A stretch of 64,000 bases of DNA, taken from Patescibacteria group bacterium (GTDB lineage: Bacteria; Patescibacteriota; Gracilibacteria; UBA4473). Positions 1 through 64,000 of this stretch are shown here, piece by piece. The DNA is taken from contig CBFIAK010000001.1 in the NCBI GenBank assembly GCA_965660445.1, positions 384,001 through 448,000 of the forward strand, in the 5' to 3' direction. The position numbers and the translations under genes were made by a program. A model generated the notes under the pieces. The model saw only the letters and a list, made by a program, of their open reading frames with translations. It searched no databases and was not told the origin of the DNA. Positions within the stretch are counted from its first letter, which is position 1. Every line of letters starts with the position of its first letter.

Positions 1-2
1 AG

Positions 3-335
3 CAGGGAGTTAGATTCAAGGTTTATCCACACAAAACACAGAGATACAAAGATATCACTTTTGACCTAACTACAGGAGAGATTTTTAAATCAGGCAAGCA
101 GATAGATAAAATTGAACTAGGTACTGACTACGAAAAATTAATCAAACTTCTGCTTGAAAATCGTGGGTATAATTTCTCATATTTGGAATTAGCCCGAACT
201 TTGGGGATAGAGCAACTTTATACGAGAAATAAATTTGATACAGAAAAATCAATCAGCACCAAATTTTCTCGGCTCAATGCCAAGTGTCGTGAGAAAGTTT
301 TTCAGTGCAATAACGGCTACTTTGTGGCTATTTAA
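3..335 (+). CDS. Partial (5'-truncated) protein ending in an OmpR/PhoB-like winged-helix DNA-binding domain
   Basis: My translation of frame 3 is open from the window edge: ...ITFDLTTGEIFKSG...EKLIKLLLENRGYNFSYLELARTLG...ISTKFSRLNAK...CNNGYFVAI*, which has the Trans_reg_C-like pattern. Confidence 0.6.
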   Translation, partial: QGVRFKVYPHKTQRYKDITFDLTTGEIFKSGKQIDKIELGTDYEKLIKLLLENRGYNFSYLELARTLGIEQLYTRNKFDTEKSISTKFSRLNAKCREKVFQCNNGYFVAI

Positions 336-396
336 AGCACTTGCGAAAGGATGACGAAACGATGTGGGTGCCTTTTTGTAGTGCTCAAATGACAAT

Positions 397-612
397 GTGT
401 GCGAGTTCAACAAAGTAACCGCACATATGAATCGAGATGTAAAAAGACAAGACGGGCAAGATATGACCTCCTCGCAGAAAGAGAAACTGCGAGAGATTTT
501 TGCATGTCGCTACGAGCGGGAGCTTGATGACCAAGAACTTTTTGAAATCCACTTCAATTTGAAGCGGTTTTTCAGTCTGCTTGATAAGTTCGAGTCAGGC
601 AATGATTTATAG
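397..612 (+). CDS. Small hypothetical element protein (start may be the ATG at 463)
   Basis: ORF track; co-oriented in the element operon. Confidence 0.5.
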   Translation: MCEFNKVTAHMNRDVKRQDGQDMTSSQKEKLREIFACRYERELDDQELFEIHFNLKRFFSLLDKFESGNDL

Positions 613-631
613 CCTTTAATTTTTTTACACT

Positions 632-877
632 ATGACAAACATTGAAAACCTCTACCAAACTTCCGATTGGTACCTCTGTGTATTTTTAATCGCACGAGAG
701 CATGAACTCATCGACGTCGATCGACGAGATGGTAAGCGATGTAAATTCATTTTTGAAGATGATTTTGACCTCCAAAGTGATGTACGAGGCTTTTGGGGAA
801 ATGAGGATATTGGTGTGCAGGATTTTGTGGCTGCGGTAAAAAAAGCAAAATCAATTCTCTATTCCGATAGCTATTAG
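632..877 (+). CDS. DUF5659-like small protein
   Basis: YQTSDWYLCVFL...DRRDGKRCKFIFED...FW...VQDFVAAVKKAKSILY resembles the small protein family common in CPR mobile elements. Confidence 0.6.
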   Translation: MTNIENLYQTSDWYLCVFLIAREHELIDVDRRDGKRCKFIFEDDFDLQSDVRGFWGNEDIGVQDFVAAVKKAKSILYSDSY

Positions 878-928
878 ACGTCTATAAGCCGTCTATTAGT
901 CGTCGCAAACTTTTTAAGATAAAGATAT

Positions 929-1690
929 ATGGATCACGAAAATTTCACCAGAATCCCCAACGATGTCCTCGAAGAGGCAATTGGCAACAAAGCGATGTGT
1001 GCAAGAGCACGCGTTTTTATGGCTATTTTGCGGAAAACTTACGGCTGGAATAAAAAGGAAGACTGGATCGCTTTATCCCAATTTGAGAAGATGACGGGAA
1101 TCAGTAAAGCGAATATTTGCCGAACTCTCAGGCAGCTGACCGCCCTAAAAATCATTATCAAATCTGACAACAAATACCGCATAAATCCCATTGGTAAGAC
1201 GTGGGAGTCATTATCAAATATGACAAAGAAAAAGCCCGTTATCAAATCTGATAAACCCCTTTGTCAAAACGGACAATCTCCTTTGTCGGATATGACACCC
1301 ACAAAAGACACTCTTACAAAAAACACTTTTTTACAAAAGAAAGATAAAACCTTGCAAAATTCTTTTGCAAGGGAGCTCTCAAATAAAATGACTAAAAAAC
1401 ATTTTGATTTGTTTTATAGGCACTTCCCAAAGAAAGGGAAAAAGAAAACTTCAGAAAGAAGATTTATGAAACTCGACCGTTCAAGATTCGGGCTAATCAT
1501 GACCGCGATGTGTTCCAAAATAAACACTCCAACTTGGAATATAAACAGAAAACAATACACGCCATACGCCAGCGATTGGATTGCGGGCGATATGGAAGAA
1601 GATATTGCTGCGCTGGATTTGGAAAATCCTAGATACAAAACATTGTTTGAATGTTATTCCGATGAAAAATATCACGGAATCTTTGAATAA
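929..1690 (+). CDS. Phage lambda O-like replication initiator
   Basis: N-terminal FTRIPNDVLE...RVFMAILRKTYGWNKKEDWIALSQFEKMTG (Phage_rep_O pattern); internal iterons. Confidence 0.85.
   Translation: MDHENFTRIPNDVLEEAIGNKAMCARARVFMAILRKTYGWNKKEDWIALSQFEKMTGISKANICRTLRQLTALKIIIKSDNKYRINPIGKTWESLSNMTKKKPVIKSDKPLCQNGQSPLSDMTPTKDTLTKNTFLQKKDKTLQNSFARELSNKMTKKHFDLFYRHFPKKGKKKTSERRFMKLDRSRFGLIMTAMCSKINTPTWNINRKQYTPYASDWIAGDMEEDIAALDLENPRYKTLFECYSDEKYHGIFE
1155..1298. repeat. Five 16-bp iteron-like repeats, consensus TTRTCA-N4-TGAYAA (putative origin inside the rep gene)
   Basis: Copies at 1155, 1211, 1239, 1261 and 1283, followed by an A-rich tract. Confidence 0.75.
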
Positions 1691-1747
1691 CTTGCTATTC
1701 CCACCCCTTCGAGCAATGTATACCTAACAACATTTATAAGAATACCC

Positions 1748-3580
1748 ATGCAGAAAACCATACTTTATTGCCGTAAATCTACGGAGTCGGATGAACGCCA
1801 AGTGCAGTCGCTCGACGATCAAATTTCCGAGATGAAAGAGTTTGTAACCCGCTTTAACACGGGCTTTGCTCGCACACCCGATGATCAACTCAAGCTCATC
1901 AGTACCAAGACGGAAAGCTTTTCCGCCAAGATGTGTGGCAGGCGCAAGGTGTTCAACGAGGTGATGACAGAGGTAGAAAACGGGCAATGTGACTGCATTC
2001 TAGTGTGGTCAATCGATCGTTTGTCTCGGAATGTGGGAGATGTGGAGCGAGTTATTGCCTTATTGGAATGCGGACTCCTCAAACAAATCCGTACACCGAG
2101 CCAAGAATTCAAAAATGAGCCGTTTCACAAATATATGCTCGTGCAGGCGGTGGCGAATGCCAAACTAGAGAACGATCAAAAAGGTGTAAATGTGGTGCGT
2201 GGGCTGAAATCCAAAATCCGAAGCGGAGACTGGATCGGCTGGGCGCGAATCGGCTACGAAAACTTTGGAAACAAAAAGGGGCAAAAATGGGTGGATAAAG
2301 ACGAGACTCGTTGGGAAGTTGTGAAAAACTGCTGGGATATGTTTGCGACGGGGAGTTATTCCGTTCCGCAAATCAAAGAATATGCCGAGAAAATGGGGCT
2401 TCGTGCCAGACCGACTCGCAGACAACCTGAAGGCTCAATGGTCGGGATCAACACTTATTACGGCATGTTTCGCAATCCTTTCTATATGGGCAAAATGCGG
2501 ATTGGTAATTCACACAGCGGAAAAGGCGTGAAGATTTTTGCCGAAGCCAAAGAGCTGCTTACCCGAGGCGAGATCGAGGGCGAACTCTGCGAAGACTGCG
2601 TGGTAGTCGAAGCCAATCATCCGCCGATGATCAGTGAAGAGATGTTTTATAGGGTGCAAGAAGTACTCAAACAGCGCGGCCTTGCCCATCACACGGCGAG
2701 GAAACGCATTCACAACTATCTTTTTGCGGGAGCGATCCATTGCAAAAAATGCGGATGTGCGACCGTAACCGAGGAAAAGCGGAAATACAAATGCTCACAT
2801 TGCCATAAATGGTTTACACGATCTAAAAATCACCCTCTACCTCTTGATTGTCCGAAATGCAAAGAATCCATCACCGAAGAAACAAGAGAAAGTGTTGTAA
2901 TCCACCGATATGTCCGCTGTACGGGGCATAACAAAAACAAAAAGCCCTGCTCGCAGGGAGAATGCCAAAACGGAAGTTACAAAAGAACCGCTGTAGAAGC
3001 CGAGATTTGCCAACAAATCGAGGATTATCTCGATAGCCTATCGATTTCCCCCGAGATTCTCGAATATGCTCAAGAAACTCTCCGTGACGAGCATTTCCAA
3101 AAGAAGGTACTGGAAAACAAATCATTACAGAATCTGCAAAAAGATCACCAGCTCATCAAGAATAAGCTCGATAACTTACTCGAGATGAGGCTTGCGGGTG
3201 AGATAGAAAGCGACCTGTTTGCGCAGAAAAAGGCGGATCTCACTACAAAGCAAGATGAGATCATGAAACAAATCCAAAAGCTCAACGATAAAAACACCGA
3301 CTGGGTCGAACAAGCCGATAACTGCCTGAATCTGGCTAACAGAGCCAAAAGAGCATGGAAGAGCGGATCAAAACAGCTAAAACGCGAAATCTTGAAAAGT
3401 TTGAGTTCGAACGCGTATTTAGTGGATGGAAAAATCGAACTGGAATTGCGGAAACCTTTTGACACACTGCTTATTCCGCGACTTGACGAAGACAAGAAAA
3501 AAGCACAGAAATCTCTTTCTGCGCCTGAATTTTCTAACTGGCTCCCGGGGTCGGGTTCGAACCGACGGCCAAGTGGTTAA
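1748..3580 (+). CDS. Large serine recombinase (integrase)
   Basis: YCRKS catalytic motif, DRLSRN, recombinase domain (NPFYMG...HPPMISEEMF), Zn ribbons (CKKCG), C-terminal coiled coil. Confidence 0.95.
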   Translation: MQKTILYCRKSTESDERQVQSLDDQISEMKEFVTRFNTGFARTPDDQLKLISTKTESFSAKMCGRRKVFNEVMTEVENGQCDCILVWSIDRLSRNVGDVERVIALLECGLLKQIRTPSQEFKNEPFHKYMLVQAVANAKLENDQKGVNVVRGLKSKIRSGDWIGWARIGYENFGNKKGQKWVDKDETRWEVVKNCWDMFATGSYSVPQIKEYAEKMGLRARPTRRQPEGSMVGINTYYGMFRNPFYMGKMRIGNSHSGKGVKIFAEAKELLTRGEIEGELCEDCVVVEANHPPMISEEMFYRVQEVLKQRGLAHHTARKRIHNYLFAGAIHCKKCGCATVTEEKRKYKCSHCHKWFTRSKNHPLPLDCPKCKESITEETRESVVIHRYVRCTGHNKNKKPCSQGECQNGSYKRTAVEAEICQQIEDYLDSLSISPEILEYAQETLRDEHFQKKVLENKSLQNLQKDHQLIKNKLDNLLEMRLAGEIESDLFAQKKADLTTKQDEIMKQIQKLNDKNTDWVEQADNCLNLANRAKRAWKSGSKQLKREILKSLSSNAYLVDGKIELELRKPFDTLLIPRLDEDKKKAQKSLSAPEFSNWLPGSGSNRRPSG

Positions 3581-3613
3581 CAGCCACTTGCTCTACCGCT
3601 GAGCTACCCGGGA
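3539..3613 (-). tRNA. tRNA-Asn (GTT)
   Basis: Reverse complement TCCCGGGTAGCTCAGCGGTAGAGCAAGTGGCTGTTAACCACTTGGCCGTCGGTTCGAACCCGACCCCGGGAGCCA folds as a cloverleaf with encoded CCA. Confidence 0.97.
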
Positions 3614-3781
3614 GTATGTAAGTAGAAAACATATTCTTATTATAGATACTTGAGATGAGATATCTAAGTGGTTCATCCCGACCAGTCGGGACTCTGTGCC
3701 TGAACTATCTGAGAGTATGTGAAGATGAAATGTTGAAGAACTGTTTTGTGCTCGAAACAGCTCGCTTATTCTTTTTATTTT

Positions 3782-4444
3782 TTAAAAAATTGCAAGTTTT
3801 TTTTCTGTTTCTGGTGCTAAGACTTCTTCTTTGTAAAAATCATCTTTGTGAAGCATTACGAGTTCTCCAATACGATTACGAACAGATTCTTTATAAACCT
3901 TTTTATTGCGTTCAAAATCTTTTTCTAAAATCTCAAGAGGATGTTTGTTGCCATATAATGTGTGCCAACGTGCATGAAACTGCCTGCCAATATCTCGAAA
4001 ACTATTAATACCTCGTCGTGTTTCAAAACCATCATTTCTGCGTGATCGAGGAATGATGTGGTGTTCATCTCGTTCTCGTTTTCGGGGCTGAGCCCCATTT
4101 CCATCAACAAAAATTCGTTTTCCGTTTTGAATGTACTCTACAAACCTCCGAACATCGTGATCTGTGGGGTCTGATAAAACCGTGTCTTCAAAAAATTCAT
4201 CCGGTGGTAGAATTGATAAATCGCGTATCTCTGATCGGACGTCATGTCGAAGAACACTTTGATTGATTAAATAAAATAATGCGAGTTGTTCGAGCGGTGT
4301 TTTTTGTTTGTATAAATCATCAACCCTGTGAGACATTTTACTTGATAAAAGAATAATGTTTTCTGGTGCAGTCGTGTTGTAACCATGCTTCTCTCTAGCG
4401 CTTGGTATTATCTCATGTGCGGTTTCGTCTTCATGAATATACAT
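3782..4444 (-). CDS. HNH-like protein with an internal duplication
   Basis: EHHIIPRSR...N...FHARWHTLYGNKHPLE plus a degenerate N-terminal copy HEIIPSAR...N...LYKQKTPLE. Confidence 0.55.
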   Translation of the reverse strand: MYIHEDETAHEIIPSAREKHGYNTTAPENIILLSSKMSHRVDDLYKQKTPLEQLALFYLINQSVLRHDVRSEIRDLSILPPDEFFEDTVLSDPTDHDVRRFVEYIQNGKRIFVDGNGAQPRKRERDEHHIIPRSRRNDGFETRRGINSFRDIGRQFHARWHTLYGNKHPLEILEKDFERNKKVYKESVRNRIGELVMLHKDDFYKEEVLAPETEKKLAIF

Positions 4445-4719
4445 GATTCTTTTTTATATTATAAAATTTTTAAAAACATTGGGTCAAGACAAAAACTGAA
4501 CCTTATTTGTGTTCATTTTCCCCATTGTGAACACAAAAAAAATACATAAAGTATATTTCCTTAGTGAGAGAAAGGGGAAATGATTTGTAAAAACAAAAAA
4601 TGTGTTCTACTATGGCAATGAAACGAGCTTTATTCCTTTTTGATAGCGGTTTTAGCGAGTTTCTGTTTTTCAACACTTTGTGCACAACTTTTGCACATTT
4701 ATAAAAAAAAAGAACAAGC

Positions 4720-5658
4720 ATGAATAGTCATACACTCTCACATTCGCCAGTACTTCAGAAAGAAGTTTTGGCGTTTTTATTTTTTGATGGTGTGCAGACC
4801 GTTTTTGATGGAACGTTGGGATTGGGGGGGCATGCAGAAAGTATTTTGCAACAGTTTCCGTTAGTTTCACAGTATATTGCTTGTGATTTAGATATGCAGC
4901 ATCTTCTGTTTGCAAAAAAACGACTTCATGCTTGGGAGCAGAAACTTGAATTACATCATGCTAATTTTTCAGAAATCGCGTCTCTTTTAGCGAAATCAAA
5001 GAGAGTTCATCCATTAGTTATTTTGCTTGATTTAGGCTTGTGTTCAAACCATGTAGATGATGCTCAAAAAGGGTTTAGTCTGCAGCAAGATGGACCTTTG
5101 TCTATGGCATTTGATGTTGAAAATGCAGAAAAAACAGCAGAAACAGTTTTAAACTCATATTCTCTTGATGAATTGACACATTTATTGCGTCATTATGGAG
5201 AGGAACCATCGGCACGAAAGATTGCACAAGCACTCGTTGATGCTCGTCAAGAAGTGCCTCTAAAAACAACGTTTGATTTGCGAGCGGTTATTGAACGTTG
5301 TATTCATCCAAAAGACAGGAATAAGACACTTATGCGTGTTTTTCAGGCAGTTCGTATTGAAGTAAACGATGAACTCGTGCATTTGAAAAAAACACTAGAA
5401 TCTGTGTTATCGGTTATGCAGTCGGGTGATCGACTTGGTGTTATTTCTTATCACGCTTTAGAAGATCGGATGGTAAAACAATATTTTGCTTTGTATTCAC
5501 AACCAAAAACAGCTCCCACTGAGTTTTCGTTGCATACCGTTATTGCCGAGGCGCAAGCAAAAACCCAAACGAAAAAACCAATAGTGCCTTCTTCGCAGGA
5601 GATAGAATCAAATCCTCGTGCGAGAAGTGCGAAGTTTCGTATCCTTCAGAAAATATAA
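4720..5658 (+). CDS. rsmH: 16S rRNA m4C1402 methyltransferase
   Basis: HSPVL, DGTLGLGGHA, DLGLCS, FQAVRIEVNDEL, NPRARSAKFR motifs. Confidence 0.95.
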   Translation: MNSHTLSHSPVLQKEVLAFLFFDGVQTVFDGTLGLGGHAESILQQFPLVSQYIACDLDMQHLLFAKKRLHAWEQKLELHHANFSEIASLLAKSKRVHPLVILLDLGLCSNHVDDAQKGFSLQQDGPLSMAFDVENAEKTAETVLNSYSLDELTHLLRHYGEEPSARKIAQALVDARQEVPLKTTFDLRAVIERCIHPKDRNKTLMRVFQAVRIEVNDELVHLKKTLESVLSVMQSGDRLGVISYHALEDRMVKQYFALYSQPKTAPTEFSLHTVIAEAQAKTQTKKPIVPSSQEIESNPRARSAKFRILQKI

Positions 5659-5664
5659 ATTTTT

Positions 5665-6024
5665 ATGACAAAAACACGTATCCACACTCATACTGAAACT
5701 GAAAAAAATAAATCTGAATCAATAGCAGTGTATGATAGTTATCGTCATTTTCAAAAATTAGTAATGGGGGGGAGTCTCCTTGTTTTGGTTCTTGGATTTA
5801 CGTATCTCATTGCGCTGAATTCTATTGCAACCCGTGGATTTGCGTTAGAACAAATAAAAGCCGATCGAATTACAATTGTAAAACGATTAGAGCAAGTGGA
5901 GATTCAGTCAGCCATTCCGTTGAGTCTTTATGCTTTACAAAGTTCTTCTCAAATACAAAATATGGAGATGGTCGAAAAAAAACAATATCTTCATATTGAA
6001 AACGGACGAGTCGCAATTCGGTAA
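5665..6024 (+). CDS. Single-TM coiled-coil protein, FtsL-like by position and topology
   Basis: Follows rsmH; TM helix then heptad region. Confidence 0.5.
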   Translation: MTKTRIHTHTETEKNKSESIAVYDSYRHFQKLVMGGSLLVLVLGFTYLIALNSIATRGFALEQIKADRITIVKRLEQVEIQSAIPLSLYALQSSSQIQNMEMVEKKQYLHIENGRVAIR

Positions 6025-6036
6025 TAGTTTGAATAC

Positions 6037-7413
6037 ATGTTTTCTTTTCTTCGTCGGTTCCATCTTCATCCTCATTTTTTAGATATCGATCACGCGCTTG
6101 TTCGATTACTCAAAACCAAACTATGGCTTCAAATTCTTATAGGGCTTTTTTGTGGGGTTGGTGTGGGTGTATGGTTGCATAGTGTATATGCGGACTCTCA
6201 AGCTGATACATTACATTTGTGGACACAATGGCTTTCATTTCCTGGGCAAATATTTCTGACGATGATTCAAATGATCATTGTTCCTTTGATAATTGCTTCT
6301 GTTATTCTCGGTGTTGGCGCAAGTGAAAATCTTCAACAGTTGCGACGTATGGGAGGACGAATTGTGTTTTATTTTTTAATGACAACATCGATTGCTATTG
6401 TGATTGGCGTCGGAACGGCATCGGTTATTCGTCCGGGAAGTTATATAGACCAATCGTTTGTTCGTATGCATGTTTCAGAGGTCGATTTTGCTACAGCAGA
6501 TACCTCGGCACAAGGGGTTAGCTGGGCCTCTATACCCACAGCTATTGTGAATATATTACCGCAAAATCCAACAGAATCGATTGTAAAAAAAGATATGCTT
6601 CAGATTGTTTTGTTTTCTCTTATTTTTGGAGTAGCACTGGTTTCAATTTCAAGTACCCAATCAAAACCGTTGTATGCTTTTTTTGAAGGAGTACAAGCGG
6701 TTACTCTAAAAATTGTTCATTGGGTTATGATGATAGCTCCTTTGGCAGTTTTTGGGCTTATGGCACAAATTATCGCACAAACAGGAGTTCAAGCATTCGC
6801 TGGTATTGGGCTCTATATGGCGACCGTTATCATCGGTCTTCTTTTGCTTTTAATCGTCTATATGCTTTTGGTATTTTTTGTAGGAAAACGAAATCCATTG
6901 ACGGTACTTGGTCATATTCGAGAAGCACAATTACTGGCTTTTTCTACCTCAAGTTCGGCAGCTGTTATGCCTGTATCACTCAAAATAGCGATTGAGAAAC
7001 TCAAAATAAAACCATCAATTGCTGAGTTTTTAATTCCGTTAGGAGCGACCATTAACATGGATGGAACAGCACTCTATCAAGGAGTGGCAGCTGTTTTTTT
7101 GTCACAAGTGTTTCAGATGGATTTATCCCTTTTGGAAATGGGAATTATTCTTATCACCTCCATTGGCGCCTCTATTGGAACACCCGCGACCCCTGGAGTC
7201 GGTATTGTTATTCTTTCGACGGTTCTCTCGAGTGTTGGAATCCCTCCATCAGGAATAGCTCTTATTATTGGTGTTGATCGAATCCTCGATATGTGTCGAA
7301 CAACAATTAATACAACAGGTGATTTGGTTGCGTGTATTGTTATTGATAAAATTATGCAACAGAGAACGAAAGCTCAACGAGTATGGAGTAAATTGACATC
7401 ATCTTTATCGTGA
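6037..7413 (+). CDS. Dicarboxylate/amino acid:cation symporter (DAACS family)
   Basis: AFSTSSSAA, GATINMDGT, GVDRILDMCRT motifs. Confidence 0.95.
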   Translation: MFSFLRRFHLHPHFLDIDHALVRLLKTKLWLQILIGLFCGVGVGVWLHSVYADSQADTLHLWTQWLSFPGQIFLTMIQMIIVPLIIASVILGVGASENLQQLRRMGGRIVFYFLMTTSIAIVIGVGTASVIRPGSYIDQSFVRMHVSEVDFATADTSAQGVSWASIPTAIVNILPQNPTESIVKKDMLQIVLFSLIFGVALVSISSTQSKPLYAFFEGVQAVTLKIVHWVMMIAPLAVFGLMAQIIAQTGVQAFAGIGLYMATVIIGLLLLLIVYMLLVFFVGKRNPLTVLGHIREAQLLAFSTSSSAAVMPVSLKIAIEKLKIKPSIAEFLIPLGATINMDGTALYQGVAAVFLSQVFQMDLSLLEMGIILITSIGASIGTPATPGVGIVILSTVLSSVGIPPSGIALIIGVDRILDMCRTTINTTGDLVACIVIDKIMQQRTKAQRVWSKLTSSLS

Positions 7414-9318
7414 GCACATATTCTGTATAGCATTACTTATATACGAAGCACTTATACCAGCGGAATGATATAACTCTTTTGGAGTTCCTGAAAGTTGATA
7501 GGATTGTACACCAAGAGATTCTGACTGAATAATGTTTTGAAGATTGTTCTTTTGTATGTATCGCAAAACACCAGCCCCAAGTCCGTTATATGGATTATGG
7601 TCTTCAACGGTTATGACTTTTTTTGTTTTCTGAATAGATCTGAGTAGCGTTTCGTCAAAATCTTTTGGAGAACTGGCGATAATAACTTCTATTGAATAAG
7701 AACTTTTTTCCAGTGCTTCAAGTACTTCTTGTACAATCGATCCACTACAAACAATCGTTATATCAGTGCCTTCTCGGTATATATCAGTTTTCCCGTATGT
7801 GAAAACATAGTCAGTATCATAAAAAGGAGTACCGTCTTTTTTCGTGAGAATAGGGAGCGGATGTCTCCCCATACGAACATAAAAGTTTCCGTAATGAGAT
7901 GCCACATATCGAATAATACGATCGCAATGGTTTGCATCAGCTGGTTCACAAATATAGGTATGGAAAAACCCCATAAATGATCCCATATCATCAATCGCTT
8001 GATGAGTTGGACCATCAGTTCCAACAGAAAGTCCACAATGGGTAGATACCATTTTTACGTTTGTTTGGTTTATATCGTTTACTCGTGCTTGGTCTTTTGC
8101 TCTGCTCGTCATAAACGCACCAAACGTAGAACAAAATGGAATAATACCTGAAAAAGAGAGACCGCCTGAGCAAGAAACCATGTTTTGCTCAGCAATACCG
8201 TATTCAATATGCTGTTGTGGAAGATCTTTTTCGATAACATTTGTCTTTACTGATCCTCCTAGGTCGGCTGTTTCTGCAAGAAGGTTTTTGTTTTTTTGAG
8301 CGAGATCAAGTAACGCGTTTCCATACGCTTTTCGACATGCAACTGGTTTTTCCGGTGTGTAAAGTCGAGGATCAGAATGTTCGATATCATATGGAGCAAG
8401 TCCTTTTGGTGACTCGAAAGCAACTGGATGAAACGATCGAGATTGTCTGAATGATTCCAAAACTTCTTGTTCTTCTAATGATATTTGAAACTGAGGAAGT
8501 GTTTGGTGTATCTGTTCGGAAGAAGGTGCTTTTCCATGCCATGTTGATTCAAGTTTTCGTCCATCGTTTTCCATAAATGGAACACCATGTCCCATGATAG
8601 TGTGTCCAATAATCAATGTTGGGGCAGATGTTGTGTGTGATTCTTGAATGGCTTGCCATATTTTTTCTGGGTCGTGACCATCAATACGCACTACGTGCCA
8701 TTGACCAGCTTCAAACATTTCTTGGATATGAATAGGAAGAATGTCTTCCAGAGACGATGAGAGTTGCACTCGATTATAGTCAACGAATACCGTCAGGTTA
8801 TTAAGTTTGTATTTTGCTGCAAAAAGCATCATTTCATGAACTTGACCTTCTTGGCATTCGCCATCACCGATAAGCGCAAACACTTGGTCTTGTTTACCAG
8901 TTTTTTTATACCCAAGCGCTATACCTGCAGCTGCAGAAACGCCAACTCCGAGTGGTCCGGTTCCGTACCATATTCCTGGTACATGACGGGTAACATGTCC
9001 TTCAAATATCGATCCAAATTGTCTGTATTGGCGAATAAGATTGTGATGTTCGAACGCACCGCATTCGGCAAGTACACTGTAGACCCCTGGAGATATATGC
9101 CCGTTAGAGATTACAACCGGTTCGTTTGTGTGTGAAATACGAAATGCATACAGCACACTTAAAAAATCGAGTGAAGAAAGTGATCCTCCGGGGTGTCCGG
9201 CTTGTGATGTTTCAAGCATTCTGAGAATCGTTGAAATACATGATTTTTTAAATATGTTCAGAAATTGAATACGGCTTGATCCGAGTTTGAAATTTGATTG
9301 TGGAAGAGAAAAATCCAT
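7405..9318 (-). CDS. tkt: Transketolase
   Basis: GHPGGSLS, TGPLG, GDGECQEG, GIAEQ, DGPTHQ motifs. Confidence 0.93.
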   Translation of the reverse strand: MDFSLPQSNFKLGSSRIQFLNIFKKSCISTILRMLETSQAGHPGGSLSSLDFLSVLYAFRISHTNEPVVISNGHISPGVYSVLAECGAFEHHNLIRQYRQFGSIFEGHVTRHVPGIWYGTGPLGVGVSAAAGIALGYKKTGKQDQVFALIGDGECQEGQVHEMMLFAAKYKLNNLTVFVDYNRVQLSSSLEDILPIHIQEMFEAGQWHVVRIDGHDPEKIWQAIQESHTTSAPTLIIGHTIMGHGVPFMENDGRKLESTWHGKAPSSEQIHQTLPQFQISLEEQEVLESFRQSRSFHPVAFESPKGLAPYDIEHSDPRLYTPEKPVACRKAYGNALLDLAQKNKNLLAETADLGGSVKTNVIEKDLPQQHIEYGIAEQNMVSCSGGLSFSGIIPFCSTFGAFMTSRAKDQARVNDINQTNVKMVSTHCGLSVGTDGPTHQAIDDMGSFMGFFHTYICEPADANHCDRIIRYVASHYGNFYVRMGRHPLPILTKKDGTPFYDTDYVFTYGKTDIYREGTDITIVCSGSIVQEVLEALEKSSYSIEVIIASSPKDFDETLLRSIQKTKKVITVEDHNPYNGLGAGVLRYIQKNNLQNIIQSESLGVQSYQLSGTPKELYHSAGISASYISNAIQNMCSR

Positions 9319-9418
9319 AAAAGATAAATATACAAAAATGTACTTGTATTGTATTCTGAATACAGAGAAAAGAAAAATTCGTTTTTCTTTTTACAAATCT
9401 ATATACTCCACATTGTTT

Positions 9419-10696
9419 ATGAAATACGTTTTTTATTCTCTCGTTTTTAGTTTCGTGACATTCTCGTCACTTGTTTTTGCGCAGAGCACATCTTTTGCGC
9501 CTCTTGTTATTCAAGATACTGGCAAAATTGAAAACTGTGGTATGAATAGGGAAGGAAAGATGGGCGTTCAGGATTTGCAATGTGACGTAGCGGAACTGAA
9601 GAAATGTGATGATGAACCAGGGTATACAAAACAAGCGTGTCGTATGCAGGTATGTGAAGACGCTGCAAAAAAGTTAGTGCAAGAAGCGTTTGAATTACCT
9701 CGGAATATATTATCAGAAGGTTTTTCACAAAACTTTAATACTGCTCGAGAATACAAAGACGCTTCTGATACAGGCAGTGTTTCGTATACAGGTATCGAAA
9801 AACGTATACAAGACAAAAAAAATAATATTCCTTCAGGGGCAGATATATATATGCAAACGGCTTGGAGTAACATTTCTGCAGAAGAATTTTATATACTTAC
9901 ACCAATCAATGAAACACGAACAACGTTTGATACCAGTACGAGACAATATAACTTAATAATGACCGATGTGCTTGATAATACAAAACAGATTATCAAACCG
10001 GTAGACATGAAGTTTTCAAACGGGACAAAAAACATGTTTTTAAGTAATGATGTCAGTAAACCTCTAGAAGAGCGTGCTATTGTTGCTAATGCCAGACGTG
10101 TACGAGAAAAACTGAATGAAAATATAAAAATTGCAGCTGAGTTTGCCAAAACGGCTTCTGACTCTGCCGCAACATATGATTTGGGGAGTGCGGAATATGA
10201 AAAATATAGGCAAGAATCAGCTGAATGGAAAGTTCGAGAAGAAGGCTGGCATATTGCAACCGCAGCACTTGACGCAGCTATCAATACTATTAATCAGCTT
10301 ATTGCAGAGAAAGAAGGAGCGTGTTTGCGTGCGGTTCAAGAAGAGTTAGGGCATTTAACACTCAAAGCTCTCGGAGAACGAACTCGATCGTTTAATATTG
10401 CTCAAAAATTAAGTGTGGGGCAAGAAGGAAAACTCACACTCCTTGATACGGATCCCATAACAGGGGAGCGGAGTGTGTTTGATAAAGTTATTCGATTTAT
10501 GGCTCAAATAACAGGAACACTAGCGGTCCTTTTAATTATTGTAGGTGCATTTTTGATGATTGTCGCTCGTGGAAGTGATGCATTACTGACGAAAGGAAAA
10601 AATATAGTTCTGTATACACTTGGGGGAGTGGTTTTAGTGTTTGTGAGTTATATTTTGGTGCAGTTTGTAATTTCATTCCTCTTTAGTATTGGATAA
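9419..10696 (+). CDS. Secreted protein with a C-terminal VirB2/TrbC-like (CPR) pilin domain
   Basis: Signal peptide from ATG 9419; C-terminal two-TM motif GTLAVLLIIVGAFLMIVARG...KGKNIVLYTLGG. Confidence 0.7.
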   Translation: MKYVFYSLVFSFVTFSSLVFAQSTSFAPLVIQDTGKIENCGMNREGKMGVQDLQCDVAELKKCDDEPGYTKQACRMQVCEDAAKKLVQEAFELPRNILSEGFSQNFNTAREYKDASDTGSVSYTGIEKRIQDKKNNIPSGADIYMQTAWSNISAEEFYILTPINETRTTFDTSTRQYNLIMTDVLDNTKQIIKPVDMKFSNGTKNMFLSNDVSKPLEERAIVANARRVREKLNENIKIAAEFAKTASDSAATYDLGSAEYEKYRQESAEWKVREEGWHIATAALDAAINTINQLIAEKEGACLRAVQEELGHLTLKALGERTRSFNIAQKLSVGQEGKLTLLDTDPITGERSVFDKVIRFMAQITGTLAVLLIIVGAFLMIVARGSDALLTKGKNIVLYTLGGVVLVFVSYILVQFVISFLFSIG

Positions 10697-10697
10697 T

Positions 10698-11888
10698 ATG
10701 AAACTTTTTTTTCGAAATATCGTTGTCATATCTCTTATGGTTTGGGCGTCATTCGTCTTTGCACAACAAGGAGGTGTGGTTAACGTCGTTCTTTCAACAA
10801 TTGATACCAACCCCGTAACAACCACCCCACTTAAAGTAAATATTAATTTTTCAGAACCCGTCAAAGGGTTTAATCCTGCTCTCAATAAACCCCATATTAT
10901 TATTTCACATCCTACTTATTCACAAGATAACCTTTCTCTCAAATGGAGTTGGGCGGTGCCCGATGTCAGTGGAGTTTTGGAAATCACGTTTAGTTCAGAT
11001 CCCAATATTCAGGATTCTCGTTTCGGAGAATACAAAATCGTCATACCTGCCGATATTACAAGTTCCGTATATCTCGATAAACCCAATGCACAATCAAATG
11101 AGCTCAAGATTGATTACCAACCCAATTGTGATAACGAGAATATGAGTGAATCAGAATTCTGTATCGAGTTTTCTGAAAGCATTGGGCAAAACAAAGTTAT
11201 TCGAAGTGATACCGGACTTGGGCTTTTTGGAGACTATGTAGTCATGATTTACCAATATGCCGCTTCTATTATTGGTGTTATATCGGTTCTCGTTCTTGTT
11301 GTTGGTGGGGTTATGATTATTATGGGAGGAGCAAGTACAGAAACGGTGAATACCGCCAAAGGAATTATAGGGAAAGCTTTAGTGAGCTTAGTTCTTTTGT
11401 TTCTCGTGGGGCTGATTTTAAAAACGATTAACCCTGCGTTTTATACGACTCACGAATGTGAAGACGGCATTGATAATGATGAAGACGGACTTTCCGATGA
11501 ACGAGACGAAGGATGTAAGGGATATGTTCCTGGGAGTGCTGATTTTACGTATTATGAAGCAAAGGCGGACGGGTTTGAATGTAGTAATAATAAAGATGAT
11601 GATGGTGATGGGCTTGTTGATGCTGATGATCCGGGGTGTTATTACCCAGCGACAAGTTTTAATCCGCGACAAGGTTCAGAATCTCGGTGTACACAAGAAC
11701 AACAATTATTCCAAGCTGCAGAACAAGATAAAGCCGCTGCACAAGATGCATTAGATGTTTGTATTGCCTCTACTGTTGCGGGGTATGCAAGAGGGAAATG
11801 TCCATTTGAAGAAGCTCGTGTTGCTCAAACAAATCAATTCTTCATAGGTGCAAAAGGTGAGTTAGAAGATTGTCAGGATCAGTCGTAG
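10698..11888 (+). CDS. VirB2-like pilin-domain protein with Ig-like N-terminus and DxDxDG Cys-bracketed repeats
   Basis: INFSEPVKGF (Ig-like); IIGVISVLVLVVGG...AKGIIGKAL...INP (pilin); ECEDGIDNDEDG and ECSNNKDDDGDG repeats. Confidence 0.7.
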   Translation: MKLFFRNIVVISLMVWASFVFAQQGGVVNVVLSTIDTNPVTTTPLKVNINFSEPVKGFNPALNKPHIIISHPTYSQDNLSLKWSWAVPDVSGVLEITFSSDPNIQDSRFGEYKIVIPADITSSVYLDKPNAQSNELKIDYQPNCDNENMSESEFCIEFSESIGQNKVIRSDTGLGLFGDYVVMIYQYAASIIGVISVLVLVVGGVMIIMGGASTETVNTAKGIIGKALVSLVLLFLVGLILKTINPAFYTTHECEDGIDNDEDGLSDERDEGCKGYVPGSADFTYYEAKADGFECSNNKDDDGDGLVDADDPGCYYPATSFNPRQGSESRCTQEQQLFQAAEQDKAAAQDALDVCIASTVAGYARGKCPFEEARVAQTNQFFIGAKGELEDCQDQS

Positions 11889-11932
11889 CTTTCAGTTGCA
11901 TTTCTTTCTCAAAACCCGTATGAACAAAAGGT

Positions 11933-12853
11933 ATGAGTCTTGTTGAAACAGTTCGTTCGTTTCTTGTATCTGAATCATTAGAGCAGAAGCCTTTGTGTGT
12001 AGCGGTATCGGGAGGAATTGATTCTTCTGTGTTATTTGATGTGTTGTTGCAGTGCGTCGATGTACGTTTGATTTCGGTGTTTCATGTGCATCATGGAGTG
12101 AGAGCACAATCAGATATAGAATACGAGTTTCTCAAAACTCAGTGTGAAAAAAAAGGAGTTCCGTTTTATGGGTATATGGTAAAAAATGTGCCCAATGCTA
12201 ATAAAGAATCGTTTTGGCGTGACCAAAGGCGTTTGTATGCTCAAGAGGTATTGCAACACACTGGTGCCGATAGAGTTTTAACAGCTCATCATGCAACAGA
12301 TTTAGTAGAAACTATGCTTTTTCGTATGACAAAAGGGTGTGGTGTTGATGGGTTAAGTCCGTTTGATATATCAACTAAACCTTTGTGGAGTGTTCCAAAA
12401 TCAGAGATTAAAGAATATGCTCAACGGCATAATGTTTTATATCAAGAAGATGAATCAAATCAAGATACGCAGTATGCGAGAAATAGGATTCGTCATAACG
12501 TTATACCTGAACTTCGTATTATTACTCCGAATATAGAAAAAGTTATGGTCCATGAATCGCTTCTTTTTCAAGAAGTGTCAGACTATATAAATATTCAGGT
12601 GCGTGATTTTTTAAAAAAGTATGCCAATGGCATACCTCTCAATATATTTACAAACCAACCAAAGCTTCTTCAGCGAGAAGTGTTTCGGCAAGAAGCATCT
12701 TCTTCTATGAGTTTTTCAGAAACAGAAGATGCTCTGCGTTGGATTAATGGGAATGTACGTGGGAATTCTAAAAAACAGATAGGCGGAAAATTATGGACCG
12801 TTAAAAAAGGAATTCTTTTCAAAGGAAAGGGGGACGAAAGCCCCCCCTCTTAA
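11933..12853 (+). CDS. tilS: tRNA(Ile)-lysidine synthetase
   Basis: AVSGGIDS PP-loop, HHGVR, TAHHATD, DESN...RNRIRH. Confidence 0.93.
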   Translation: MSLVETVRSFLVSESLEQKPLCVAVSGGIDSSVLFDVLLQCVDVRLISVFHVHHGVRAQSDIEYEFLKTQCEKKGVPFYGYMVKNVPNANKESFWRDQRRLYAQEVLQHTGADRVLTAHHATDLVETMLFRMTKGCGVDGLSPFDISTKPLWSVPKSEIKEYAQRHNVLYQEDESNQDTQYARNRIRHNVIPELRIITPNIEKVMVHESLLFQEVSDYINIQVRDFLKKYANGIPLNIFTNQPKLLQREVFRQEASSSMSFSETEDALRWINGNVRGNSKKQIGGKLWTVKKGILFKGKGDESPPS

Positions 12854-12862
12854 ATACCTTTT

Positions 12863-13930
12863 TTAGAGACAAAAGTTTCGAACTGCTTGTACGGCACATG
12901 TATACTCATAACCATCAACAAGACGTTTTTCACATACTTGCGCGGTAATGACTCCGTCTTTGATGTAATAACTATTGCGTTGTGTAACATCTGAGATGTA
13001 ATCGAGCCCCGAGAATTTTTGGTTGTAGTCGTATTCTACACAGATAACTTCACTGTGAAAATCGGCATCAAGATCAGTTTCCCATATCTTTATGTTTTTG
13101 TATCCACCAAATAACGGTTTTCGTTTCGAAAGTTCACTCATCATGTATTCGTTTCCAGATGTACATTTTTTATCAGAAACGAGATTACAAGCGGTTTCAA
13201 AATCGTTTTTTGAAAACGAATCAAAATAAGACTCAACAATACCTACTCCTGATGAGATGTTTTCTTGAGTGTCTTGAGTTTCCTCTTCTTTTGGGGCGGT
13301 TCCAAAGAATTCTTCTTCATTTATTTCGTCTTCAAGTACGGTATTATCTTCATCAATCGGTTCTTGTGTTGTTGCGATTGGGGTTTGAGGGACTGTTTTT
13401 TCTTGTACTATTTGTTGATTTGATTGTTGTTGAATGGTGAGATAGATAATAATATCGGGAACAAGACTCAAAAGAAATACAAAAATAATCAGTGCATACT
13501 GAAGTTTGTCTGTCGACAAGCTCAGTTTCGAAGATGTTTTTTCTGCGTTTTTTGGAATACTTGCTGAAACTTTTTGAGACGTTTTTTCTTGTTTTCCGTC
13601 TTCTTTTTTCTCTTCAGTTTGTTGAGGCGCTTCGGTTTCTTTTGTAGATGGCGTTTCCTCTTCTTCAAGAGATAATGACGTTTCAGGTGTTTTGTTTTGA
13701 GTGGTTTCCGTCTGAGCCTCTATTGCTTTATTATCTTCAGTTTTTTCAAGAGTATCTTGTGTTTTTTCAACCGTTTTTTTGTGTTTCTTTTTTTGAAAAA
13801 GTGACTGAATAAACGAAATAGCCATAATCTTTGATTTGAGTTTTTCAAACGCTGACGGCTCTTTTTTAACACCTCGCTGAATTGGATCTGGTCTTTTCAT
13901 GGGAACAAATAGATTAATAAATCTCATCAT
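12863..13930 (-). CDS. Hypothetical single-TM membrane protein with Cys-containing C-terminal domain
   Basis: Long ORF, central TM helix, acidic linker. Confidence 0.7.
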   Translation of the reverse strand: MMRFINLFVPMKRPDPIQRGVKKEPSAFEKLKSKIMAISFIQSLFQKKKHKKTVEKTQDTLEKTEDNKAIEAQTETTQNKTPETSLSLEEEETPSTKETEAPQQTEEKKEDGKQEKTSQKVSASIPKNAEKTSSKLSLSTDKLQYALIIFVFLLSLVPDIIIYLTIQQQSNQQIVQEKTVPQTPIATTQEPIDEDNTVLEDEINEEEFFGTAPKEEETQDTQENISSGVGIVESYFDSFSKNDFETACNLVSDKKCTSGNEYMMSELSKRKPLFGGYKNIKIWETDLDADFHSEVICVEYDYNQKFSGLDYISDVTQRNSYYIKDGVITAQVCEKRLVDGYEYTCAVQAVRNFCL

Positions 13931-14043
13931 TGTATCATATTTCTTTTAAAAAAACAAGAGCAATCTATAGCGCTTCTGTCTTATCTTTGGAATACAAAAA
14001 AAATATATTTTTAAGAATACAAAAATAGGATATAATGGGAGGT

Positions 14044-15660
14044 ATGAAACATCAGAAATTTATTTTCGTCACTGGTGGTGTGTGTTCAAGCTTAGGAAAA
14101 GGGATTGTTGCCTCTTCTACCGCATCAATTCTTAAATCTGCTGGTGTGCAGGTGGGAATGATGAAACTCGATCCGTATTTAAATGTTGATCCGGGAACAA
14201 TGAGTCCGTTTCAGCACGGAGAAGTGTTTGTATTAGACGATGGAGGGGAAACAGATCTTGATTTAGGGCACTACGAACGGTTTACAGACATTCCATTGCA
14301 GAAATTCTGTTCTATTACAACTGGAAAAATTTATTCTGAAGTGCTCAAAGAAGAACGAGACGGGAAATATTTGGGCGGAACGATTCAAATTGTTCCTCAT
14401 ATAACGACGAAAATTATTTCTAAAATTGAGAAAGCAGCGCAAAAACTAAAAACAGATGTACTGGTGCTCGAAATTGGAGGAACGGTTGGGGATATTGAGG
14501 GCGAACCGTTTATAGAGGTCGTCCGTCAGATGCAACGAAAATATGGGAAGAATGTATTAACCATGCATTTGACGTTATTACCCTTTTTAGCAGCATCAAA
14601 TGAACTGAAAACAAAACCAACACAACTTTCCGTAAGGGAATTGCGTCGTTTAGGAGTTTCTCCAGATATTATCTTTACCCGTGCTGATGTAAGAATCCCA
14701 AAAGAGTTATTAAAAAAAGTATCTTATTTCTGTGATGTTGATGAAAAAGCAGTTATTCCTGCTCAAACAGTCAGTTCTATTTACGAAGTACCTTTACGGT
14801 TTCAGAAACACGGTTTAGGATCCATTATTGCTGAGAAATTAGATTTGGGAAATCTTGAGTTTGATATGTCAATGTGGGAAGAAGGTATCACGCATATAAA
14901 AAATGCAAAAGAAGAAATTTCTATTGGGCTTGCTGGTAAATACAATGATTTAGATGATGCGTATATATCAGTTATTGAAGCATTGAAGGCTGCCGGATTT
15001 TTTTATACGAAAAAGGTGTCTATTGTGTGGATTGATACAGAGAAAATAGAGAATAATGACCCAGATGAGTTTCAAAAACTTCAAGATGTGAGTGGAATTG
15101 TTGTTCCTGGTGGGTTTGGAAACCGTGGAATAGAAGGAAAAATAAAAGTTGCACAGTTTTGCAGAGAACACAAAAAACCATATTTAGGGTTATGTTTGGG
15201 GTCTCAAATTATGGCTATTGAGTTCGCTCGAAATGTATTAGGCATTACTGATGCAACAAGTGAAGAATTTGATGAAGAAGGAAAGTCTCAACATCATATT
15301 ATTCATTTTATTCCAGAACAACGAGATGTTCAGCAAAAAGGAGCGAGTATGCGGTTAGGAGCATATCCATGTCTTATTCAAAAAGGAACAAAAGCATATG
15401 ACATATATCAATCAGAAAAAATATCAGAACGACATCGTCATCGGTTTGAGTTTAATAATCAATACCGAACACAGTTTGAATCACATGGGTTTTGTATATC
15501 AGGGGAATCACCTGATAAAAAACTTGTAGAAATCGTTGAAATTTCAGATCATCCTTTTATGGTTGCGTGTCAGTTCCATCCTGAATTTACAAGTAGACCG
15601 TTTCGTCCACATCCTTTGTTTCGATCTTTTATGGACTCTGTATTAAAGAAGAAGTCTTGA
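14044..15660 (+). CDS. pyrG: CTP synthase
   Basis: KFIFVTGGVCSSLGKG, DPYLNVDPGTMSP, GLCLG, QFHPEF. Confidence 0.98.
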   Translation: MKHQKFIFVTGGVCSSLGKGIVASSTASILKSAGVQVGMMKLDPYLNVDPGTMSPFQHGEVFVLDDGGETDLDLGHYERFTDIPLQKFCSITTGKIYSEVLKEERDGKYLGGTIQIVPHITTKIISKIEKAAQKLKTDVLVLEIGGTVGDIEGEPFIEVVRQMQRKYGKNVLTMHLTLLPFLAASNELKTKPTQLSVRELRRLGVSPDIIFTRADVRIPKELLKKVSYFCDVDEKAVIPAQTVSSIYEVPLRFQKHGLGSIIAEKLDLGNLEFDMSMWEEGITHIKNAKEEISIGLAGKYNDLDDAYISVIEALKAAGFFYTKKVSIVWIDTEKIENNDPDEFQKLQDVSGIVVPGGFGNRGIEGKIKVAQFCREHKKPYLGLCLGSQIMAIEFARNVLGITDATSEEFDEEGKSQHHIIHFIPEQRDVQQKGASMRLGAYPCLIQKGTKAYDIYQSEKISERHRHRFEFNNQYRTQFESHGFCISGESPDKKLVEIVEISDHPFMVACQFHPEFTSRPFRPHPLFRSFMDSVLKKKS

Positions 15661-15691
15661 AAAGTATTGATTTATATGGTATAATTGTACG

Positions 15692-16894
15692 ATGATTATT
15701 CCTCAAACACCCACTCCTGCGATTCAAAAGTTTTATTTTGAGTCTATGAGTGAATCTGGTAAACAAGTAACCGGATATATTTTTGCTGAGAATCAAACAA
15801 TTGCTCGTGAAAAGCTCAATGATAATGGGATGGTTGTTATGACTTTGCAGTTATATAAAGAAAAACCTCTTCCTGATGGTGTAAAGAAGTATGAGTTTGA
15901 GGCAATGGATAAAAATGGAAAAATGTTTCATGGGGAAATTGAGAGTGAAGACGATTATCAAGCTTATAAGAAACTTGTTTCTGATTATAAATTTACTGTT
16001 AATTTTATTGTGAATACTTCTTGGGATGATGCAAAAAAAGAAGAATGGAAAAAGAAAGGTGTTAATCCTTCATGGGCTATTCAGGTTCAAGAAGAGAAAT
16101 CAAAAGAAAAAGATACGCCTTCGTTTGCTTCTGTTGTGCAGCATGAAGATGATGATCAGAACAAAAAAATACAAACCATTCTTCAAGAAAAACAAGAACG
16201 AATGGAGTTTTTGCAGAAACAAATTGATGAAATAATAGCGAAAGTTCAATTATTGATTAAGAAACACGAACAAATATTACAACCTGAAAAAAGACGATAT
16301 ATTCAAGGAACGCTTGATAGAATGTCTCGTTTAAAACGTTCTAATTCGGTAGAACATTTAAAGAATATTATGTTAGAATTGTTTGAATTATTATCAAGTG
16401 ATGATATTTTTGTGAACTTGCAGGGGGAAATGCTTGAAGAAATGGACGCTATTAAAGGAGAATTTAAAACTTTTTCTCTTGGGTTTTCTAATAAAATTAA
16501 TAGAGGGCTTTCTTCTATTAAAATTGATACAAAAGAAATACAAGAAACTTTTTCAAAACTGATGAATATGTCACATGTTTTCGATGAGGTGTTGAGTATA
16601 TTCCTTTGGCTGTGTATAGGAGGTGTTGGGGGGAGTTTTCTATTTCTTGTAGGACAATATATCAGATCTTTGGTTATTGGTGATTCTACGATTATTTTGT
16701 TTTATCTGAGTTCGTGGTTTATTTGGTTTTTCGTATGGGTGTCTTCTCTTTTAGGAACAGGACTCTGGGCTGAAAGAAAATATGGTCTTTCTCTACCGTT
16801 GTCTCAGAATCTATTAGCCGTTTTTGTAGGACTTATTCTTTTTATTGTGGCTCTTATTCAGTTTCCAGTCCTCTTTTTCTGGGTTCGGTTTTAA
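15692..16894 (+). CDS. Membrane protein with two PilC-N-terminal-like modules, coiled coil and C-terminal TMs
   Basis: FYFESMSESGKQVTGYIFAEN...AREKL and YEFEAMDKNGKMFHGEIESED...AYKKL. Confidence 0.55.
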   Translation: MIIPQTPTPAIQKFYFESMSESGKQVTGYIFAENQTIAREKLNDNGMVVMTLQLYKEKPLPDGVKKYEFEAMDKNGKMFHGEIESEDDYQAYKKLVSDYKFTVNFIVNTSWDDAKKEEWKKKGVNPSWAIQVQEEKSKEKDTPSFASVVQHEDDDQNKKIQTILQEKQERMEFLQKQIDEIIAKVQLLIKKHEQILQPEKRRYIQGTLDRMSRLKRSNSVEHLKNIMLELFELLSSDDIFVNLQGEMLEEMDAIKGEFKTFSLGFSNKINRGLSSIKIDTKEIQETFSKLMNMSHVFDEVLSIFLWLCIGGVGGSFLFLVGQYIRSLVIGDSTIILFYLSSWFIWFFVWVSSLLGTGLWAERKYGLSLPLSQNLLAVFVGLILFIVALIQFPVLFFWVRF

Positions 16895-16905
16895 TCACAA
16901 ATAAT

Positions 16906-16939
16906 AAAAAAACACTGATGCATTGATCGGTGTTTTTTT
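16906..16939. terminator. Bidirectional intrinsic terminator
   Basis: A-tract, aacactgat/atcggtgtt stem, T-tract between convergent genes. Confidence 0.75.
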
Positions 16940-16967
16940 GAATGATTTCTTTTAGAAAGTCTTGTGT

Positions 16968-17333
16968 TTATACACTTACCTTTTTTGATTTTCGAGCAAC
17001 ATCGACGACTTTTTCAAATACTTGTGGATACTGAACGGCTAGTTCAGATAAGTTTTTTCGATCAACATTCATTTGAGCATGAAGCCATTGATTTTTAACT
17101 TCAGAATATCGAAGCCCAATAGCACGAAGTGCAGAAGAAATACGAGTAATCCAAAGTCGTCGGAAATCTCGTTTCTTTTGTTTTCGTCCTACATAGGCAT
17201 GCATTCCGGCTTTCATGAAAGCTTGATGTGCTAATCGAAATGTAGAATGATTTTTACCACGATATCCCTTTGTGGCTTTACGAACTTTTCGATGTCGTTC
17301 TCGTGTAGCTGGACCGCTTGTAACTCGTACCAT
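16968..17333 (-). CDS. rplT: 50S ribosomal protein L20
   Basis: KGYRG, RKQKKRDFRRLWITRI. Confidence 0.97.
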   Translation of the reverse strand: MVRVTSGPATRERHRKVRKATKGYRGKNHSTFRLAHQAFMKAGMHAYVGRKQKKRDFRRLWITRISSALRAIGLRYSEVKNQWLHAQMNVDRKNLSELAVQYPQVFEKVVDVARKSKKVSV

Positions 17334-17533
17334 TATTGTGAAATATTAAGAAGTCGTGAAAGTGTTTTCATGTGTCCTGCTGGAGCAGCAAGCCCGAGAA
17401 CACCTGATTTTTTTTGTCGTTTTGATTTAGAACTCAAAAGATGATTTTTGCATGATTTCTGAAACAAGAGTTTCCCAGAACCTGTGCGTTTGATTCGTTT
17501 TTTGAGACCGGAATGTACTTTTATTTTAGGCAT
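17333..17533 (-). CDS. rpmI: 50S ribosomal protein L35
   Basis: MPKIKVHSGLKKRIKRTGSGK; infC-rpmI-rplT order. Confidence 0.96.
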   Translation of the reverse strand: MPKIKVHSGLKKRIKRTGSGKLLFQKSCKNHLLSSKSKRQKKSGVLGLAAPAGHMKTLSRLLNISQ

Positions 17534-17542
17534 ATGAATGAA

Positions 17543-18109
17543 TTACTTTAATGATTTACACGGCTTAACGACAGCAATAATTTGATGAGAGGAAAGCTTT
17601 GGTTCGGACTCAAGTTGACCTTCTCCTGATAAAAGATGAATGAAGGCGTTTGTTTTTTCAAGTGCTAAGTCTTTATGAGCTTTTTCCCGTCCTTTCATGA
17701 GCAGTTGAATCTTTACAGAATGACCTTCTGATAAAAATTCTTGTGCCTTTTCTGCTTGACGATGCATATCCCCGTCTCCCATACGGAAGGTAAGGCGGAT
17801 ACCTTTCATTTCAAGTGGTTTATTGGCAAGTTTCTTTTTTTGCTCTTTCTTTTGGAGAGAATAAAGCATTTTTCCGTAGTCGCATAATCGACATACAGGT
17901 GGCACTGCCTTTGATGATATTTCAATAAGATCAACCCCTTTTTCTTTTGCCATCGAAAGTGCATCTTCAAGAGATACAACCCCCAATGGTTCTTCATTTA
18001 CGTCAAGTAAACGCACTTCTTGCGCACGAATCTCTTCGTTTGTCCGATGCTGTTTTTTAGGCTTCGGATTGAAGTTTTGTTTTTTGTGTCGACCCCTGCG
18101 AAATGAAAT
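17543..18109 (-). CDS. infC: Translation initiation factor IF-3, probable ATT start
   Basis: Frame is open upstream of the track's GTG (18016) through the conserved NEEIRAQEVRLLD; in-frame ATT at 18109 and ATA at 18115. Confidence 0.93.
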   Translation of the reverse strand: MSFRRGRHKKQNFNPKPKKQHRTNEEIRAQEVRLLDVNEEPLGVVSLEDALSMAKEKGVDLIEISSKAVPPVCRLCDYGKMLYSLQKKEQKKKLANKPLEMKGIRLTFRMGDGDMHRQAEKAQEFLSEGHSVKIQLLMKGREKAHKDLALEKTNAFIHLLSGEGQLESEPKLSSHQIIAVVKPCKSLK

Positions 18110-18279
18110 ACCTATGAGATAAAAACTTAAAAAGCGTATGAATGGTAATGTAGAGCTTTATTTTGTCAAATTTTTTTAAGGTAAAAAAGACTCTTTCTAA
18201 AGAGATGTCAAAAAAAGAATTGTACAAAATATAAGAAACGGTTATAAAACAAGAGGTTTGTGATTTTTATTTTTTGTGG

Positions 18280-19836
18280 ATGACCTACTACAAAGCAAGA
18301 CAATATCGATATAATAAAAAACGAGTGACTCAGCGGTATAGGAGTCGTCGAGGACGATCACGATGGAATACGTCCCTATTGAGAAGTCAAACACTCAAAC
18401 GATTAGTGGTTTTTGGAGTGGTGTTTTTTGTTGTTATTCGACTTATTGGGGGGTTATTTGCATCTCATAGTTTTGAACAAGTAAGTGCAACACTTACTAT
18501 CGGTGAAGGAAGTACGGAATATTATTTTCCTGAGCAGTCAGAATGGCAACGTGCAGCATCTGGGTTAGAGTTTCGAGAAGGTGACCATATTCGAACCAGA
18601 AGTGTCTCTCAATCATCATTAGAAATTTTTCCCGGAACGGTTCTATTTTTAAATCAAGACACAGAGCTAAAGATACAAACAATGCAAGAATCCTCTTCAG
18701 GAATAAAACAAGTTGCGCTCTCTTTAGAGAAAGGACAAATATGGATCAAAACTTCGTCTGAAGATTTCGGTGTAGAACCTGATTCGTATTTCACTGTTCG
18801 TGTTCCACGTGGAGAAATTTCGATTAAAGGAACCATTGTCGACATTGCTTCATCAGAAGTACGAGATGTTATTCGTTTAGTGCGTGGAAGTGTTGATGTT
18901 GATATCTTCAATCCAGAAACTGATTCTGCTCAGTGGACGAAAAGTGTTGACGTTGGTCAACAAATTACACTTGATGAAACAACCATTGGAAAACTCGAAT
19001 CAGATTTGGATATCAAAGATATTATAGATTCTAGTTTTGTAGAATCAGAATGGCATATATCAAACCTTCAGAGATTTTCTCCAGAAGAGGCAGCAGAGTT
19101 GCGACGACAAGTTGAATCAAGAGTTTCTGCTCGAACAGCACCATCAACCCCTCCAACAGAAGAGCCAGTAGAAGATAAAAATACGTCTTTTCCGTCTCCT
19201 TCAGTTACATCTCATCAGGATGGGGGTGTTATTCCAGCTTCCCAAACAAGTATAACACTTGAAGGAACCGCTCCTGAAAACACTCGGCAAATTATTGTGA
19301 ATGGGTATACACTGAACCGATTTAATGCGGGGGATCGGATATGGCGATATATTGCGAGTACTGAATTCGGAACGCTTCTTTCTGGAAATAATGTTTATGA
19401 GGTTGTCGCTGTTTCTCGAGCAGGTGTTCGATCACAACCGTTTTCTATTACGCTTCAATACGAGGGAAGTCCTGTGGAATCGAGTAGTAATACAGGGATG
19501 GAAACATCTGTAATCAGATCTGATATTCAAGAATATAAATCTCCTGTTGTTACCGATCCTGTTGCGATTCCTGATGGAGGTGTCTATGAGACATCATCAC
19601 CATCGTTTACTATTTCTGGATTGGTAGACCCGAAAACAAATGGAATTATGGTGAATGATTATCGATTGCGTCAGTTTCTACCAGGGAATACAAATTTTCG
19701 ATATACTGTAAACGCAAAGGCGTCATCGCCAAACATGGTCCCCGGAGAGAACACTTATTCAATTACTTCTTTTGGTCCTGATGGAAAAGAAGCAAACACC
19801 CTTATTAAAGTGATTTATACACCTATTGATTTATAG
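18280..19836 (+). CDS. Membrane-anchored FecR-domain protein with Ig-like repeats
   Basis: GDHIRT...LNQDTEL...LEKGQIW...IKGT FecR pattern; two repeated ITLEGT/FTISGL...VNGY/VNDY modules. Confidence 0.75.
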   Translation: MTYYKARQYRYNKKRVTQRYRSRRGRSRWNTSLLRSQTLKRLVVFGVVFFVVIRLIGGLFASHSFEQVSATLTIGEGSTEYYFPEQSEWQRAASGLEFREGDHIRTRSVSQSSLEIFPGTVLFLNQDTELKIQTMQESSSGIKQVALSLEKGQIWIKTSSEDFGVEPDSYFTVRVPRGEISIKGTIVDIASSEVRDVIRLVRGSVDVDIFNPETDSAQWTKSVDVGQQITLDETTIGKLESDLDIKDIIDSSFVESEWHISNLQRFSPEEAAELRRQVESRVSARTAPSTPPTEEPVEDKNTSFPSPSVTSHQDGGVIPASQTSITLEGTAPENTRQIIVNGYTLNRFNAGDRIWRYIASTEFGTLLSGNNVYEVVAVSRAGVRSQPFSITLQYEGSPVESSSNTGMETSVIRSDIQEYKSPVVTDPVAIPDGGVYETSSPSFTISGLVDPKTNGIMVNDYRLRQFLPGNTNFRYTVNAKASSPNMVPGENTYSITSFGPDGKEANTLIKVIYTPIDL

Positions 19837-20833
19837 GAATTGATTGGCACGTATACAGAATGAATTTTTCAATAGCAAACTCAAGTGATGAATTATTCCC
19901 TTGTGATGTTTGTATTTTTCCTGTCTTTATTTGACTGTCGAGTATAAAAAGTTGGTCGTAAAGAAATAAAAGAAACGGGAGTGAAAACTTCTTACTGCTT
20001 GGCATTGTCTTTTGTACTACGAATGGGTGAAGCCCCGCTTCTTGAGCTATTTCTTTTGATGATAAGTTTTGCATGAGTCCATCTTTGATTTGGGTATGAA
20101 TTCGAATTTCTCGAATAATCATGGGCAGTATTTCGTGAGGAGATACTTTGCTTTCGAGGAGTGATTGAAAATGGTGGAGTGCTTTTGCTTGGTTTTGGTC
20201 ACTTAAGGCACTTAAAAAATCCCATATAACAGCATTTGGATGAGTAAAACACAACTCATCAATATGATGAGTTGAAATCGGTTTTTTGTCTGTATAAAGA
20301 CAGAGTTTTTTAATTTCTTGAGAAACATGCCACAAATTCGTGCCACATTTCTCAATTAAATAAGAGCTGGTTTTATAATCGAGAACTCCTTCTTGTGTTT
20401 CAGCATATTTCTGAGCCCATGTTATGGTTTGTGACTCATCGAGTGGATCAAATGTTTTTATTTTTCCGAGAGGAGTTCTCCCTTTTGAGCCTAAGAAAAA
20501 CTGAGTACTCTTGAGGCGTTTATCAAACTTGGGTTCTTGAATAAAAAGGGTGCAGGTTTCGCTCATCTGTTGTAGATGTGTGAAAAAATCTGTTTTCTGT
20601 GCTGTTTCAAAAATTTCAGGAGTCCAAAAATTTTCCGTGCAAATAAGACGTTTTTCTCCAAAAAGATTCGGTGTGTACACACTATTTCTTAAATCAAGGA
20701 ATGTGTTTTCATTATTGAGTGTTTGAATATCTCCTTGAGGATATTTTTGCAGAAACAATGATTTATAGGTTCGTATTTCTTCTTGCATACGAAAATCATC
20801 TTCTCCGGTAAAGATTACCACATTATTCATCAT
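19823..20833 (-). CDS. holA: DNA polymerase III delta subunit
   Basis: FTGEDDF, PNLFGEKRLI, QEIKKLCLY, HPFVVQK, DSQIKTG. Confidence 0.9.
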   Translation of the reverse strand: MMNNVVIFTGEDDFRMQEEIRTYKSLFLQKYPQGDIQTLNNENTFLDLRNSVYTPNLFGEKRLICTENFWTPEIFETAQKTDFFTHLQQMSETCTLFIQEPKFDKRLKSTQFFLGSKGRTPLGKIKTFDPLDESQTITWAQKYAETQEGVLDYKTSSYLIEKCGTNLWHVSQEIKKLCLYTDKKPISTHHIDELCFTHPNAVIWDFLSALSDQNQAKALHHFQSLLESKVSPHEILPMIIREIRIHTQIKDGLMQNLSSKEIAQEAGLHPFVVQKTMPSSKKFSLPFLLFLYDQLFILDSQIKTGKIQTSQGNNSSLEFAIEKFILYTCQSIPINQ

Positions 20834-21288
20834 TGCGAATGAGATAAGACTTCAAGTGTGCGCATACTCACCCCTATTCCATGTTTTAAGAGAATGACAA
20901 AATGAGTCCCTGAAAATAATTGTTTCATCTCAGGGGTTATTTTTTCTGGCCATTCAACAAACTTTATACCATCTTGTTCTGCGATATCTTGAAATCCTCT
21001 TTCCATAAATTCTTGGGGGGATTTGAGTCGGTATAAATCAAAATGTGAAAAATGTTGTGTTGGGGTATTGTATTCTTGAATAAGTGTATAAGTGGGCGAT
21101 GTGACGGGATCAGTAACTCCTGCTTCTTTGAGCATGCACTGCACGAAAAATGTTTTTCCAGCGCCAAGTCCTCCTTCTAAAAAAAGAGTTGCTTGTGTTT
21201 CTTTGCTTAAGAAGTCACGATAAAATTTTTGGGCTTGTTTCTCTGTGTCCTGAAGATTGCTGATATTTTTCTTAAAAATTGATTTCAT
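20830..21288 (-). CDS. tsaE: tRNA t6A biosynthesis ATPase TsaE
   Basis: GGLGAGKT, SPTYTL, HFDLYRL, VEWP. Confidence 0.93.
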   Translation of the reverse strand: MKSIFKKNISNLQDTEKQAQKFYRDFLSKETQATLFLEGGLGAGKTFFVQCMLKEAGVTDPVTSPTYTLIQEYNTPTQHFSHFDLYRLKSPQEFMERGFQDIAEQDGIKFVEWPEKITPEMKQLFSGTHFVILLKHGIGVSMRTLEVLSHSQ

Positions 21289-21340
21289 TTTTTTCGAGAT
21301 TTGAATAGTATACAAAGCGTACCCATTATACAAAGAAGAA

Positions 21341-21889
21341 ATGAAAGTTCAATTTTATGGCGATGATTGTTTTTCTGTGAAGACGAAAGCGAATATGTGT
21401 GTGTTTTATCCAACAGACGCATGGAAAACAAAAGTTGATATTGCTTTTTTCCCACGGAACGAAAAAAAAATAAAGGTTGAATACGCAAAAAAAACAATTG
21501 ATTTGCCCGGAGAGTTTGAAACATCTGGAGTGTTGGTACGAGGTTTTTTAGCTGATGATAGAGCGAATGTGATTTATAAAGTGGTTATGGATGATATCTC
21601 AAGTGTGTATTTTGGAAACCTTCAAACCATGCCATCGAAAGAGATAATGAAAAAAATAGGAGAAAATATTGATATTGTGTTTATCAATCTTAATAGCGAG
21701 TTTCATGGAAAAAAAGTGAGAGAGTTTCTTGAAACGCTTGATCCTCGATTTGCTTTTTTAGGAGGTGATACGCAATATTTTCCCAAGATGGTAGAGTTGG
21801 GCGCTAAAAATGAATCAGAATTACCAGCCCTTACAAAATCAATGATGCAAGAAGAAAAGTTGGATATAGTTATTCTTCCAACAGTTTAA
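21341..21889 (+). CDS. Metallo-beta-lactamase-fold protein (metal motif degenerate)
   Basis: MKVQFYGDDCF, LPGEFE..GV.VRG, N.IYK..MDDI pattern; no HxHxDH. Confidence 0.6.
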   Translation: MKVQFYGDDCFSVKTKANMCVFYPTDAWKTKVDIAFFPRNEKKIKVEYAKKTIDLPGEFETSGVLVRGFLADDRANVIYKVVMDDISSVYFGNLQTMPSKEIMKKIGENIDIVFINLNSEFHGKKVREFLETLDPRFAFLGGDTQYFPKMVELGAKNESELPALTKSMMQEEKLDIVILPTV

Positions 21890-21890
21890 A

Positions 21891-23915
21891 TTATTCTTGT
21901 GCAAGGAGCGTTTCGGTTTGAAAAGAATCAATTTTCGGAAGCACAACTATGAGTACATCATTACTTGCTTCTCCTACAAGATCACGGGTAACATATGATA
22001 CTGAGTCTTGAAGGATATGAATACATCCAAGGCTAGTTCCTTGTGTTTTAGAAAGAATTCGGTTTTCTTGTGTTTGGTAATATTTTTTAAGTGGGGAATG
22101 AACCATGATTCCATTTCCAGCAGAGACTTTTAGTTCTTGAGCTTGTTTTTGGTGTGCAGGGAGTGGATAATTGAGATGGAGTGACGATTTTACTTTTTCT
22201 CCATAAGACTGCCGAGCATTAAAAATACCTAAAGGGGTAGTTCTATCACCTTCTTTGACTTTATCAAAAAAGACGCTTCCCCATTGCCCTTGCCCGCTGA
22301 TTATTTTTTTATCGAGTTTTCCGTTTTTAAAAACATAGGTTTGGTAGTTTTCTTTATCAACAATAAGAACATTCCCAGATTTACTTTTTTGAGTGAGTTG
22401 TTGAATATGTGTCTGTGTGACAGAGACTTTTCCTTCTGGAGTGGTAAAATTTATATTTTGATACACCTTTGGGTATATACCTTCAAAATTATAAAAATCT
22501 GATTCTTGTTGTATTCGCAGTATTTTTTCTGCAGGACTCATTGCCTGAATAAATGGAGTGAGTTTTGTGTCTCTGTGTGAAACAGGGTTTTCTTTTGCTT
22601 TATCAATGAAGTATTGATTGAGTTGAAGTATGTCTTTTTGGTCAAGATTTTCTTTTTTTGAGAGTGTGTGAAGAACTTTTCTTTTCTTTGATTTTTCTTT
22701 CTGAATAAATGTACGAATAGATTCAGAAGTCCAGTCAATTTTTTCTTCTGGATTTTCTGCTGAAATAAGAGAGATATAGTCTTTATCAATATTGAATAAA
22801 TAGTCATTATCCATAAAGAATGAAATATCTTGAATAGAAAAATTATGTTTTAATATGTTTGTATAAAGAGATTTTCCTTGTTCTGCACGATGGAAACATT
22901 GTTCGATATTATGAAGTGTCTGTAAATCTTGAATTTTGTTTCCGAGTGAGGTGATGGAACTTTTAAAATTTTGAATGTAGAGAGGAGAGAGGTTTGTGTT
23001 TTTAAGTGTATCGTATTTTTGAATGAGTTTTTGTATTCCTTGTTGGAACTCTTTTTCTGTTATTTCTGGGTCAATATCGGTTATCTTGTCTTCTTCGTTT
23101 TCGGATTCTAATGTTCCGTCCATATCTTCTTCTATTCCGTTTAAGTTTAAGAATTCAATTATTTTTGCAAGAATCGATAAAAACGTATTACTTGATTCGT
23201 TTACTTCGTTTGATTCAATCATCTTTGATGGAAAGAGTGCGTTTTGAGTGTTGAGGTTTTCTCGAATACTTTTTTCTTCTTCTGGAGAAAGCGGACGACC
23301 TTTTTCAAGACTTCTTTTATCAATACTATGAGCGAGTGCAATGTCATACAGGAAAGATTTTTGTTTTGCAATACTGTGTTTTGTATCAGGGGCGAGAGAA
23401 TAGTGAATAAGGTTGGTGAGTTCAGATCCGATCATTTTTTGGGTTTCAGATTCTATGTTTTTTATTTCCGATTGTATACGAGGAGAGTCTTTGTATTTCT
23501 CGAGTATTTTTGATTCTTTTTCCTGAAGAATATTATCATTTTCTTTTGGGTCTAATGTGTTTATTTCTTCAAAAAAGGAATAATATCGAAACTCTTCTTG
23601 CACTCTCTCTGGACTCCATGTGTTGAGTTGTTGTGCAAAATATGTTTTATCTTCAGGTACTGTAAAATTTTGTTTTTGAAGAATGTATTCTTTTTGTTGT
23701 TTCAGTACAGCCTCATTGAGATGTGTTAATTTTTCTCGTGTTTGGGTTGTGTTTTCTTGAATTTCTTGTGTGAGAGTTTGTAGACATTCTCCGATAGCGT
23801 GCAAATCGTTTCCTGTATAGTCTTTGAGTGCTTTTGCAAGGTCTTTTTGGGAAAGATTGAGAAGGTTTTGAGCTATTGCTTGAGGATCAAACGATGATTG
23901 AGATTCAAATGACAT
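21891..23915 (-). CDS. Coiled-coil protein with C-terminal YkuD (L,D-transpeptidase-fold, YafK/DpaA-like) domain
   Basis: LIVDK, KVKEGDRTTPLGIF, LHLNYP, GIMVH...SLGCI. Confidence 0.8.
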   Translation of the reverse strand: MSFESQSSFDPQAIAQNLLNLSQKDLAKALKDYTGNDLHAIGECLQTLTQEIQENTTQTREKLTHLNEAVLKQQKEYILQKQNFTVPEDKTYFAQQLNTWSPERVQEEFRYYSFFEEINTLDPKENDNILQEKESKILEKYKDSPRIQSEIKNIESETQKMIGSELTNLIHYSLAPDTKHSIAKQKSFLYDIALAHSIDKRSLEKGRPLSPEEEKSIRENLNTQNALFPSKMIESNEVNESSNTFLSILAKIIEFLNLNGIEEDMDGTLESENEEDKITDIDPEITEKEFQQGIQKLIQKYDTLKNTNLSPLYIQNFKSSITSLGNKIQDLQTLHNIEQCFHRAEQGKSLYTNILKHNFSIQDISFFMDNDYLFNIDKDYISLISAENPEEKIDWTSESIRTFIQKEKSKKRKVLHTLSKKENLDQKDILQLNQYFIDKAKENPVSHRDTKLTPFIQAMSPAEKILRIQQESDFYNFEGIYPKVYQNINFTTPEGKVSVTQTHIQQLTQKSKSGNVLIVDKENYQTYVFKNGKLDKKIISGQGQWGSVFFDKVKEGDRTTPLGIFNARQSYGEKVKSSLHLNYPLPAHQKQAQELKVSAGNGIMVHSPLKKYYQTQENRILSKTQGTSLGCIHILQDSVSYVTRDLVGEASNDVLIVVLPKIDSFQTETLLAQE

Positions 23916-23921
23916 GTTTTT

Positions 23922-25760
23922 TTATTGAGTAAGTGTTTTTTGTACGTTTTCTTTAATGCGGATAATTCTATCAATACTGCTATCAGAGCTTCCAAACTGA
24001 TTAAATGGCACTTCGTATACTCCTTCACGAGATCCAGAAGAATCCATGACGGTCAGGGGAAGTCCTTTGTCATCAACACCAGTAACTATCCCGATATGAC
24101 GAACGCTTTTGTTTTTATTGATAGTGATAATATCGCCCACTTCAAATATGTATTCTTTTTTGTGTACGTTTTGGCGAGTTGTTGATACGAGTTTCTGTGT
24201 ATAAAAGATATCGGTTTCTTTTTCAGCCCATAGTTCCAACGCCCATGTTCGGTCTTGGTTATTCGGGTCTTCTTTTGTTCCCGTGATAGTGAGGAGTCCA
24301 GATGTATCTATTCCAAGTGTTTTGAGTGTTTCTGTGACAAAACGAGCACAGACCATTGGCATTTTATCACTTTGTACGTTTCGTTTTAGTTTTTTATTGT
24401 ATGTAGTGTAGTATCCTTCATTGTTTGTGCGGAGTGAGTCTGCGTTGGCAAGGGCTGGTCCATTCTTTGTGTATATACGGGCATATGGATGACCTTTGTA
24501 GTTCGATGCAGAATCAAGTATTGCTTTTTTAAACTCGGCTTCATAGGAAAGCGATTCGGGTTCAAGCGTTTGTATAATACTTTCAGAAGTTAAATCGATA
24601 ACAGTTTTTTGGTGAAGATATATTTTTTCGTTTGGCGTAATGGTGAGCGATTCTCGGTTTATATTGAGGAGGGTAAGTGCTTTGAGAGAAAGATTTTTTT
24701 CAATAGCTTTTTGTGCTAAAATGTCTCCGGCAAGAGCTTTTACAAAAAAACTTTCAATATTATTGATTGTGTTTTCAGATTCTGTGTTTGCCGGTAGATT
24801 CTTGATGCTTTTTTCAAAGTCATTCAATCGGATAGTAATATCAGGATGTCTTTGTATTTGAGTGTATATTTTTAGTATGTGTTCTTTTTTGGCATCGATT
24901 TCCTTTTTTTCAATCGGTTTTACAACGTCTGGGATTGGTTTTTGTAATTCTTGTATAGCGTTCGTTTTTGTTTCTCGTGAGTCAGTTTCTGGTTTTTCAT
25001 TGAGGTTTAGATACCCAATAACTTGTTCTAAAATACCAAGAAACATGTTTTGTCTATTGGTGTTGATTGATGCTGGTGCTTTTGGGTCTGTTTCGCTGAC
25101 TAATCGGTAGAGCGGAATTCTTGATAAATCTTTTTGATTCTCGTTTGTTTTATCTTTGTTTGATTCTTTATATTTTTGCTCGATAACTGTTTTTATCGTA
25201 TATAAGCTTGGCAAGTCTCCGCTCTGATTTGGGGTAAGTCGTTTATATTGGTTTTGAAGTCTGTTGATAGATTCCTCAATAAGTGGGTTTGGTGTTTGTG
25301 TATGACCAATGGTGTCAAGAAGTGTTTTTTCTTTCTTTTTTATTTCAGCGTCATTGGGAATTGGTTGTGTTTCCGCATGAATTTCTTCAAGTTTTTCAAA
25401 AAACTTATAAAACCCAAACTCCGTACTTATACTCTCAGGGCTTCGTTTTCTGAGGTTTTCTTTGATATGGTTTTGTGTTTTTTCATCAAAATGAGAACAC
25501 CGAGAGAGAAGATATTCTCTTTGAGTGTTGGTAATAATTTCTTTCAGATTATTCAGGTTTTCTTTTGTTTGCGTGAGTGTTTCTTTTTTTTCAAGTGATA
25601 GAGTTTGAAGATGAGACTGGAGAATTATAATTTCTTTTGGAGAATAAGACTGTAGAGCAATCTTTTGTTCTTCTGGTGTCATAAATATGAGTTGACTACA
25701 GACTGATTCTTTATTGAAAGAATCAGCTTGTGTTTCAGGGGACTTATTTTCAGATTGCAT
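23922..25760 (-). CDS. Coiled-coil protein with C-terminal NlpC/P60-CHAP-like cysteine amidase domain
   Basis: YKGHPY...VCARFVTETL...GDIITI...RHIGIV...VMDSS. Confidence 0.7.
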   Translation of the reverse strand: MQSENKSPETQADSFNKESVCSQLIFMTPEEQKIALQSYSPKEIIILQSHLQTLSLEKKETLTQTKENLNNLKEIITNTQREYLLSRCSHFDEKTQNHIKENLRKRSPESISTEFGFYKFFEKLEEIHAETQPIPNDAEIKKKEKTLLDTIGHTQTPNPLIEESINRLQNQYKRLTPNQSGDLPSLYTIKTVIEQKYKESNKDKTNENQKDLSRIPLYRLVSETDPKAPASINTNRQNMFLGILEQVIGYLNLNEKPETDSRETKTNAIQELQKPIPDVVKPIEKKEIDAKKEHILKIYTQIQRHPDITIRLNDFEKSIKNLPANTESENTINNIESFFVKALAGDILAQKAIEKNLSLKALTLLNINRESLTITPNEKIYLHQKTVIDLTSESIIQTLEPESLSYEAEFKKAILDSASNYKGHPYARIYTKNGPALANADSLRTNNEGYYTTYNKKLKRNVQSDKMPMVCARFVTETLKTLGIDTSGLLTITGTKEDPNNQDRTWALELWAEKETDIFYTQKLVSTTRQNVHKKEYIFEVGDIITINKNKSVRHIGIVTGVDDKGLPLTVMDSSGSREGVYEVPFNQFGSSDSSIDRIIRIKENVQKTLTQ

Positions 25761-25927
25761 TTATAAGAGAGTGGCAAGAATCTTATTATAATATCACAAA
25801 CTCATATTTTTATCAATATTTTTTTACGAAAAAGAGATAAAAAACAATTGTAATCTGCTGAGTTTAGACTACTATTTTTTTAGTTTTTATCTTTTTAATT
25901 CTTTTTACTTTTTAATTTTTATTACAG

Positions 25928-26359
25928 ATGAACTCATTGAACCGAGCAGAAATAATTGGGAACCTTACACGAGATCCGGAACTAAAAACAACACAAAACG
26001 GGAAAAGTGTATCAACGGTGGGGGTAGCAACGAATAGGACATGGAAGGACTCTTCAGGACAAAAACACGAAGAAGCTGAGTTTCATAACGTGGTTTGTTG
26101 GGGAAAACTCGCAGAAATTGTAAGCGAATATTTAAATAAAGGCATGAAGGCTTATTTTGCTGGTCGGCTTTCTACTCGTATGTGGGAAGATGAAGCAGGT
26201 ATGAAACATTACAGAACAGAAATTATTGCTGACGATATGATTATTTTATCTCCTAAGCATGGTGGTGGAGGTGAGAGTTATAGTTCACGAGACGAGGATG
26301 ATAATGACTCTTCTTTTTCGGGTTCTGATGAGATTTCAGCTGAAGATTTGCCATTTTAG
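25928..26359 (+). CDS. ssb: Single-stranded DNA-binding protein
   Basis: IIGNLTRDPE, EFHNVVCWGKLAE, C-terminal DLPF. Confidence 0.97.
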   Translation: MNSLNRAEIIGNLTRDPELKTTQNGKSVSTVGVATNRTWKDSSGQKHEEAEFHNVVCWGKLAEIVSEYLNKGMKAYFAGRLSTRMWEDEAGMKHYRTEIIADDMIILSPKHGGGGESYSSRDEDDNDSSFSGSDEISAEDLPF

Positions 26360-26393
26360 TTTTGGTTCCGTTTTTTTTTAAACACTTTTTATT

Positions 26394-26879
26394 ATGACAA
26401 CTGTTGAACGAACACTCGTACTCATTAAACCTGATGCCATTCAGCGAGGATTGTGTGGTCGTATTTTACAGCGGTTTGAAGACGCGGGTTTAAAATTTGT
26501 AGCTATGAAAATGATATGGGCAGATCCGGCTTTATCAAAAAAACATTACAGTGAACACGTCCAAAAGCATTTTTATCCGGGACTTGAAACGATGATTACG
26601 GAAGGGCCTGTTTTATCACTCGTGATCGAGGGTATTCATGCGGTGGAAATTGTACGAAAGATTGTTGGAGCAACGGAACCAAAGTCATCTGTTCCGGGAA
26701 CTATTCGTGGTGACTTTGCTCATCATTCGTATCAACATACTGATCAAAGTGGACGAGCTATTAAGAATCTTATTCATGCTTCGTCCGATGTAAAAGAAGC
26801 CCAGAAAGAAGTTTCTCTTTGGTTTACTGATAAAGAGATTCATTCGTATAAAACCGTACATGAAATGCACGTGTTTTAA
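26394..26879 (+). CDS. ndk: Nucleoside-diphosphate kinase
   Basis: ERTLVLIKPDA, PGTIRGDF, NLIHAS. Confidence 0.97.
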   Translation: MTTVERTLVLIKPDAIQRGLCGRILQRFEDAGLKFVAMKMIWADPALSKKHYSEHVQKHFYPGLETMITEGPVLSLVIEGIHAVEIVRKIVGATEPKSSVPGTIRGDFAHHSYQHTDQSGRAIKNLIHASSDVKEAQKEVSLWFTDKEIHSYKTVHEMHVF

Positions 26880-26922
26880 TATGAAGATTCTTTGGTGTTT
26901 TTGACACTTCTCTTTGCTGTTT

Positions 26923-29295
26923 ATGAAATATTTTCAATACGTTCTCTGTGGATTTTTATTTCTTTCGACAAATGGGTTTGCCGCATTTGTAGATATTGAT
27001 GTAACTCATCCTTATTTTTACGGTATTGAGTATTTGCACCAAAACGATATTATAGAAGGGTATCAATCAGAAAGAGGGGCTGAGTTTCGGTCTTTTTTGC
27101 CAGTTTTGCGTTCAGAGGCTTTAAAAATGATACTTTTGTCAAGTGGAACACCTCTTGTCCCTCATGCGCGAGGAGGTGTTTTTACTGATATTACAGATGA
27201 TCAATGGCATACCCCTTATATTGTCTCGGCGTATAATGAAGGCATTGTAAGCGGATTTCCTGATGGAACGTTTCAGCCGGGATACACGGTGAGTCGAGCT
27301 GAGTTTTTAAAGATGTTATTTTTATCATTTAAGGCTCCTGTTGTTGAAGGGAGTGGATCAGGGTGGTACGAACCGTTTTTTGAAAAAGCAATTGAATGGA
27401 ATATTTTAGAAGAATCACAAACAGATCCAACGCATAAGATGACTCGTGGAGAAGTTGCAGAATCGATTTATCGACTTTCCATTATTGCTTCTGAAGGGTT
27501 TGAATCTCCATATTCTTTTCGAGGATTCGGAGAATCGAGTTATTATGGGTTTGAGTTTGCAAACAGATCCACAGCGAATGGAGAAGTATATGACCCACTT
27601 CTTTTAACGGCGGCACACAGAACTTTGCCATTTGGAACATATCTTCGAGTGACTCATGATGGGAAATCAGTTGTCGTTCGGGTCAATGACAGAGGTCCAT
27701 ATCATAATAAACGAGTGCTTGATTTATCACAGAGAGCGTTTGAAACACTGGCTCCTTTATCTCGAGGCGTTATTGATATTACTTTTGAGGTTGTTTCTGG
27801 TCCAGATGTGCCAAAACCTGAAATTCCAGACAATGTTCTCTCGGTTTTAGATACGGAGTCTCAACAGATATTAGTGCCGGATTCAGTGAGTGCTGCTCGT
27901 GAAAACAATGGGGATAGGTCTGGACGACAAGTGCTTTTCGATGAAACAATCGCTCATATTCCTACTGATTTTTTTCCGGGGTTACAATTACGTCGTACAT
28001 TTCCACGAATAATACCAAGAGGAATACATAAAATTGTAAGTGGTCGAGCGGATCGGTATGGGTATAGAACTATAAAAATTTTCTTACAGCCTGAAGACAA
28101 AAAGAAAGATCAAATTCATTTCGAATCAATATTGTCAGGGAGAAATTTTGAAATTCCGGTTTCGTTTTTAGAAGAAGGCAAATATTCTATGGGAATTGTT
28201 TTTGATGACCAGACTCGTTCACGAGTAGAAACTATTGAAGTACGGACTTTAGAAAAGAAACGATGGTTTTCTTCTGCTGATATGTCGATTCATCCTCATG
28301 TCAGTGTTGGAGTTTTGCCGGAAGATCAAGCGGTTAGTTTTTCGTGGAAAAATGAAGAACGTTCGGTGGTAACGCGTATTGATATCGAACAAGGGCAAAA
28401 AAAGGAAACATTATATATTGAAGATAATCAAGAATCAATATCAGTCCCATATTCGTTTTTTGAGTTTTTTAACGAAAATCAGGATATTACAATATCATTT
28501 GTTCAGGCACTGTCTTCTGATGGGACATTACAAAGCCAGACATCGAATTGGAAAGAAGTTCGTCGAGATTCGTTTGTGTTATGGCAGGGGTTTGAAGATT
28601 TAGAGAAAGAGAGTATTGCTCTTACTCGGTTCCAGCGATATTATCGACCCAATTCTTTGATTCGTTGGGAAGGGAGACGAACAAATGAAGATGTTCAAAT
28701 AAGCGATACTGCATATGTACAACGTCCATCAGGAATCGTGGAAGAAATACCATTGCAAACTGATAATACTGACGGTTTTGTATTAGAATGGAACGCAACT
28801 GAAGAAGGAGTGTATGTATTTCAAGTGAATGCTACAAATGCTGATACGTTATTAAAACGAGCCGTGTATGTATCAGCTAATCAGGTTTTGCCAGTGAAAC
28901 CGTGGATCCATACTCCGTTATCAAATAATGCATTAGTGGGGGTTCGTGATTGGATTAATACGGTTCGTTATCAGTACAATAGACCTGCATTGATGATGGA
29001 TGAGTCTTTGCAGGTACTTGCACAAGAATACGCTGATCATTTAGCTGAGCATCGATTTTTATCACATACCGATATTAAGGGGCGCACATTTAGAACTCGG
29101 TTAGAAGGGAAGAATATGGTGGGGGAGTTTGGAGAAAATTTAAGTATGGCTGATACTCTTGAAAGGGCTTTGTGGGGGTTAGAGACATCGTTATCGCATA
29201 GATATAATTTGTTATTACGTCGTTGGAAAAAAGTAGGTATAGGGGTTGCTACTATTGATGGGGAAGTGTATGTCGTACAGCTTTTTGGTGAATAA
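26923..29295 (+). CDS. Secreted SLH + RlpA-like (DPBB) lytic transglycosylase + CAP/SCP multidomain protein
   Basis: SLH repeats (GIVSGFPDGTFQP..SRAEF); TANGE..TAAHRTLPFGT..VNDRGP..DLS; C-terminal GENL...HRYNLL...VGIG. Confidence 0.85.
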   Translation: MKYFQYVLCGFLFLSTNGFAAFVDIDVTHPYFYGIEYLHQNDIIEGYQSERGAEFRSFLPVLRSEALKMILLSSGTPLVPHARGGVFTDITDDQWHTPYIVSAYNEGIVSGFPDGTFQPGYTVSRAEFLKMLFLSFKAPVVEGSGSGWYEPFFEKAIEWNILEESQTDPTHKMTRGEVAESIYRLSIIASEGFESPYSFRGFGESSYYGFEFANRSTANGEVYDPLLLTAAHRTLPFGTYLRVTHDGKSVVVRVNDRGPYHNKRVLDLSQRAFETLAPLSRGVIDITFEVVSGPDVPKPEIPDNVLSVLDTESQQILVPDSVSAARENNGDRSGRQVLFDETIAHIPTDFFPGLQLRRTFPRIIPRGIHKIVSGRADRYGYRTIKIFLQPEDKKKDQIHFESILSGRNFEIPVSFLEEGKYSMGIVFDDQTRSRVETIEVRTLEKKRWFSSADMSIHPHVSVGVLPEDQAVSFSWKNEERSVVTRIDIEQGQKKETLYIEDNQESISVPYSFFEFFNENQDITISFVQALSSDGTLQSQTSNWKEVRRDSFVLWQGFEDLEKESIALTRFQRYYRPNSLIRWEGRRTNEDVQISDTAYVQRPSGIVEEIPLQTDNTDGFVLEWNATEEGVYVFQVNATNADTLLKRAVYVSANQVLPVKPWIHTPLSNNALVGVRDWINTVRYQYNRPALMMDESLQVLAQEYADHLAEHRFLSHTDIKGRTFRTRLEGKNMVGEFGENLSMADTLERALWGLETSLSHRYNLLLRRWKKVGIGVATIDGEVYVVQLFGE

Positions 29296-29381
29296 TGGTC
29301 TTTTGTGTTTGGGAAAAGTAATTTGCATTTTCGGGTAAGGGTTCTTACAATAGGAGGTGTTTATAAGCATTATTGTGCGAT

Positions 29382-30680
29382 ATGAAAAAAATAATTCACT
29401 GGAGTACGGTTTGTCTATTTATTTTCGGATTGGTGTGTACAACTATGGCACAATATGTGCCTCTACCACCTTATCCGGTTGAAAACGTTCAAGCAGAAGT
29501 TATTGGAAATACTGTTCGATTAACATGGGACGAAGCAGAAGACCAAGACGGTGGAGTGGTGATTGGCTACCGTATTTATTATGGAACACAGTCTGTAACG
29601 GCTGAAAATGGAAACCAGTATGAAGACGATGTTGTGGTGCATTCAGCACAAACGGAATATGAGTTCACAGATTTAGATTCGGGGACTTATTATTTTGCGG
29701 TAACAGCTCGTGATGACGAAGAATGGGAATCAGATAATTATTCTCATGAAGTTTCAGCTACTCTTGAGGGGACACCATCAGGTACAAATGTGTCAGATGA
29801 TCGGTTTCCAAAGGTGTTGAATGCACAGAGGGTTTCTGCTGGGACTATTCAGGTTGAGATGTCAGAACCTGTGCAGATAGAATCGCCTTTAGATGGATTT
29901 TTTGTGCAAAATAGAGGAACGTATGACGATGTTGTTATACAGAGAGTTGATATTGATGGGGCATATGTGTTTTTAACGGTTGACGAGTCTCATTTAGTGG
30001 AAGGAGAGTATTATGATGTTGTGGCAACATCTTTTGTAGAGGATTTAGACAGCAACCCTGTTGCATCAGGTATTACCGATACCGCTACTTTTCAAGCACA
30101 GGCTATCAATCAGCCAGTGATAGAAGAACCTATTGAGGAAGACGAATTATTTATAGAAGAAGAGCCAGTGGATACTTCAGAAACAGAAGATACCGTGCAA
30201 GTGACACCACCTATGCCAGACGAAGTAATGACTTCACCTCAAGAACCATTACGAGAGTCAGCGCCAGTGCGTGACACGACACCACCCTATGATGCAACAG
30301 ACATGGAAGTTGATAGTGATTCTGTATTTGAGGACTTATACGTTACTCTTTCTTGGGATCCGTCTCGTGATGTTGATGGGGATGTTGTGGATCAGGTGTT
30401 GTTTATTCGGTTGAAAGGGGATGAATGGGATACTGGGTATTCTTTAGGAAAAGATTTAGATGTTATTGAGTTGGATGTTGAGTTAGAGCGTGATTATGAA
30501 GTAAAGTTAGTGACTATTGATAATACAGGAAACGAGTCTGACGGATTGGAGTTTTCGTTTGATACGTATATGCCGTTAGCAGAAAGTGGAGCTGGTGCTT
30601 ATGCGGTTGGGGTCTTGGTTGCTGGGTTTGTGATTTTTTATAGTTTCATGACGGTTCGAAAACGAAACCGATTATATTAG
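29382..30680 (+). CDS. Fibronectin-III/Ig-like surface protein with LPXTG-like C-terminal anchor
   Basis: VRLTW...GYRIYYG...YYFAVTA (Fn3); C-terminal LAESG, TM helix, RKRNR tail. Confidence 0.75.
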   Translation: MKKIIHWSTVCLFIFGLVCTTMAQYVPLPPYPVENVQAEVIGNTVRLTWDEAEDQDGGVVIGYRIYYGTQSVTAENGNQYEDDVVVHSAQTEYEFTDLDSGTYYFAVTARDDEEWESDNYSHEVSATLEGTPSGTNVSDDRFPKVLNAQRVSAGTIQVEMSEPVQIESPLDGFFVQNRGTYDDVVIQRVDIDGAYVFLTVDESHLVEGEYYDVVATSFVEDLDSNPVASGITDTATFQAQAINQPVIEEPIEEDELFIEEEPVDTSETEDTVQVTPPMPDEVMTSPQEPLRESAPVRDTTPPYDATDMEVDSDSVFEDLYVTLSWDPSRDVDGDVVDQVLFIRLKGDEWDTGYSLGKDLDVIELDVELERDYEVKLVTIDNTGNESDGLEFSFDTYMPLAESGAGAYAVGVLVAGFVIFYSFMTVRKRNRLY

Positions 30681-30684
30681 CACT

Positions 30685-31383
30685 GTGAATAATCAAGAAG
30701 GTATCCGATTACAAAAATTTTTAGCGCAACGGGGCGTTGGGTCTCGTCGGTTTATAGAAGATTGTATTCGTGATGGACGTATTCGTATCAATGGAAAAAG
30801 AGCAGAACTTGGAAATCGAGTAACTGATGTTGATTGTATTGAGTTTGATGGATCTGTAATAAAAAAAGAAAAAGAAGAGCCAGTATGGATTGTGTTTTAT
30901 AAACCTATAGGAGTTGAGTGTACGTGTAGTGTGCCGAGAGAAGGAGAACTTACGCTGTCTTCTTATAATTTTACGGATGTTCGGGTTTTTCCAGTCGGAA
31001 GACTTGATAAAGAATCGGAAGGGTTATTGCTTTTGACCAATGATGGAGAGATGGCAAATCAGTATATGCATCCGCGGTATGAACACGAAAAAGAGTATGA
31101 AGTCGTGTTACAATCACGTATTTCTGATGCTGATTTAGATCAATTAGCGTCGGGTATTGAGATTGAAGAAAAGTTAACAGCCCCTGCTCGGGTAGATCGT
31201 ATAGATGAGTTTTCGTTTCGTATTATTTTAAAAGAAGGGCGAAATCGACAAATTCGTCGTATGTGTGGAATATTGGGATATACAGTATTAGGGCTCAAAA
31301 GAGTACGCATGAACGATTTATACTTAGAAGACTTACGTCCTGGTGAATGGAAAATATTAGAAAACTACACGATAAAAATTTGA
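30685..31383 (+). CDS. RsuA/RluB/RluF-family pseudouridine synthase
   Basis: S4 domain RLQKFLA..G.SRR; GRLDKESEGLLLLTND; EGRNRQIRRM. Confidence 0.93.
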   Translation: MNNQEGIRLQKFLAQRGVGSRRFIEDCIRDGRIRINGKRAELGNRVTDVDCIEFDGSVIKKEKEEPVWIVFYKPIGVECTCSVPREGELTLSSYNFTDVRVFPVGRLDKESEGLLLLTNDGEMANQYMHPRYEHEKEYEVVLQSRISDADLDQLASGIEIEEKLTAPARVDRIDEFSFRIILKEGRNRQIRRMCGILGYTVLGLKRVRMNDLYLEDLRPGEWKILENYTIKI

Positions 31384-31548
31384 CCCTATTTCTGTTTTTT
31401 GTACAATCTTTTGGCATTTTACATTTCTGTATTTCTGTGTTCACTTCCAAAAATTTTCCCCGCGAAATTTTTGAGAGGAGGAGGTTCGGGAATAGTGAAA
31501 GTTGATTTTGAAAAAATCTACTGGAAGTGTAAAATTACCAACGACGAC

Positions 31549-31623
31549 GGCGCGGTAGCTCAGTGGTAGAGCAAAGGACTGAAAATCCTTGTGTCGGTAG
31601 TTCAATTCTACCTCGCGCCACCA
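31549..31623 (+). tRNA. tRNA-Phe (GAA)
   Basis: GGCGCGGTAGCTCAGTGGTAGAGCAAAGGACTGAAAATCCTTGTGTCGGTAGTTCAATTCTACCTCGCGCCACCA cloverleaf. Confidence 0.97.
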
Positions 31624-31624
31624 G

Positions 31625-31838
31625 TCTTCGCTTTGCGACAAGCGAAGCGAGTCGGAAATGGAAGACTGCGCGGCGAAGCTCTCTGAGCGAAGACGGGCTT
31701 CTTAAATGAATTATGAAGTATGAATTAAGGAGAAGCGCCGGAGCTACATGGAATCTTGAATCTAGAATCTTGAATTTTGGTAAAATCACAGGAATCACAA
31801 AAAAATCACAAGGCTTTGCACAGCCTTGTGATTTTTTC
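31625..31838. repeat. REP-like palindromes, heptamer tandem repeats (TGAATTA / GAATCTT), AATCACAGG repeats and a long hairpin
   Basis: gtcttcgct...agcgaagac; tggaatcttgaatctagaatcttgaat; aaaaatcacaaggct-ttgcac-agccttgtgattttt; same family recurs at 56950-57480. Confidence 0.75.
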
Positions 31839-31951
31839 CATAATTTATAAATAGCATTTCTTGATTTTTTATTTATTTATATTATTTTAAGATTAGTTCT
31901 TTGACATTATTTTGGAAAAATAGTTATTCATAATTTAAAAGGAGTTTTCTT

Positions 31952-33115
31952 ATGAAAACGCATATTATTCGTTCAATACGATTTATCGTATTTTTTCTGT
32001 TTCCCTTTGGGTTTCTCTCTATTGTTGATTGGCCAGTTACCTTGTTTAGTAATTTCTTTTCGAGTTACGGGCTACTCTATTTTATATTATTTTTTGTATG
32101 GGCAATATCGCTCTATACAACAAAAGAAAAGATAGAGAATGGGCAATTTTCACCATTTCTGTTTGCTCTTAATGGATTTGGGTTTTTGGTTGTTCTATAT
32201 TGTTTTTTTCGGATTATTCCCTATTTAACTCCCCATGTGAACGAATTTTTCGTGATAGTGTTTGCTTTTTTGTTTATTGATGCCATTTTCTTTGTATACA
32301 AAGAATGGGCGTATGTGACCCATGAGCAGAGTTGGAATCTTTTTATTCAAAAACCTGAAATATGGCAGAAAATGGTATATGCGAAATATTCCCATTATGC
32401 AGTGTTGTTTGGTATTTTGATTTTTTTATTTATAGTTTTTACTATTTTTGTATTTAAAGATGTTATGTGGGTATCCTCCTTAGATGATATTAGTTATACA
32501 GGAACTCTTTTAAGATTTATCAGTATATTTTTTTTAATTTTTTTATATTCCTACTCTTTGGAGTTATTTATATCTGAAAAATATCAGAAACGTTTGCATT
32601 TATCAGCCTCTATTACTCAAAAATTGTTTGGAGGCTTTGTTCTGATTATAGCTTTTATAACAATAGATGCATTTTTGTTTACGAGCTTGATGATACTTTT
32701 TGGATTATTTGTTAATTTTTTAAAGTATGATTATAATGCTTCATCAAGAATTTTAAAGAATGAATGTTTTTTTCTTTTGAGATATAAAATATTTCTCGAT
32801 CAAGAAAAAGCAATATATCTCTATGAAGGAGAAAAATGGAGACATAGAGAATTCTTTTTTGAAGAGATTAAATCTCTTACTCAATTATTCACGAATGAAC
32901 TTCGTATAAGAAATTATACGTTTGAAGACTCTATTCCTCAGGATGAGCTCCGTGAGATGGTTTATAATATTTACATAAAATGTAGGTTCTATAGAGATTC
33001 GCACGATTATTATCTCCCAATAGTGAATGATTTGATTGATGCTTTATGGCATCACTACGAATCACTCCATATAGAAGAATTAGCTATCGATACTGAAATA
33101 AAAAATCATATCTAA
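31952..33115 (+). CDS. Hypothetical polytopic membrane protein, AT-rich
   Basis: Multiple TM segments; AAGGAG SD upstream. Confidence 0.75.
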   Translation: MKTHIIRSIRFIVFFLFPFGFLSIVDWPVTLFSNFFSSYGLLYFILFFVWAISLYTTKEKIENGQFSPFLFALNGFGFLVVLYCFFRIIPYLTPHVNEFFVIVFAFLFIDAIFFVYKEWAYVTHEQSWNLFIQKPEIWQKMVYAKYSHYAVLFGILIFLFIVFTIFVFKDVMWVSSLDDISYTGTLLRFISIFFLIFLYSYSLELFISEKYQKRLHLSASITQKLFGGFVLIIAFITIDAFLFTSLMILFGLFVNFLKYDYNASSRILKNECFFLLRYKIFLDQEKAIYLYEGEKWRHREFFFEEIKSLTQLFTNELRIRNYTFEDSIPQDELREMVYNIYIKCRFYRDSHDYYLPIVNDLIDALWHHYESLHIEELAIDTEIKNHI

Positions 33116-33123
33116 TTCTTTAC

Positions 33124-33160
33124 AAAAACCTTTCTGCACTTTGTGCGGAAAGGTTTTTTT
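33124..33160 (+). terminator. Intrinsic terminator
   Basis: aacctttctgcac/gtgcggaaaggtt stem followed by T-tract. Confidence 0.8.
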
Positions 33161-33233
33161 ATAGATATTTTATTTTTTTCTTTTATACTCGCTATTGTTC
33201 TTTCATATTATAAAACAAAAAGGGGGGCATGAA

Positions 33234-34004
33234 ATGCTATTTCTTCTCATATTTTGCCTTACAGGTATATCACTTTTTTCTTCTGAAAATGAGTTTCATT
33301 CGTTTTCGATAAAACCAATTTCTGATGTAGGAGACCAAGAAATCAGTCCATTTCTTGATCAAGAACATCAAAACTTATTCTTTCTTGGAGGGTGGAATGC
33401 TCAATATGAGTTTTCTAACTCTCCAGCAAAACGAATGATAGAAGCACGTGTGTATTCGCCGAGACTACAATTACAGTCTTTTGATAATGCCTATGTGCGA
33501 GAAACATACGCATTCAGTATTGGAACGGTCTTTGATTCTCTCTATACAATACCTCTCTTTGGAGGTATTGATTTTCAGCTTTCTTCGGAGTATCAACACA
33601 TTGATGACTATGATTTCCAATTTGGTGTTTTGAATACCGAAATATACTTCTATTCGGCTTTGGCGTTTGGAGTAACCAATATTTGGACATTTCCGAACGT
33701 AGAACAACTTTCATACCACTATATTGCCTTTGTTCTCCCTTTTAACGACGATTATGATGTTTCTCATTTTTTTCGTGTCTGGAGACTTCAATATCGGTTC
33801 GAGGCATTACGCACTCGAAAAGAAGACGGTATGCGACTTATGGGGTATCGACAAGAATTGTCTTCCCATTATCGATTTTCTGACTATTTCCAAATATATG
33901 GAATGGCTCAGTTTATTATTTCTTTTGGGGATAATCCATTATCGTTTGCTCAATACGAAGTAAACCGATACCAGTATCAATTTGGTATTCAATATGCCTT
34001 ATAA
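33234..34004 (+). CDS. Secreted protein with beta-barrel-like pattern
   Basis: Signal-like N-terminus; alternating aromatic strands; C-terminal YQYQFGIQYAL. Confidence 0.55.
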   Translation: MLFLLIFCLTGISLFSSENEFHSFSIKPISDVGDQEISPFLDQEHQNLFFLGGWNAQYEFSNSPAKRMIEARVYSPRLQLQSFDNAYVRETYAFSIGTVFDSLYTIPLFGGIDFQLSSEYQHIDDYDFQFGVLNTEIYFYSALAFGVTNIWTFPNVEQLSYHYIAFVLPFNDDYDVSHFFRVWRLQYRFEALRTRKEDGMRLMGYRQELSSHYRFSDYFQIYGMAQFIISFGDNPLSFAQYEVNRYQYQFGIQYAL

Positions 34005-34023
34005 ATCTGAAAGACCTATTATG

Positions 34024-34056
34024 AATGCTTCTTATAAATTTTTTATAAGAAGCATT
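34024..34056. terminator. Bidirectional terminator between the convergent barrel-like genes
   Basis: aatgcttcttataaa / tttataagaagcatt inverted repeat with adjacent T-tract. Confidence 0.7.
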
Positions 34057-34071
34057 TTTTTTTGAGTCATT

Positions 34072-35241
34072 TTATTTTTTGGGTGTCCACCGAACTTCAA
34101 ACTCGAACGATACTTCTCCGTTTGTTTTTTGAAATGTGAGTTGTGGCGCAATGGTAAGATTTTCAATTGTATATCCAGCACCTCCTCGGATACGAGAAAG
34201 TCCGGTTTCAAAATTTCCATCAAGTCCTCCTTGGAGCTTGAATGGACCTCCAAACGATGGTGTTTGCATACGCACTTTCCAATGCCAATCATCTAGTTTT
34301 GTGACTGATCCCATAAGAGCAAATCCTTCGTTGCGACCATAAAAATCATACAGATCTCCATATTGAGCTATGAATTCTGTAATAACTTGATTTGTTCCGA
34401 GAAGGATATCGTTATTCATTTCTACACGATACGAGTAATCTTTATCGTGAAGAGTAAGAGAAAGAGGTATAGAAGTACTCACCATGTTTTGTTCTCCATT
34501 TTGGCTTGGTAAAGCAGCGTAGAGGAGTGTTGTTGTATTTGGGTCTGAATCCCGAGAAAGAAATGTTTTGTCTAAGCTGAGATAGGTTGCTCTCATTCCA
34601 GCACTTCGAGTCATAAATAAATCTTTATAAAGTTTCATATCAGCACCGAGTGTCATTTGTACCGAAAGCATGTTTCGGTTATGGATATGGAGTTTGTCAT
34701 ATACATCTTCGCCAACTTGTATATTTGTATCAGAGCTAAGATTTCGATGTGTTTCACCTCCACCCCAAGCAAAAGCAACACCTACTTCTGCAAACGGATT
34801 ATCCACACGCATCTTATCAGTTATATCAAACCCTTTTCCAAGATTAAACCGTCCGAGCATAACTCCATTAAGATTCGCCGAATAGGATGTTTGTGGCGAA
34901 AGTGGAACCGATACAGGACTATTTTGCAGTGATTGTTGAGTGTTCCATGAAGTCATAATATTTGTCACGAGTGAATTTTTTGCGTCTCGCTTTAAGAAAT
35001 CATATCCAACACGAAACGCTTGGTGTCCTACTTGGTCTGCGAGTCCTGTTATTTTATCTTTCAGAACTTCGTTTTCAAGAATAAGTACATCCTCTTGTGC
35101 TTTTAAGATAGTTTTTGATTCATCCAGCAAAGGATCAGATTCATTCGATAATTCTACTCCAACGAGTGTTCTGGAGCTGTTTTTGTTTTGGAATAAATAT
35201 TTTCCACAAACTTCTGGTTGAAAACGATGATCAATAATCAT
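34072..35241 (-). CDS. Hypothetical beta-rich (barrel-like) protein; probable start at ATG 35241 rather than 35556
   Basis: The track's upstream extension overlaps fmt; amphipathic strands ending GEVSFEFEVRW. Confidence 0.55.
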   Translation of the reverse strand: MIIDHRFQPEVCGKYLFQNKNSSRTLVGVELSNESDPLLDESKTILKAQEDVLILENEVLKDKITGLADQVGHQAFRVGYDFLKRDAKNSLVTNIMTSWNTQQSLQNSPVSVPLSPQTSYSANLNGVMLGRFNLGKGFDITDKMRVDNPFAEVGVAFAWGGGETHRNLSSDTNIQVGEDVYDKLHIHNRNMLSVQMTLGADMKLYKDLFMTRSAGMRATYLSLDKTFLSRDSDPNTTTLLYAALPSQNGEQNMVSTSIPLSLTLHDKDYSYRVEMNNDILLGTNQVITEFIAQYGDLYDFYGRNEGFALMGSVTKLDDWHWKVRMQTPSFGGPFKLQGGLDGNFETGLSRIRGGAGYTIENLTIAPQLTFQKTNGEVSFEFEVRWTPKK

Positions 35242-35336
35242 AAGAGAATATATAAAAATCTTTCTATTATACCTGAAAAACAGGAAAAAAACAAGAAGCC
35301 TTATTTTTTTAAAAATTGTGCTATACTTTCTATTGT

Positions 35337-36221
35337 ATGAAAACACGAGTTTTATTTTTTGGTACTCCTGATATCGCAGTCCCTTCTCTTGAGGCTTTGC
35401 ACGCTGATAACGATCTAGAAATTGTTGGTATTGGGGTGTTTCCTGATAAAAAAATAGGTCGTAAACAGGTTCTGATGCCTTGTCCAGTAAAAGAAGCGGC
35501 TCTCTCTTTTGGACTTCCGTTGTATGAGCTGGCATCAAAGAAAGATCTTGAATCATTATTTCATACCGTTGAGTGTGACGTTGCGATTGTTATTGCTTTT
35601 GGGATGATTTTTCCAGAATCAGTGTTATCAATTCCTCCATTGGGAGTGATGAATGTTCATTTTTCATTATTGCCTTTATATCGTGGGGCTTCTCCTGTGC
35701 AATCAGCTCTATTACACGGTGATAAGATATCAGGAATTACATTTCAAAAAATGGTAAAGGCTCTTGATGAAGGCGATATTCTTTATCAAGAATCATTTCT
35801 TATTGAAGGGTTAGCGACAAGTGAAGTTTTTGATCTTTCAGCGACAAAAACAGCGCATGTATTACCAAATTTTATAACACAAAAATTGCAGGATGTTGTG
35901 CCTTTGTCGCAGGATTCAACCAAAGCAACGTATTGTACAAAAATTCAAAAAAAAGACGGATTCGTTTCTCCTCAAGCAGAAACAGCACAATCTATCTATC
36001 GAAAATATCGAGCATATGACTTGTTTCCCGGAATATATATGCAGACAAAGAAAGGGATTTTAAAACTTAAGAAAGTATCAGATGTATATGTTGAGGGGGC
36101 GTATAAAATGGAATGTAAAGAAAACACTTTTTTATGGATTTTACGTGCACAATTAGAAGGAAAAAAAGAAATGCCTATTGTTGATATTTTACGAGGGGCT
36201 CCGGATGTTTTTGAGGGGTAA
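35337..36221 (+). CDS. fmt: Methionyl-tRNA formyltransferase
   Basis: FFGTP, NVHFSLLPLYRGASP, LDEGDIL. Confidence 0.95.
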   Translation: MKTRVLFFGTPDIAVPSLEALHADNDLEIVGIGVFPDKKIGRKQVLMPCPVKEAALSFGLPLYELASKKDLESLFHTVECDVAIVIAFGMIFPESVLSIPPLGVMNVHFSLLPLYRGASPVQSALLHGDKISGITFQKMVKALDEGDILYQESFLIEGLATSEVFDLSATKTAHVLPNFITQKLQDVVPLSQDSTKATYCTKIQKKDGFVSPQAETAQSIYRKYRAYDLFPGIYMQTKKGILKLKKVSDVYVEGAYKMECKENTFLWILRAQLEGKKEMPIVDILRGAPDVFEG

Positions 36222-36306
36222 AACAATTGACAAATACGTAAAAATTCCCATAATGTCACCCGCTTCAAGCGTTTTTTAACATCCACAAATTCAGTATAGG
36301 GGGACT

Positions 36307-36699
36307 ATGCAGAAAGAAATAAAAAGGCAAAAGTACACACTGCCTTTTCGCTACTCATATCTTTTTCGGTATTCGCTGTTTCAGCTTGCAATTATTGCAG
36401 AATATGCACCCGATGAGAAAGATCGATTTTGGGCTTTATATTGTATGCGGCAACAAATAAATCCTCTTAATGATTTTGATCATATTTATTATTTGCTTGT
36501 GTCTTCTACAGATGAACGCATTGAAATTTTTCGGAAAGAATATCCGAAAATAAAAAAACGAGAGCAACAGTATAATGCTATTGCATATCGAGTTTTAAAA
36601 TTTCAGCGATGGATAGGTATAAAGCCACAAAAACAGATAAATATACGGCAGAAGCTCTATGAAAAACGAAGGGAGCGACGTAGAGTACATAGAATGTAA
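36307..36699 (+). CDS. Hypothetical basic protein
   Basis: ORF with its own TTGACA-16-CATAAT promoter (36227-36254), SD and terminator. Confidence 0.65.
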   Translation: MQKEIKRQKYTLPFRYSYLFRYSLFQLAIIAEYAPDEKDRFWALYCMRQQINPLNDFDHIYYLLVSSTDERIEIFRKEYPKIKKREQQYNAIAYRVLKFQRWIGIKPQKQINIRQKLYEKRRERRRVHRM

Positions 36700-36724
36700 A
36701 TATTCATATGAACTCTCAATATAT

Positions 36725-36763
36725 AAAAAGGCGAATACAAATTTTTTTTGTATTCGCCTTTTT
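36725..36763. terminator. Intrinsic terminator
   Basis: aaaaaggcgaatacaa / ttgtattcgccttttt. Confidence 0.8.
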
Positions 36764-36835
36764 CTGAGTGCTGAAACAGGTTTTACATTTCTTCTGAAAT
36801 TCGTACTATATTTGTGAATTTATGAGCGGTTTCCT

Positions 36836-39814
36836 ATGAATCATTATAACCATAAAGACGTTGAATTACGTTGGCAGAACTATTGGAATCGGGAGAAACC
36901 GTTTCGTGCAAACGATTTTTCAAAAAAACCAAAATTTTATTGTTTAGATATGTTTCCGTATCCGTCTGGAGCGGGGCTTCATGTGGGACATCCTTTGGGG
37001 TATACCGCAACTGATATTGTGTGTCGAAAAAAAAGACATGAAGGGTATGAAGTATTACATCCTATCGGTTGGGATGCGTTTGGATTACCGGCTGAAAATT
37101 ATGCGATTAAAACAGGAACAAATCCTCGAATAACAACACAAAAAAATATTGAAACGTTTAAGAGACAAATTCAGTCTTTGGGGTTTAGTTATGACTGGGA
37201 TCGTGAAATAAATACGACAGATCCTGAGTATTATCGCTGGACACAATGGTTGTTTTTGCAAATGCATAAAAAAGGACTTTTGTATGAAAAGGAAATGGCA
37301 ATGGCTTGGTGTGATACCTGTAAAATAGTAGCTGCCAATGAAGAGGTTGAGCAGGGAACCCATGAGCGATGTGGCAACCCCGTTACTCGAAAAAAACTCA
37401 AACAATGGATGTTTCGTATTACCGATTACGCAGAGCGATTATTGCGTGATTTAGATTCTCCCACTGTGTTTTTGCTCCATGGCTGGGGAGGTGATGGTGA
37501 AAACCATTGGTTTGGAGAAATGAAATCATTTTTTGAGTCTCGAGGGTCGCAAGTAATTGCTCCTGATTTTCCAGATACACAAACACCAGATTACCAGACA
37601 TGGAAATCGTTTTTTAAAGAGCATTATGGATCACTCATTCATGAAAATACAGTCTTCATTACTCATTCTTTAGGAGGGGTGTTTGCGAGTCGTTATATCG
37701 CAGAAGAAAAGGTTTGTATTGATAAGTTGGTGCTTACCGCACCTCCGTTACATGATTGCGGAGTGCAAGAGATATCAAACTTTTTTCAAGAACAAACTTG
37801 GTCTCAATCAGTTATTCATTATACGAAAAGACGCGTTCTATTTGGGAGTTCAAATGATCATTTTATTGAAGAATCAGAATTTCATACACTTGCCAAAAAG
37901 CTCGATGCAGAGCTTGTTATTGTGCCACATGCAGGGCATTTTAATACGATATTAGAACCAGAATTAAAATCGTATAGAGAATATATTGATGCATCGCGGT
38001 TACGATGGCCTGAAAAAATTCGGTCTATGCAAAAACACTGGATTGGTAAATCGGAAGGTGCTGAAATTCAGTTTGATATCGAAGGGGAATCAATAACGGT
38101 GTTTACAACTCGCCCCGATACGATTTATGGAGTAACTTATATGGTGTTGGCTCCAGAACACCCTTTGGTGTCTCGTATTACAACCAAACAACAAAAAGAA
38201 GAAGTTGAATCCTATCAGGTATTGTGTGCATCAAAATCAGACTTAGAGAGAACAGAATTAAATAAAAACAAAACAGGTGTTTTTACGGGAGCATATGCAA
38301 TCCATCCATTAACGGATGAAAAAATTCCTGTGTGGATCGCTGATTATGTGCTTTTATCGTATGGCACAGGAGCGGTTATGGCAGTTCCCGCTCATGATGA
38401 GCGAGACTACGAATTTGCAAAAACGTATGATTTGGGAATAAAACAGGTTGTTCAGTCAGAAGAAAATAATGAATTGCCTTTTTGTGAGAATGGGATTGCG
38501 TGTAATTCTGAATTCTTAGATGGATTAGAAACAACAAAAGCAAAAACCGTTCTGGTTGATTATCTTCAAACCCACAATAAAGGAAAACGAAGAGTGAATT
38601 ATCGTTTACGAGACTGGATTTTTACACGTCAACGATATTGGGGAGAACCGATTCCGTTTGTGAGAGACGAAAAAGGAAATCTCTATCCATTAGATGAAAA
38701 AGAGTTGCCAGTGAAACTTCCTGATGTGCAGGCCTATGAACCAAGTAGTGATGGCACATCACCACTCGCTTCACAGAAAGACTGGGTCGAAATACAAGGA
38801 TGGATAACACCAGAAAATACAGTTTCTACAACTGAAGTTATTGGAAGCAAACCACAAAAATTCTTTCGAGAAACCTCCACTATGCCAAATTGGGCTGGAA
38901 GTTCTTGGTATTGGATCCGATATATGGATTCACGGAATGAGCAAGAATTTTGTTCAAAAGAAAAAGAATCTTATTGGGGGCCTGTTGATTTATATGTAGG
39001 GGGAACGGAGCATGCGGTATTACATTTACTCTATGCTCGGTTTTGGCAGAAGGTTTTGTATGATATGGAGTTGGTACATCACAAAGAACCGTTTCAAAAA
39101 CTGATTAATCAAGGACTTATTTTAGGAGAAGACGGAAACAAGATGTCGAAGTCGCTGGGGAATGTTGTGAATCCTGATGATATCGTGTCTCAATATGGAG
39201 CGGATACATTAAGAATGTATGAAATGTTTATGGGACCGTTTGATCAATCAAAACCGTGGAACACAGAAAGTGTTTCCGGGATGAGAAAATTTATAGATCG
39301 TATTTGGCGATTGGCGCATAAGCCCATAAGTGAAAAAAACGAACCAGACTCTTTAATTGCTTTGCGACATAAAACAATCGCTCTTGTAGGGGAACATATT
39401 GATGATTTTCGGTTTAATACCGCGTTGTCACAATTAATGATTTATGTGAATGAATATACCAAACAAGACTCAATAAGTCGTGAAGCATTAGAAGTATTTT
39501 GTGTTTTATTATCGCCTTTTGCTCCTCATATAGCTGAGGAATTATGGCAGACTGTGTTAGGGCATAGTAATAGCATTGCTTATGCCTCGTGGCCTTCATA
39601 TACAGAATCCTATTTAGTTGATGATTCAGTAATATATGCTGTTCAGGTAAACGGAAAAGTGCGAGATACGATTGAAGTAGGGCGTGATACTCCGCGTGAA
39701 ACAGTGATAGATATGGCAAAATCAAGTGAAAAAATTCGTAAATATATTGAAGGGAAGACTCTAAAAAAAGAAGTATTTGTTCCTGAAAAAATAGTTGGAT
39801 TTGTTGTAGCATAA
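36836..39814 (+). CDS. leuS: Leucine--tRNA ligase with an inserted alpha/beta hydrolase domain
   Basis: MFPYPSGAGLHVGH, FTTRPDT, GTGAVMAVPAHD, KMSKS; ~180-aa insert at 37457-37999. Confidence 0.95.
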   Translation: MNHYNHKDVELRWQNYWNREKPFRANDFSKKPKFYCLDMFPYPSGAGLHVGHPLGYTATDIVCRKKRHEGYEVLHPIGWDAFGLPAENYAIKTGTNPRITTQKNIETFKRQIQSLGFSYDWDREINTTDPEYYRWTQWLFLQMHKKGLLYEKEMAMAWCDTCKIVAANEEVEQGTHERCGNPVTRKKLKQWMFRITDYAERLLRDLDSPTVFLLHGWGGDGENHWFGEMKSFFESRGSQVIAPDFPDTQTPDYQTWKSFFKEHYGSLIHENTVFITHSLGGVFASRYIAEEKVCIDKLVLTAPPLHDCGVQEISNFFQEQTWSQSVIHYTKRRVLFGSSNDHFIEESEFHTLAKKLDAELVIVPHAGHFNTILEPELKSYREYIDASRLRWPEKIRSMQKHWIGKSEGAEIQFDIEGESITVFTTRPDTIYGVTYMVLAPEHPLVSRITTKQQKEEVESYQVLCASKSDLERTELNKNKTGVFTGAYAIHPLTDEKIPVWIADYVLLSYGTGAVMAVPAHDERDYEFAKTYDLGIKQVVQSEENNELPFCENGIACNSEFLDGLETTKAKTVLVDYLQTHNKGKRRVNYRLRDWIFTRQRYWGEPIPFVRDEKGNLYPLDEKELPVKLPDVQAYEPSSDGTSPLASQKDWVEIQGWITPENTVSTTEVIGSKPQKFFRETSTMPNWAGSSWYWIRYMDSRNEQEFCSKEKESYWGPVDLYVGGTEHAVLHLLYARFWQKVLYDMELVHHKEPFQKLINQGLILGEDGNKMSKSLGNVVNPDDIVSQYGADTLRMYEMFMGPFDQSKPWNTESVSGMRKFIDRIWRLAHKPISEKNEPDSLIALRHKTIALVGEHIDDFRFNTALSQLMIYVNEYTKQDSISREALEVFCVLLSPFAPHIAEELWQTVLGHSNSIAYASWPSYTESYLVDDSVIYAVQVNGKVRDTIEVGRDTPRETVIDMAKSSEKIRKYIEGKTLKKEVFVPEKIVGFVVA

Positions 39815-39816
39815 AA

Positions 39817-39845
39817 AGACCTGAATACAATTTGTATTCAGGTCT
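39817..39845. terminator. Hairpin between convergent genes
   Basis: agacctgaataca / tgtattcaggtct perfect inverted repeat. Confidence 0.7.
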
Positions 39846-39863
39846 AGAAAGAAACGCAATATT

Positions 39864-40292
39864 TTAAGAATTCCACCAGTCTCGGATTTTATCCCAGACT
39901 CCTTTCTTCTTTTCTTTTCGTAAATCGGCTTTAGTACGCCAATAAGCCGATGCATATTTTTCTTTTTGCTTGGCAATACTATCAGTTGTACTGACGCATA
40001 TACCAAGCTCATTTTCAAGATTTTGAATTTTATATTCCAGCTTATCATTTGTGTTTGATAACTGACTTATATCATTCTTGTAATCTCTTAATATTTCATC
40101 TTGAGCTATTAATTTCCCTTTCAGAAATATCACTGAGTCTTGTAGCTCTTTATTTTGATCTGCAAATTTGTTATTGATGGGATACATCAATTGCCAAACT
40201 GCAAAAATAAAGAGAATAAGCGTTGAGATTTTCCAAAAGTTTTCTTTTACGAAACCTTTGAATGTCATCTTTTCGCTGTTCATTCCGATCAT
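39864..40292 (-). CDS. Hypothetical TM + coiled-coil protein
   Basis: N-terminal TM followed by heptad repeats. Confidence 0.6.
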   Translation of the reverse strand: MIGMNSEKMTFKGFVKENFWKISTLILFIFAVWQLMYPINNKFADQNKELQDSVIFLKGKLIAQDEILRDYKNDISQLSNTNDKLEYKIQNLENELGICVSTTDSIAKQKEKYASAYWRTKADLRKEKKKGVWDKIRDWWNS

Positions 40293-40423
40293 AAACTCTC
40301 CTTTTTTTTGATTTAAAATAGTTTTTTTATTGCGTTTTCAAAGATCTTGTTTTGACAGACTTATTTTCCAAGGAAAAAGAGTCTGTACGAAATAAAATTA
40401 CAATATTTATTATTTAAGTCAAA

Positions 40424-41188
40424 TTATTCTGTAGGGATTGGCGGAAAAAGAAGATTGTCAACAGGGTATATAAGTGCATTTTTACTTTCTATTGTCGGAA
40501 GAAGTACATTTGTGTGATCATTGAGTATTAAGGACTCTCCCGTAAAAGAGGTCAACATTGGAAGGTTTGAAAATGGGGTTATCGCATCGATTTCGACTAA
40601 TTCTTCTGGTAAAAGAACACCATCAATAAAATGTGAAAGAAGTACAAATGTAAGGAGTTCTTCTTGCCCTTTAAATGGATCTTGTTCTATGAAATGAAGA
40701 ATAGATTCATCAAGTGGAGCAAAAAGGGTTATACCTTCTTCTTGTAATGCAGGAAGGAGTTGAGCTTCTGTAAGTAAACTTAAAAATATATAAAATCGAC
40801 CATCATTCTCAAGTGTTGTTATGGCATCAGGTATATCTGATGTGTTTAATTCTTGTGATTGTTCGTTTTGAGGTTCTTCAATCTCATTTATTTGTGGTTG
40901 ATCAGAAGCAGGATTTTCTTCAATTTTTGGTTCTTGTGGAGGTATAACAGGAGATATATCTTCAGTTTTTTCTTCTTCTGTATGGGGTGCTTGAGGAGGG
41001 GTTTCAGTTTCTATTTTTGTTTCTAAATCATCTTTTTGGTCGTTTCCTTCAAAAGGTTCATATAAATCAAGTGATGGGGTTTGTGCTGTTTCTGTGTTTT
41101 TCTCTGTGTTTTGAGGAATGGGTGGTTGTGGTATGGTTGTGCATCCACTCAAAAACAAAAGGAACACAGGAAGAATCAAAAATTTCAT
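40424..41188 (-). CDS. Fasciclin (FAS1) domain lipoprotein
   Basis: Lipobox LSGC; ITLFAP.D; NALIYPVDNLLFP. Confidence 0.8.
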   Translation of the reverse strand: MKFLILPVFLLFLSGCTTIPQPPIPQNTEKNTETAQTPSLDLYEPFEGNDQKDDLETKIETETPPQAPHTEEEKTEDISPVIPPQEPKIEENPASDQPQINEIEEPQNEQSQELNTSDIPDAITTLENDGRFYIFLSLLTEAQLLPALQEEGITLFAPLDESILHFIEQDPFKGQEELLTFVLLSHFIDGVLLPEELVEIDAITPFSNLPMLTSFTGESLILNDHTNVLLPTIESKNALIYPVDNLLFPPIPTE

Positions 41189-41308
41189 AAAAATATATAA
41201 ATAATGTAGGACTACAGCTATCATTTTTTGAATGAAAGGGCAAATTATTTTTTGGGTTGTTTTTTCGGAATGAGACTTTTATGATAGAGATACTTTTTGA
41301 AAATTATT

Positions 41309-41650
41309 ATGGTGTTTTTGTCTGAAAATGTATTCGAAAAAATTATAAAGAAAGAAATTCCTGCCGATATTGTGTATGAAACTGAGACTGTTCTGTGTTT
41401 TTGGGATATTAAACCACAAGCAAAAGTGCATATCCTTATTATTCCGAAACAATACATCAAAACCGCAAAAGAGGTAACCGTTGAAAATAAAGAGGTATTT
41501 GCAGATTTATTTTTAGCGGCAAAAGAAGTAGCATCACAATTCCGTCTTGAAGGGTATAAGCTTATTATGAATGTTGATGAAGCGGGGGGGCAAGTTGTGC
41601 CACATGTTCATTTTCATTTATTAAGCCCCGACTATACGCATAACTTGTAA
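41309..41650 (+). CDS. HIT-family nucleotide hydrolase
   Basis: KIIKKEIPA, DIKPQAKVHILIIPK, HVHFH. Confidence 0.93.
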   Translation: MVFLSENVFEKIIKKEIPADIVYETETVLCFWDIKPQAKVHILIIPKQYIKTAKEVTVENKEVFADLFLAAKEVASQFRLEGYKLIMNVDEAGGQVVPHVHFHLLSPDYTHNL

Positions 41651-41651
41651 C

Positions 41652-43064
41652 TTAACGAAGCCAATCAGGGAGTGTTGGATTCGATGTGTCTGAAGGTTTA
41701 TTTGTTTTGAGTGATTGCACTATTGGTTCAGTTTTTTCTCGTTGAGTATCAGTAGAGGATTCTTTTTGTGCGGGTAGTACTTCAAAAGGAATAGATACGG
41801 GAGCTTTTGGAGTGGTTGGTTGAGGTATTTCAGGTGTTTTATTCTTTGGCATTGTGGGTACCTTCTTTTCTTCTACAACGGCAGGAGTGAGTGGAATAGC
41901 TTTATCAATATTATGTCTTTGTTTTTGGTATTCTGTGATAAGACGAAGAAATTGGTCATGGATATCGTTTATTTTTTTGTTCTCAATGATAAACATGAGT
42001 CCATTTTTTTGAGATATACCTTTTCCACCTAAAAACATATTGAGTTTTTGTGTATCAAGAGATGGGCTTTGTGATTGGAGTGATATATGAGTTGTATTTT
42101 TAGTCTCTAAAAAAAGAATTGATATCTCGATATCACGGATATAAGGAAGAAGTATTTGGTTTATCTCGTCAATACTTTCTCTGTTTCCGTTATAGTTTTG
42201 AATAGTATTGTGTGATAGTGTGCTCCATGCGATTTTATGAATGGGGTCCGTATTGAGTGTTTCAAGTATATCTCCCCAAGACCGAAGTGTAGAGAATTTC
42301 TTTGTTTTAAAGAGTCGATTGATAACATCAGTGTGATCAGCTCCTTTGTTATAGAGTTTACTCGCAATATGAAACGTGTGAGATTTTGTTTTTGAATCTA
42401 AAAAACTTTCGGTTTGTTCGATGATTCCCGTGAGGAGAAATGTTGCTATTTCAGGGGTTATAAGATTCTCAGTTTCTTTATGTGATAAAAGTATATCGCA
42501 GATCATTTCTCCAAGTGATGATTTCTGAATATCAACATAATTCAGTGTTCCAAAAAACTCATTTTCAGATGACGTGCTGATATTCAGCACGGGCGTTGTT
42601 TGAAAAAGTTGAGTATTTTCTTCAAAGAAAACTCCCAGATCTTCTTTTGTGTGAGCACCAAGAGTGATAATTAAATCAATATCAAATAACCCTTTTCGAA
42701 AAGAAATATCAGTTTCATTTAGAGAACCGGACTCAGGAACAATAAGAATTTCAACACAGTCATCAAGTGTTCTATATTGTAATTTCTTAACTCGATTTTG
42801 AGTCGTATTGAGTGAAATAATAAGATTATTTTTATCCGGTACTGAATGCAGAATAGAATCCGTATTTAGGTATGAAAACTGAAATGGTTTGGTTTCGGGG
42901 CCAAATGAAAAAACTTCTTTTTTCATTGATTGTATTACTGATTGAAGCGCAAGCATTGATGTTAAGATATCTCCATTCCAATGGGTTGGAGCGATGATTG
43001 CTATTTTTTGAGATTCCTCAATGAGGCGAACGCATTCAGAAACAGGAGTCTTCTTTTGGGGCAT
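41652..43064 (-). CDS. DHH/NrnA-like phosphoesterase homolog with degenerate motifs
   Basis: Fold landmarks present (GD...ALQ, DLIITL, N..FG.LN.VD, IAT.LLTGI..T.SF) but no DHH triad. Confidence 0.7.
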   Translation of the reverse strand: MPQKKTPVSECVRLIEESQKIAIIAPTHWNGDILTSMLALQSVIQSMKKEVFSFGPETKPFQFSYLNTDSILHSVPDKNNLIISLNTTQNRVKKLQYRTLDDCVEILIVPESGSLNETDISFRKGLFDIDLIITLGAHTKEDLGVFFEENTQLFQTTPVLNISTSSENEFFGTLNYVDIQKSSLGEMICDILLSHKETENLITPEIATFLLTGIIEQTESFLDSKTKSHTFHIASKLYNKGADHTDVINRLFKTKKFSTLRSWGDILETLNTDPIHKIAWSTLSHNTIQNYNGNRESIDEINQILLPYIRDIEISILFLETKNTTHISLQSQSPSLDTQKLNMFLGGKGISQKNGLMFIIENKKINDIHDQFLRLITEYQKQRHNIDKAIPLTPAVVEEKKVPTMPKNKTPEIPQPTTPKAPVSIPFEVLPAQKESSTDTQREKTEPIVQSLKTNKPSDTSNPTLPDWLR

Positions 43065-43203
43065 AAAAATAAATGATTAAATCTTATTTTAAAATATTTT
43101 ACTAAATATGTCAATAAAAACACAAGGATTAAAATGATTTACTTTTATTTTATAAAATAAATTTGCATAAAGGTCAAATATATTATAATAAGTATTATGA
43201 AGA

Positions 43204-46200
43204 ATGAAAAAGTTTTCCTTAATTCGTTTATTTGCACTTTGGGTGTTGAGTGTTGGAATATTTGTTTCTGCACAAGCGAGTGGTATTCGAGTACAAGAAT
43301 TTCTTGCTAATCCTCAAGCGGTTTCAGATGCATCTGGTGAGTGGATTGAGTTGGTAAATACGACCAATCAATCTATTGATTTGCAAGGTTGGACAATTGA
43401 TGATGGAGGCGTGGAGCATTCCGTCTCATCATCAGTTCTCATTCCGCCATTGGGAGAGATTGTTGTGTGTAGAAATGCAGATAAAATGACGAATGGAGGC
43501 GTTCGATGTGCCTATGAATGGTCGAGTATGAGTCTTACTAATACAGGAGATGTTATTACTATTCGAAATACCGAAGATATAATTTCTCATACAGTTACTT
43601 TTGATGGATCTGATGTGGAGAGTGGAAGGTCGACTATTGTTGATGCGCAAAATAATCGAACAATTTCTGAAAACAATCCTGCTTCTGCACGATTCGGATT
43701 TGATGCTCAGGGGGATTATGCAACGCCAGCACAAAATCCGCGAAATGGAAACTCGTATTATCCAACGATTCAGAACGCAATTGATAATGCTCAGGCATCA
43801 CAAACGGTATCCGTTCCATTTGATGTATTTGAAGAACAAATCATTATTCAAAAACCAATTATTATAGAAGGTGATATTGCGGGTGAAAATCAGGTTGGAG
43901 TTGGTGATAATGCTCCCATATTAGATGGAAGTTTCCTTATGGGATCAGTTCAAAATGTAGCAGCTATAACGATTGCAGATTCTATTGATCAGGTTGAGAT
44001 AAAAGGGTTTCGCATACGCGACTATAATTCGGTATCTCTTGCGAGTGAGGGACGCGGAATTTCCACAAAAGGAAATACTCAGAATACAGATATTATTATT
44101 GCTCATAATGTGTTTGAAAACATAAAAACAGACGCTGTTTTGATAGAAAGTACACTGAGTGATTCACAAGCTATAATTGAATATAATGAGTTTCAAGACG
44201 TAAATAGAGCTCTTCATTTGGTATCGGTTTATGCCACTGATATTGCCCATAATGTTTTTTCTGATTTAAAAACTGATAGTGATGGAATTGCTCTTGCTCT
44301 TATTTGTGAAAATGATGGAATTCCAGAGAGAGAATGTAATGGAAACTATGTTTTCGAAAACACGTTTGAAGGGGATATGCATATTGGATTTCTTATTGTT
44401 GCTGAAGGAAACATCCATTCAGCGTCTTTTATCGATACACTTGTTATTGAAGACAATACGTTTCAAGGTGATTTCGTTGGTATTTCTGTTGAGTCTGTAC
44501 AAAGCGAGGACAAAATTGATATTTTAAATATAAAAGGAAATGTTTTTGATATACATGATCACTATGCAATTGAGTTTCACGAATCACAAGGTCAATTATC
44601 GAATGTGTTGATACAAGAAAACAAATTTATAGGGAACCAAAATCAAGGCATTTTATCCTCTGCAAATACTTCTCTTGATGCCCGTTTTAATTGGTGGGGC
44701 ACGAGTAATGGACCTTCATTATTTTCTGATGGAATAGAGTATGCACCATGGTTTTTTAATGAAACAATGACGACCGTTACGGGTATGATAAAAAATATTA
44801 CTTCTTCAACAGCAAATGGACTTTATAGCCAAGGCGATAGTATTTCGGTTGATATTGAGTTTGTTCATGCGGTGAGCATAAGCGGATCAGGAATTTCAGG
44901 AACTCTTAATAGTGGAAATACGGTTTCTATTGATTCAGTGAGTAACAAAAACACAATATCGTCTTCATTTATTGTTTCAGTAAATCAAAGTACAGATGAT
45001 CTTCAGTTAACCGATATATCACTGAATACAGGATCTTCAATAACAGAAGATGAAAACGGGTATCCTGTTGAGTTTCGTATTCCCAATGGCGCTAATATAG
45101 CTGATAATAAAGATATACAAATCGATTCAGTGAATCCTCGTTTTGATTCTCTATCATTAACTTCAAACAATATTGCGAGTCCAAGTTATGCGGGATCAAA
45201 TAGTGTTTTGACGTTTTCTCTTGTTCTTGAGACTCCAGATTCTTTTTCTCAAGGGAATATTTTATTTACTATTGGCGAAGGGGAAGAACAATCTCTCTCT
45301 TTTCAAGAACCTGCATCACAGCAGAAAAAAACAACGTATACGGCGGTGCTTGATATGAGCAATTATAATGGGACTTCTGATGGAGATACTTTGCTTATCA
45401 CTGGGATTGAGTTTCAAGATAGTGCGAGAAACCTTATTCAGTCTCTTCCTGTGCTCCCATCAGAGCCTTCACCAACAGTTCTTATTGATAATACAAAACC
45501 AGTTTTACATCAGGTGTCCTATTCGACCACAAATTCAAACCCAAACTGGGCAAAAGAAGGCGACACAATTGTGTATACACTCAGTTTTTCAGAAGATGTA
45601 ATTCTTGAAAATCTTTCTCATCCAACGGTATCACACAATGCTTCTGTGCGTCTCAAAGATATAACAATTCCATCGTATGCAATACAAGACACTCTTGAGT
45701 TTTCTGTAAGCAATATGGACAACGGAGACATAGATTTTTCAGATATTGAATTTACGATTACCGATAGAGCCGGTAATGTCTCAGATGTACTCACTGAAGT
45801 TGATGTGAATACCGCACTTTCTCTTTGGATACAAGAAGGTGGGAACCGTATTCAAGCAGACACAATTATGCCAACAATAACAGATATGACGATCTATTCG
45901 AATAATGCGCTTAATACGAATCTTGCCAAAACAAATGACACCATAACGATTGATATGACAACCAACGATAACCGAAGTCCTACAGTTTCTCTCGTTTCAG
46001 AACAATCACACATACTCAATCGTTCAATTACTTCACAAAACCTAGGGTCTATAGGCAGTAACCGTACGGTTCATCGTATGACTGACGGTACAGAAGATTC
46101 ACAAGTGATTGTCCCTTTTGCAGTTCAGATTCAAGATGAAGCAGGAAATCAATCATTGGTTCAAACAACAACAAATGACGGTTCAATGGTTCAGTTTGAT

Positions 46201-48225
46201 AGAACCGATCCTGTTTTTAGAAATGTATCAATTTCTTCAGTGAGTCATGACGATTCAGCGTATATGGGTGATGTTCCTGTATATTATGCAAAAAGGGGAG
46301 ATACTATAACACTTTCCTTTGAAGCTCGTGATTACGTAGGTGTTTTTCATCCTCCCATAGGGACTATTCTCGGCATAAACGCTGTTTTTACTCAAGAATC
46401 GGATTTAGGCGATGGGTGGTATGAATGGAAAGGTGTGGTCTCATCAATTGACGGTGATGAAGGTCTTGTTGATATTGATGTTTCTGTTCCTGATAACGCA
46501 GGAAATGAAGTTTTTATAACGGGTACTTCTGATGAAAGTGCTGTTATTTATGATCGTACGCGTCCAATGCTTCCAACACAGGTATTCGATGAAGAAGGTG
46601 TTCAAACTCAATCATTAAAAGAGAGATCAAAAGCGCTACTTCATTGGAATGGTGATATAGATCCACAAGAAAATGGGGTCGATAGCATTTCCGATATATG
46701 GAAATATTTACTATTATGGACGAATCCATATCCAGTTTCCATTCCTCTTTCGAATAATCTTCCAATTGATATGGATAACGAAATTCATCAAGGATCTGAG
46801 AATGAACCGGTGGAAGTAATACGAGAGAATGGTCGTACTTTTGATGGACGGAGAACGCAACTTTCGCCATGGTCGGAATCGAATGAGCTCATTCCACCAC
46901 GAGAAAATAGTTATCAAAATAATCGATATCATCCGTATAGAATGCGTATGGTTGTTGTTGATAAAGCTGGAAATTACTCATGTGATGAGACTCATACTTA
47001 TTGTAGTGAAAAAGGAAACCTTGATTGGCGTGGTGAAACTCTTTATGAACAACCCTATAGTATTGGTATTTCAGGAACAGTTGTCGATGAAAAAAATGAA
47101 CCATTATCGGGTGCCATTGTTCAAATTATTGCTCGTTATGGAGAATATTGTGACGGTGAGCGTGAGATATGCACAGGGATAACAGACGAAAATGGGGAAT
47201 ATCAGGTTTTGGTGAACAAAGACCAAGATTATACACTTATCGTTTATCGTGATGGATATTATAGTGGAAAAAAAGATGTTCGTATTCAAAATACAAATGG
47301 TGTCTATGCAGAAGGACTTGGAAACATGACACTTCAGATGATAAAAAACTTAAAAGAACGCCAGACACAAGATCGCAGTGTTATTGTGTGGTTAAGTTCA
47401 GTGTTTGAAGAACCAACATCTCAACAAAAAATACAAACATATGTTCAGGTATGGAGTTTGTCAGGAGATATTGAAACACAAAATATTCAAGGAGGTATTC
47501 GAATCACAAGTCAGTCTCGAATAACAGGGGTTGCGAGTAATAATCCTGATGTTTTGATTCAGGAGAACAATGATAATACGTTTGATATTTTCGGAGGTGG
47601 AAATGTGAAAAATATAAAAAGTGGAACAGGTGACGGCAGTAAAAAAACGTTTTCATCAGGAGAGAGTCGATTGGGGGTTGAGATAGTACCGGCTTCTGGA
47701 AAAGCTGGAAATAGAATATCGGGACAGACACGAAAATCAAATAATCCAAACGAGGAATGGACTATGGAAGATTCTTATAAAGAAATAGAAGAACATAACA
47801 AAGGAGTGAAAGGACAAACTCTTTCGTATATCAACAGAAATGGGTATCGGATTTTTGGAGGGTATCGATCAGGACGTATTCCAGCGGATGGGTATAAAAC
47901 AAAAGAAGATTTGCAAAAAACAAAGGAGAAAATACAAACACAGAGAACAGATGGACGAAAACCTATTGGATTTCGGCGTGCTCAACCAGAGAGTGCTTAT
48001 AAAACAGTTCTTACTCGAAAAACATATGAAGCATCACAAAAAGAAAGAGAAGATGTTTTTGCACGACGGGCCGAAGAACGAACGATTGCTCAGTCGAGAC
48101 TGAAGAAAAATAATGATGAGGTTATGATTAGAGGAACAAATGGGAAGAAGGTTTCTATGGATGTTTTTACTGATCCTTATATGCATCGTGACCGTCCGAA
48201 GCCTTCTCATATTGTTTCGAGATAA
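43204..48225 (+). CDS. Large secreted surface protein (lamin-tail domain, beta-helix, Ig-like repeats, carboxypeptidase-regulatory-like domain)
   Basis: Signal peptide; GEWIELVN...IDLQGW; YPTIQNAID...NWWG; repeated D.AGN; ISGTVVDE..EPLSGA. Confidence 0.8.
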   Translation: MKKFSLIRLFALWVLSVGIFVSAQASGIRVQEFLANPQAVSDASGEWIELVNTTNQSIDLQGWTIDDGGVEHSVSSSVLIPPLGEIVVCRNADKMTNGGVRCAYEWSSMSLTNTGDVITIRNTEDIISHTVTFDGSDVESGRSTIVDAQNNRTISENNPASARFGFDAQGDYATPAQNPRNGNSYYPTIQNAIDNAQASQTVSVPFDVFEEQIIIQKPIIIEGDIAGENQVGVGDNAPILDGSFLMGSVQNVAAITIADSIDQVEIKGFRIRDYNSVSLASEGRGISTKGNTQNTDIIIAHNVFENIKTDAVLIESTLSDSQAIIEYNEFQDVNRALHLVSVYATDIAHNVFSDLKTDSDGIALALICENDGIPERECNGNYVFENTFEGDMHIGFLIVAEGNIHSASFIDTLVIEDNTFQGDFVGISVESVQSEDKIDILNIKGNVFDIHDHYAIEFHESQGQLSNVLIQENKFIGNQNQGILSSANTSLDARFNWWGTSNGPSLFSDGIEYAPWFFNETMTTVTGMIKNITSSTANGLYSQGDSISVDIEFVHAVSISGSGISGTLNSGNTVSIDSVSNKNTISSSFIVSVNQSTDDLQLTDISLNTGSSITEDENGYPVEFRIPNGANIADNKDIQIDSVNPRFDSLSLTSNNIASPSYAGSNSVLTFSLVLETPDSFSQGNILFTIGEGEEQSLSFQEPASQQKKTTYTAVLDMSNYNGTSDGDTLLITGIEFQDSARNLIQSLPVLPSEPSPTVLIDNTKPVLHQVSYSTTNSNPNWAKEGDTIVYTLSFSEDVILENLSHPTVSHNASVRLKDITIPSYAIQDTLEFSVSNMDNGDIDFSDIEFTITDRAGNVSDVLTEVDVNTALSLWIQEGGNRIQADTIMPTITDMTIYSNNALNTNLAKTNDTITIDMTTNDNRSPTVSLVSEQSHILNRSITSQNLGSIGSNRTVHRMTDGTEDSQVIVPFAVQIQDEAGNQSLVQTTTNDGSMVQFDRTDPVFRNVSISSVSHDDSAYMGDVPVYYAKRGDTITLSFEARDYVGVFHPPIGTILGINAVFTQESDLGDGWYEWKGVVSSIDGDEGLVDIDVSVPDNAGNEVFITGTSDESAVIYDRTRPMLPTQVFDEEGVQTQSLKERSKALLHWNGDIDPQENGVDSISDIWKYLLLWTNPYPVSIPLSNNLPIDMDNEIHQGSENEPVEVIRENGRTFDGRRTQLSPWSESNELIPPRENSYQNNRYHPYRMRMVVVDKAGNYSCDETHTYCSEKGNLDWRGETLYEQPYSIGISGTVVDEKNEPLSGAIVQIIARYGEYCDGEREICTGITDENGEYQVLVNKDQDYTLIVYRDGYYSGKKDVRIQNTNGVYAEGLGNMTLQMIKNLKERQTQDRSVIVWLSSVFEEPTSQQKIQTYVQVWSLSGDIETQNIQGGIRITSQSRITGVASNNPDVLIQENNDNTFDIFGGGNVKNIKSGTGDGSKKTFSSGESRLGVEIVPASGKAGNRISGQTRKSNNPNEEWTMEDSYKEIEEHNKGVKGQTLSYINRNGYRIFGGYRSGRIPADGYKTKEDLQKTKEKIQTQRTDGRKPIGFRRAQPESAYKTVLTRKTYEASQKEREDVFARRAEERTIAQSRLKKNNDEVMIRGTNGKKVSMDVFTDPYMHRDRPKPSHIVSR

Positions 48226-48326
48226 AGAGTGTATACCTTGTAGAAGAATGGGTTTTTCACTCCGTAAATAAGAATTCTTCTTTTGGGATAGTGAGTAGTT
48301 GTTAACTACTTAAGATTGAGATTGAG

Positions 48327-48357
48327 AAGAAGCCGAAGGACGTCTTTGGCTTCTTTT
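48327..48357 (+). terminator. Intrinsic terminator
   Basis: aagaagccgaag / ctttggcttctttt. Confidence 0.7.
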
Positions 48358-48418
48358 CATCATTTGACATATCTGCTTTTTTTTCTTTACAATGAGCGCC
48401 TCTTGTATTTATGAATAT

Positions 48419-48958
48419 ATGAAACCTTTTGAGATTTTATCACGTAAAATAGTGCTTGATTCCTTGTATATGCCGATAGAACAACAAAGAGTTCGACTTC
48501 CCAATGGAGAAGAAGCAGATTGGTTTGTAAGTTTGGCTTCTGATGCGGTAGTGGTTTTACCAATTACAAAGGATGGGTCTTTTCTGCTACAAAGAGCCTA
48601 TAAACATGGATGCGAATCAGTGGTCGTTGAGTTTTGTATTGGGATGGTTGAGAAAGGAGAGTTGGTTGATCTTACGGCTATGAGAGAACTTCAAGAAGAA
48701 ACAGGGTATAAGGCATCGAGAGTGGAAAAGATAGGAGAATTGTTTGTAAATCCAACAGGGTCACAACAGCGATACCACTTTTTTATAGCGTATGATTGCG
48801 AAGAAGCAGGAGACCAAAAGCTGGATAATGCAGAACAGATTGAGGTTATTCGATGCAAAAACTTGCAAGAAGTTGAATCTCTTTTATTTGCTTCGGATAC
48901 AAAAACATCTTGCGTCAATATGGCGGGGCTTGTATATTTGAAACAGAAGCATTCTTAG
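48419..48958 (+). CDS. NUDIX hydrolase (ADP-ribose pyrophosphatase-like)
   Basis: Nudix box GMVEKGE...AMRELQEETGY. Confidence 0.9.
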   Translation: MKPFEILSRKIVLDSLYMPIEQQRVRLPNGEEADWFVSLASDAVVVLPITKDGSFLLQRAYKHGCESVVVEFCIGMVEKGELVDLTAMRELQEETGYKASRVEKIGELFVNPTGSQQRYHFFIAYDCEEAGDQKLDNAEQIEVIRCKNLQEVESLLFASDTKTSCVNMAGLVYLKQKHS

Positions 48959-48982
48959 TCATTTTTTTTAACTAGTTTTATC

Positions 48983-49708
48983 ATGTCAGGACACTCGAAA
49001 TGGCATTCTATACGGCATAAGAAAGGAGCAAATGATGCAAAACGTGGGAAAATACTCACAAAACATTCGAAGCTATTAACCATTGCAGGGCGTTCAGACC
49101 CAAACCCTGAAACAAACCCAACATTGCGAGTGGCTATTGCGAATGCGAAAGCCGATAATGTACCAAATGATAATGTACAGCGAGTACTCAAAAAACTAGC
49201 AGGTGACGATAAAAATGCGTCGCAGTTTGAACAAATGGTCTATGAAGGGTTTGGACCTGATGGAGTACCTTTTGTAGTGACAGCCCTTACTGATAATGGA
49301 AATCGAACAACCCCAGCGGTTAAGAGTGCGTTTGGAAAAAATGGAGGGACTATGGGGAGTTCTGGTACGGTTATGTATATGTTTGATCATGTTGGTGTTA
49401 TTGAGATACACAATGGAAATCATGCAGAGGATGTTTTATTTGAGATAGCTATTGAGGCAGGAGCACAAGATTTTCATTACGATGAGAATACTTCGGAAGT
49501 GGTAACAGCATTTGCGGATTTAGCGCGAGTAAGTAATGTATTAGAATCGAAAGGGATTGTTATTCAGAAATCAGAACCACAATATCGAGCCAAGGAACCT
49601 AAAATAGTTTCGGAATCAGAAATAGATCGACTCGAGAAGTTTATGAGTGCACTCGAAGAAATTGATGACGTCGATGATGTGTTTGGAGGATTTGATGTTG
49701 AAGAATAA
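48983..49708 (+). CDS. YebC/PmpR family protein
   Basis: MSGHSKWHSIRHKKG, YEGFGP.G, TDN.NRT. Confidence 0.95.
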   Translation: MSGHSKWHSIRHKKGANDAKRGKILTKHSKLLTIAGRSDPNPETNPTLRVAIANAKADNVPNDNVQRVLKKLAGDDKNASQFEQMVYEGFGPDGVPFVVTALTDNGNRTTPAVKSAFGKNGGTMGSSGTVMYMFDHVGVIEIHNGNHAEDVLFEIAIEAGAQDFHYDENTSEVVTAFADLARVSNVLESKGIVIQKSEPQYRAKEPKIVSESEIDRLEKFMSALEEIDDVDDVFGGFDVEE

Positions 49709-49824
49709 AAAGATTGTGGTGATGTTATAAAATCGGAAAATGTGAAAACTGTGAAAAAGTATTGACTTTCTTGCTGTTTTTATGAAAATGCACGAGAAAT
49801 TAATTAATTCTATTTTTATTACCT

Positions 49825-51591
49825 ATGAACGCAAAATCTCCTGTTATTGTCAAAGTATCCGGACCATTAGTGGTTGCGGAGAATATGCATACAGCCAAAA
49901 TGTACGAGGTAGTCCATGTAGGGGAAGAAAACCTTGTTGGTGAAGTTATTCGATTAGAAAACGGAATGGGATCCATTCAAGTATACGAAGAAACAGCTGG
50001 TATTGGACCAGGTGAACCAGTGAAACTTACGGGAGAAACAATGGTAGTTGAGCTTGGACCTGGACTTTTAGAGACTATTTATGATGGAGTGCAACGACCG
50101 TTGCAAATACTTGAAGAAAAAACAGGAGCATTCTTAGATCGAGGAGTGAGAGCTGATGGGCTTGATCGTGCTCGAAAATGGGATTTTGTGCCGGTTGTAA
50201 AGGTAGGGCAAACTGTAAGTGAGGGTGATGTGTTGGGAACGGTGCAAGAAACCACACTGATCAATCATAAAGTTATGGTGCCACTCGGTATAGAAAAAGC
50301 AAAAGTACTTCGTATTGAGTCTGGAAAATATAATGTAACGGAAACGATTGCTGTATTAGATGTACAAGGAGAACAACGAAATATAGAAATGAGACAGTTT
50401 TGTTCGATTCGACGTCCACGAAAAATTAAACAAAAACGACAACCAGACGAACTTTTAATGACAGGAGGGCGTTCTATTGATACGTTTTTCCCATTGGTGA
50501 AAGGAGGGGCGGGGTGTATTCCTGGACCTTTTGGAGCTGGAAAAACAGTGACACAACAAACTTTGGCAAAATATTGTGATGCACAGGTGATTGTGTATAT
50601 CGGATGTGGAGAACGAGGAAACGAAATGACAGAGGTTTTGAATGAGTTTCCACATTTGTTGGATCCAAACACAGGTGAGCCATTGATGAAACGAACCGTT
50701 ATGATTGCCAATACTTCAAATATGCCGGTTGCAGCGCGAGAAGCGTCGGTGTATACGGGAATTACTATTGCTGAATACTATCGAGATATGGGGTACGATG
50801 TAGCACTTATGGCAGATTCTACGTCTCGATGGGCAGAAGCTATGCGAGAAATGTCAGGACGGTTAGAAGAAATGCCGGGTGAGGAAGGGTATCCAGCATA
50901 TCTTGGGTCTCGAACAGCAGAATTTTATGAGCGAGCAGGGGCGGTAGATTGTTTAGGGGCTGATGATCGAAAAGGGTCATTAACCGTTATTGGAGCAGTT
51001 TCTCCTCCGGGAGGGGATTTGTCTGAACCAGTGACACAAAACACGCTTCGGGTCACAAAAACGTTTTGGGGGTTGGATTCAAAATTGGCATATCAACGGC
51101 ATTTTCCATCGATTAACTGGTTGAAAAGTTATTCTTTGTATTTGCCAAACTTAGAAAAATTCATGAAGGATAATGTAGCCGCTGATTACTGGGATGTGCG
51201 AACAATGGGATTATCATTATTGAATGAAGAAGCAAAGCTTGAAGAAATTGTGCGTCTTGTTGGTCCAGAGGCTTTATCCACAAAAGAAAAATTAGTGCTT
51301 TTAACAGCGAAATCGATTCGAGAAGATTTCTTATATCAAGACTCATTTGATAAAAATGATGCTTATACGCCAACAAAAAAACAGTATCAAATGTTAAAAA
51401 CAATTGTAGCTTTATACACAGAAGGATTAAAACTTGAAAATCGTGAAGATTTTGATTTCTCAAAACTAGAATCCCTTCCTTGCGTGCAGAAAGTAGCACG
51501 AGTAAAAGATTTAAGTGTTGGAGAAAATGATGATGTTTCTGCTTTTGAGGCTGTTCGTGCTGAGATTGCAAAAGAAATTGCCGGGTTATAA
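49825..51591 (+). CDS. V/A-type ATPase catalytic subunit A
   Basis: GPFGAGKT Walker A, GCGERGNEM, DSTSRWAEA, MPGEEGYPAYL, HFPSINWL. Confidence 0.95.
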   Translation: MNAKSPVIVKVSGPLVVAENMHTAKMYEVVHVGEENLVGEVIRLENGMGSIQVYEETAGIGPGEPVKLTGETMVVELGPGLLETIYDGVQRPLQILEEKTGAFLDRGVRADGLDRARKWDFVPVVKVGQTVSEGDVLGTVQETTLINHKVMVPLGIEKAKVLRIESGKYNVTETIAVLDVQGEQRNIEMRQFCSIRRPRKIKQKRQPDELLMTGGRSIDTFFPLVKGGAGCIPGPFGAGKTVTQQTLAKYCDAQVIVYIGCGERGNEMTEVLNEFPHLLDPNTGEPLMKRTVMIANTSNMPVAAREASVYTGITIAEYYRDMGYDVALMADSTSRWAEAMREMSGRLEEMPGEEGYPAYLGSRTAEFYERAGAVDCLGADDRKGSLTVIGAVSPPGGDLSEPVTQNTLRVTKTFWGLDSKLAYQRHFPSINWLKSYSLYLPNLEKFMKDNVAADYWDVRTMGLSLLNEEAKLEEIVRLVGPEALSTKEKLVLLTAKSIREDFLYQDSFDKNDAYTPTKKQYQMLKTIVALYTEGLKLENREDFDFSKLESLPCVQKVARVKDLSVGENDDVSAFEAVRAEIAKEIAGL

Positions 51592-51608
51592 GATATGAAT
51601 CAAAACAC

Positions 51609-51643
51609 AAAAAAGCTCTTGCTTATTACAAGAGCTTTTTTTT
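51609..51643 (+). terminator. Intrinsic terminator after the ATPase A gene
   Basis: aaagctcttg / caagagcttt followed by T-tract. Confidence 0.8.
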
Positions 51644-51739
51644 ATTTAAAAATATTTATCTGTTTTAAGCAATAAAAAAAGAAAACTTGTTTGAGCGAAG
51701 AATGGTATACTTTTTTTGATTTTTTAAGATTTATTTTTC

Positions 51740-52753
51740 ATGGAACATGTATATGACTGGGACAATGATGGGGTTTGTGCTCGACCAAAAGGAGAGCCTC
51801 CTTACCCTGAAGTGTTTGATACGATTATTATGGGTGCTGGGCCTGCGGGTATGACGGCAGCCATTTATGCGGCACGTCGAAAAATGAAAATATTACTTGT
51901 TACTGGAAAAATAGGAGGACAAATGATGTCTTCTTCTGATATTGAGAACTGGACAGGTGTTGCACAAGCGACAGGTCCAGAGTTAACAAATCAGTTTTTT
52001 AAGCATGTAAAGAAAGTTGATGATGATAATGCTCATTTTGATTTATGGGTCAGAGAAGGTGAGACAATTCAGTCAGTGGGGGGAAATTTTCAAGAAAAAT
52101 TTTGGGTGAAGACGAGTACAGGAAAAATGTTTCGATCAAAAACACTTATTGCAACAACAGGGAAAGTGCCATTAACATTAAATGTACCAGGGGAATCGGT
52201 AGCGATGAAAGGGAATGGGTTATCATTTTGTGCAACATGTGATGCACCATTATACAAAGACAAAAAAATGATTGTTATCGGAGGAGGAAATTCTGCTATG
52301 GATGTTGCTTTGCAACTTGAGAAGTTTACGAATGATATTACTATTTGTGTCTATGGAGGGGAGTTGAAAGGTGAAATCTGTATGCGTGAGAAAATTGAGA
52401 GATCATCCTCTATTCGTGTTGAATGCGGAGTCGATACAAAAGAGATATTACTTCATGAGAATAACGCTGTTCGAGGAATTCGAGTGTTACAAAATGGAAC
52501 AGAGAGAGTCTTTGATTGTGAAGGTATTTTTGAAGAAATTGGACAAGCGCCTGCAACTGAGTTTTTATCAGGTTTCGTAACACTGAATGATCGTCGAGAA
52601 ATACCAACCGATAGACGATGTTGTACAAAAGTACAAGGGTTTTTTGCAGGAGGGGATTGTTCTGATCAAGCACATAAACAGGTAGTAGTGGCAGCGAGTG
52701 AAGGAGCTATTTGTGCCCTTGAAGCTCATGAGTTGTTGCTCCGTACTGAGTAA
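51740..52753 (+). CDS. trxB: Thioredoxin reductase-like flavoprotein
   Basis: GAGPAG, CATCD, GGGNSA, FAGGD. Confidence 0.88.
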   Translation: MEHVYDWDNDGVCARPKGEPPYPEVFDTIIMGAGPAGMTAAIYAARRKMKILLVTGKIGGQMMSSSDIENWTGVAQATGPELTNQFFKHVKKVDDDNAHFDLWVREGETIQSVGGNFQEKFWVKTSTGKMFRSKTLIATTGKVPLTLNVPGESVAMKGNGLSFCATCDAPLYKDKKMIVIGGGNSAMDVALQLEKFTNDITICVYGGELKGEICMREKIERSSSIRVECGVDTKEILLHENNAVRGIRVLQNGTERVFDCEGIFEEIGQAPATEFLSGFVTLNDRREIPTDRRCCTKVQGFFAGGDCSDQAHKQVVVAASEGAICALEAHELLLRTE

Positions 52754-52754
52754 A

Positions 52755-53786
52755 TTATGACATTTCTTGTATAAGCGCGAGTAAGACTTCGCAGAAATAA
52801 TCGATATCACTTTCTTGAATACCACTATGAAGTCCAATACGGATAGGGTATTGGTAAGCTGAGTCAGACTCGAATTTCCCAATAACAGGGTTGACTGATA
52901 AAAGATCGGAACTACACGCCGATCCGGTGGATACGCATATATGTTCTTCATCTGATAAGCGTGCCATAAGGTGAGACCCTCGAATATGTGGAAACGAGAC
53001 GCTTACGATTCCAGCTCCTTTTTCTTTTTCAGAATGAAGAATACGAGCTTGTGGAAAATTTTGAACAATAAAGTTGCTCAATTTTTGAGTGAGTTGTGTG
53101 AGTGTTTCTTGATGGGTTTTATCAATAAGGGTAAATGCCTGTGCCATACCAGCGATGAGTTGTGGGTTTTTGGTATGGGTATCACGCATAATGTCAGGGT
53201 AGAGTTCGGGTGAACGTGCATAGAGGATACCCACTGTTTTTGGTCCGTATATTTTATGGGCAGAGAATGATGCGAAATCAATTCCTGCGAGGTTCAGGTT
53301 TGTTTTTCCAAACGCTTGAACCCAGTCACTCAAGACAATACTGTGAGGATGGGTATTTTTTATTGTATCTGCTTCAAACAAAGCTCCTGTTTCGTTGTTC
53401 ATACGCATAAGGCTTATCATTCGTGCCGTTGGAGGAATTGATGATATATCAAATGGGTTAAACTGTTGTATTTCTGGAAAAAAATCTCGTATAGAGCTAT
53501 GTTCAGCCCATGAACAATAGAGTTCATTTGAGGAAAACCGTTTGTGAAACGCCCACAAAACTTTTCTATTGGCATCGGTTCCCCCATAAGTAGGGATAAG
53601 TTGTTGTGGAGCCACATTTAAAACATCGGCAATGGTTTGCAGTGATTGTTGAATAATTTCTTGGGCTTTATATCCAGCGACATGTTTTGAGTTGCTATTC
53701 CCAAACACACCATTGAGTTCGTCCATTCGTGCTTGCACATCAGGATGAATAGGGGTTGTTGATGCCGAATCAAGGTAGAGACTCAT
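52755..53786 (-). CDS. Cysteine desulfurase (IscS/NifS-like class V aminotransferase)
   Basis: YLDSASTT, NNETG, SAHKIYGPK, STGSACSS. Confidence 0.9.
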   Translation of the reverse strand: MSLYLDSASTTPIHPDVQARMDELNGVFGNSNSKHVAGYKAQEIIQQSLQTIADVLNVAPQQLIPTYGGTDANRKVLWAFHKRFSSNELYCSWAEHSSIRDFFPEIQQFNPFDISSIPPTARMISLMRMNNETGALFEADTIKNTHPHSIVLSDWVQAFGKTNLNLAGIDFASFSAHKIYGPKTVGILYARSPELYPDIMRDTHTKNPQLIAGMAQAFTLIDKTHQETLTQLTQKLSNFIVQNFPQARILHSEKEKGAGIVSVSFPHIRGSHLMARLSDEEHICVSTGSACSSDLLSVNPVIGKFESDSAYQYPIRIGLHSGIQESDIDYFCEVLLALIQEMS

Positions 53787-53827
53787 GCGATGTTGAGCAT
53801 ACCAATTTTTGCATGAGAATCAAATGA

Positions 53828-54454
53828 TCAGTGTTTTTGTTTTTGAGCTAGTACAACAAAATTTTTGTTGTTTACGCAGTGGGACTCAAGACATTGAAAC
53901 CCATTTTTTTGGGTCAGATTTCGTAGTTCTCTATCACTTACTCGTCTATATGTTCGAGGATATTTTTGAGTACCAAATGGGACGTTCCAGTTTTTAAAGC
54001 GACCTCGAAGGATATTGGGCCAGAAATGTTTTTTTGGTATTTTCCAAGTGGTAAGAAAAAGGATTCCATTCGGTTTGAGCACTCGAAAACATTCGGAGAG
54101 AAACTGGTTTTGTTCATGGCGTGACAAAAGATGATGGAATGAAGCAATACCAATAATCATATCAAATGTATCGGACCCAAAAACGAGAGGTTCTTTCATA
54201 TCCTGAAGAAAAAAGTGATCATGCGGGTATTGAGACCTTGCTATATCTAGAAACTCTTGTGAGTTATCGAACCCAAAATAACACCCTTCTTGGTGACGAT
54301 GTTCAGACAAAAATGATCGCAATCGTCCATTTCCGCATCCCGCATCGAGAATCCGAGCATGAGGGGATATAAATGGGGCGCACATTTCAAACTCTTCCCA
54401 ATGAAAATGGCGAGTACGAGAAAAATCGTGAGCAAAAGAGTCGTATTGTGCCAT
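53828..54454 (-). CDS. Class I SAM-dependent methyltransferase
   Basis: ILDAGCGNGR, ASFHHL, RVLKPNG. Confidence 0.9.
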   Translation of the reverse strand: MAQYDSFAHDFSRTRHFHWEEFEMCAPFISPHARILDAGCGNGRLRSFLSEHRHQEGCYFGFDNSQEFLDIARSQYPHDHFFLQDMKEPLVFGSDTFDMIIGIASFHHLLSRHEQNQFLSECFRVLKPNGILFLTTWKIPKKHFWPNILRGRFKNWNVPFGTQKYPRTYRRVSDRELRNLTQKNGFQCLESHCVNNKNFVVLAQKQKH

Positions 54455-54539
54455 GCCTTATAAAAGGGATACAAAGGGATGATACTCGTATTTGTAAGGA
54501 GTGCAAATGAAGGATATTTAGGGGAAAACTATTTTTTAT

Positions 54540-54568
54540 TTGCAAAAAATTTTTTTCTGTGGTACAAT
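54540..54568 (+). promoter_or_regulatory. Sigma70-type promoter TTGCAA-17-TACAAT with extended -10 TG
   Basis: Read directly; points into the noncoding interval and is followed by boxA-like GTTCATTGAAA. Confidence 0.6.
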
Positions 54569-54574
54569 ATCTAG

Positions 54575-55073
54575 ATTTGTTCATTGAAAGTTCGAAAAAA
54601 ACGGAGAGTGTGGAGAAGAGGAGTCCTCTCTTCCCATAAACTATATAATTTTTATTTTCCTATTTTATTATATTGGGCATAAGAGTCGGTATTGCTCTTT
54701 TCCACTCTCTCCGCTTTGCGATGTCGTTCTAGCGCCTATAGACTACGCTTAGAATGCACCACAAAACGCGAGAGGCACGATTTTCAAAAAGACGACTTGT
54801 TCTTCGAAAGAAAAGAAGCCGCCTTCTCGAAAACCGTTTTGAGGTATTTTACCAAAATACAGTCTGTACAATACTTATTTTATAATAACTTGTCAAATAA
54901 GATTCTACACCCAAAGACTCTGATCGGTAACGCAGGAATCCCGATTTATCGGGAAGAGAAGATTACCCAAGCAAGGCAAGAGAACAGATTCCTAGTCAGA
55001 ATCATAAAAGACCGATACTTTATTTTACTCGATAATTATGAGTTTTCAAAATAAAGGACATTATCGGTCTTTT
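54575..55073. ncRNA. Candidate structured noncoding RNA locus (family not recognised)
   Basis: Series of long helices, convergent promoters and terminal U-tract hairpins; see findings. Confidence 0.5.
54868..54896 (-). promoter_or_regulatory. Sigma70-type promoter TTGACA-17-TATTGT on the minus strand
   Basis: Plus strand shows ACAATA (54868-54873) and TGTCAA (54891-54896). Confidence 0.55.
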
Positions 55074-55074
55074 T

Positions 55075-56166
55075 TTATTTCCCGAGAATATGTTGGTAAT
55101 CAGTTTTGTAGATATGGAGGAATGCGATAGTAAGGGTGAGAATAATCGGTCCAAGGATAATTCCTTTGAGTCCAAACATTAAAGCTCCTCCTAAAATCAT
55201 AATCATAACAGCGAGTGGATGCAGTGTTGCTTTTGATCCAATAATGTATGGTTTGAGTACATTATCAATATTGGCAACGAGGAGCACAGCCCAAAGGATA
55301 AGAAACACTGCTGATACAATTTCTCCGGATATGAGGAAGTAGACACTTAAAGGAATCCATATAATGGCAGATCCTACATAAGGAATGGGGGAAAGGAGTG
55401 CTCCGAGAGCAGCCCAAAAGATACTGTTTTGGATACCTAAAATACCAAATCCAATTCCAAGGACTATTCCTTGTGCTAGAGCACCGCCGAACATACCAAA
55501 GACAATAGAGTTCATTGCATTTTCTATTCGTACAAATAATGCATTTTTATGGGACATATCAAGAGGGATGAGGGTTTTGATATATTTGATGAAGTTCTGT
55601 CCATCACGAATAAAATAAAAAAGAGCGACGAGGAATATAATCAAATGGATAATAACGATGGATATTTGTTTGATGATATTGGCGGTATGTTCGATTAAAA
55701 ATGCGCTTATAGAACGAACGATATCGGTAGCAGTGTTGGCTATATTTTCAACGGAGAACGGGTTATTTTTTAAGAAACTTTCTGCCCATGCGTGAAGATA
55801 GGGGAATCGGTCAAAGACACTGATATCAAATGATGGTTCGGCATCGAGGTTTTGCAAGGCAATACGCATATGATCGTAGGCGCTATAGGCTTGACCAATA
55901 ATTGAGAGAATAAAAAACGTAAGAGGAATAAGGAAGAGTATTATGATGAGCATAAATGTCACGAACGACGCCACTGAATTAGAAAACTTGATCCATTGCT
56001 GAATAATTTTGTGGAGTGGATATATAGACACCGCTGTCATTCCAGCAGCAAAAAGCGTTGCGAGAAATGGCAAAGCGAAAAAGAATGAGAGAACGACAAA
56101 AAAAAGTGCTGCTCCGAGGAGGAAATTTTCTTGAAACCGATAATTCTGGAATTTTATAGGTGGCAT
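55075..56166 (-). CDS. AI-2E family transporter
   Basis: FYFIRDG, IPYVGS, DNVLKP, GG..MFG..GIILGP. Confidence 0.9.
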   Translation of the reverse strand: MPPIKFQNYRFQENFLLGAALFFVVLSFFFALPFLATLFAAGMTAVSIYPLHKIIQQWIKFSNSVASFVTFMLIIILFLIPLTFFILSIIGQAYSAYDHMRIALQNLDAEPSFDISVFDRFPYLHAWAESFLKNNPFSVENIANTATDIVRSISAFLIEHTANIIKQISIVIIHLIIFLVALFYFIRDGQNFIKYIKTLIPLDMSHKNALFVRIENAMNSIVFGMFGGALAQGIVLGIGFGILGIQNSIFWAALGALLSPIPYVGSAIIWIPLSVYFLISGEIVSAVFLILWAVLLVANIDNVLKPYIIGSKATLHPLAVMIMILGGALMFGLKGIILGPIILTLTIAFLHIYKTDYQHILGK

Positions 56167-56368
56167 TTCGGTTATTACGATGTGTAGTATGAGAAAAGAT
56201 TTTTATTTTTCAAGGTTGGGCATGGTTTTTCAGTGGAATCGTTCTTAAAAGTGTTTTAAAAAAATATTTGAAAAACAATACAAGTTATTTTTTCCCGAAA
56301 ATTTGATTTGTGAAGATGAAGCTCTTATTATGCTTGTGTTTACACATACACATAACACACATATACAT

Positions 56369-56884
56369 ATGAAAAAAACACATGCTGGTTTTTCGCTCAT
56401 TGAGCTCTTAGTTGTGATTGTTATCATGGGGATCTTAGCAACGATTTCTTTGGGAACCTTCCAAGGATTTTTTGCCAAATCTCGTGACTCTGATCGACAA
56501 GCTATTTTCGCAACTCTAAAAACAGCTATTGTAGCTGATAGAACAGGAAGCTCGGAGGGATATGATATTACTCAAGATTCTGATTATAGCGATGTGGAGA
56601 CATATATTGCCACTTTAATGGATGATAATGAGTTAGATCTTTCGTATGATGATGGATGTTATTATGCTGGGTTTGGTACGGATACAGCGAATACAAAGCG
56701 AAATTTCTTCTTGGCTTTCTTAAAAGAAGATACTGGTGAGATGGAATATTTTGGTACAAAAGATGGTATAGCAGCTGCAGCCGCTGTTTATGATTCAAAT
56801 GTTGTGAATGTCTTTGAGGATGGAGGAAACTGTGCGGCAGCAAGTGTTTCTGATTATACAGTAGAGCAGTTGTTTGATTCGTGA
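56369..56884 (+). CDS. Type IV pilin (prepilin with class III signal)
   Basis: MKKTHAG|FSLIELLVVIVIMGILA; two Cys; own terminator. Confidence 0.92.
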   Translation: MKKTHAGFSLIELLVVIVIMGILATISLGTFQGFFAKSRDSDRQAIFATLKTAIVADRTGSSEGYDITQDSDYSDVETYIATLMDDNELDLSYDDGCYYAGFGTDTANTKRNFFLAFLKEDTGEMEYFGTKDGIAAAAAVYDSNVVNVFEDGGNCAAASVSDYTVEQLFDS

Positions 56885-56916
56885 TTTATTCTTATCTTTT
56901 TTAAAAATAAAAATAC

Positions 56917-56943
56917 AAAAATCGCCTTTCGGGGCGATTTTTT
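56917..56943 (+). terminator. Intrinsic terminator after pilin
   Basis: aaaaatcgcc-tttcgg-ggcgattttt. Confidence 0.85.
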
Positions 56944-56949
56944 AAATGC

Positions 56950-57477
56950 AGAAGTATGAATCTAAATTGGAATCTTGAATCTGGAATCTTGAATGAATCA
57001 CAGGAAACACAGGAATGACAAAATCAAAAAACATAAAAATTTAAGTTGGCTGCCTTGGCTGGTGCTGAGGTATTCGAATCTTGAATCCTGAATTTGGAAT
57101 CTTGAATAAATCACAGGAAACACAGAAGCGCAGTGAATCTTTGATTTCAGAATCATGAATTATGAATTAGGAATTATGGAAAAAATCACAAGGTTTTGCA
57201 CAACCTTGTGATTTTTGTGATGGGAACAAGATTCCAGATTCTAGAATAAATCGCAGAAAATACATAAAAATAGTAAATCTTGTTTTGTGTTATTTTGTGA
57301 TTCTTTATAATTTACACTTCTAAATTCACTTTGGCTGCCTTGGCTGGTGCTGAGATATTTGAATCTTGAATCCTGAATCTGGAATCTTGAATGAATCACA
57401 GGAAACACAGGAATGACAAAATCAAAAAACATAAAAATTTAAGTTGGCTGCCTTGGCTGGTGCTAAAGTGAATTTAG
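56950..57477. repeat. Composite repeat array: 91-bp direct repeat x2, 21-bp core x3, heptamer/nonamer tandem repeats, hairpins
   Basis: 56976-57066 equals 57374-57464; TTGGCTGCCTTGGCTGGTGCT at 57046, 57331 and 57444. Confidence 0.9.
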
Positions 57478-57541
57478 TCTATATAAAAGGAAAAGATGGG
57501 TACTGGGAAGAAAAACCATTTGGTTTGTCTTCTCAGAAAGT

Positions 57542-59470
<1,929 letters not shown>

Positions 59471-59533
59471 CTAGGGAAAAAGACTGAAAGCGCAAATATT
59501 TACACAAGAAAAAGAGAAGGTCTTTCCGTTGCA

Positions 59534-59989
59534 TTACCGATTACATTCCAATGGGCATGTTTGCAATTCAATACGTTGTTTTTGCTGGCAAATCTCGCAT
59601 GCAAGATCAAGTGCAGATTCAAGTTCTTGGTGGATTTCAGAAAGAGTCTCGTAGCTTGTATGGAGTTGGTTTTGATAAGTGTCATAAAAATATCCTGATT
59701 GTGGGAATATACCAGCTTTTCCTCGAATCATAGGGATGCGTGGAGGAGAATGAATATGGAGCTGAAACTCTTTTTGCCATGCATTATGAAGAATTTCAAG
59801 TTCTGTTATGGTTCGTGAAGTTGATTCGAAATCACTAAATCGAGTACTTTGTGTGGCGTCGGGTATATATGTGTTAATAAGAGAATGGAGTCGTATACTT
59901 GAAGCAAATAATGATGGCATTTTTTGCCAAGAAATCCCAATTACAATGAGCAAAAGAAGAATTAGAAGCCATGAGAATGGATGTTTCAT
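59534..59989 (-). CDS. Hypothetical secreted protein with C-terminal Cys cluster
   Basis: N-terminal hydrophobic helix; CEIC...CPLEC. Confidence 0.6.
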   Translation of the reverse strand: MKHPFSWLLILLLLIVIGISWQKMPSLFASSIRLHSLINTYIPDATQSTRFSDFESTSRTITELEILHNAWQKEFQLHIHSPPRIPMIRGKAGIFPQSGYFYDTYQNQLHTSYETLSEIHQELESALDLACEICQQKQRIELQTCPLECNR

Positions 59990-61218
59990 TTTTGTGGTTT
60001 ACTCATAAGAAGATTTTTAAATATCGCATGAATACCTCTGGCTCCACTGTATGGTGGAGTTTGAGAACCTAAGAAGCTTTCGAGATCTTTATTCCATTGT
60101 TGAAACGCTGAGTGGTTACGGCTTGTACCATTTTCTCCAAAATGTTGACTCTGAATATCCCATTCGCTCATTTCATGGGTGGTGCGTAATTCTTGAAAAA
60201 ACTGAAGTCGTCGATTTTGTTCAGACTCTCTGAGTATTTCTTGTGTTTTTCCAGCACTTCTATTTTGAGTTGGCATATGTATTTCAGGCGCTTTGTTTTC
60301 TTGAAGAAACCGATCAATAATACCATCAAATATATGTAACACTCGGAACGATCGAACACTTTCAGATTCAGGAATACTTTTATCGGGTGGGGTTGTTTCG
60401 ATGACCATCGGGTCGGCACCAATGGCTTTTCCAGTACTTCCTTTGTAGAGTGGTGATTCAAAGACTTGATTTGTTGCGACGCCTGTCATAAGTGATTGTT
60501 GTGAAAGAAGATTCAGTGCGGGCATAATTCCTGCTATATTTCCAGTGATAGAGTCTTCAAATCGAGCATATTCTTTTTGTTGGAGCACGTTTCCTAGTTC
60601 GTCTTCTATACCCTTTTGTGTTTGATACTGCCAGAATTCAGGATTGGTTATTGCCGTTGTAAAAAACTGGTATATTGCAAAAGATGGACGTGGTGGTTTT
60701 TGTTCGTCAAACTTTTCACCGTAAAAGATGGTATCAATCGTATGAAGGTCTTGGATGATATCAAACGGAGAATCATGGAGTGATTCGTTTGCAAAAAGAG
60801 TTCGAAACGTATTTTTGCGAATCAGGTTTTGTTCGAGAATAAGGAGTTCCTGTTCGTAGGCACATAAGTTTTGTATTTGTTCAGATATACGAATAAATTC
60901 ATTGAGAGGTACACGAGGAAATAAAACTCTATCGGGCGGATTTCCATTACAAAAACTATCAATTTGTGACTCAAGTTGTTTTGTGGTATCTGCTGTCTGT
61001 GGATCAAGTGCGTTTTCGATAAGGGTGAGGTGTTGGTAGACTCGTTGAGAAAGTTCTTCTCTCGATTCATTATGAGTGTCATGATAAATCTTTGTGTAGA
61101 CATCTTTAAATCCTTGAAAATCAAGTGACGAAAAATCGGCAATACGTTGCGGATATGACTCTGCGTGAGCCATTCCAAGAAACCAAAAAAGGAGTGTTCC
61201 AAAAAAGAAGTATCGCAT
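59986..61218 (-). CDS. Hypothetical secreted protein
   Basis: Signal peptide; ATGA overlap with the next gene. Confidence 0.7.
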   Translation of the reverse strand: MRYFFFGTLLFWFLGMAHAESYPQRIADFSSLDFQGFKDVYTKIYHDTHNESREELSQRVYQHLTLIENALDPQTADTTKQLESQIDSFCNGNPPDRVLFPRVPLNEFIRISEQIQNLCAYEQELLILEQNLIRKNTFRTLFANESLHDSPFDIIQDLHTIDTIFYGEKFDEQKPPRPSFAIYQFFTTAITNPEFWQYQTQKGIEDELGNVLQQKEYARFEDSITGNIAGIMPALNLLSQQSLMTGVATNQVFESPLYKGSTGKAIGADPMVIETTPPDKSIPESESVRSFRVLHIFDGIIDRFLQENKAPEIHMPTQNRSAGKTQEILRESEQNRRLQFFQELRTTHEMSEWDIQSQHFGENGTSRNHSAFQQWNKDLESFLGSQTPPYSGARGIHAIFKNLLMSKPQK

Positions 61219-61221
61219 AAT

Positions 61222-62142
61222 CTAAGGGGAGGGGATAGTGGCGTTAATGAATTTTAAAGGATAGGTATCTATTGTCTCTCGAAGAACAGAGAGCGTTTCT
61301 CGAATGAGTTTTAGTTTCTCGATAATCATATTATACCACGCATGAATTCTGTAGTTTTGTTCAAATTTTTGATACAGGAAAAGAGTATCGAGTATCGTTC
61401 TTTTTGCTCGTTTCATTTCTTGAAAGTATGTATTTTGAGTTTCTGTTTTTACTTGGTTCCAGCGTTGAGGTGTGTGGTTATTTTTATTAGGAAATTGTTT
61501 TTCAAGTTCTTTTTGAAATGTGTCATCGTCTTTCATTTTTCCCCAGAGATAGGTTTGGTATCCGCAGTATTCTATAAGCGCTACTTCTGCTACTCGGCAT
61601 ACTGAATAGGGCGTCATAACGCTTGGATATGTTCCATTTTCGCTACACTGTGTTCGAAACTCTTTTCGTTCGATATGTCCTTGATAATTTTCGACTGTAA
61701 TGGGTGTTTGTGTGAAGTTCCCTTTTTCGTCTCGAAAAAAGCATTGGTCTTTATGAAACGAGTCTGGGGGAGTTAACACAGCAAATGGGTCTTCTTTTAT
61801 AAGATCTTGTACTTGTGTAAGTGTTGCTGTTGGGCTTTGAGAAAAAGCATCATTAAAGAGACAATTCATATGAGTATGAAACTCACTGTGTACATCTTTA
61901 AAATCTCGATCGAGGCTATAGTTAATAACCGATTGGCAGAGTTCTTGAACAGCTCCTTCAAACGATACGTCAAGGCTATTTGGAAGTTCGGAAAATCGTA
62001 TTCCTTGCTTTTGGAGTTCTTCAAAACTTGTTAAATCGTCATCAAAAAGAGTATAGGCAAAGCTTGTTTGTCCCCAGAAAAGAAAAGGAAAAATGAAAAA
62101 AAGAAGTATATATTTCACAATTCTATTGTAGAGTTTCTGCAT
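61222..62142 (-). CDS. Hypothetical secreted Cys-containing helical protein
   Basis: Signal peptide ending SFA; six Cys. Confidence 0.7.
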   Translation of the reverse strand: MQKLYNRIVKYILLFFIFPFLFWGQTSFAYTLFDDDLTSFEELQKQGIRFSELPNSLDVSFEGAVQELCQSVINYSLDRDFKDVHSEFHTHMNCLFNDAFSQSPTATLTQVQDLIKEDPFAVLTPPDSFHKDQCFFRDEKGNFTQTPITVENYQGHIERKEFRTQCSENGTYPSVMTPYSVCRVAEVALIEYCGYQTYLWGKMKDDDTFQKELEKQFPNKNNHTPQRWNQVKTETQNTYFQEMKRAKRTILDTLFLYQKFEQNYRIHAWYNMIIEKLKLIRETLSVLRETIDTYPLKFINATIPSP

Positions 62143-63277
62143 AAATCTTCAATATTTCCTGTGTAGTTTTATCCCATGAAAAACTATGCAATCGTTTGAT
62201 TCCTTTTTCTATAAGGCTTTTTCGCAGTTCTTCTTGGGTAAGAACTTGAAGAATAACTCGGGCCATATCTTTTTCATCATGTGGGTCGAAGTAAGCCACC
62301 GCATCACCGCATATTTCAGGGATACAAGAGATGCGAGACGCACATACTGGAGTGTGAGATTGCATGGCCTCAAGAGGAGGAATGCCAAACCCTTCATATA
62401 AACTCGGAAACACAAAAACATCTGCTGCAGAATACAAATATTGTAAATCTTCAGCTGGTACGAGCCCTGGTGTGATAACACGATTTTGAAGCTTGAGCCG
62501 GTGTATTGTTTGAGGAATCTCTTGGTAATAGAAATCAGGTTTCCCCGTGAGTACAAGTTTTATGTTTTTTAAATACCTTGGACCTGTGGGAGCTTCAATA
62601 ATATCAACCAGACGTCGAAACGCGTGTAAAAGTTTTACAAGGTTTTTGTGTTCTCTCCATACGCCTGCATAAAACAGGAATGTATCGGGGATCCCATATT
62701 TTTGTTTTACTGCTTCATGGAGCAGTGGAGATGCTGGTTTGAAATCATGACTAATGCCGTTATAAATGGTTTGGATACGCTGAGAAGGAATATGAAAAAG
62801 ATTCTCCACATCGTTCTGGGTATTGCGTGAAACCGTGATGACTTTCTTTGCGTTTGTAACAGAAGATTGAATAACTTTTTTATACGCTAATTTATGAAAC
62901 CATTTATTCATTTTTTTCCCCGGATAGAAGGAAATCGTAGTATCATGAATAGTGACGATAAAGGGTTTTCTATACAGTAATGGTCTATTAAAGTGTGTAA
63001 AATGAAGCAGATCGCATTTTGCTTTATACAGATGAAAGAGAAATGAAGTTTGTTCTGATATCGAGTAATGTTTTGCGTTTACACATACCGCTCGTACATG
63101 TGGTGGGAAAGTGTCTTTAAAACGTGAATATTCAGGGTCATTCATAAAAATAACCCATTTATAGGGGAGATCTGTTTGTTGAAAAAATCTTTGTGTTATT
63201 TCAAAATTACAACGTCCAATACCAGTAAAGGTGTCAGAAAACATTCGTGCATCGATACCGATAGTAAATGAACGCAT
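62123..63277 (-). CDS. Glycosyltransferase family 4 (start ATG 63277)
   Basis: IGIDAR, VTIHD, HKNL, FPSLYEGFGIPPLEAM. Confidence 0.92.
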   Translation of the reverse strand: MRSFTIGIDARMFSDTFTGIGRCNFEITQRFFQQTDLPYKWVIFMNDPEYSRFKDTFPPHVRAVCVNAKHYSISEQTSFLFHLYKAKCDLLHFTHFNRPLLYRKPFIVTIHDTTISFYPGKKMNKWFHKLAYKKVIQSSVTNAKKVITVSRNTQNDVENLFHIPSQRIQTIYNGISHDFKPASPLLHEAVKQKYGIPDTFLFYAGVWREHKNLVKLLHAFRRLVDIIEAPTGPRYLKNIKLVLTGKPDFYYQEIPQTIHRLKLQNRVITPGLVPAEDLQYLYSAADVFVFPSLYEGFGIPPLEAMQSHTPVCASRISCIPEICGDAVAYFDPHDEKDMARVILQVLTQEELRKSLIEKGIKRLHSFSWDKTTQEILKIYAETLQ

Positions 63278-63351
63278 AAAAAACAGTTTTATTATGCAGG
63301 AATCATTCGCAATACACAATAAAAATAAAAGACTTTTGGTATGTATAAATA

Positions 63352-63427
63352 TGGGGCGGACGATGGGGATTGAACCCACGACCAACGGAACCACAACCCG
63401 TTGCTCTACCACTGAGCTACGTCCGCC
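63352..63427 (-). tRNA. tRNA-His (GTG) with encoded G-1 and CCA
   Basis: Reverse complement GGCGGACGTAGCTCAGTGGTAGAGCAACGGGTTGTGGTTCCGTTGGTCGTGGGTTCAATCCCCATCGTCCGCCCCA. Confidence 0.97.
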
Positions 63428-63455
63428 GTAAGGACGTGTAGAATGTATTTATTTT

Positions 63456-63998
63456 TCAATGTTTTGCAAGTTTTTTTTGTTGAAAGGATTCGTATTCTGC
63501 TATAGGGACAATGTTATGCATATCACAAAAAGATTGAACTTTGTGCGAGTAAGGAGATCGGAGTGTAAAAACATTTTGAGGTCCACAGAGATTTCTTCCG
63601 AGTAAAACACAATGAAATCGTTCAGCAATAATAATATCGGCATCGAGAAATATATTCAGTGCTTCTTCTTGTGTGCGTGGGAGCTTAACCCATGAATAGA
63701 GATGTTTTTCTTTTTCTGCATGCAAGAAATCACTGGTATGGAATGCAAGAAAATGAAGCTTATAATCGATATCAGGAAAGAGTGTTTTTAAGTGTTCGTC
63801 GAGTCGTGTTATAGAAAACGGAGCTCGAGCATTGATGAGGATATGCCGTACTGATTCTTTGGAGTGAGGAACCGTATTGTATTTCTGAAACTGAACTCGA
63901 TCGCCAACGTTTTGAACCACTTGATCTGTGCATAAAAGTATTGTTTCTTTTGAATATCGGTCTCTTACACTAAATGAATCACTGTGTTGTACTACGTA
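63456..63998 (-). CDS. Polysaccharide pyruvyl transferase family protein (5'-truncated by the window)
   Basis: Frame open to the window edge, including SVRD; ADIIIAERFH and YSHKV motifs. Confidence 0.75.
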   Translation of the reverse strand, partial: YVVQHSDSFSVRDRYSKETILLCTDQVVQNVGDRVQFQKYNTVPHSKESVRHILINARAPFSITRLDEHLKTLFPDIDYKLHFLAFHTSDFLHAEKEKHLYSWVKLPRTQEEALNIFLDADIIIAERFHCVLLGRNLCGPQNVFTLRSPYSHKVQSFCDMHNIVPIAEYESFQQKKLAKH

Positions 63999-64000
63999 TC

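What the first reader, a model, noticed from the sequence alone, without database searches (positions are those of the whole stretch)
54540..55073. Candidate sense/antisense structured ncRNA system in a 0.5-kb intergenic region
Seen on the plus strand: promoter TTGCAA-17-TACAAT (54540-54568), a boxA-like leader, and a terminal long hairpin AAAAGACCGATA...TATCGGTCTTTT with T-tract (55006-55073), implying ~500 nt. Seen on the minus strand: promoter TTGACA-17-TATTGT (54896-54868) and an end at a ~110-nt interrupted hairpin (54602-54712) followed by U7, implying ~270 nt. Arms 54777-54798 and 54816-54837 form an uninterrupted 22-bp helix on the minus strand with five G-U pairs, which would be A-C mismatches on the plus strand; this suggests selection at the RNA level. 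Further helices at 54916-55003 also have minus-strand G-U pairs. I recognise no tmRNA, RNase P, SRP or riboswitch motif. Inference: an undescribed ncRNA or antisense-controlled module.
Basis: partly seen in the sequence, partly recalled or inferred. Interest (0 to 1): 0.72.

Follow-up and report, generated by a model that had tools for sequence, protein, structure and literature searches.

The report
Overlapping sense/antisense structured RNA genes
This 0.6-kb gap between genes of a tiny-genome uncultured bacterium appears to encode a large, intricately folded non-coding RNA on one strand and a shorter structured antisense RNA on the other, a conserved pair that matches no catalogued RNA family.

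Summary
Window 54540-55076 is a gene-free module conserved in 34 of 43 genomes (20 of 25 genera) of one family. Its relatives are MAGs labelled Candidatus Peribacteria, Gracilibacteria or Altimarinota. It was not found in 92 genomes of 29 sister families. It matches no Rfam family, holds no conserved ORF, and is not SRP RNA, 6S, tmRNA, RNase P or 5S.

**Minus strand:** hairpin H1 (54777-54837) keeps two invariant G-U pairs (116 Watson-Crick, 48 G-U, 2 A-C cells), so it folds as minus-strand RNA.

**Plus strand:** three features tie sequence on either side of the minus promoter into one RNA.
- A 7+5-bp long-range helix (54707-54719 with 54971-54984) is fully paired only on the plus strand.
- An H-type pseudoknot (54920-54967) covaries.
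- A loop-loop pairing (54741-54745 with 54993-54997) changes in concert through at least seven sequence types.

Only the plus-strand unit, running from promoter 54540 to terminator 55006-55076, spans all of these.

**Best reading:** a ~0.5-kb ornate plus-strand RNA with an rRNA-like leader, overlapped by a ~270-nt cis-antisense RNA that controls it. Transcription could not be tested, and the function is unknown.

The parts
54540..54568 (+). P(+) promoter, TTGCAA-17-TACAAT with a TG extension. It would start the long plus-strand RNA near 54575.
   Evidence: A near-consensus promoter (TTGACA-17-TAAGAT/TACAAT type, score >=9 of 12) is the best site on this strand in 28 of 31 related loci (no shuffle control). 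It aligns in position. It is also kept in the two reduced paralogs read.
54577..54589 (+). boxA-like leader element, TTGTTCATTGAAA. Relatives have GTTCTTTnAA or GATCTTTnAC.
   Evidence: Its reverse complement, AAAGAAC/AAAGATC, is conserved after hairpin H3 in relatives. The genome's own 16S leader has GCTCTTTTTCATTTCGAAC after TTGACA-17-TACAAT. Its function is inferred, not tested.
54595..54601 (-). U7 tract that follows hairpin H3 on the minus strand. Possible 3' end of the antisense RNA-B in this genome.
   Evidence: A U-run directly after H3 is seen only in the window and L002/L105 among the loci read, so this end is not general.
54602..54712 (.). H3, a long hairpin with a variable interior, closed by GGAGAG/CUCUCC.
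   Evidence: The closing pairs are conserved and the inner pairs covary. Strand preference is mixed. Folding is more stable on the plus strand in 17 and on the minus strand in 11 of 28 loci parsed; 3 of 31 loci were not parsed.
54707..54723 (.). Invariant 17-mer (minus-strand reading CAUCGCAAAGCGGAGAG). On the plus strand, CUCUC (54707-54711) and GCUUUGC (54713-54719) form the 5' strand of the long-range closing helix LR.
   Evidence: It is invariant in alignments A1 and A2. LR pairing is counted.
54727..54754 (.). H2 inner hairpin. Its loop GACUA (plus-strand reading, 54741-54745) is complementary to the loop of P2.
   Evidence: All 8 stem pairs show changes on both sides. Loop-loop covariation is shown.
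54757..54768 (-). Segment 2 (minus-strand reading CGUUUUGUGGUG). It can pair either with segment 1 (helix H0) or with the invariant 17-mer (H2 outer stem).
   Evidence: In H0, 6 of 9 pairs show changes on both sides. The H2 outer lower stem has none, but it has 81 G-U cells against 18 A-C.
54777..54837 (-). H1, a 22-bp hairpin. Its core GGCGGCU/AGUCGUC (54823-54817 with 54797-54791) has two invariant G-U pairs. It is the hallmark of the minus-strand RNA-B.
   Evidence: 116 WC, 48 G-U, 2 A-C, 2 other cells in 31 sequences; 98% paired; 6 of 7 pairs with changes on both sides.
54835..54845 (-). Segment 1 (minus-strand reading ACCUCAAAACG), the 5' strand of helix H0.
   Evidence: CG<->UA and AU<->GC exchanges occur with segment 2.
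54868..54896 (-). P(-) promoter, TTGACA-17-TATTGT. It would start RNA-B near 54861.
   Evidence: The hexamers and 16-18 nt spacing are conserved while the spacer sequence varies in relatives. The best site scores >=9 of 12 in 26 of 31 loci (no shuffle control). It is degenerate in the genome's reduced paralog.
54920..54967 (+). H-type pseudoknot. S2 is CUG 54920-54922 with CAG 54933-54935. S1 is GGUAA 54926-54930 with UUACC 54963-54967. An inserted hairpin lies at 54940-54953.
   Evidence: Alignment A4. One search gives 83% of cells paired, 6 of 9 pairs with changes on both sides, and a covariation score of 0.242 against 0.103 in shuffles (0 of 500 reach it) and <=0.096 when slid. Strand assignment rests on context, because the stems are almost all Watson-Crick.
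54971..54984 (+). 3' strand of the long-range helix LR: GCAAGGC (54971-54977) followed by the AGAG tract.
   Evidence: 32 sequences. The 7-bp core counts 185 WC + 34 G-U + 5 mismatches on the plus strand, against 185 WC + 4 G-U + 35 mismatches on the minus strand. A compensatory change occurs in the G012 paralog and in L117. The helix appears unforced in the MFE fold of the window's plus RNA.
54988..55002 (+). P2 hairpin. Its loop UAGUC (54993-54997) pairs with the H2 loop as a kissing interaction.
   Evidence: At least seven complementary loop types occur: GACUA/UAGUC, GACAA/UUGUC, AAACC/GGUUU, AAAUCA/UGAUUU, GACGA/UCGUC, AACUA/UAGUU, AACCA/UGGUU. Mean complementarity of a locus's own pair is 4.13 against 3.05 for cross pairs, and 0 of 2000 permutations reach it.
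55006..55076 (+). P1, a long hairpin followed by T7. It is the intrinsic terminator of the plus RNA and is bidirectional in form. Its apical part is conserved (AGAACUC...GAGURRAAC in minus-strand reading).
   Evidence: In relatives the upstream gene's own terminator abuts P1, which leaves no room for a minus-strand promoter upstream of it.

Best explanation
The intergenic module holds two overlapping, convergently transcribed non-coding RNA genes.

**(1) The plus-strand RNA (~0.5 kb, about 54575-55076).** It starts at a strong sigma-70-type promoter and has an rRNA-operon-like leader with a boxA-like element. That element is inferred to keep RNA polymerase elongating through untranslated RNA. 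The RNA folds into a closed, ornate architecture:
- a long-range helix (54707-54719 with 54971-54984);
- an H-type pseudoknot (54920-54967);
- a kissing interaction between the H2 and P2 loops;
- a terminal hairpin that also terminates transcription.

This RNA is the ancestral core of the module. Reduced paralogs keep exactly these parts.

**(2) RNA-B, the minus-strand RNA (~270 nt, about 54861-54595).** It starts at its own conserved promoter inside the module. Its hairpin H1 folds only on this strand. It is fully complementary to the 5' half of the plus RNA, including the 5' strand of the closing helix and the H2 loop.

**Inferred mechanism.** RNA-B carries the same loop sequence as P2. It can therefore compete with P2 for the H2 loop of the plus RNA, start a duplex there, and prevent the closing helix from forming. 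That would lower the folding, stability or amount of the plus RNA. Collision of the two polymerases may add to the effect.

**Shown:** conservation, covariation, strand-specific wobble pairs, promoter and terminator geometry.
**Inferred:** transcription of both strands, the boxA function, and the regulatory logic.
**Unknown:** the cellular role of the plus RNA. My guess is a scaffold of a lineage-specific ribonucleoprotein.
For: **Distribution**
- The covariance model of the RNA-B core (R1) hits 34 of 43 family genomes, in 20 of 25 genera. It hits 0 of 92 genomes in 29 other families of the class.
- The model of the pseudoknot region (R2) hits 33 of 43 family genomes. It always lies 150-250 nt upstream of R1 on the same strand where both are listed. 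Outside the family it gives only 3 marginal hits, at E 0.005-0.007.

**Not a known family:**
**No conserved ORF:** none on either strand in 13 loci.

**Independent transcription unit**
- Flanking genes vary. In the RNA-B direction, ruvB follows in at least 8 loci and yebC in 3. A convergent LigT gene follows in one locus, and a methyltransferase follows in the window.
- ruvB has its own promoter-like site beyond P(+).

**Minus-strand RNA**
- H1 core: 116 WC, 48 G-U, 2 A-C.
- H2 outer stem: 255 WC, 81 G-U, 18 A-C.
- P(-) is conserved.
- Over 19 loci the RNA-B region folds better in this orientation, with summed MFE of -1590 against -1446.

**An RNA that spans P(-)**
- The LR helix is fully paired only on the plus strand. 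G010's copies read GCCAUGC/GCACAGC, which pair only on the plus strand (read).
- The P2 and H2 loops covary through at least 7 types.
- The pseudoknot covaries.
- P(+) is conserved in 28 of 31 loci, and P1 plus a U-run ends that unit.
- In relatives the upstream genes' terminators abut P1.
- The MFE fold of the window's plus RNA forms LR unforced.

**Reduced paralogs**
- The two read are G000:C1:265.4 kb and G012:C225. Both keep P(+), the boxA-like element, both LR strands, an H2-like hairpin, the pseudoknot, P2 and P1. Both lack H1 and a good P(-).
- 9 of 43 genomes have two or more R2 copies.
Against: - No expression data exist. No RNA run was listed, so neither transcript, nor any 5' or 3' end, has been observed.
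- The strand evidence is not clean.
  - One genus (4 sequences) has a change in the 17-mer that is a wobble on the minus strand and a mismatch on the plus strand in LR.
  - At the kissing loops, wobble extensions favour the minus strand in 4 loci and the plus strand in 4.
  - H3 is split 17 to 11.
- LR rests mostly on two invariant blocks. Only a few sequences vary there: the G012 paralog, L117, L112, L032 and the 4 sequences of one genus, plus G010's copies (read).
- If H1 folds only on the minus strand, the plus RNA carries about 60 nt of poorly paired sequence.
- About a third of the loci read have a terminator-like hairpin plus U-run only 20-60 nt after the P(-) start. This would cut RNA-B short and is unexplained.
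- RNA-B has no U-tract after H3 in most relatives.
- The boxA assignment is by resemblance only, and the window's own copy is a weak match.
- The permutation and shuffle controls do not correct for relatedness of the genomes.
- The promoter counts have no chance control.
Confidence: 0.5

Rival explanations
1. Only the plus-strand ~0.5-kb RNA is functional. The internal minus-strand 'promoter' and the G-U pattern of H1 are by-products: a symmetric -10 element, and A-C (possibly protonated) pairs tolerated or used in the plus RNA.
For: - The reduced paralogs lack H1 and a good P(-) but keep everything else.
- LR, the pseudoknot, the kissing loops, P(+) and the terminator all fit one plus RNA.
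- The -10 of P(-) also reads as TACAAT on the plus strand, at 54867-54872.
Against: - H1 has 48 G-U cells against 2 A-C. Divergent genera place further wobbles at other positions of H1 (read), which would be scattered A-C mismatches on the plus strand.
- The -35 and -10 hexamers of P(-) keep their 16-18 nt spacing while the spacer sequence drifts, as expected of a working promoter.
Confidence: 0.15
2. Only minus-strand RNA is functional. Either one long transcript reads in from the upstream gene through P1, P2, the pseudoknot and RNA-B, or there are two adjacent minus-strand RNAs. P(+) then serves only to interfere with transcription, or belongs to the divergent ruvB promoter region.
For: - G-U pairs in H1 and the H2 outer stem.
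- Better folding of both sub-regions in this orientation.
- Some kissing-loop wobbles favour this strand.
- P1 is followed by a U-run on this strand too.
Against: - No promoter fits upstream of P1, and upstream genes end in their own terminators directly before it.
- The LR core has a C-A mismatch at its centre in 31 of 32 sequences on this strand. Four variants (L112, L117, G010, L118 at the loops) pair only on the plus strand.
- P(+) is kept where ruvB is absent (the window) and in the paralogs.
Confidence: 0.15
3. RNA-B is a cis-acting leader, a riboswitch or attenuator. It senses a ligand or factor through H1/H0 and controls read-through into the downstream gene (ruvB, yebC, or here the methyltransferase at 54454-53828) through the H3 + U7 terminator.
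For: - Mutually exclusive helices H0 and H2 both fit the alignment.
- There is a chain of complementary GAGAG/CUCUC segments.
- H3 is followed by U7 in the window.
- ruvB or yebC follows in the same direction in many loci.
Against: - The downstream gene is not constant, and in L002/L105 it is convergent.
- A conserved opposite-strand promoter and, in relatives, a separate ruvB promoter lie between RNA-B and the gene.
- Most relatives have no U-tract after H3.
- No known aptamer matches.
- This reading does not explain the pseudoknot, LR or the kissing loops upstream of the promoter.
Confidence: 0.07
4. The module is a toxin-antitoxin-like or mobile-element remnant: a type I system with a small toxin ORF and an antisense RNA, or the end of an insertion element.
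For: - Convergent overlapping transcription units with a shared bidirectional terminator resemble some type I systems.
- There is a weak sub-threshold match to Sib RNA: 23.7 bits against a gathering score of 56, E 0.039.
- Two or three copies occur in 9 of 43 genomes.
Against: - No ORF is conserved in position or length on either strand in 13 loci.
- Most genomes have a single copy in a syntenic place next to ruvB or yebC.
- No transposase or integrase was found among the flanking genes scanned.
- The invariant 17-mer shows no third-position variation.
Confidence: 0.05
5. It is a very divergent member of a universal RNA family (6S, SRP RNA or similar) that Rfam models fail to recognise.
For: Neither 6S nor SRP RNA is detected anywhere in this genome. 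SRP RNA is detected in 0 of 41 family genomes.
Against: - The partner proteins of SRP RNA are missing from the genome and from the class sample.
- The architecture (closing helix, pseudoknot, kissing loops, three or more hairpins) is unlike the single irregular hairpin with a central bubble of 6S (recalled, not from a call).
- The module is confined to one family, whereas those RNAs are broadly distributed.
Confidence: 0.03

Closest known systems
Cis-antisense RNA pairs of plasmids (ColE1 RNA II / RNA I; R1 CopT / CopA). Comparison recalled, not from a call.
   Same: A long structured RNA and a shorter RNA come from a promoter inside it on the other strand. The short RNA covers the 5' part of the long one. 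Hairpin loops are available for a kissing start. Binding is expected to change the long RNA's fold.
   Different: The module is chromosomal. It lies in mid-replichore, not at the skew minimum or maximum. There is no replication gene, no sequence or Rfam match (CopA 17.2 bits against a gathering score of 60), a built-in cis competitor loop (P2), and a much longer antisense RNA.
rRNA-operon leaders with boxA antitermination and long-range processing stems. Comparison recalled; the genome's own 16S leader was read.
   Same: There is a near-consensus sigma-70 promoter, a leader with a boxA-like element (and a small hairpin in relatives), then a long-range helix that encloses the body of a stable RNA.
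   Different: The body is not rRNA. There are no SSU, LSU or 5S hits here; 5S is at C1:273354. Binding of the boxA-like element and any processing at the stem are untested. The window's boxA-like sequence is a weak match.
Large ornate bacterial ncRNAs of unknown or partly known role (OLE, GOLLD, ROOL, raiA). Comparison recalled.
   Same: Several hundred nucleotides, long-range helices and a pseudoknot, a narrow phylogenetic range, and no coding capacity.
   Different: It matches none of their Rfam models. It occurs in a ~1-Mb reduced genome. It has an internal antisense gene and convergent promoters.
Sib RNA (RF00113), antitoxin of the Ibs type I toxins
   Same: Sub-threshold Rfam alignment over 54598-54745 on the minus strand. 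The arrangement is antisense.
   Different: The score is 23.7 bits against a gathering score of 56. There is no conserved small ORF opposite. The aligned part is the variable H3 hairpin.

Membership tests
SRP RNA (Rfam RF00169 / RF01854) | Match to the covariance model | tested here: not met
   No hit in the genome and none in the window. 0 of 41 family genomes hit RF00169.
SRP RNA (Rfam RF00169 / RF01854) | Partner protein Ffh (SRP54 GTPase plus M domain) encoded in the genome | tested here: not met
   PF02978 and PF00448 give no hit in the genome. In the class, only 1 of 61 genomes exceeds the PF00448 cut-off, through two partial matches (model positions 3-36 and 3-90 of 196).
6S RNA (RF00013) | Match to the covariance model | tested here: not met
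   No hit in the genome or the window.
6S RNA (RF00013) | Single long irregular hairpin with a large central bubble (feature recalled) | tested here: not met
   The consensus has three or more separate hairpins, a pseudoknot and a closing helix.
tmRNA / RNase P RNA / 5S rRNA | Being the genome's copy of that RNA | tested here: not met
   tmRNA is at C1:176141-176558, 105 bits. RNase P RNA is a weak match at C2:32783-33097, 36.5 bits. 5S is at C1:273354-273467, 91 bits. ARAGORN finds no tmRNA in the window.
Sib RNA / type I toxin-antitoxin | Rfam gathering score reached | tested here: not met
   23.7 bits against 56.
Sib RNA / type I toxin-antitoxin | Conserved small toxin ORF on the opposite strand | tested here: not met
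   No ORF is conserved in position in 13 loci on either strand.
Cis-antisense RNA pair (works-like comparison, not a sequence family) | Two convergent promoters whose transcripts must overlap | tested here: met
   The promoters are conserved in position in relatives. Whether they are active was not tested.
Cis-antisense RNA pair (works-like comparison, not a sequence family) | Both transcripts exist and pair | not testable with these tools
   No RNA run was listed.
Riboswitch / transcription attenuator | Constant downstream gene or pathway under its control | tested here: not met
   Downstream genes differ, one is convergent, and a separate promoter lies in between.
Riboswitch / transcription attenuator | Mutually exclusive conserved helices | tested here: met
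   H0 and the H2 outer stem use the same segment, and both are compatible with the alignment.
rRNA-type antitermination leader (boxA) | boxA sequence shortly after a strong promoter | tested here: inconclusive
   GTTCTTTnAA or GATCTTTnAC is conserved in relatives. The window has TTGTTCATTGAAA. The genome's own 16S leader has GCTCTTTTTCA. The consensus used for comparison is recalled, and binding was not tested.

The most novel reading that the evidence does not exclude
The plus-strand RNA is a new class of large, ornate, housekeeping-grade non-coding RNA. It could be the scaffold of a lineage-specific ribonucleoprotein or a ribozyme. It would have arisen in one family of ultra-small (CPR/Patescibacteria) bacteria, be transcribed like an rRNA, and carry its own built-in antisense regulator that mimics one of its tertiary-contact loops.
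Probability: 0.35. Interest if true: 0.8.

Novelty: new variant of a known kind. Interest (0 to 1): 0.68.

Why it matters
Genomes of about 1 Mb keep little non-coding DNA. A 0.6-kb gene-free module kept across 20 genera, with invariant blocks, a pseudoknot, a long-range helix and covarying kissing loops, is very likely important to these organisms.

Large structured RNAs of unknown function are rare, and those studied have repeatedly led to new biochemistry. I found none described for this group in four literature searches.

The module also offers a compact natural example of an RNA whose tertiary contact (the P2 loop) has the same sequence as the loop of its own antisense RNA. That is a directly testable mechanism of antisense control by competition.

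Practically, the two covariance models (R1, R2) would give genome annotators a marker for an otherwise blank region in this family.

Tried and rejected
**SRP RNA.** This was attractive because no SRP RNA is detectable. I rejected it because Ffh and FtsY are also missing from the genome and from the class sample. A passage in PMC8080830 says two SRP subunits are absent in Vampirococcus and 'many other CPR bacteria' (I read the passages only).

**6S, tmRNA, RNase P, 5S.** Rejected.

**Replication origin or primer RNA of the ColE1 type.** Rejected. The cumulative GC skew has its minimum near 150 kb and its maximum near 645 kb of contig C1. The module is at 438.7 kb and the paralog at 265.4 kb.

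**Coding potential.** Rejected.

**Leader of the downstream gene.** Largely rejected.

**Expression.** The look-up of sequencing runs listed no RNA holder.

**Strand test by whole-alignment RNAalifold.** Run on 10 close relatives, this was indecisive: -198.8 in the minus orientation against -214.8 in the plus orientation, on a gappy alignment.

**Loop picking.** Automatic picking of hairpin loops failed twice before a tighter rule worked. Even there, 4 loci (L105, L108, L109, L125) were mis-picked and L038 was not parsed. For L105, L108, L109 and L125 I read the loops by eye, and they also look complementary, but these are not in the counts.

**Rows included or dropped.** The A3 alignment used includes two low-scoring secondary hits (L117:1158-1276 and L103:1571-1701). 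I dropped these, which used 31 rows.

**Paper supplements.** None were seen. They could hold ncRNA lists for these lineages.
Full report
**Setting.** The window is G000:C1:384001-448000 of a 0.99-Mb genome in 5 contigs. The finding lies in a 620-bp gap between two minus-strand genes: a class I methyltransferase (53828-54454) and an AI-2E family transporter (55075-56166). Related genomes found through an exact 17-mer are MAGs labelled Candidatus Peribacteria, Candidatus Gracilibacteria or Candidatus Altimarinota (NCBI lineage of Peribacteria). The organism is therefore an ultra-small CPR-type bacterium.

**The observation.** The region folds far better than shuffled sequence on both strands.

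**Known families.** Rfam 15 finds only three tRNAs in the window at gathering thresholds. With permissive thresholds over 54300-55300, the best match is Sib RNA at 23.7 bits against a gathering score of 56. Seven related loci give nothing relevant. ARAGORN finds no tmRNA here. Elsewhere in the genome there are a tmRNA (105 bits), a weak RNase P RNA match (36.5 bits) and a 5S rRNA.

No 6S or SRP RNA is detected, and 0 of 41 family genomes hit the SRP RNA model. That made SRP RNA a candidate. However, the genome has no SRP_SPB domain and no SRP54-type GTPase domain. In a class sample only 1 of 61 genomes passes the PF00448 cut-off, through two partial matches (model positions 3-36 and 3-90 of 196). 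The absence of SRP subunits in relatives is already noted in print (PMC8080830, passages read). SRP RNA is excluded.

**Conservation.** BLASTN against 40 relatives showed that window 54706-54846 is 76-86% identical in other genera of the family (10 of 24 genomes) and in no other family. One minus-strand 17-mer, CAUCGCAAAGCGGAGAG, is invariant.

An exact scan of 185,579 species genomes found 72 stretches with this 17-mer. Reading them shows the full architecture in 21 stretches, all in Peribacteria-, Gracilibacteria- or Altimarinota-labelled MAGs or in unnamed 'bacterium' MAGs. The other 51 are in unrelated taxa with none of the accompanying features. By my own arithmetic, about 70 chance hits are expected for a 17-mer in that much DNA.

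A covariance model of the core (R1, built from A2) hits 34 of 43 family genomes, in 20 of 25 genera. It hits 0 of 92 genomes from 29 other families of the class. A model of the upstream element (R2, from A4) hits 33 of 43 family genomes. Outside the family it gives only three marginal hits. Where both models hit, R2 lies 150-250 nt upstream of R1 on the same strand.

**Architecture.** The order below is read on the window's minus strand, the direction of what I call RNA-B.
1. P1, a long hairpin (55073-55006).
2. P2, a short hairpin (55002-54988).
3. An invariant octamer, GCCUUGCU, preceded by CUCUC.
4. An H-type pseudoknot (54967-54920).
5. A sigma-70 promoter, P(-) (54896-54868).
6. Segment 1, hairpin H1, segment 2 and hairpin H2.
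7. The invariant 17-mer.
8. The long variable hairpin H3.
9. AAAGAAC, which is the reverse complement of a boxA-like element.
10. On the opposite strand, a second promoter, P(+) (54540-54568).

In relatives the two promoters keep their hexamers and their 16-18 nt spacing while the spacer sequences differ. The best promoter-like site at the expected place scores at least 9 of 12 in 26 of 31 loci for P(-) and in 28 of 31 for P(+) (these counts have no chance control).

**Independence from neighbours.** In the RNA-B direction the next gene is:
- ruvB in at least 8 loci;
- yebC in 3 loci;
- a polysaccharide synthesis gene in one locus;
- a convergent LigT-like gene in one locus;
- the methyltransferase in the window.

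On the other side, an S1-domain protein gene recurs in 4 of 10 loci scanned, a U32 peptidase in at least 2, and other genes elsewhere. In relatives ruvB has its own promoter-like site beyond P(+). No ORF is conserved in position on either strand in 13 loci. The module is therefore a self-contained non-coding unit. It is not at the replication origin or terminus.

**Evidence for a minus-strand RNA.**
- The H1 core (GGCGGCU/AGUCGUC) is paired in 98% of cells, and 6 of its 7 pairs show changes on both sides.
- Its two G-U pairs are invariant: 116 Watson-Crick, 48 G-U, 2 A-C and 2 other cells in 31 sequences.
- Divergent genera add wobbles at other H1 positions (read). On the plus strand all of these would be A-C mismatches.
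- The H2 outer stem likewise has 81 G-U against 18 A-C cells.
- With the conserved P(-), this supports a transcript of about 270 nt (54861 to about 54595 in the window, where H3 is followed by U7).

RNA-B also shows two mutually exclusive helices. H0 pairs segment 1 with segment 2, and 6 of its 9 pairs show changes on both sides. The H2 outer stem pairs segment 2 with the invariant 17-mer. This suggests conformational switching.

**Evidence for an RNA that spans P(-).** There are three constraints.

1. *The long-range helix LR.* The invariant octamer region and the invariant 17-mer are complementary over 7 + 5 bp. The 7-bp core counts 185 WC + 34 G-U + 5 mismatches on the plus strand, against 185 WC + 4 G-U + 35 mismatches on the minus strand, in 32 sequences. 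The G012 paralog and L117 change both sides of the same pair. L112 and L117, and G010's copies (read), carry changes that remain paired only on the plus strand. One genus (4 sequences) has a change that favours the minus strand.
2. *The pseudoknot.* It covaries strongly.
3. *The kissing loops.* The P2 loop is complementary to the H2 loop, and the two change together through at least seven types. The mean complementarity of a locus's own pair is 4.13, against 3.05 for cross pairs, and 0 of 2000 permutations reach it. 20 of 30 loci have at least 4 Watson-Crick pairs by automatic picking, 4 of the 30 loci were mis-picked, and one further locus was not parsed.

P2, the octamer and the pseudoknot lie upstream of P(-). 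The upstream genes' own terminators abut P1 in relatives. The one transcription unit that contains all partners is therefore the plus-strand unit, running from P(+) to the P1 terminator. The unconstrained MFE fold of the window's plus RNA already contains LR, S1, P2 and P1.

**Paralogs.** The genome has a second, reduced copy at C1:265.4 kb. G012 has one on contig C225. 9 of 43 genomes have two or more R2 hits. The two reduced copies I read keep a consensus P(+), the boxA-like element, both LR strands, an H2-like hairpin, the pseudoknot, P2 and P1. They lack H1 and a good P(-). The plus RNA therefore looks like the common core, and the H1/P(-) antisense gene looks like an addition in the main copy.

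**Mechanism.** This part is inferred. The plus RNA is made from a strong promoter with an rRNA-like leader. The genome's own 16S leader has TTGACA-17-TACAAT followed by GCTCTTTTTCATTTCGAAC, and the module has GTTCATTGAAAGTTCGAAA.

The plus RNA closes through LR and docks its H2 loop on P2. RNA-B is perfectly complementary to its 5' half, and its H2 loop has the same sequence as the P2 loop. RNA-B can therefore compete for the H2 loop of the plus RNA, start a duplex, and block LR. Convergent transcription may add interference.

The cellular role of the plus RNA is unknown.

**Weak points.**
- There are no transcript data.
- Wobble evidence at the kissing loops is mixed (4 against 4), and H3 is split 17 to 11.
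- LR varies in few sequences.
- A terminator-like hairpin with a U-run lies just after the P(-) start in about a third of the loci read, and it is unexplained.
- The controls do not model phylogeny.

**Novelty.** There is no Rfam match. No paper was found in four full-text searches: Gracilibacteria + signal recognition particle; Peribacteria + noncoding RNA; candidate phyla radiation + structured RNA + covariation; Peregrinibacteria + ncRNA (I saw the listings only, except PMC8080830). Supplements were not available. I rate this a new RNA family of a known general kind: a structured ncRNA with a cis-antisense partner.

Noticed in passing
whole genome G000 and class sample: No SRP RNA, no SRP54-type GTPase (Ffh, FtsY) and no SRP_SPB domain are detectable in this genome. 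In a 61-genome sample of the class, 1 genome passes the PF00448 cut-off, and only through two partial matches (model positions 3-36 and 3-90 of 196). A published passage notes that two SRP subunits are absent in an Absconditabacterium and 'many other CPR bacteria'.
   Followed up: partly
G000:C1:265378-265900 (outside the window; locus L012 1400-1920): A reduced paralog of the module. It keeps a consensus opposite-strand promoter (TTGACA-17-TAAGAT), both strands of the long-range helix, the pseudoknot, P2 and P1. It lacks hairpin H1 and has a degenerate internal promoter.
   Followed up: partly
G000:C2:32783-33097: The only RNase P RNA candidate scores 36.5 bits against a gathering score of 100. 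The genome's RNase P RNA is either very divergent or this is not it.
   Followed up: no
relatives' loci, e.g. L103 about 2150-2200, between P(+) and ruvB: The ruvB promoter region carries a conserved repeat of the form GTATA-N5-6-GTAT(A/T)C directly after the -10. This may be an operator, for example for an SOS-type repressor.
   Followed up: no
relatives' loci L099-L104, L106, L107, L121, L125, 20-60 nt after the P(-) start: A GC-rich hairpin followed by a run of 6-8 U, of terminator form, sits between the internal promoter and the conserved start of RNA-B. It is absent from the window.
   Followed up: no
L117 (G007:C55) 1158-1276: A weak second match to the RNA-B model (24.6 bits) lies about 340 nt upstream of the main copy on the same strand. 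This suggests a tandem partial duplication.
   Followed up: no
window 55049-55022 (minus strand): A promoter-like site, TTGAAA-16-TAAAAT (10 of 12), lies inside the P1 hairpin. I did not check whether it is conserved in relatives.
   Followed up: no
window 56303-56884 (+) and 57542-59440 (-): A type IV pilin-like protein with an N-terminal methylation motif, and gyrB, lie just beyond the transporter gene.
   Followed up: no
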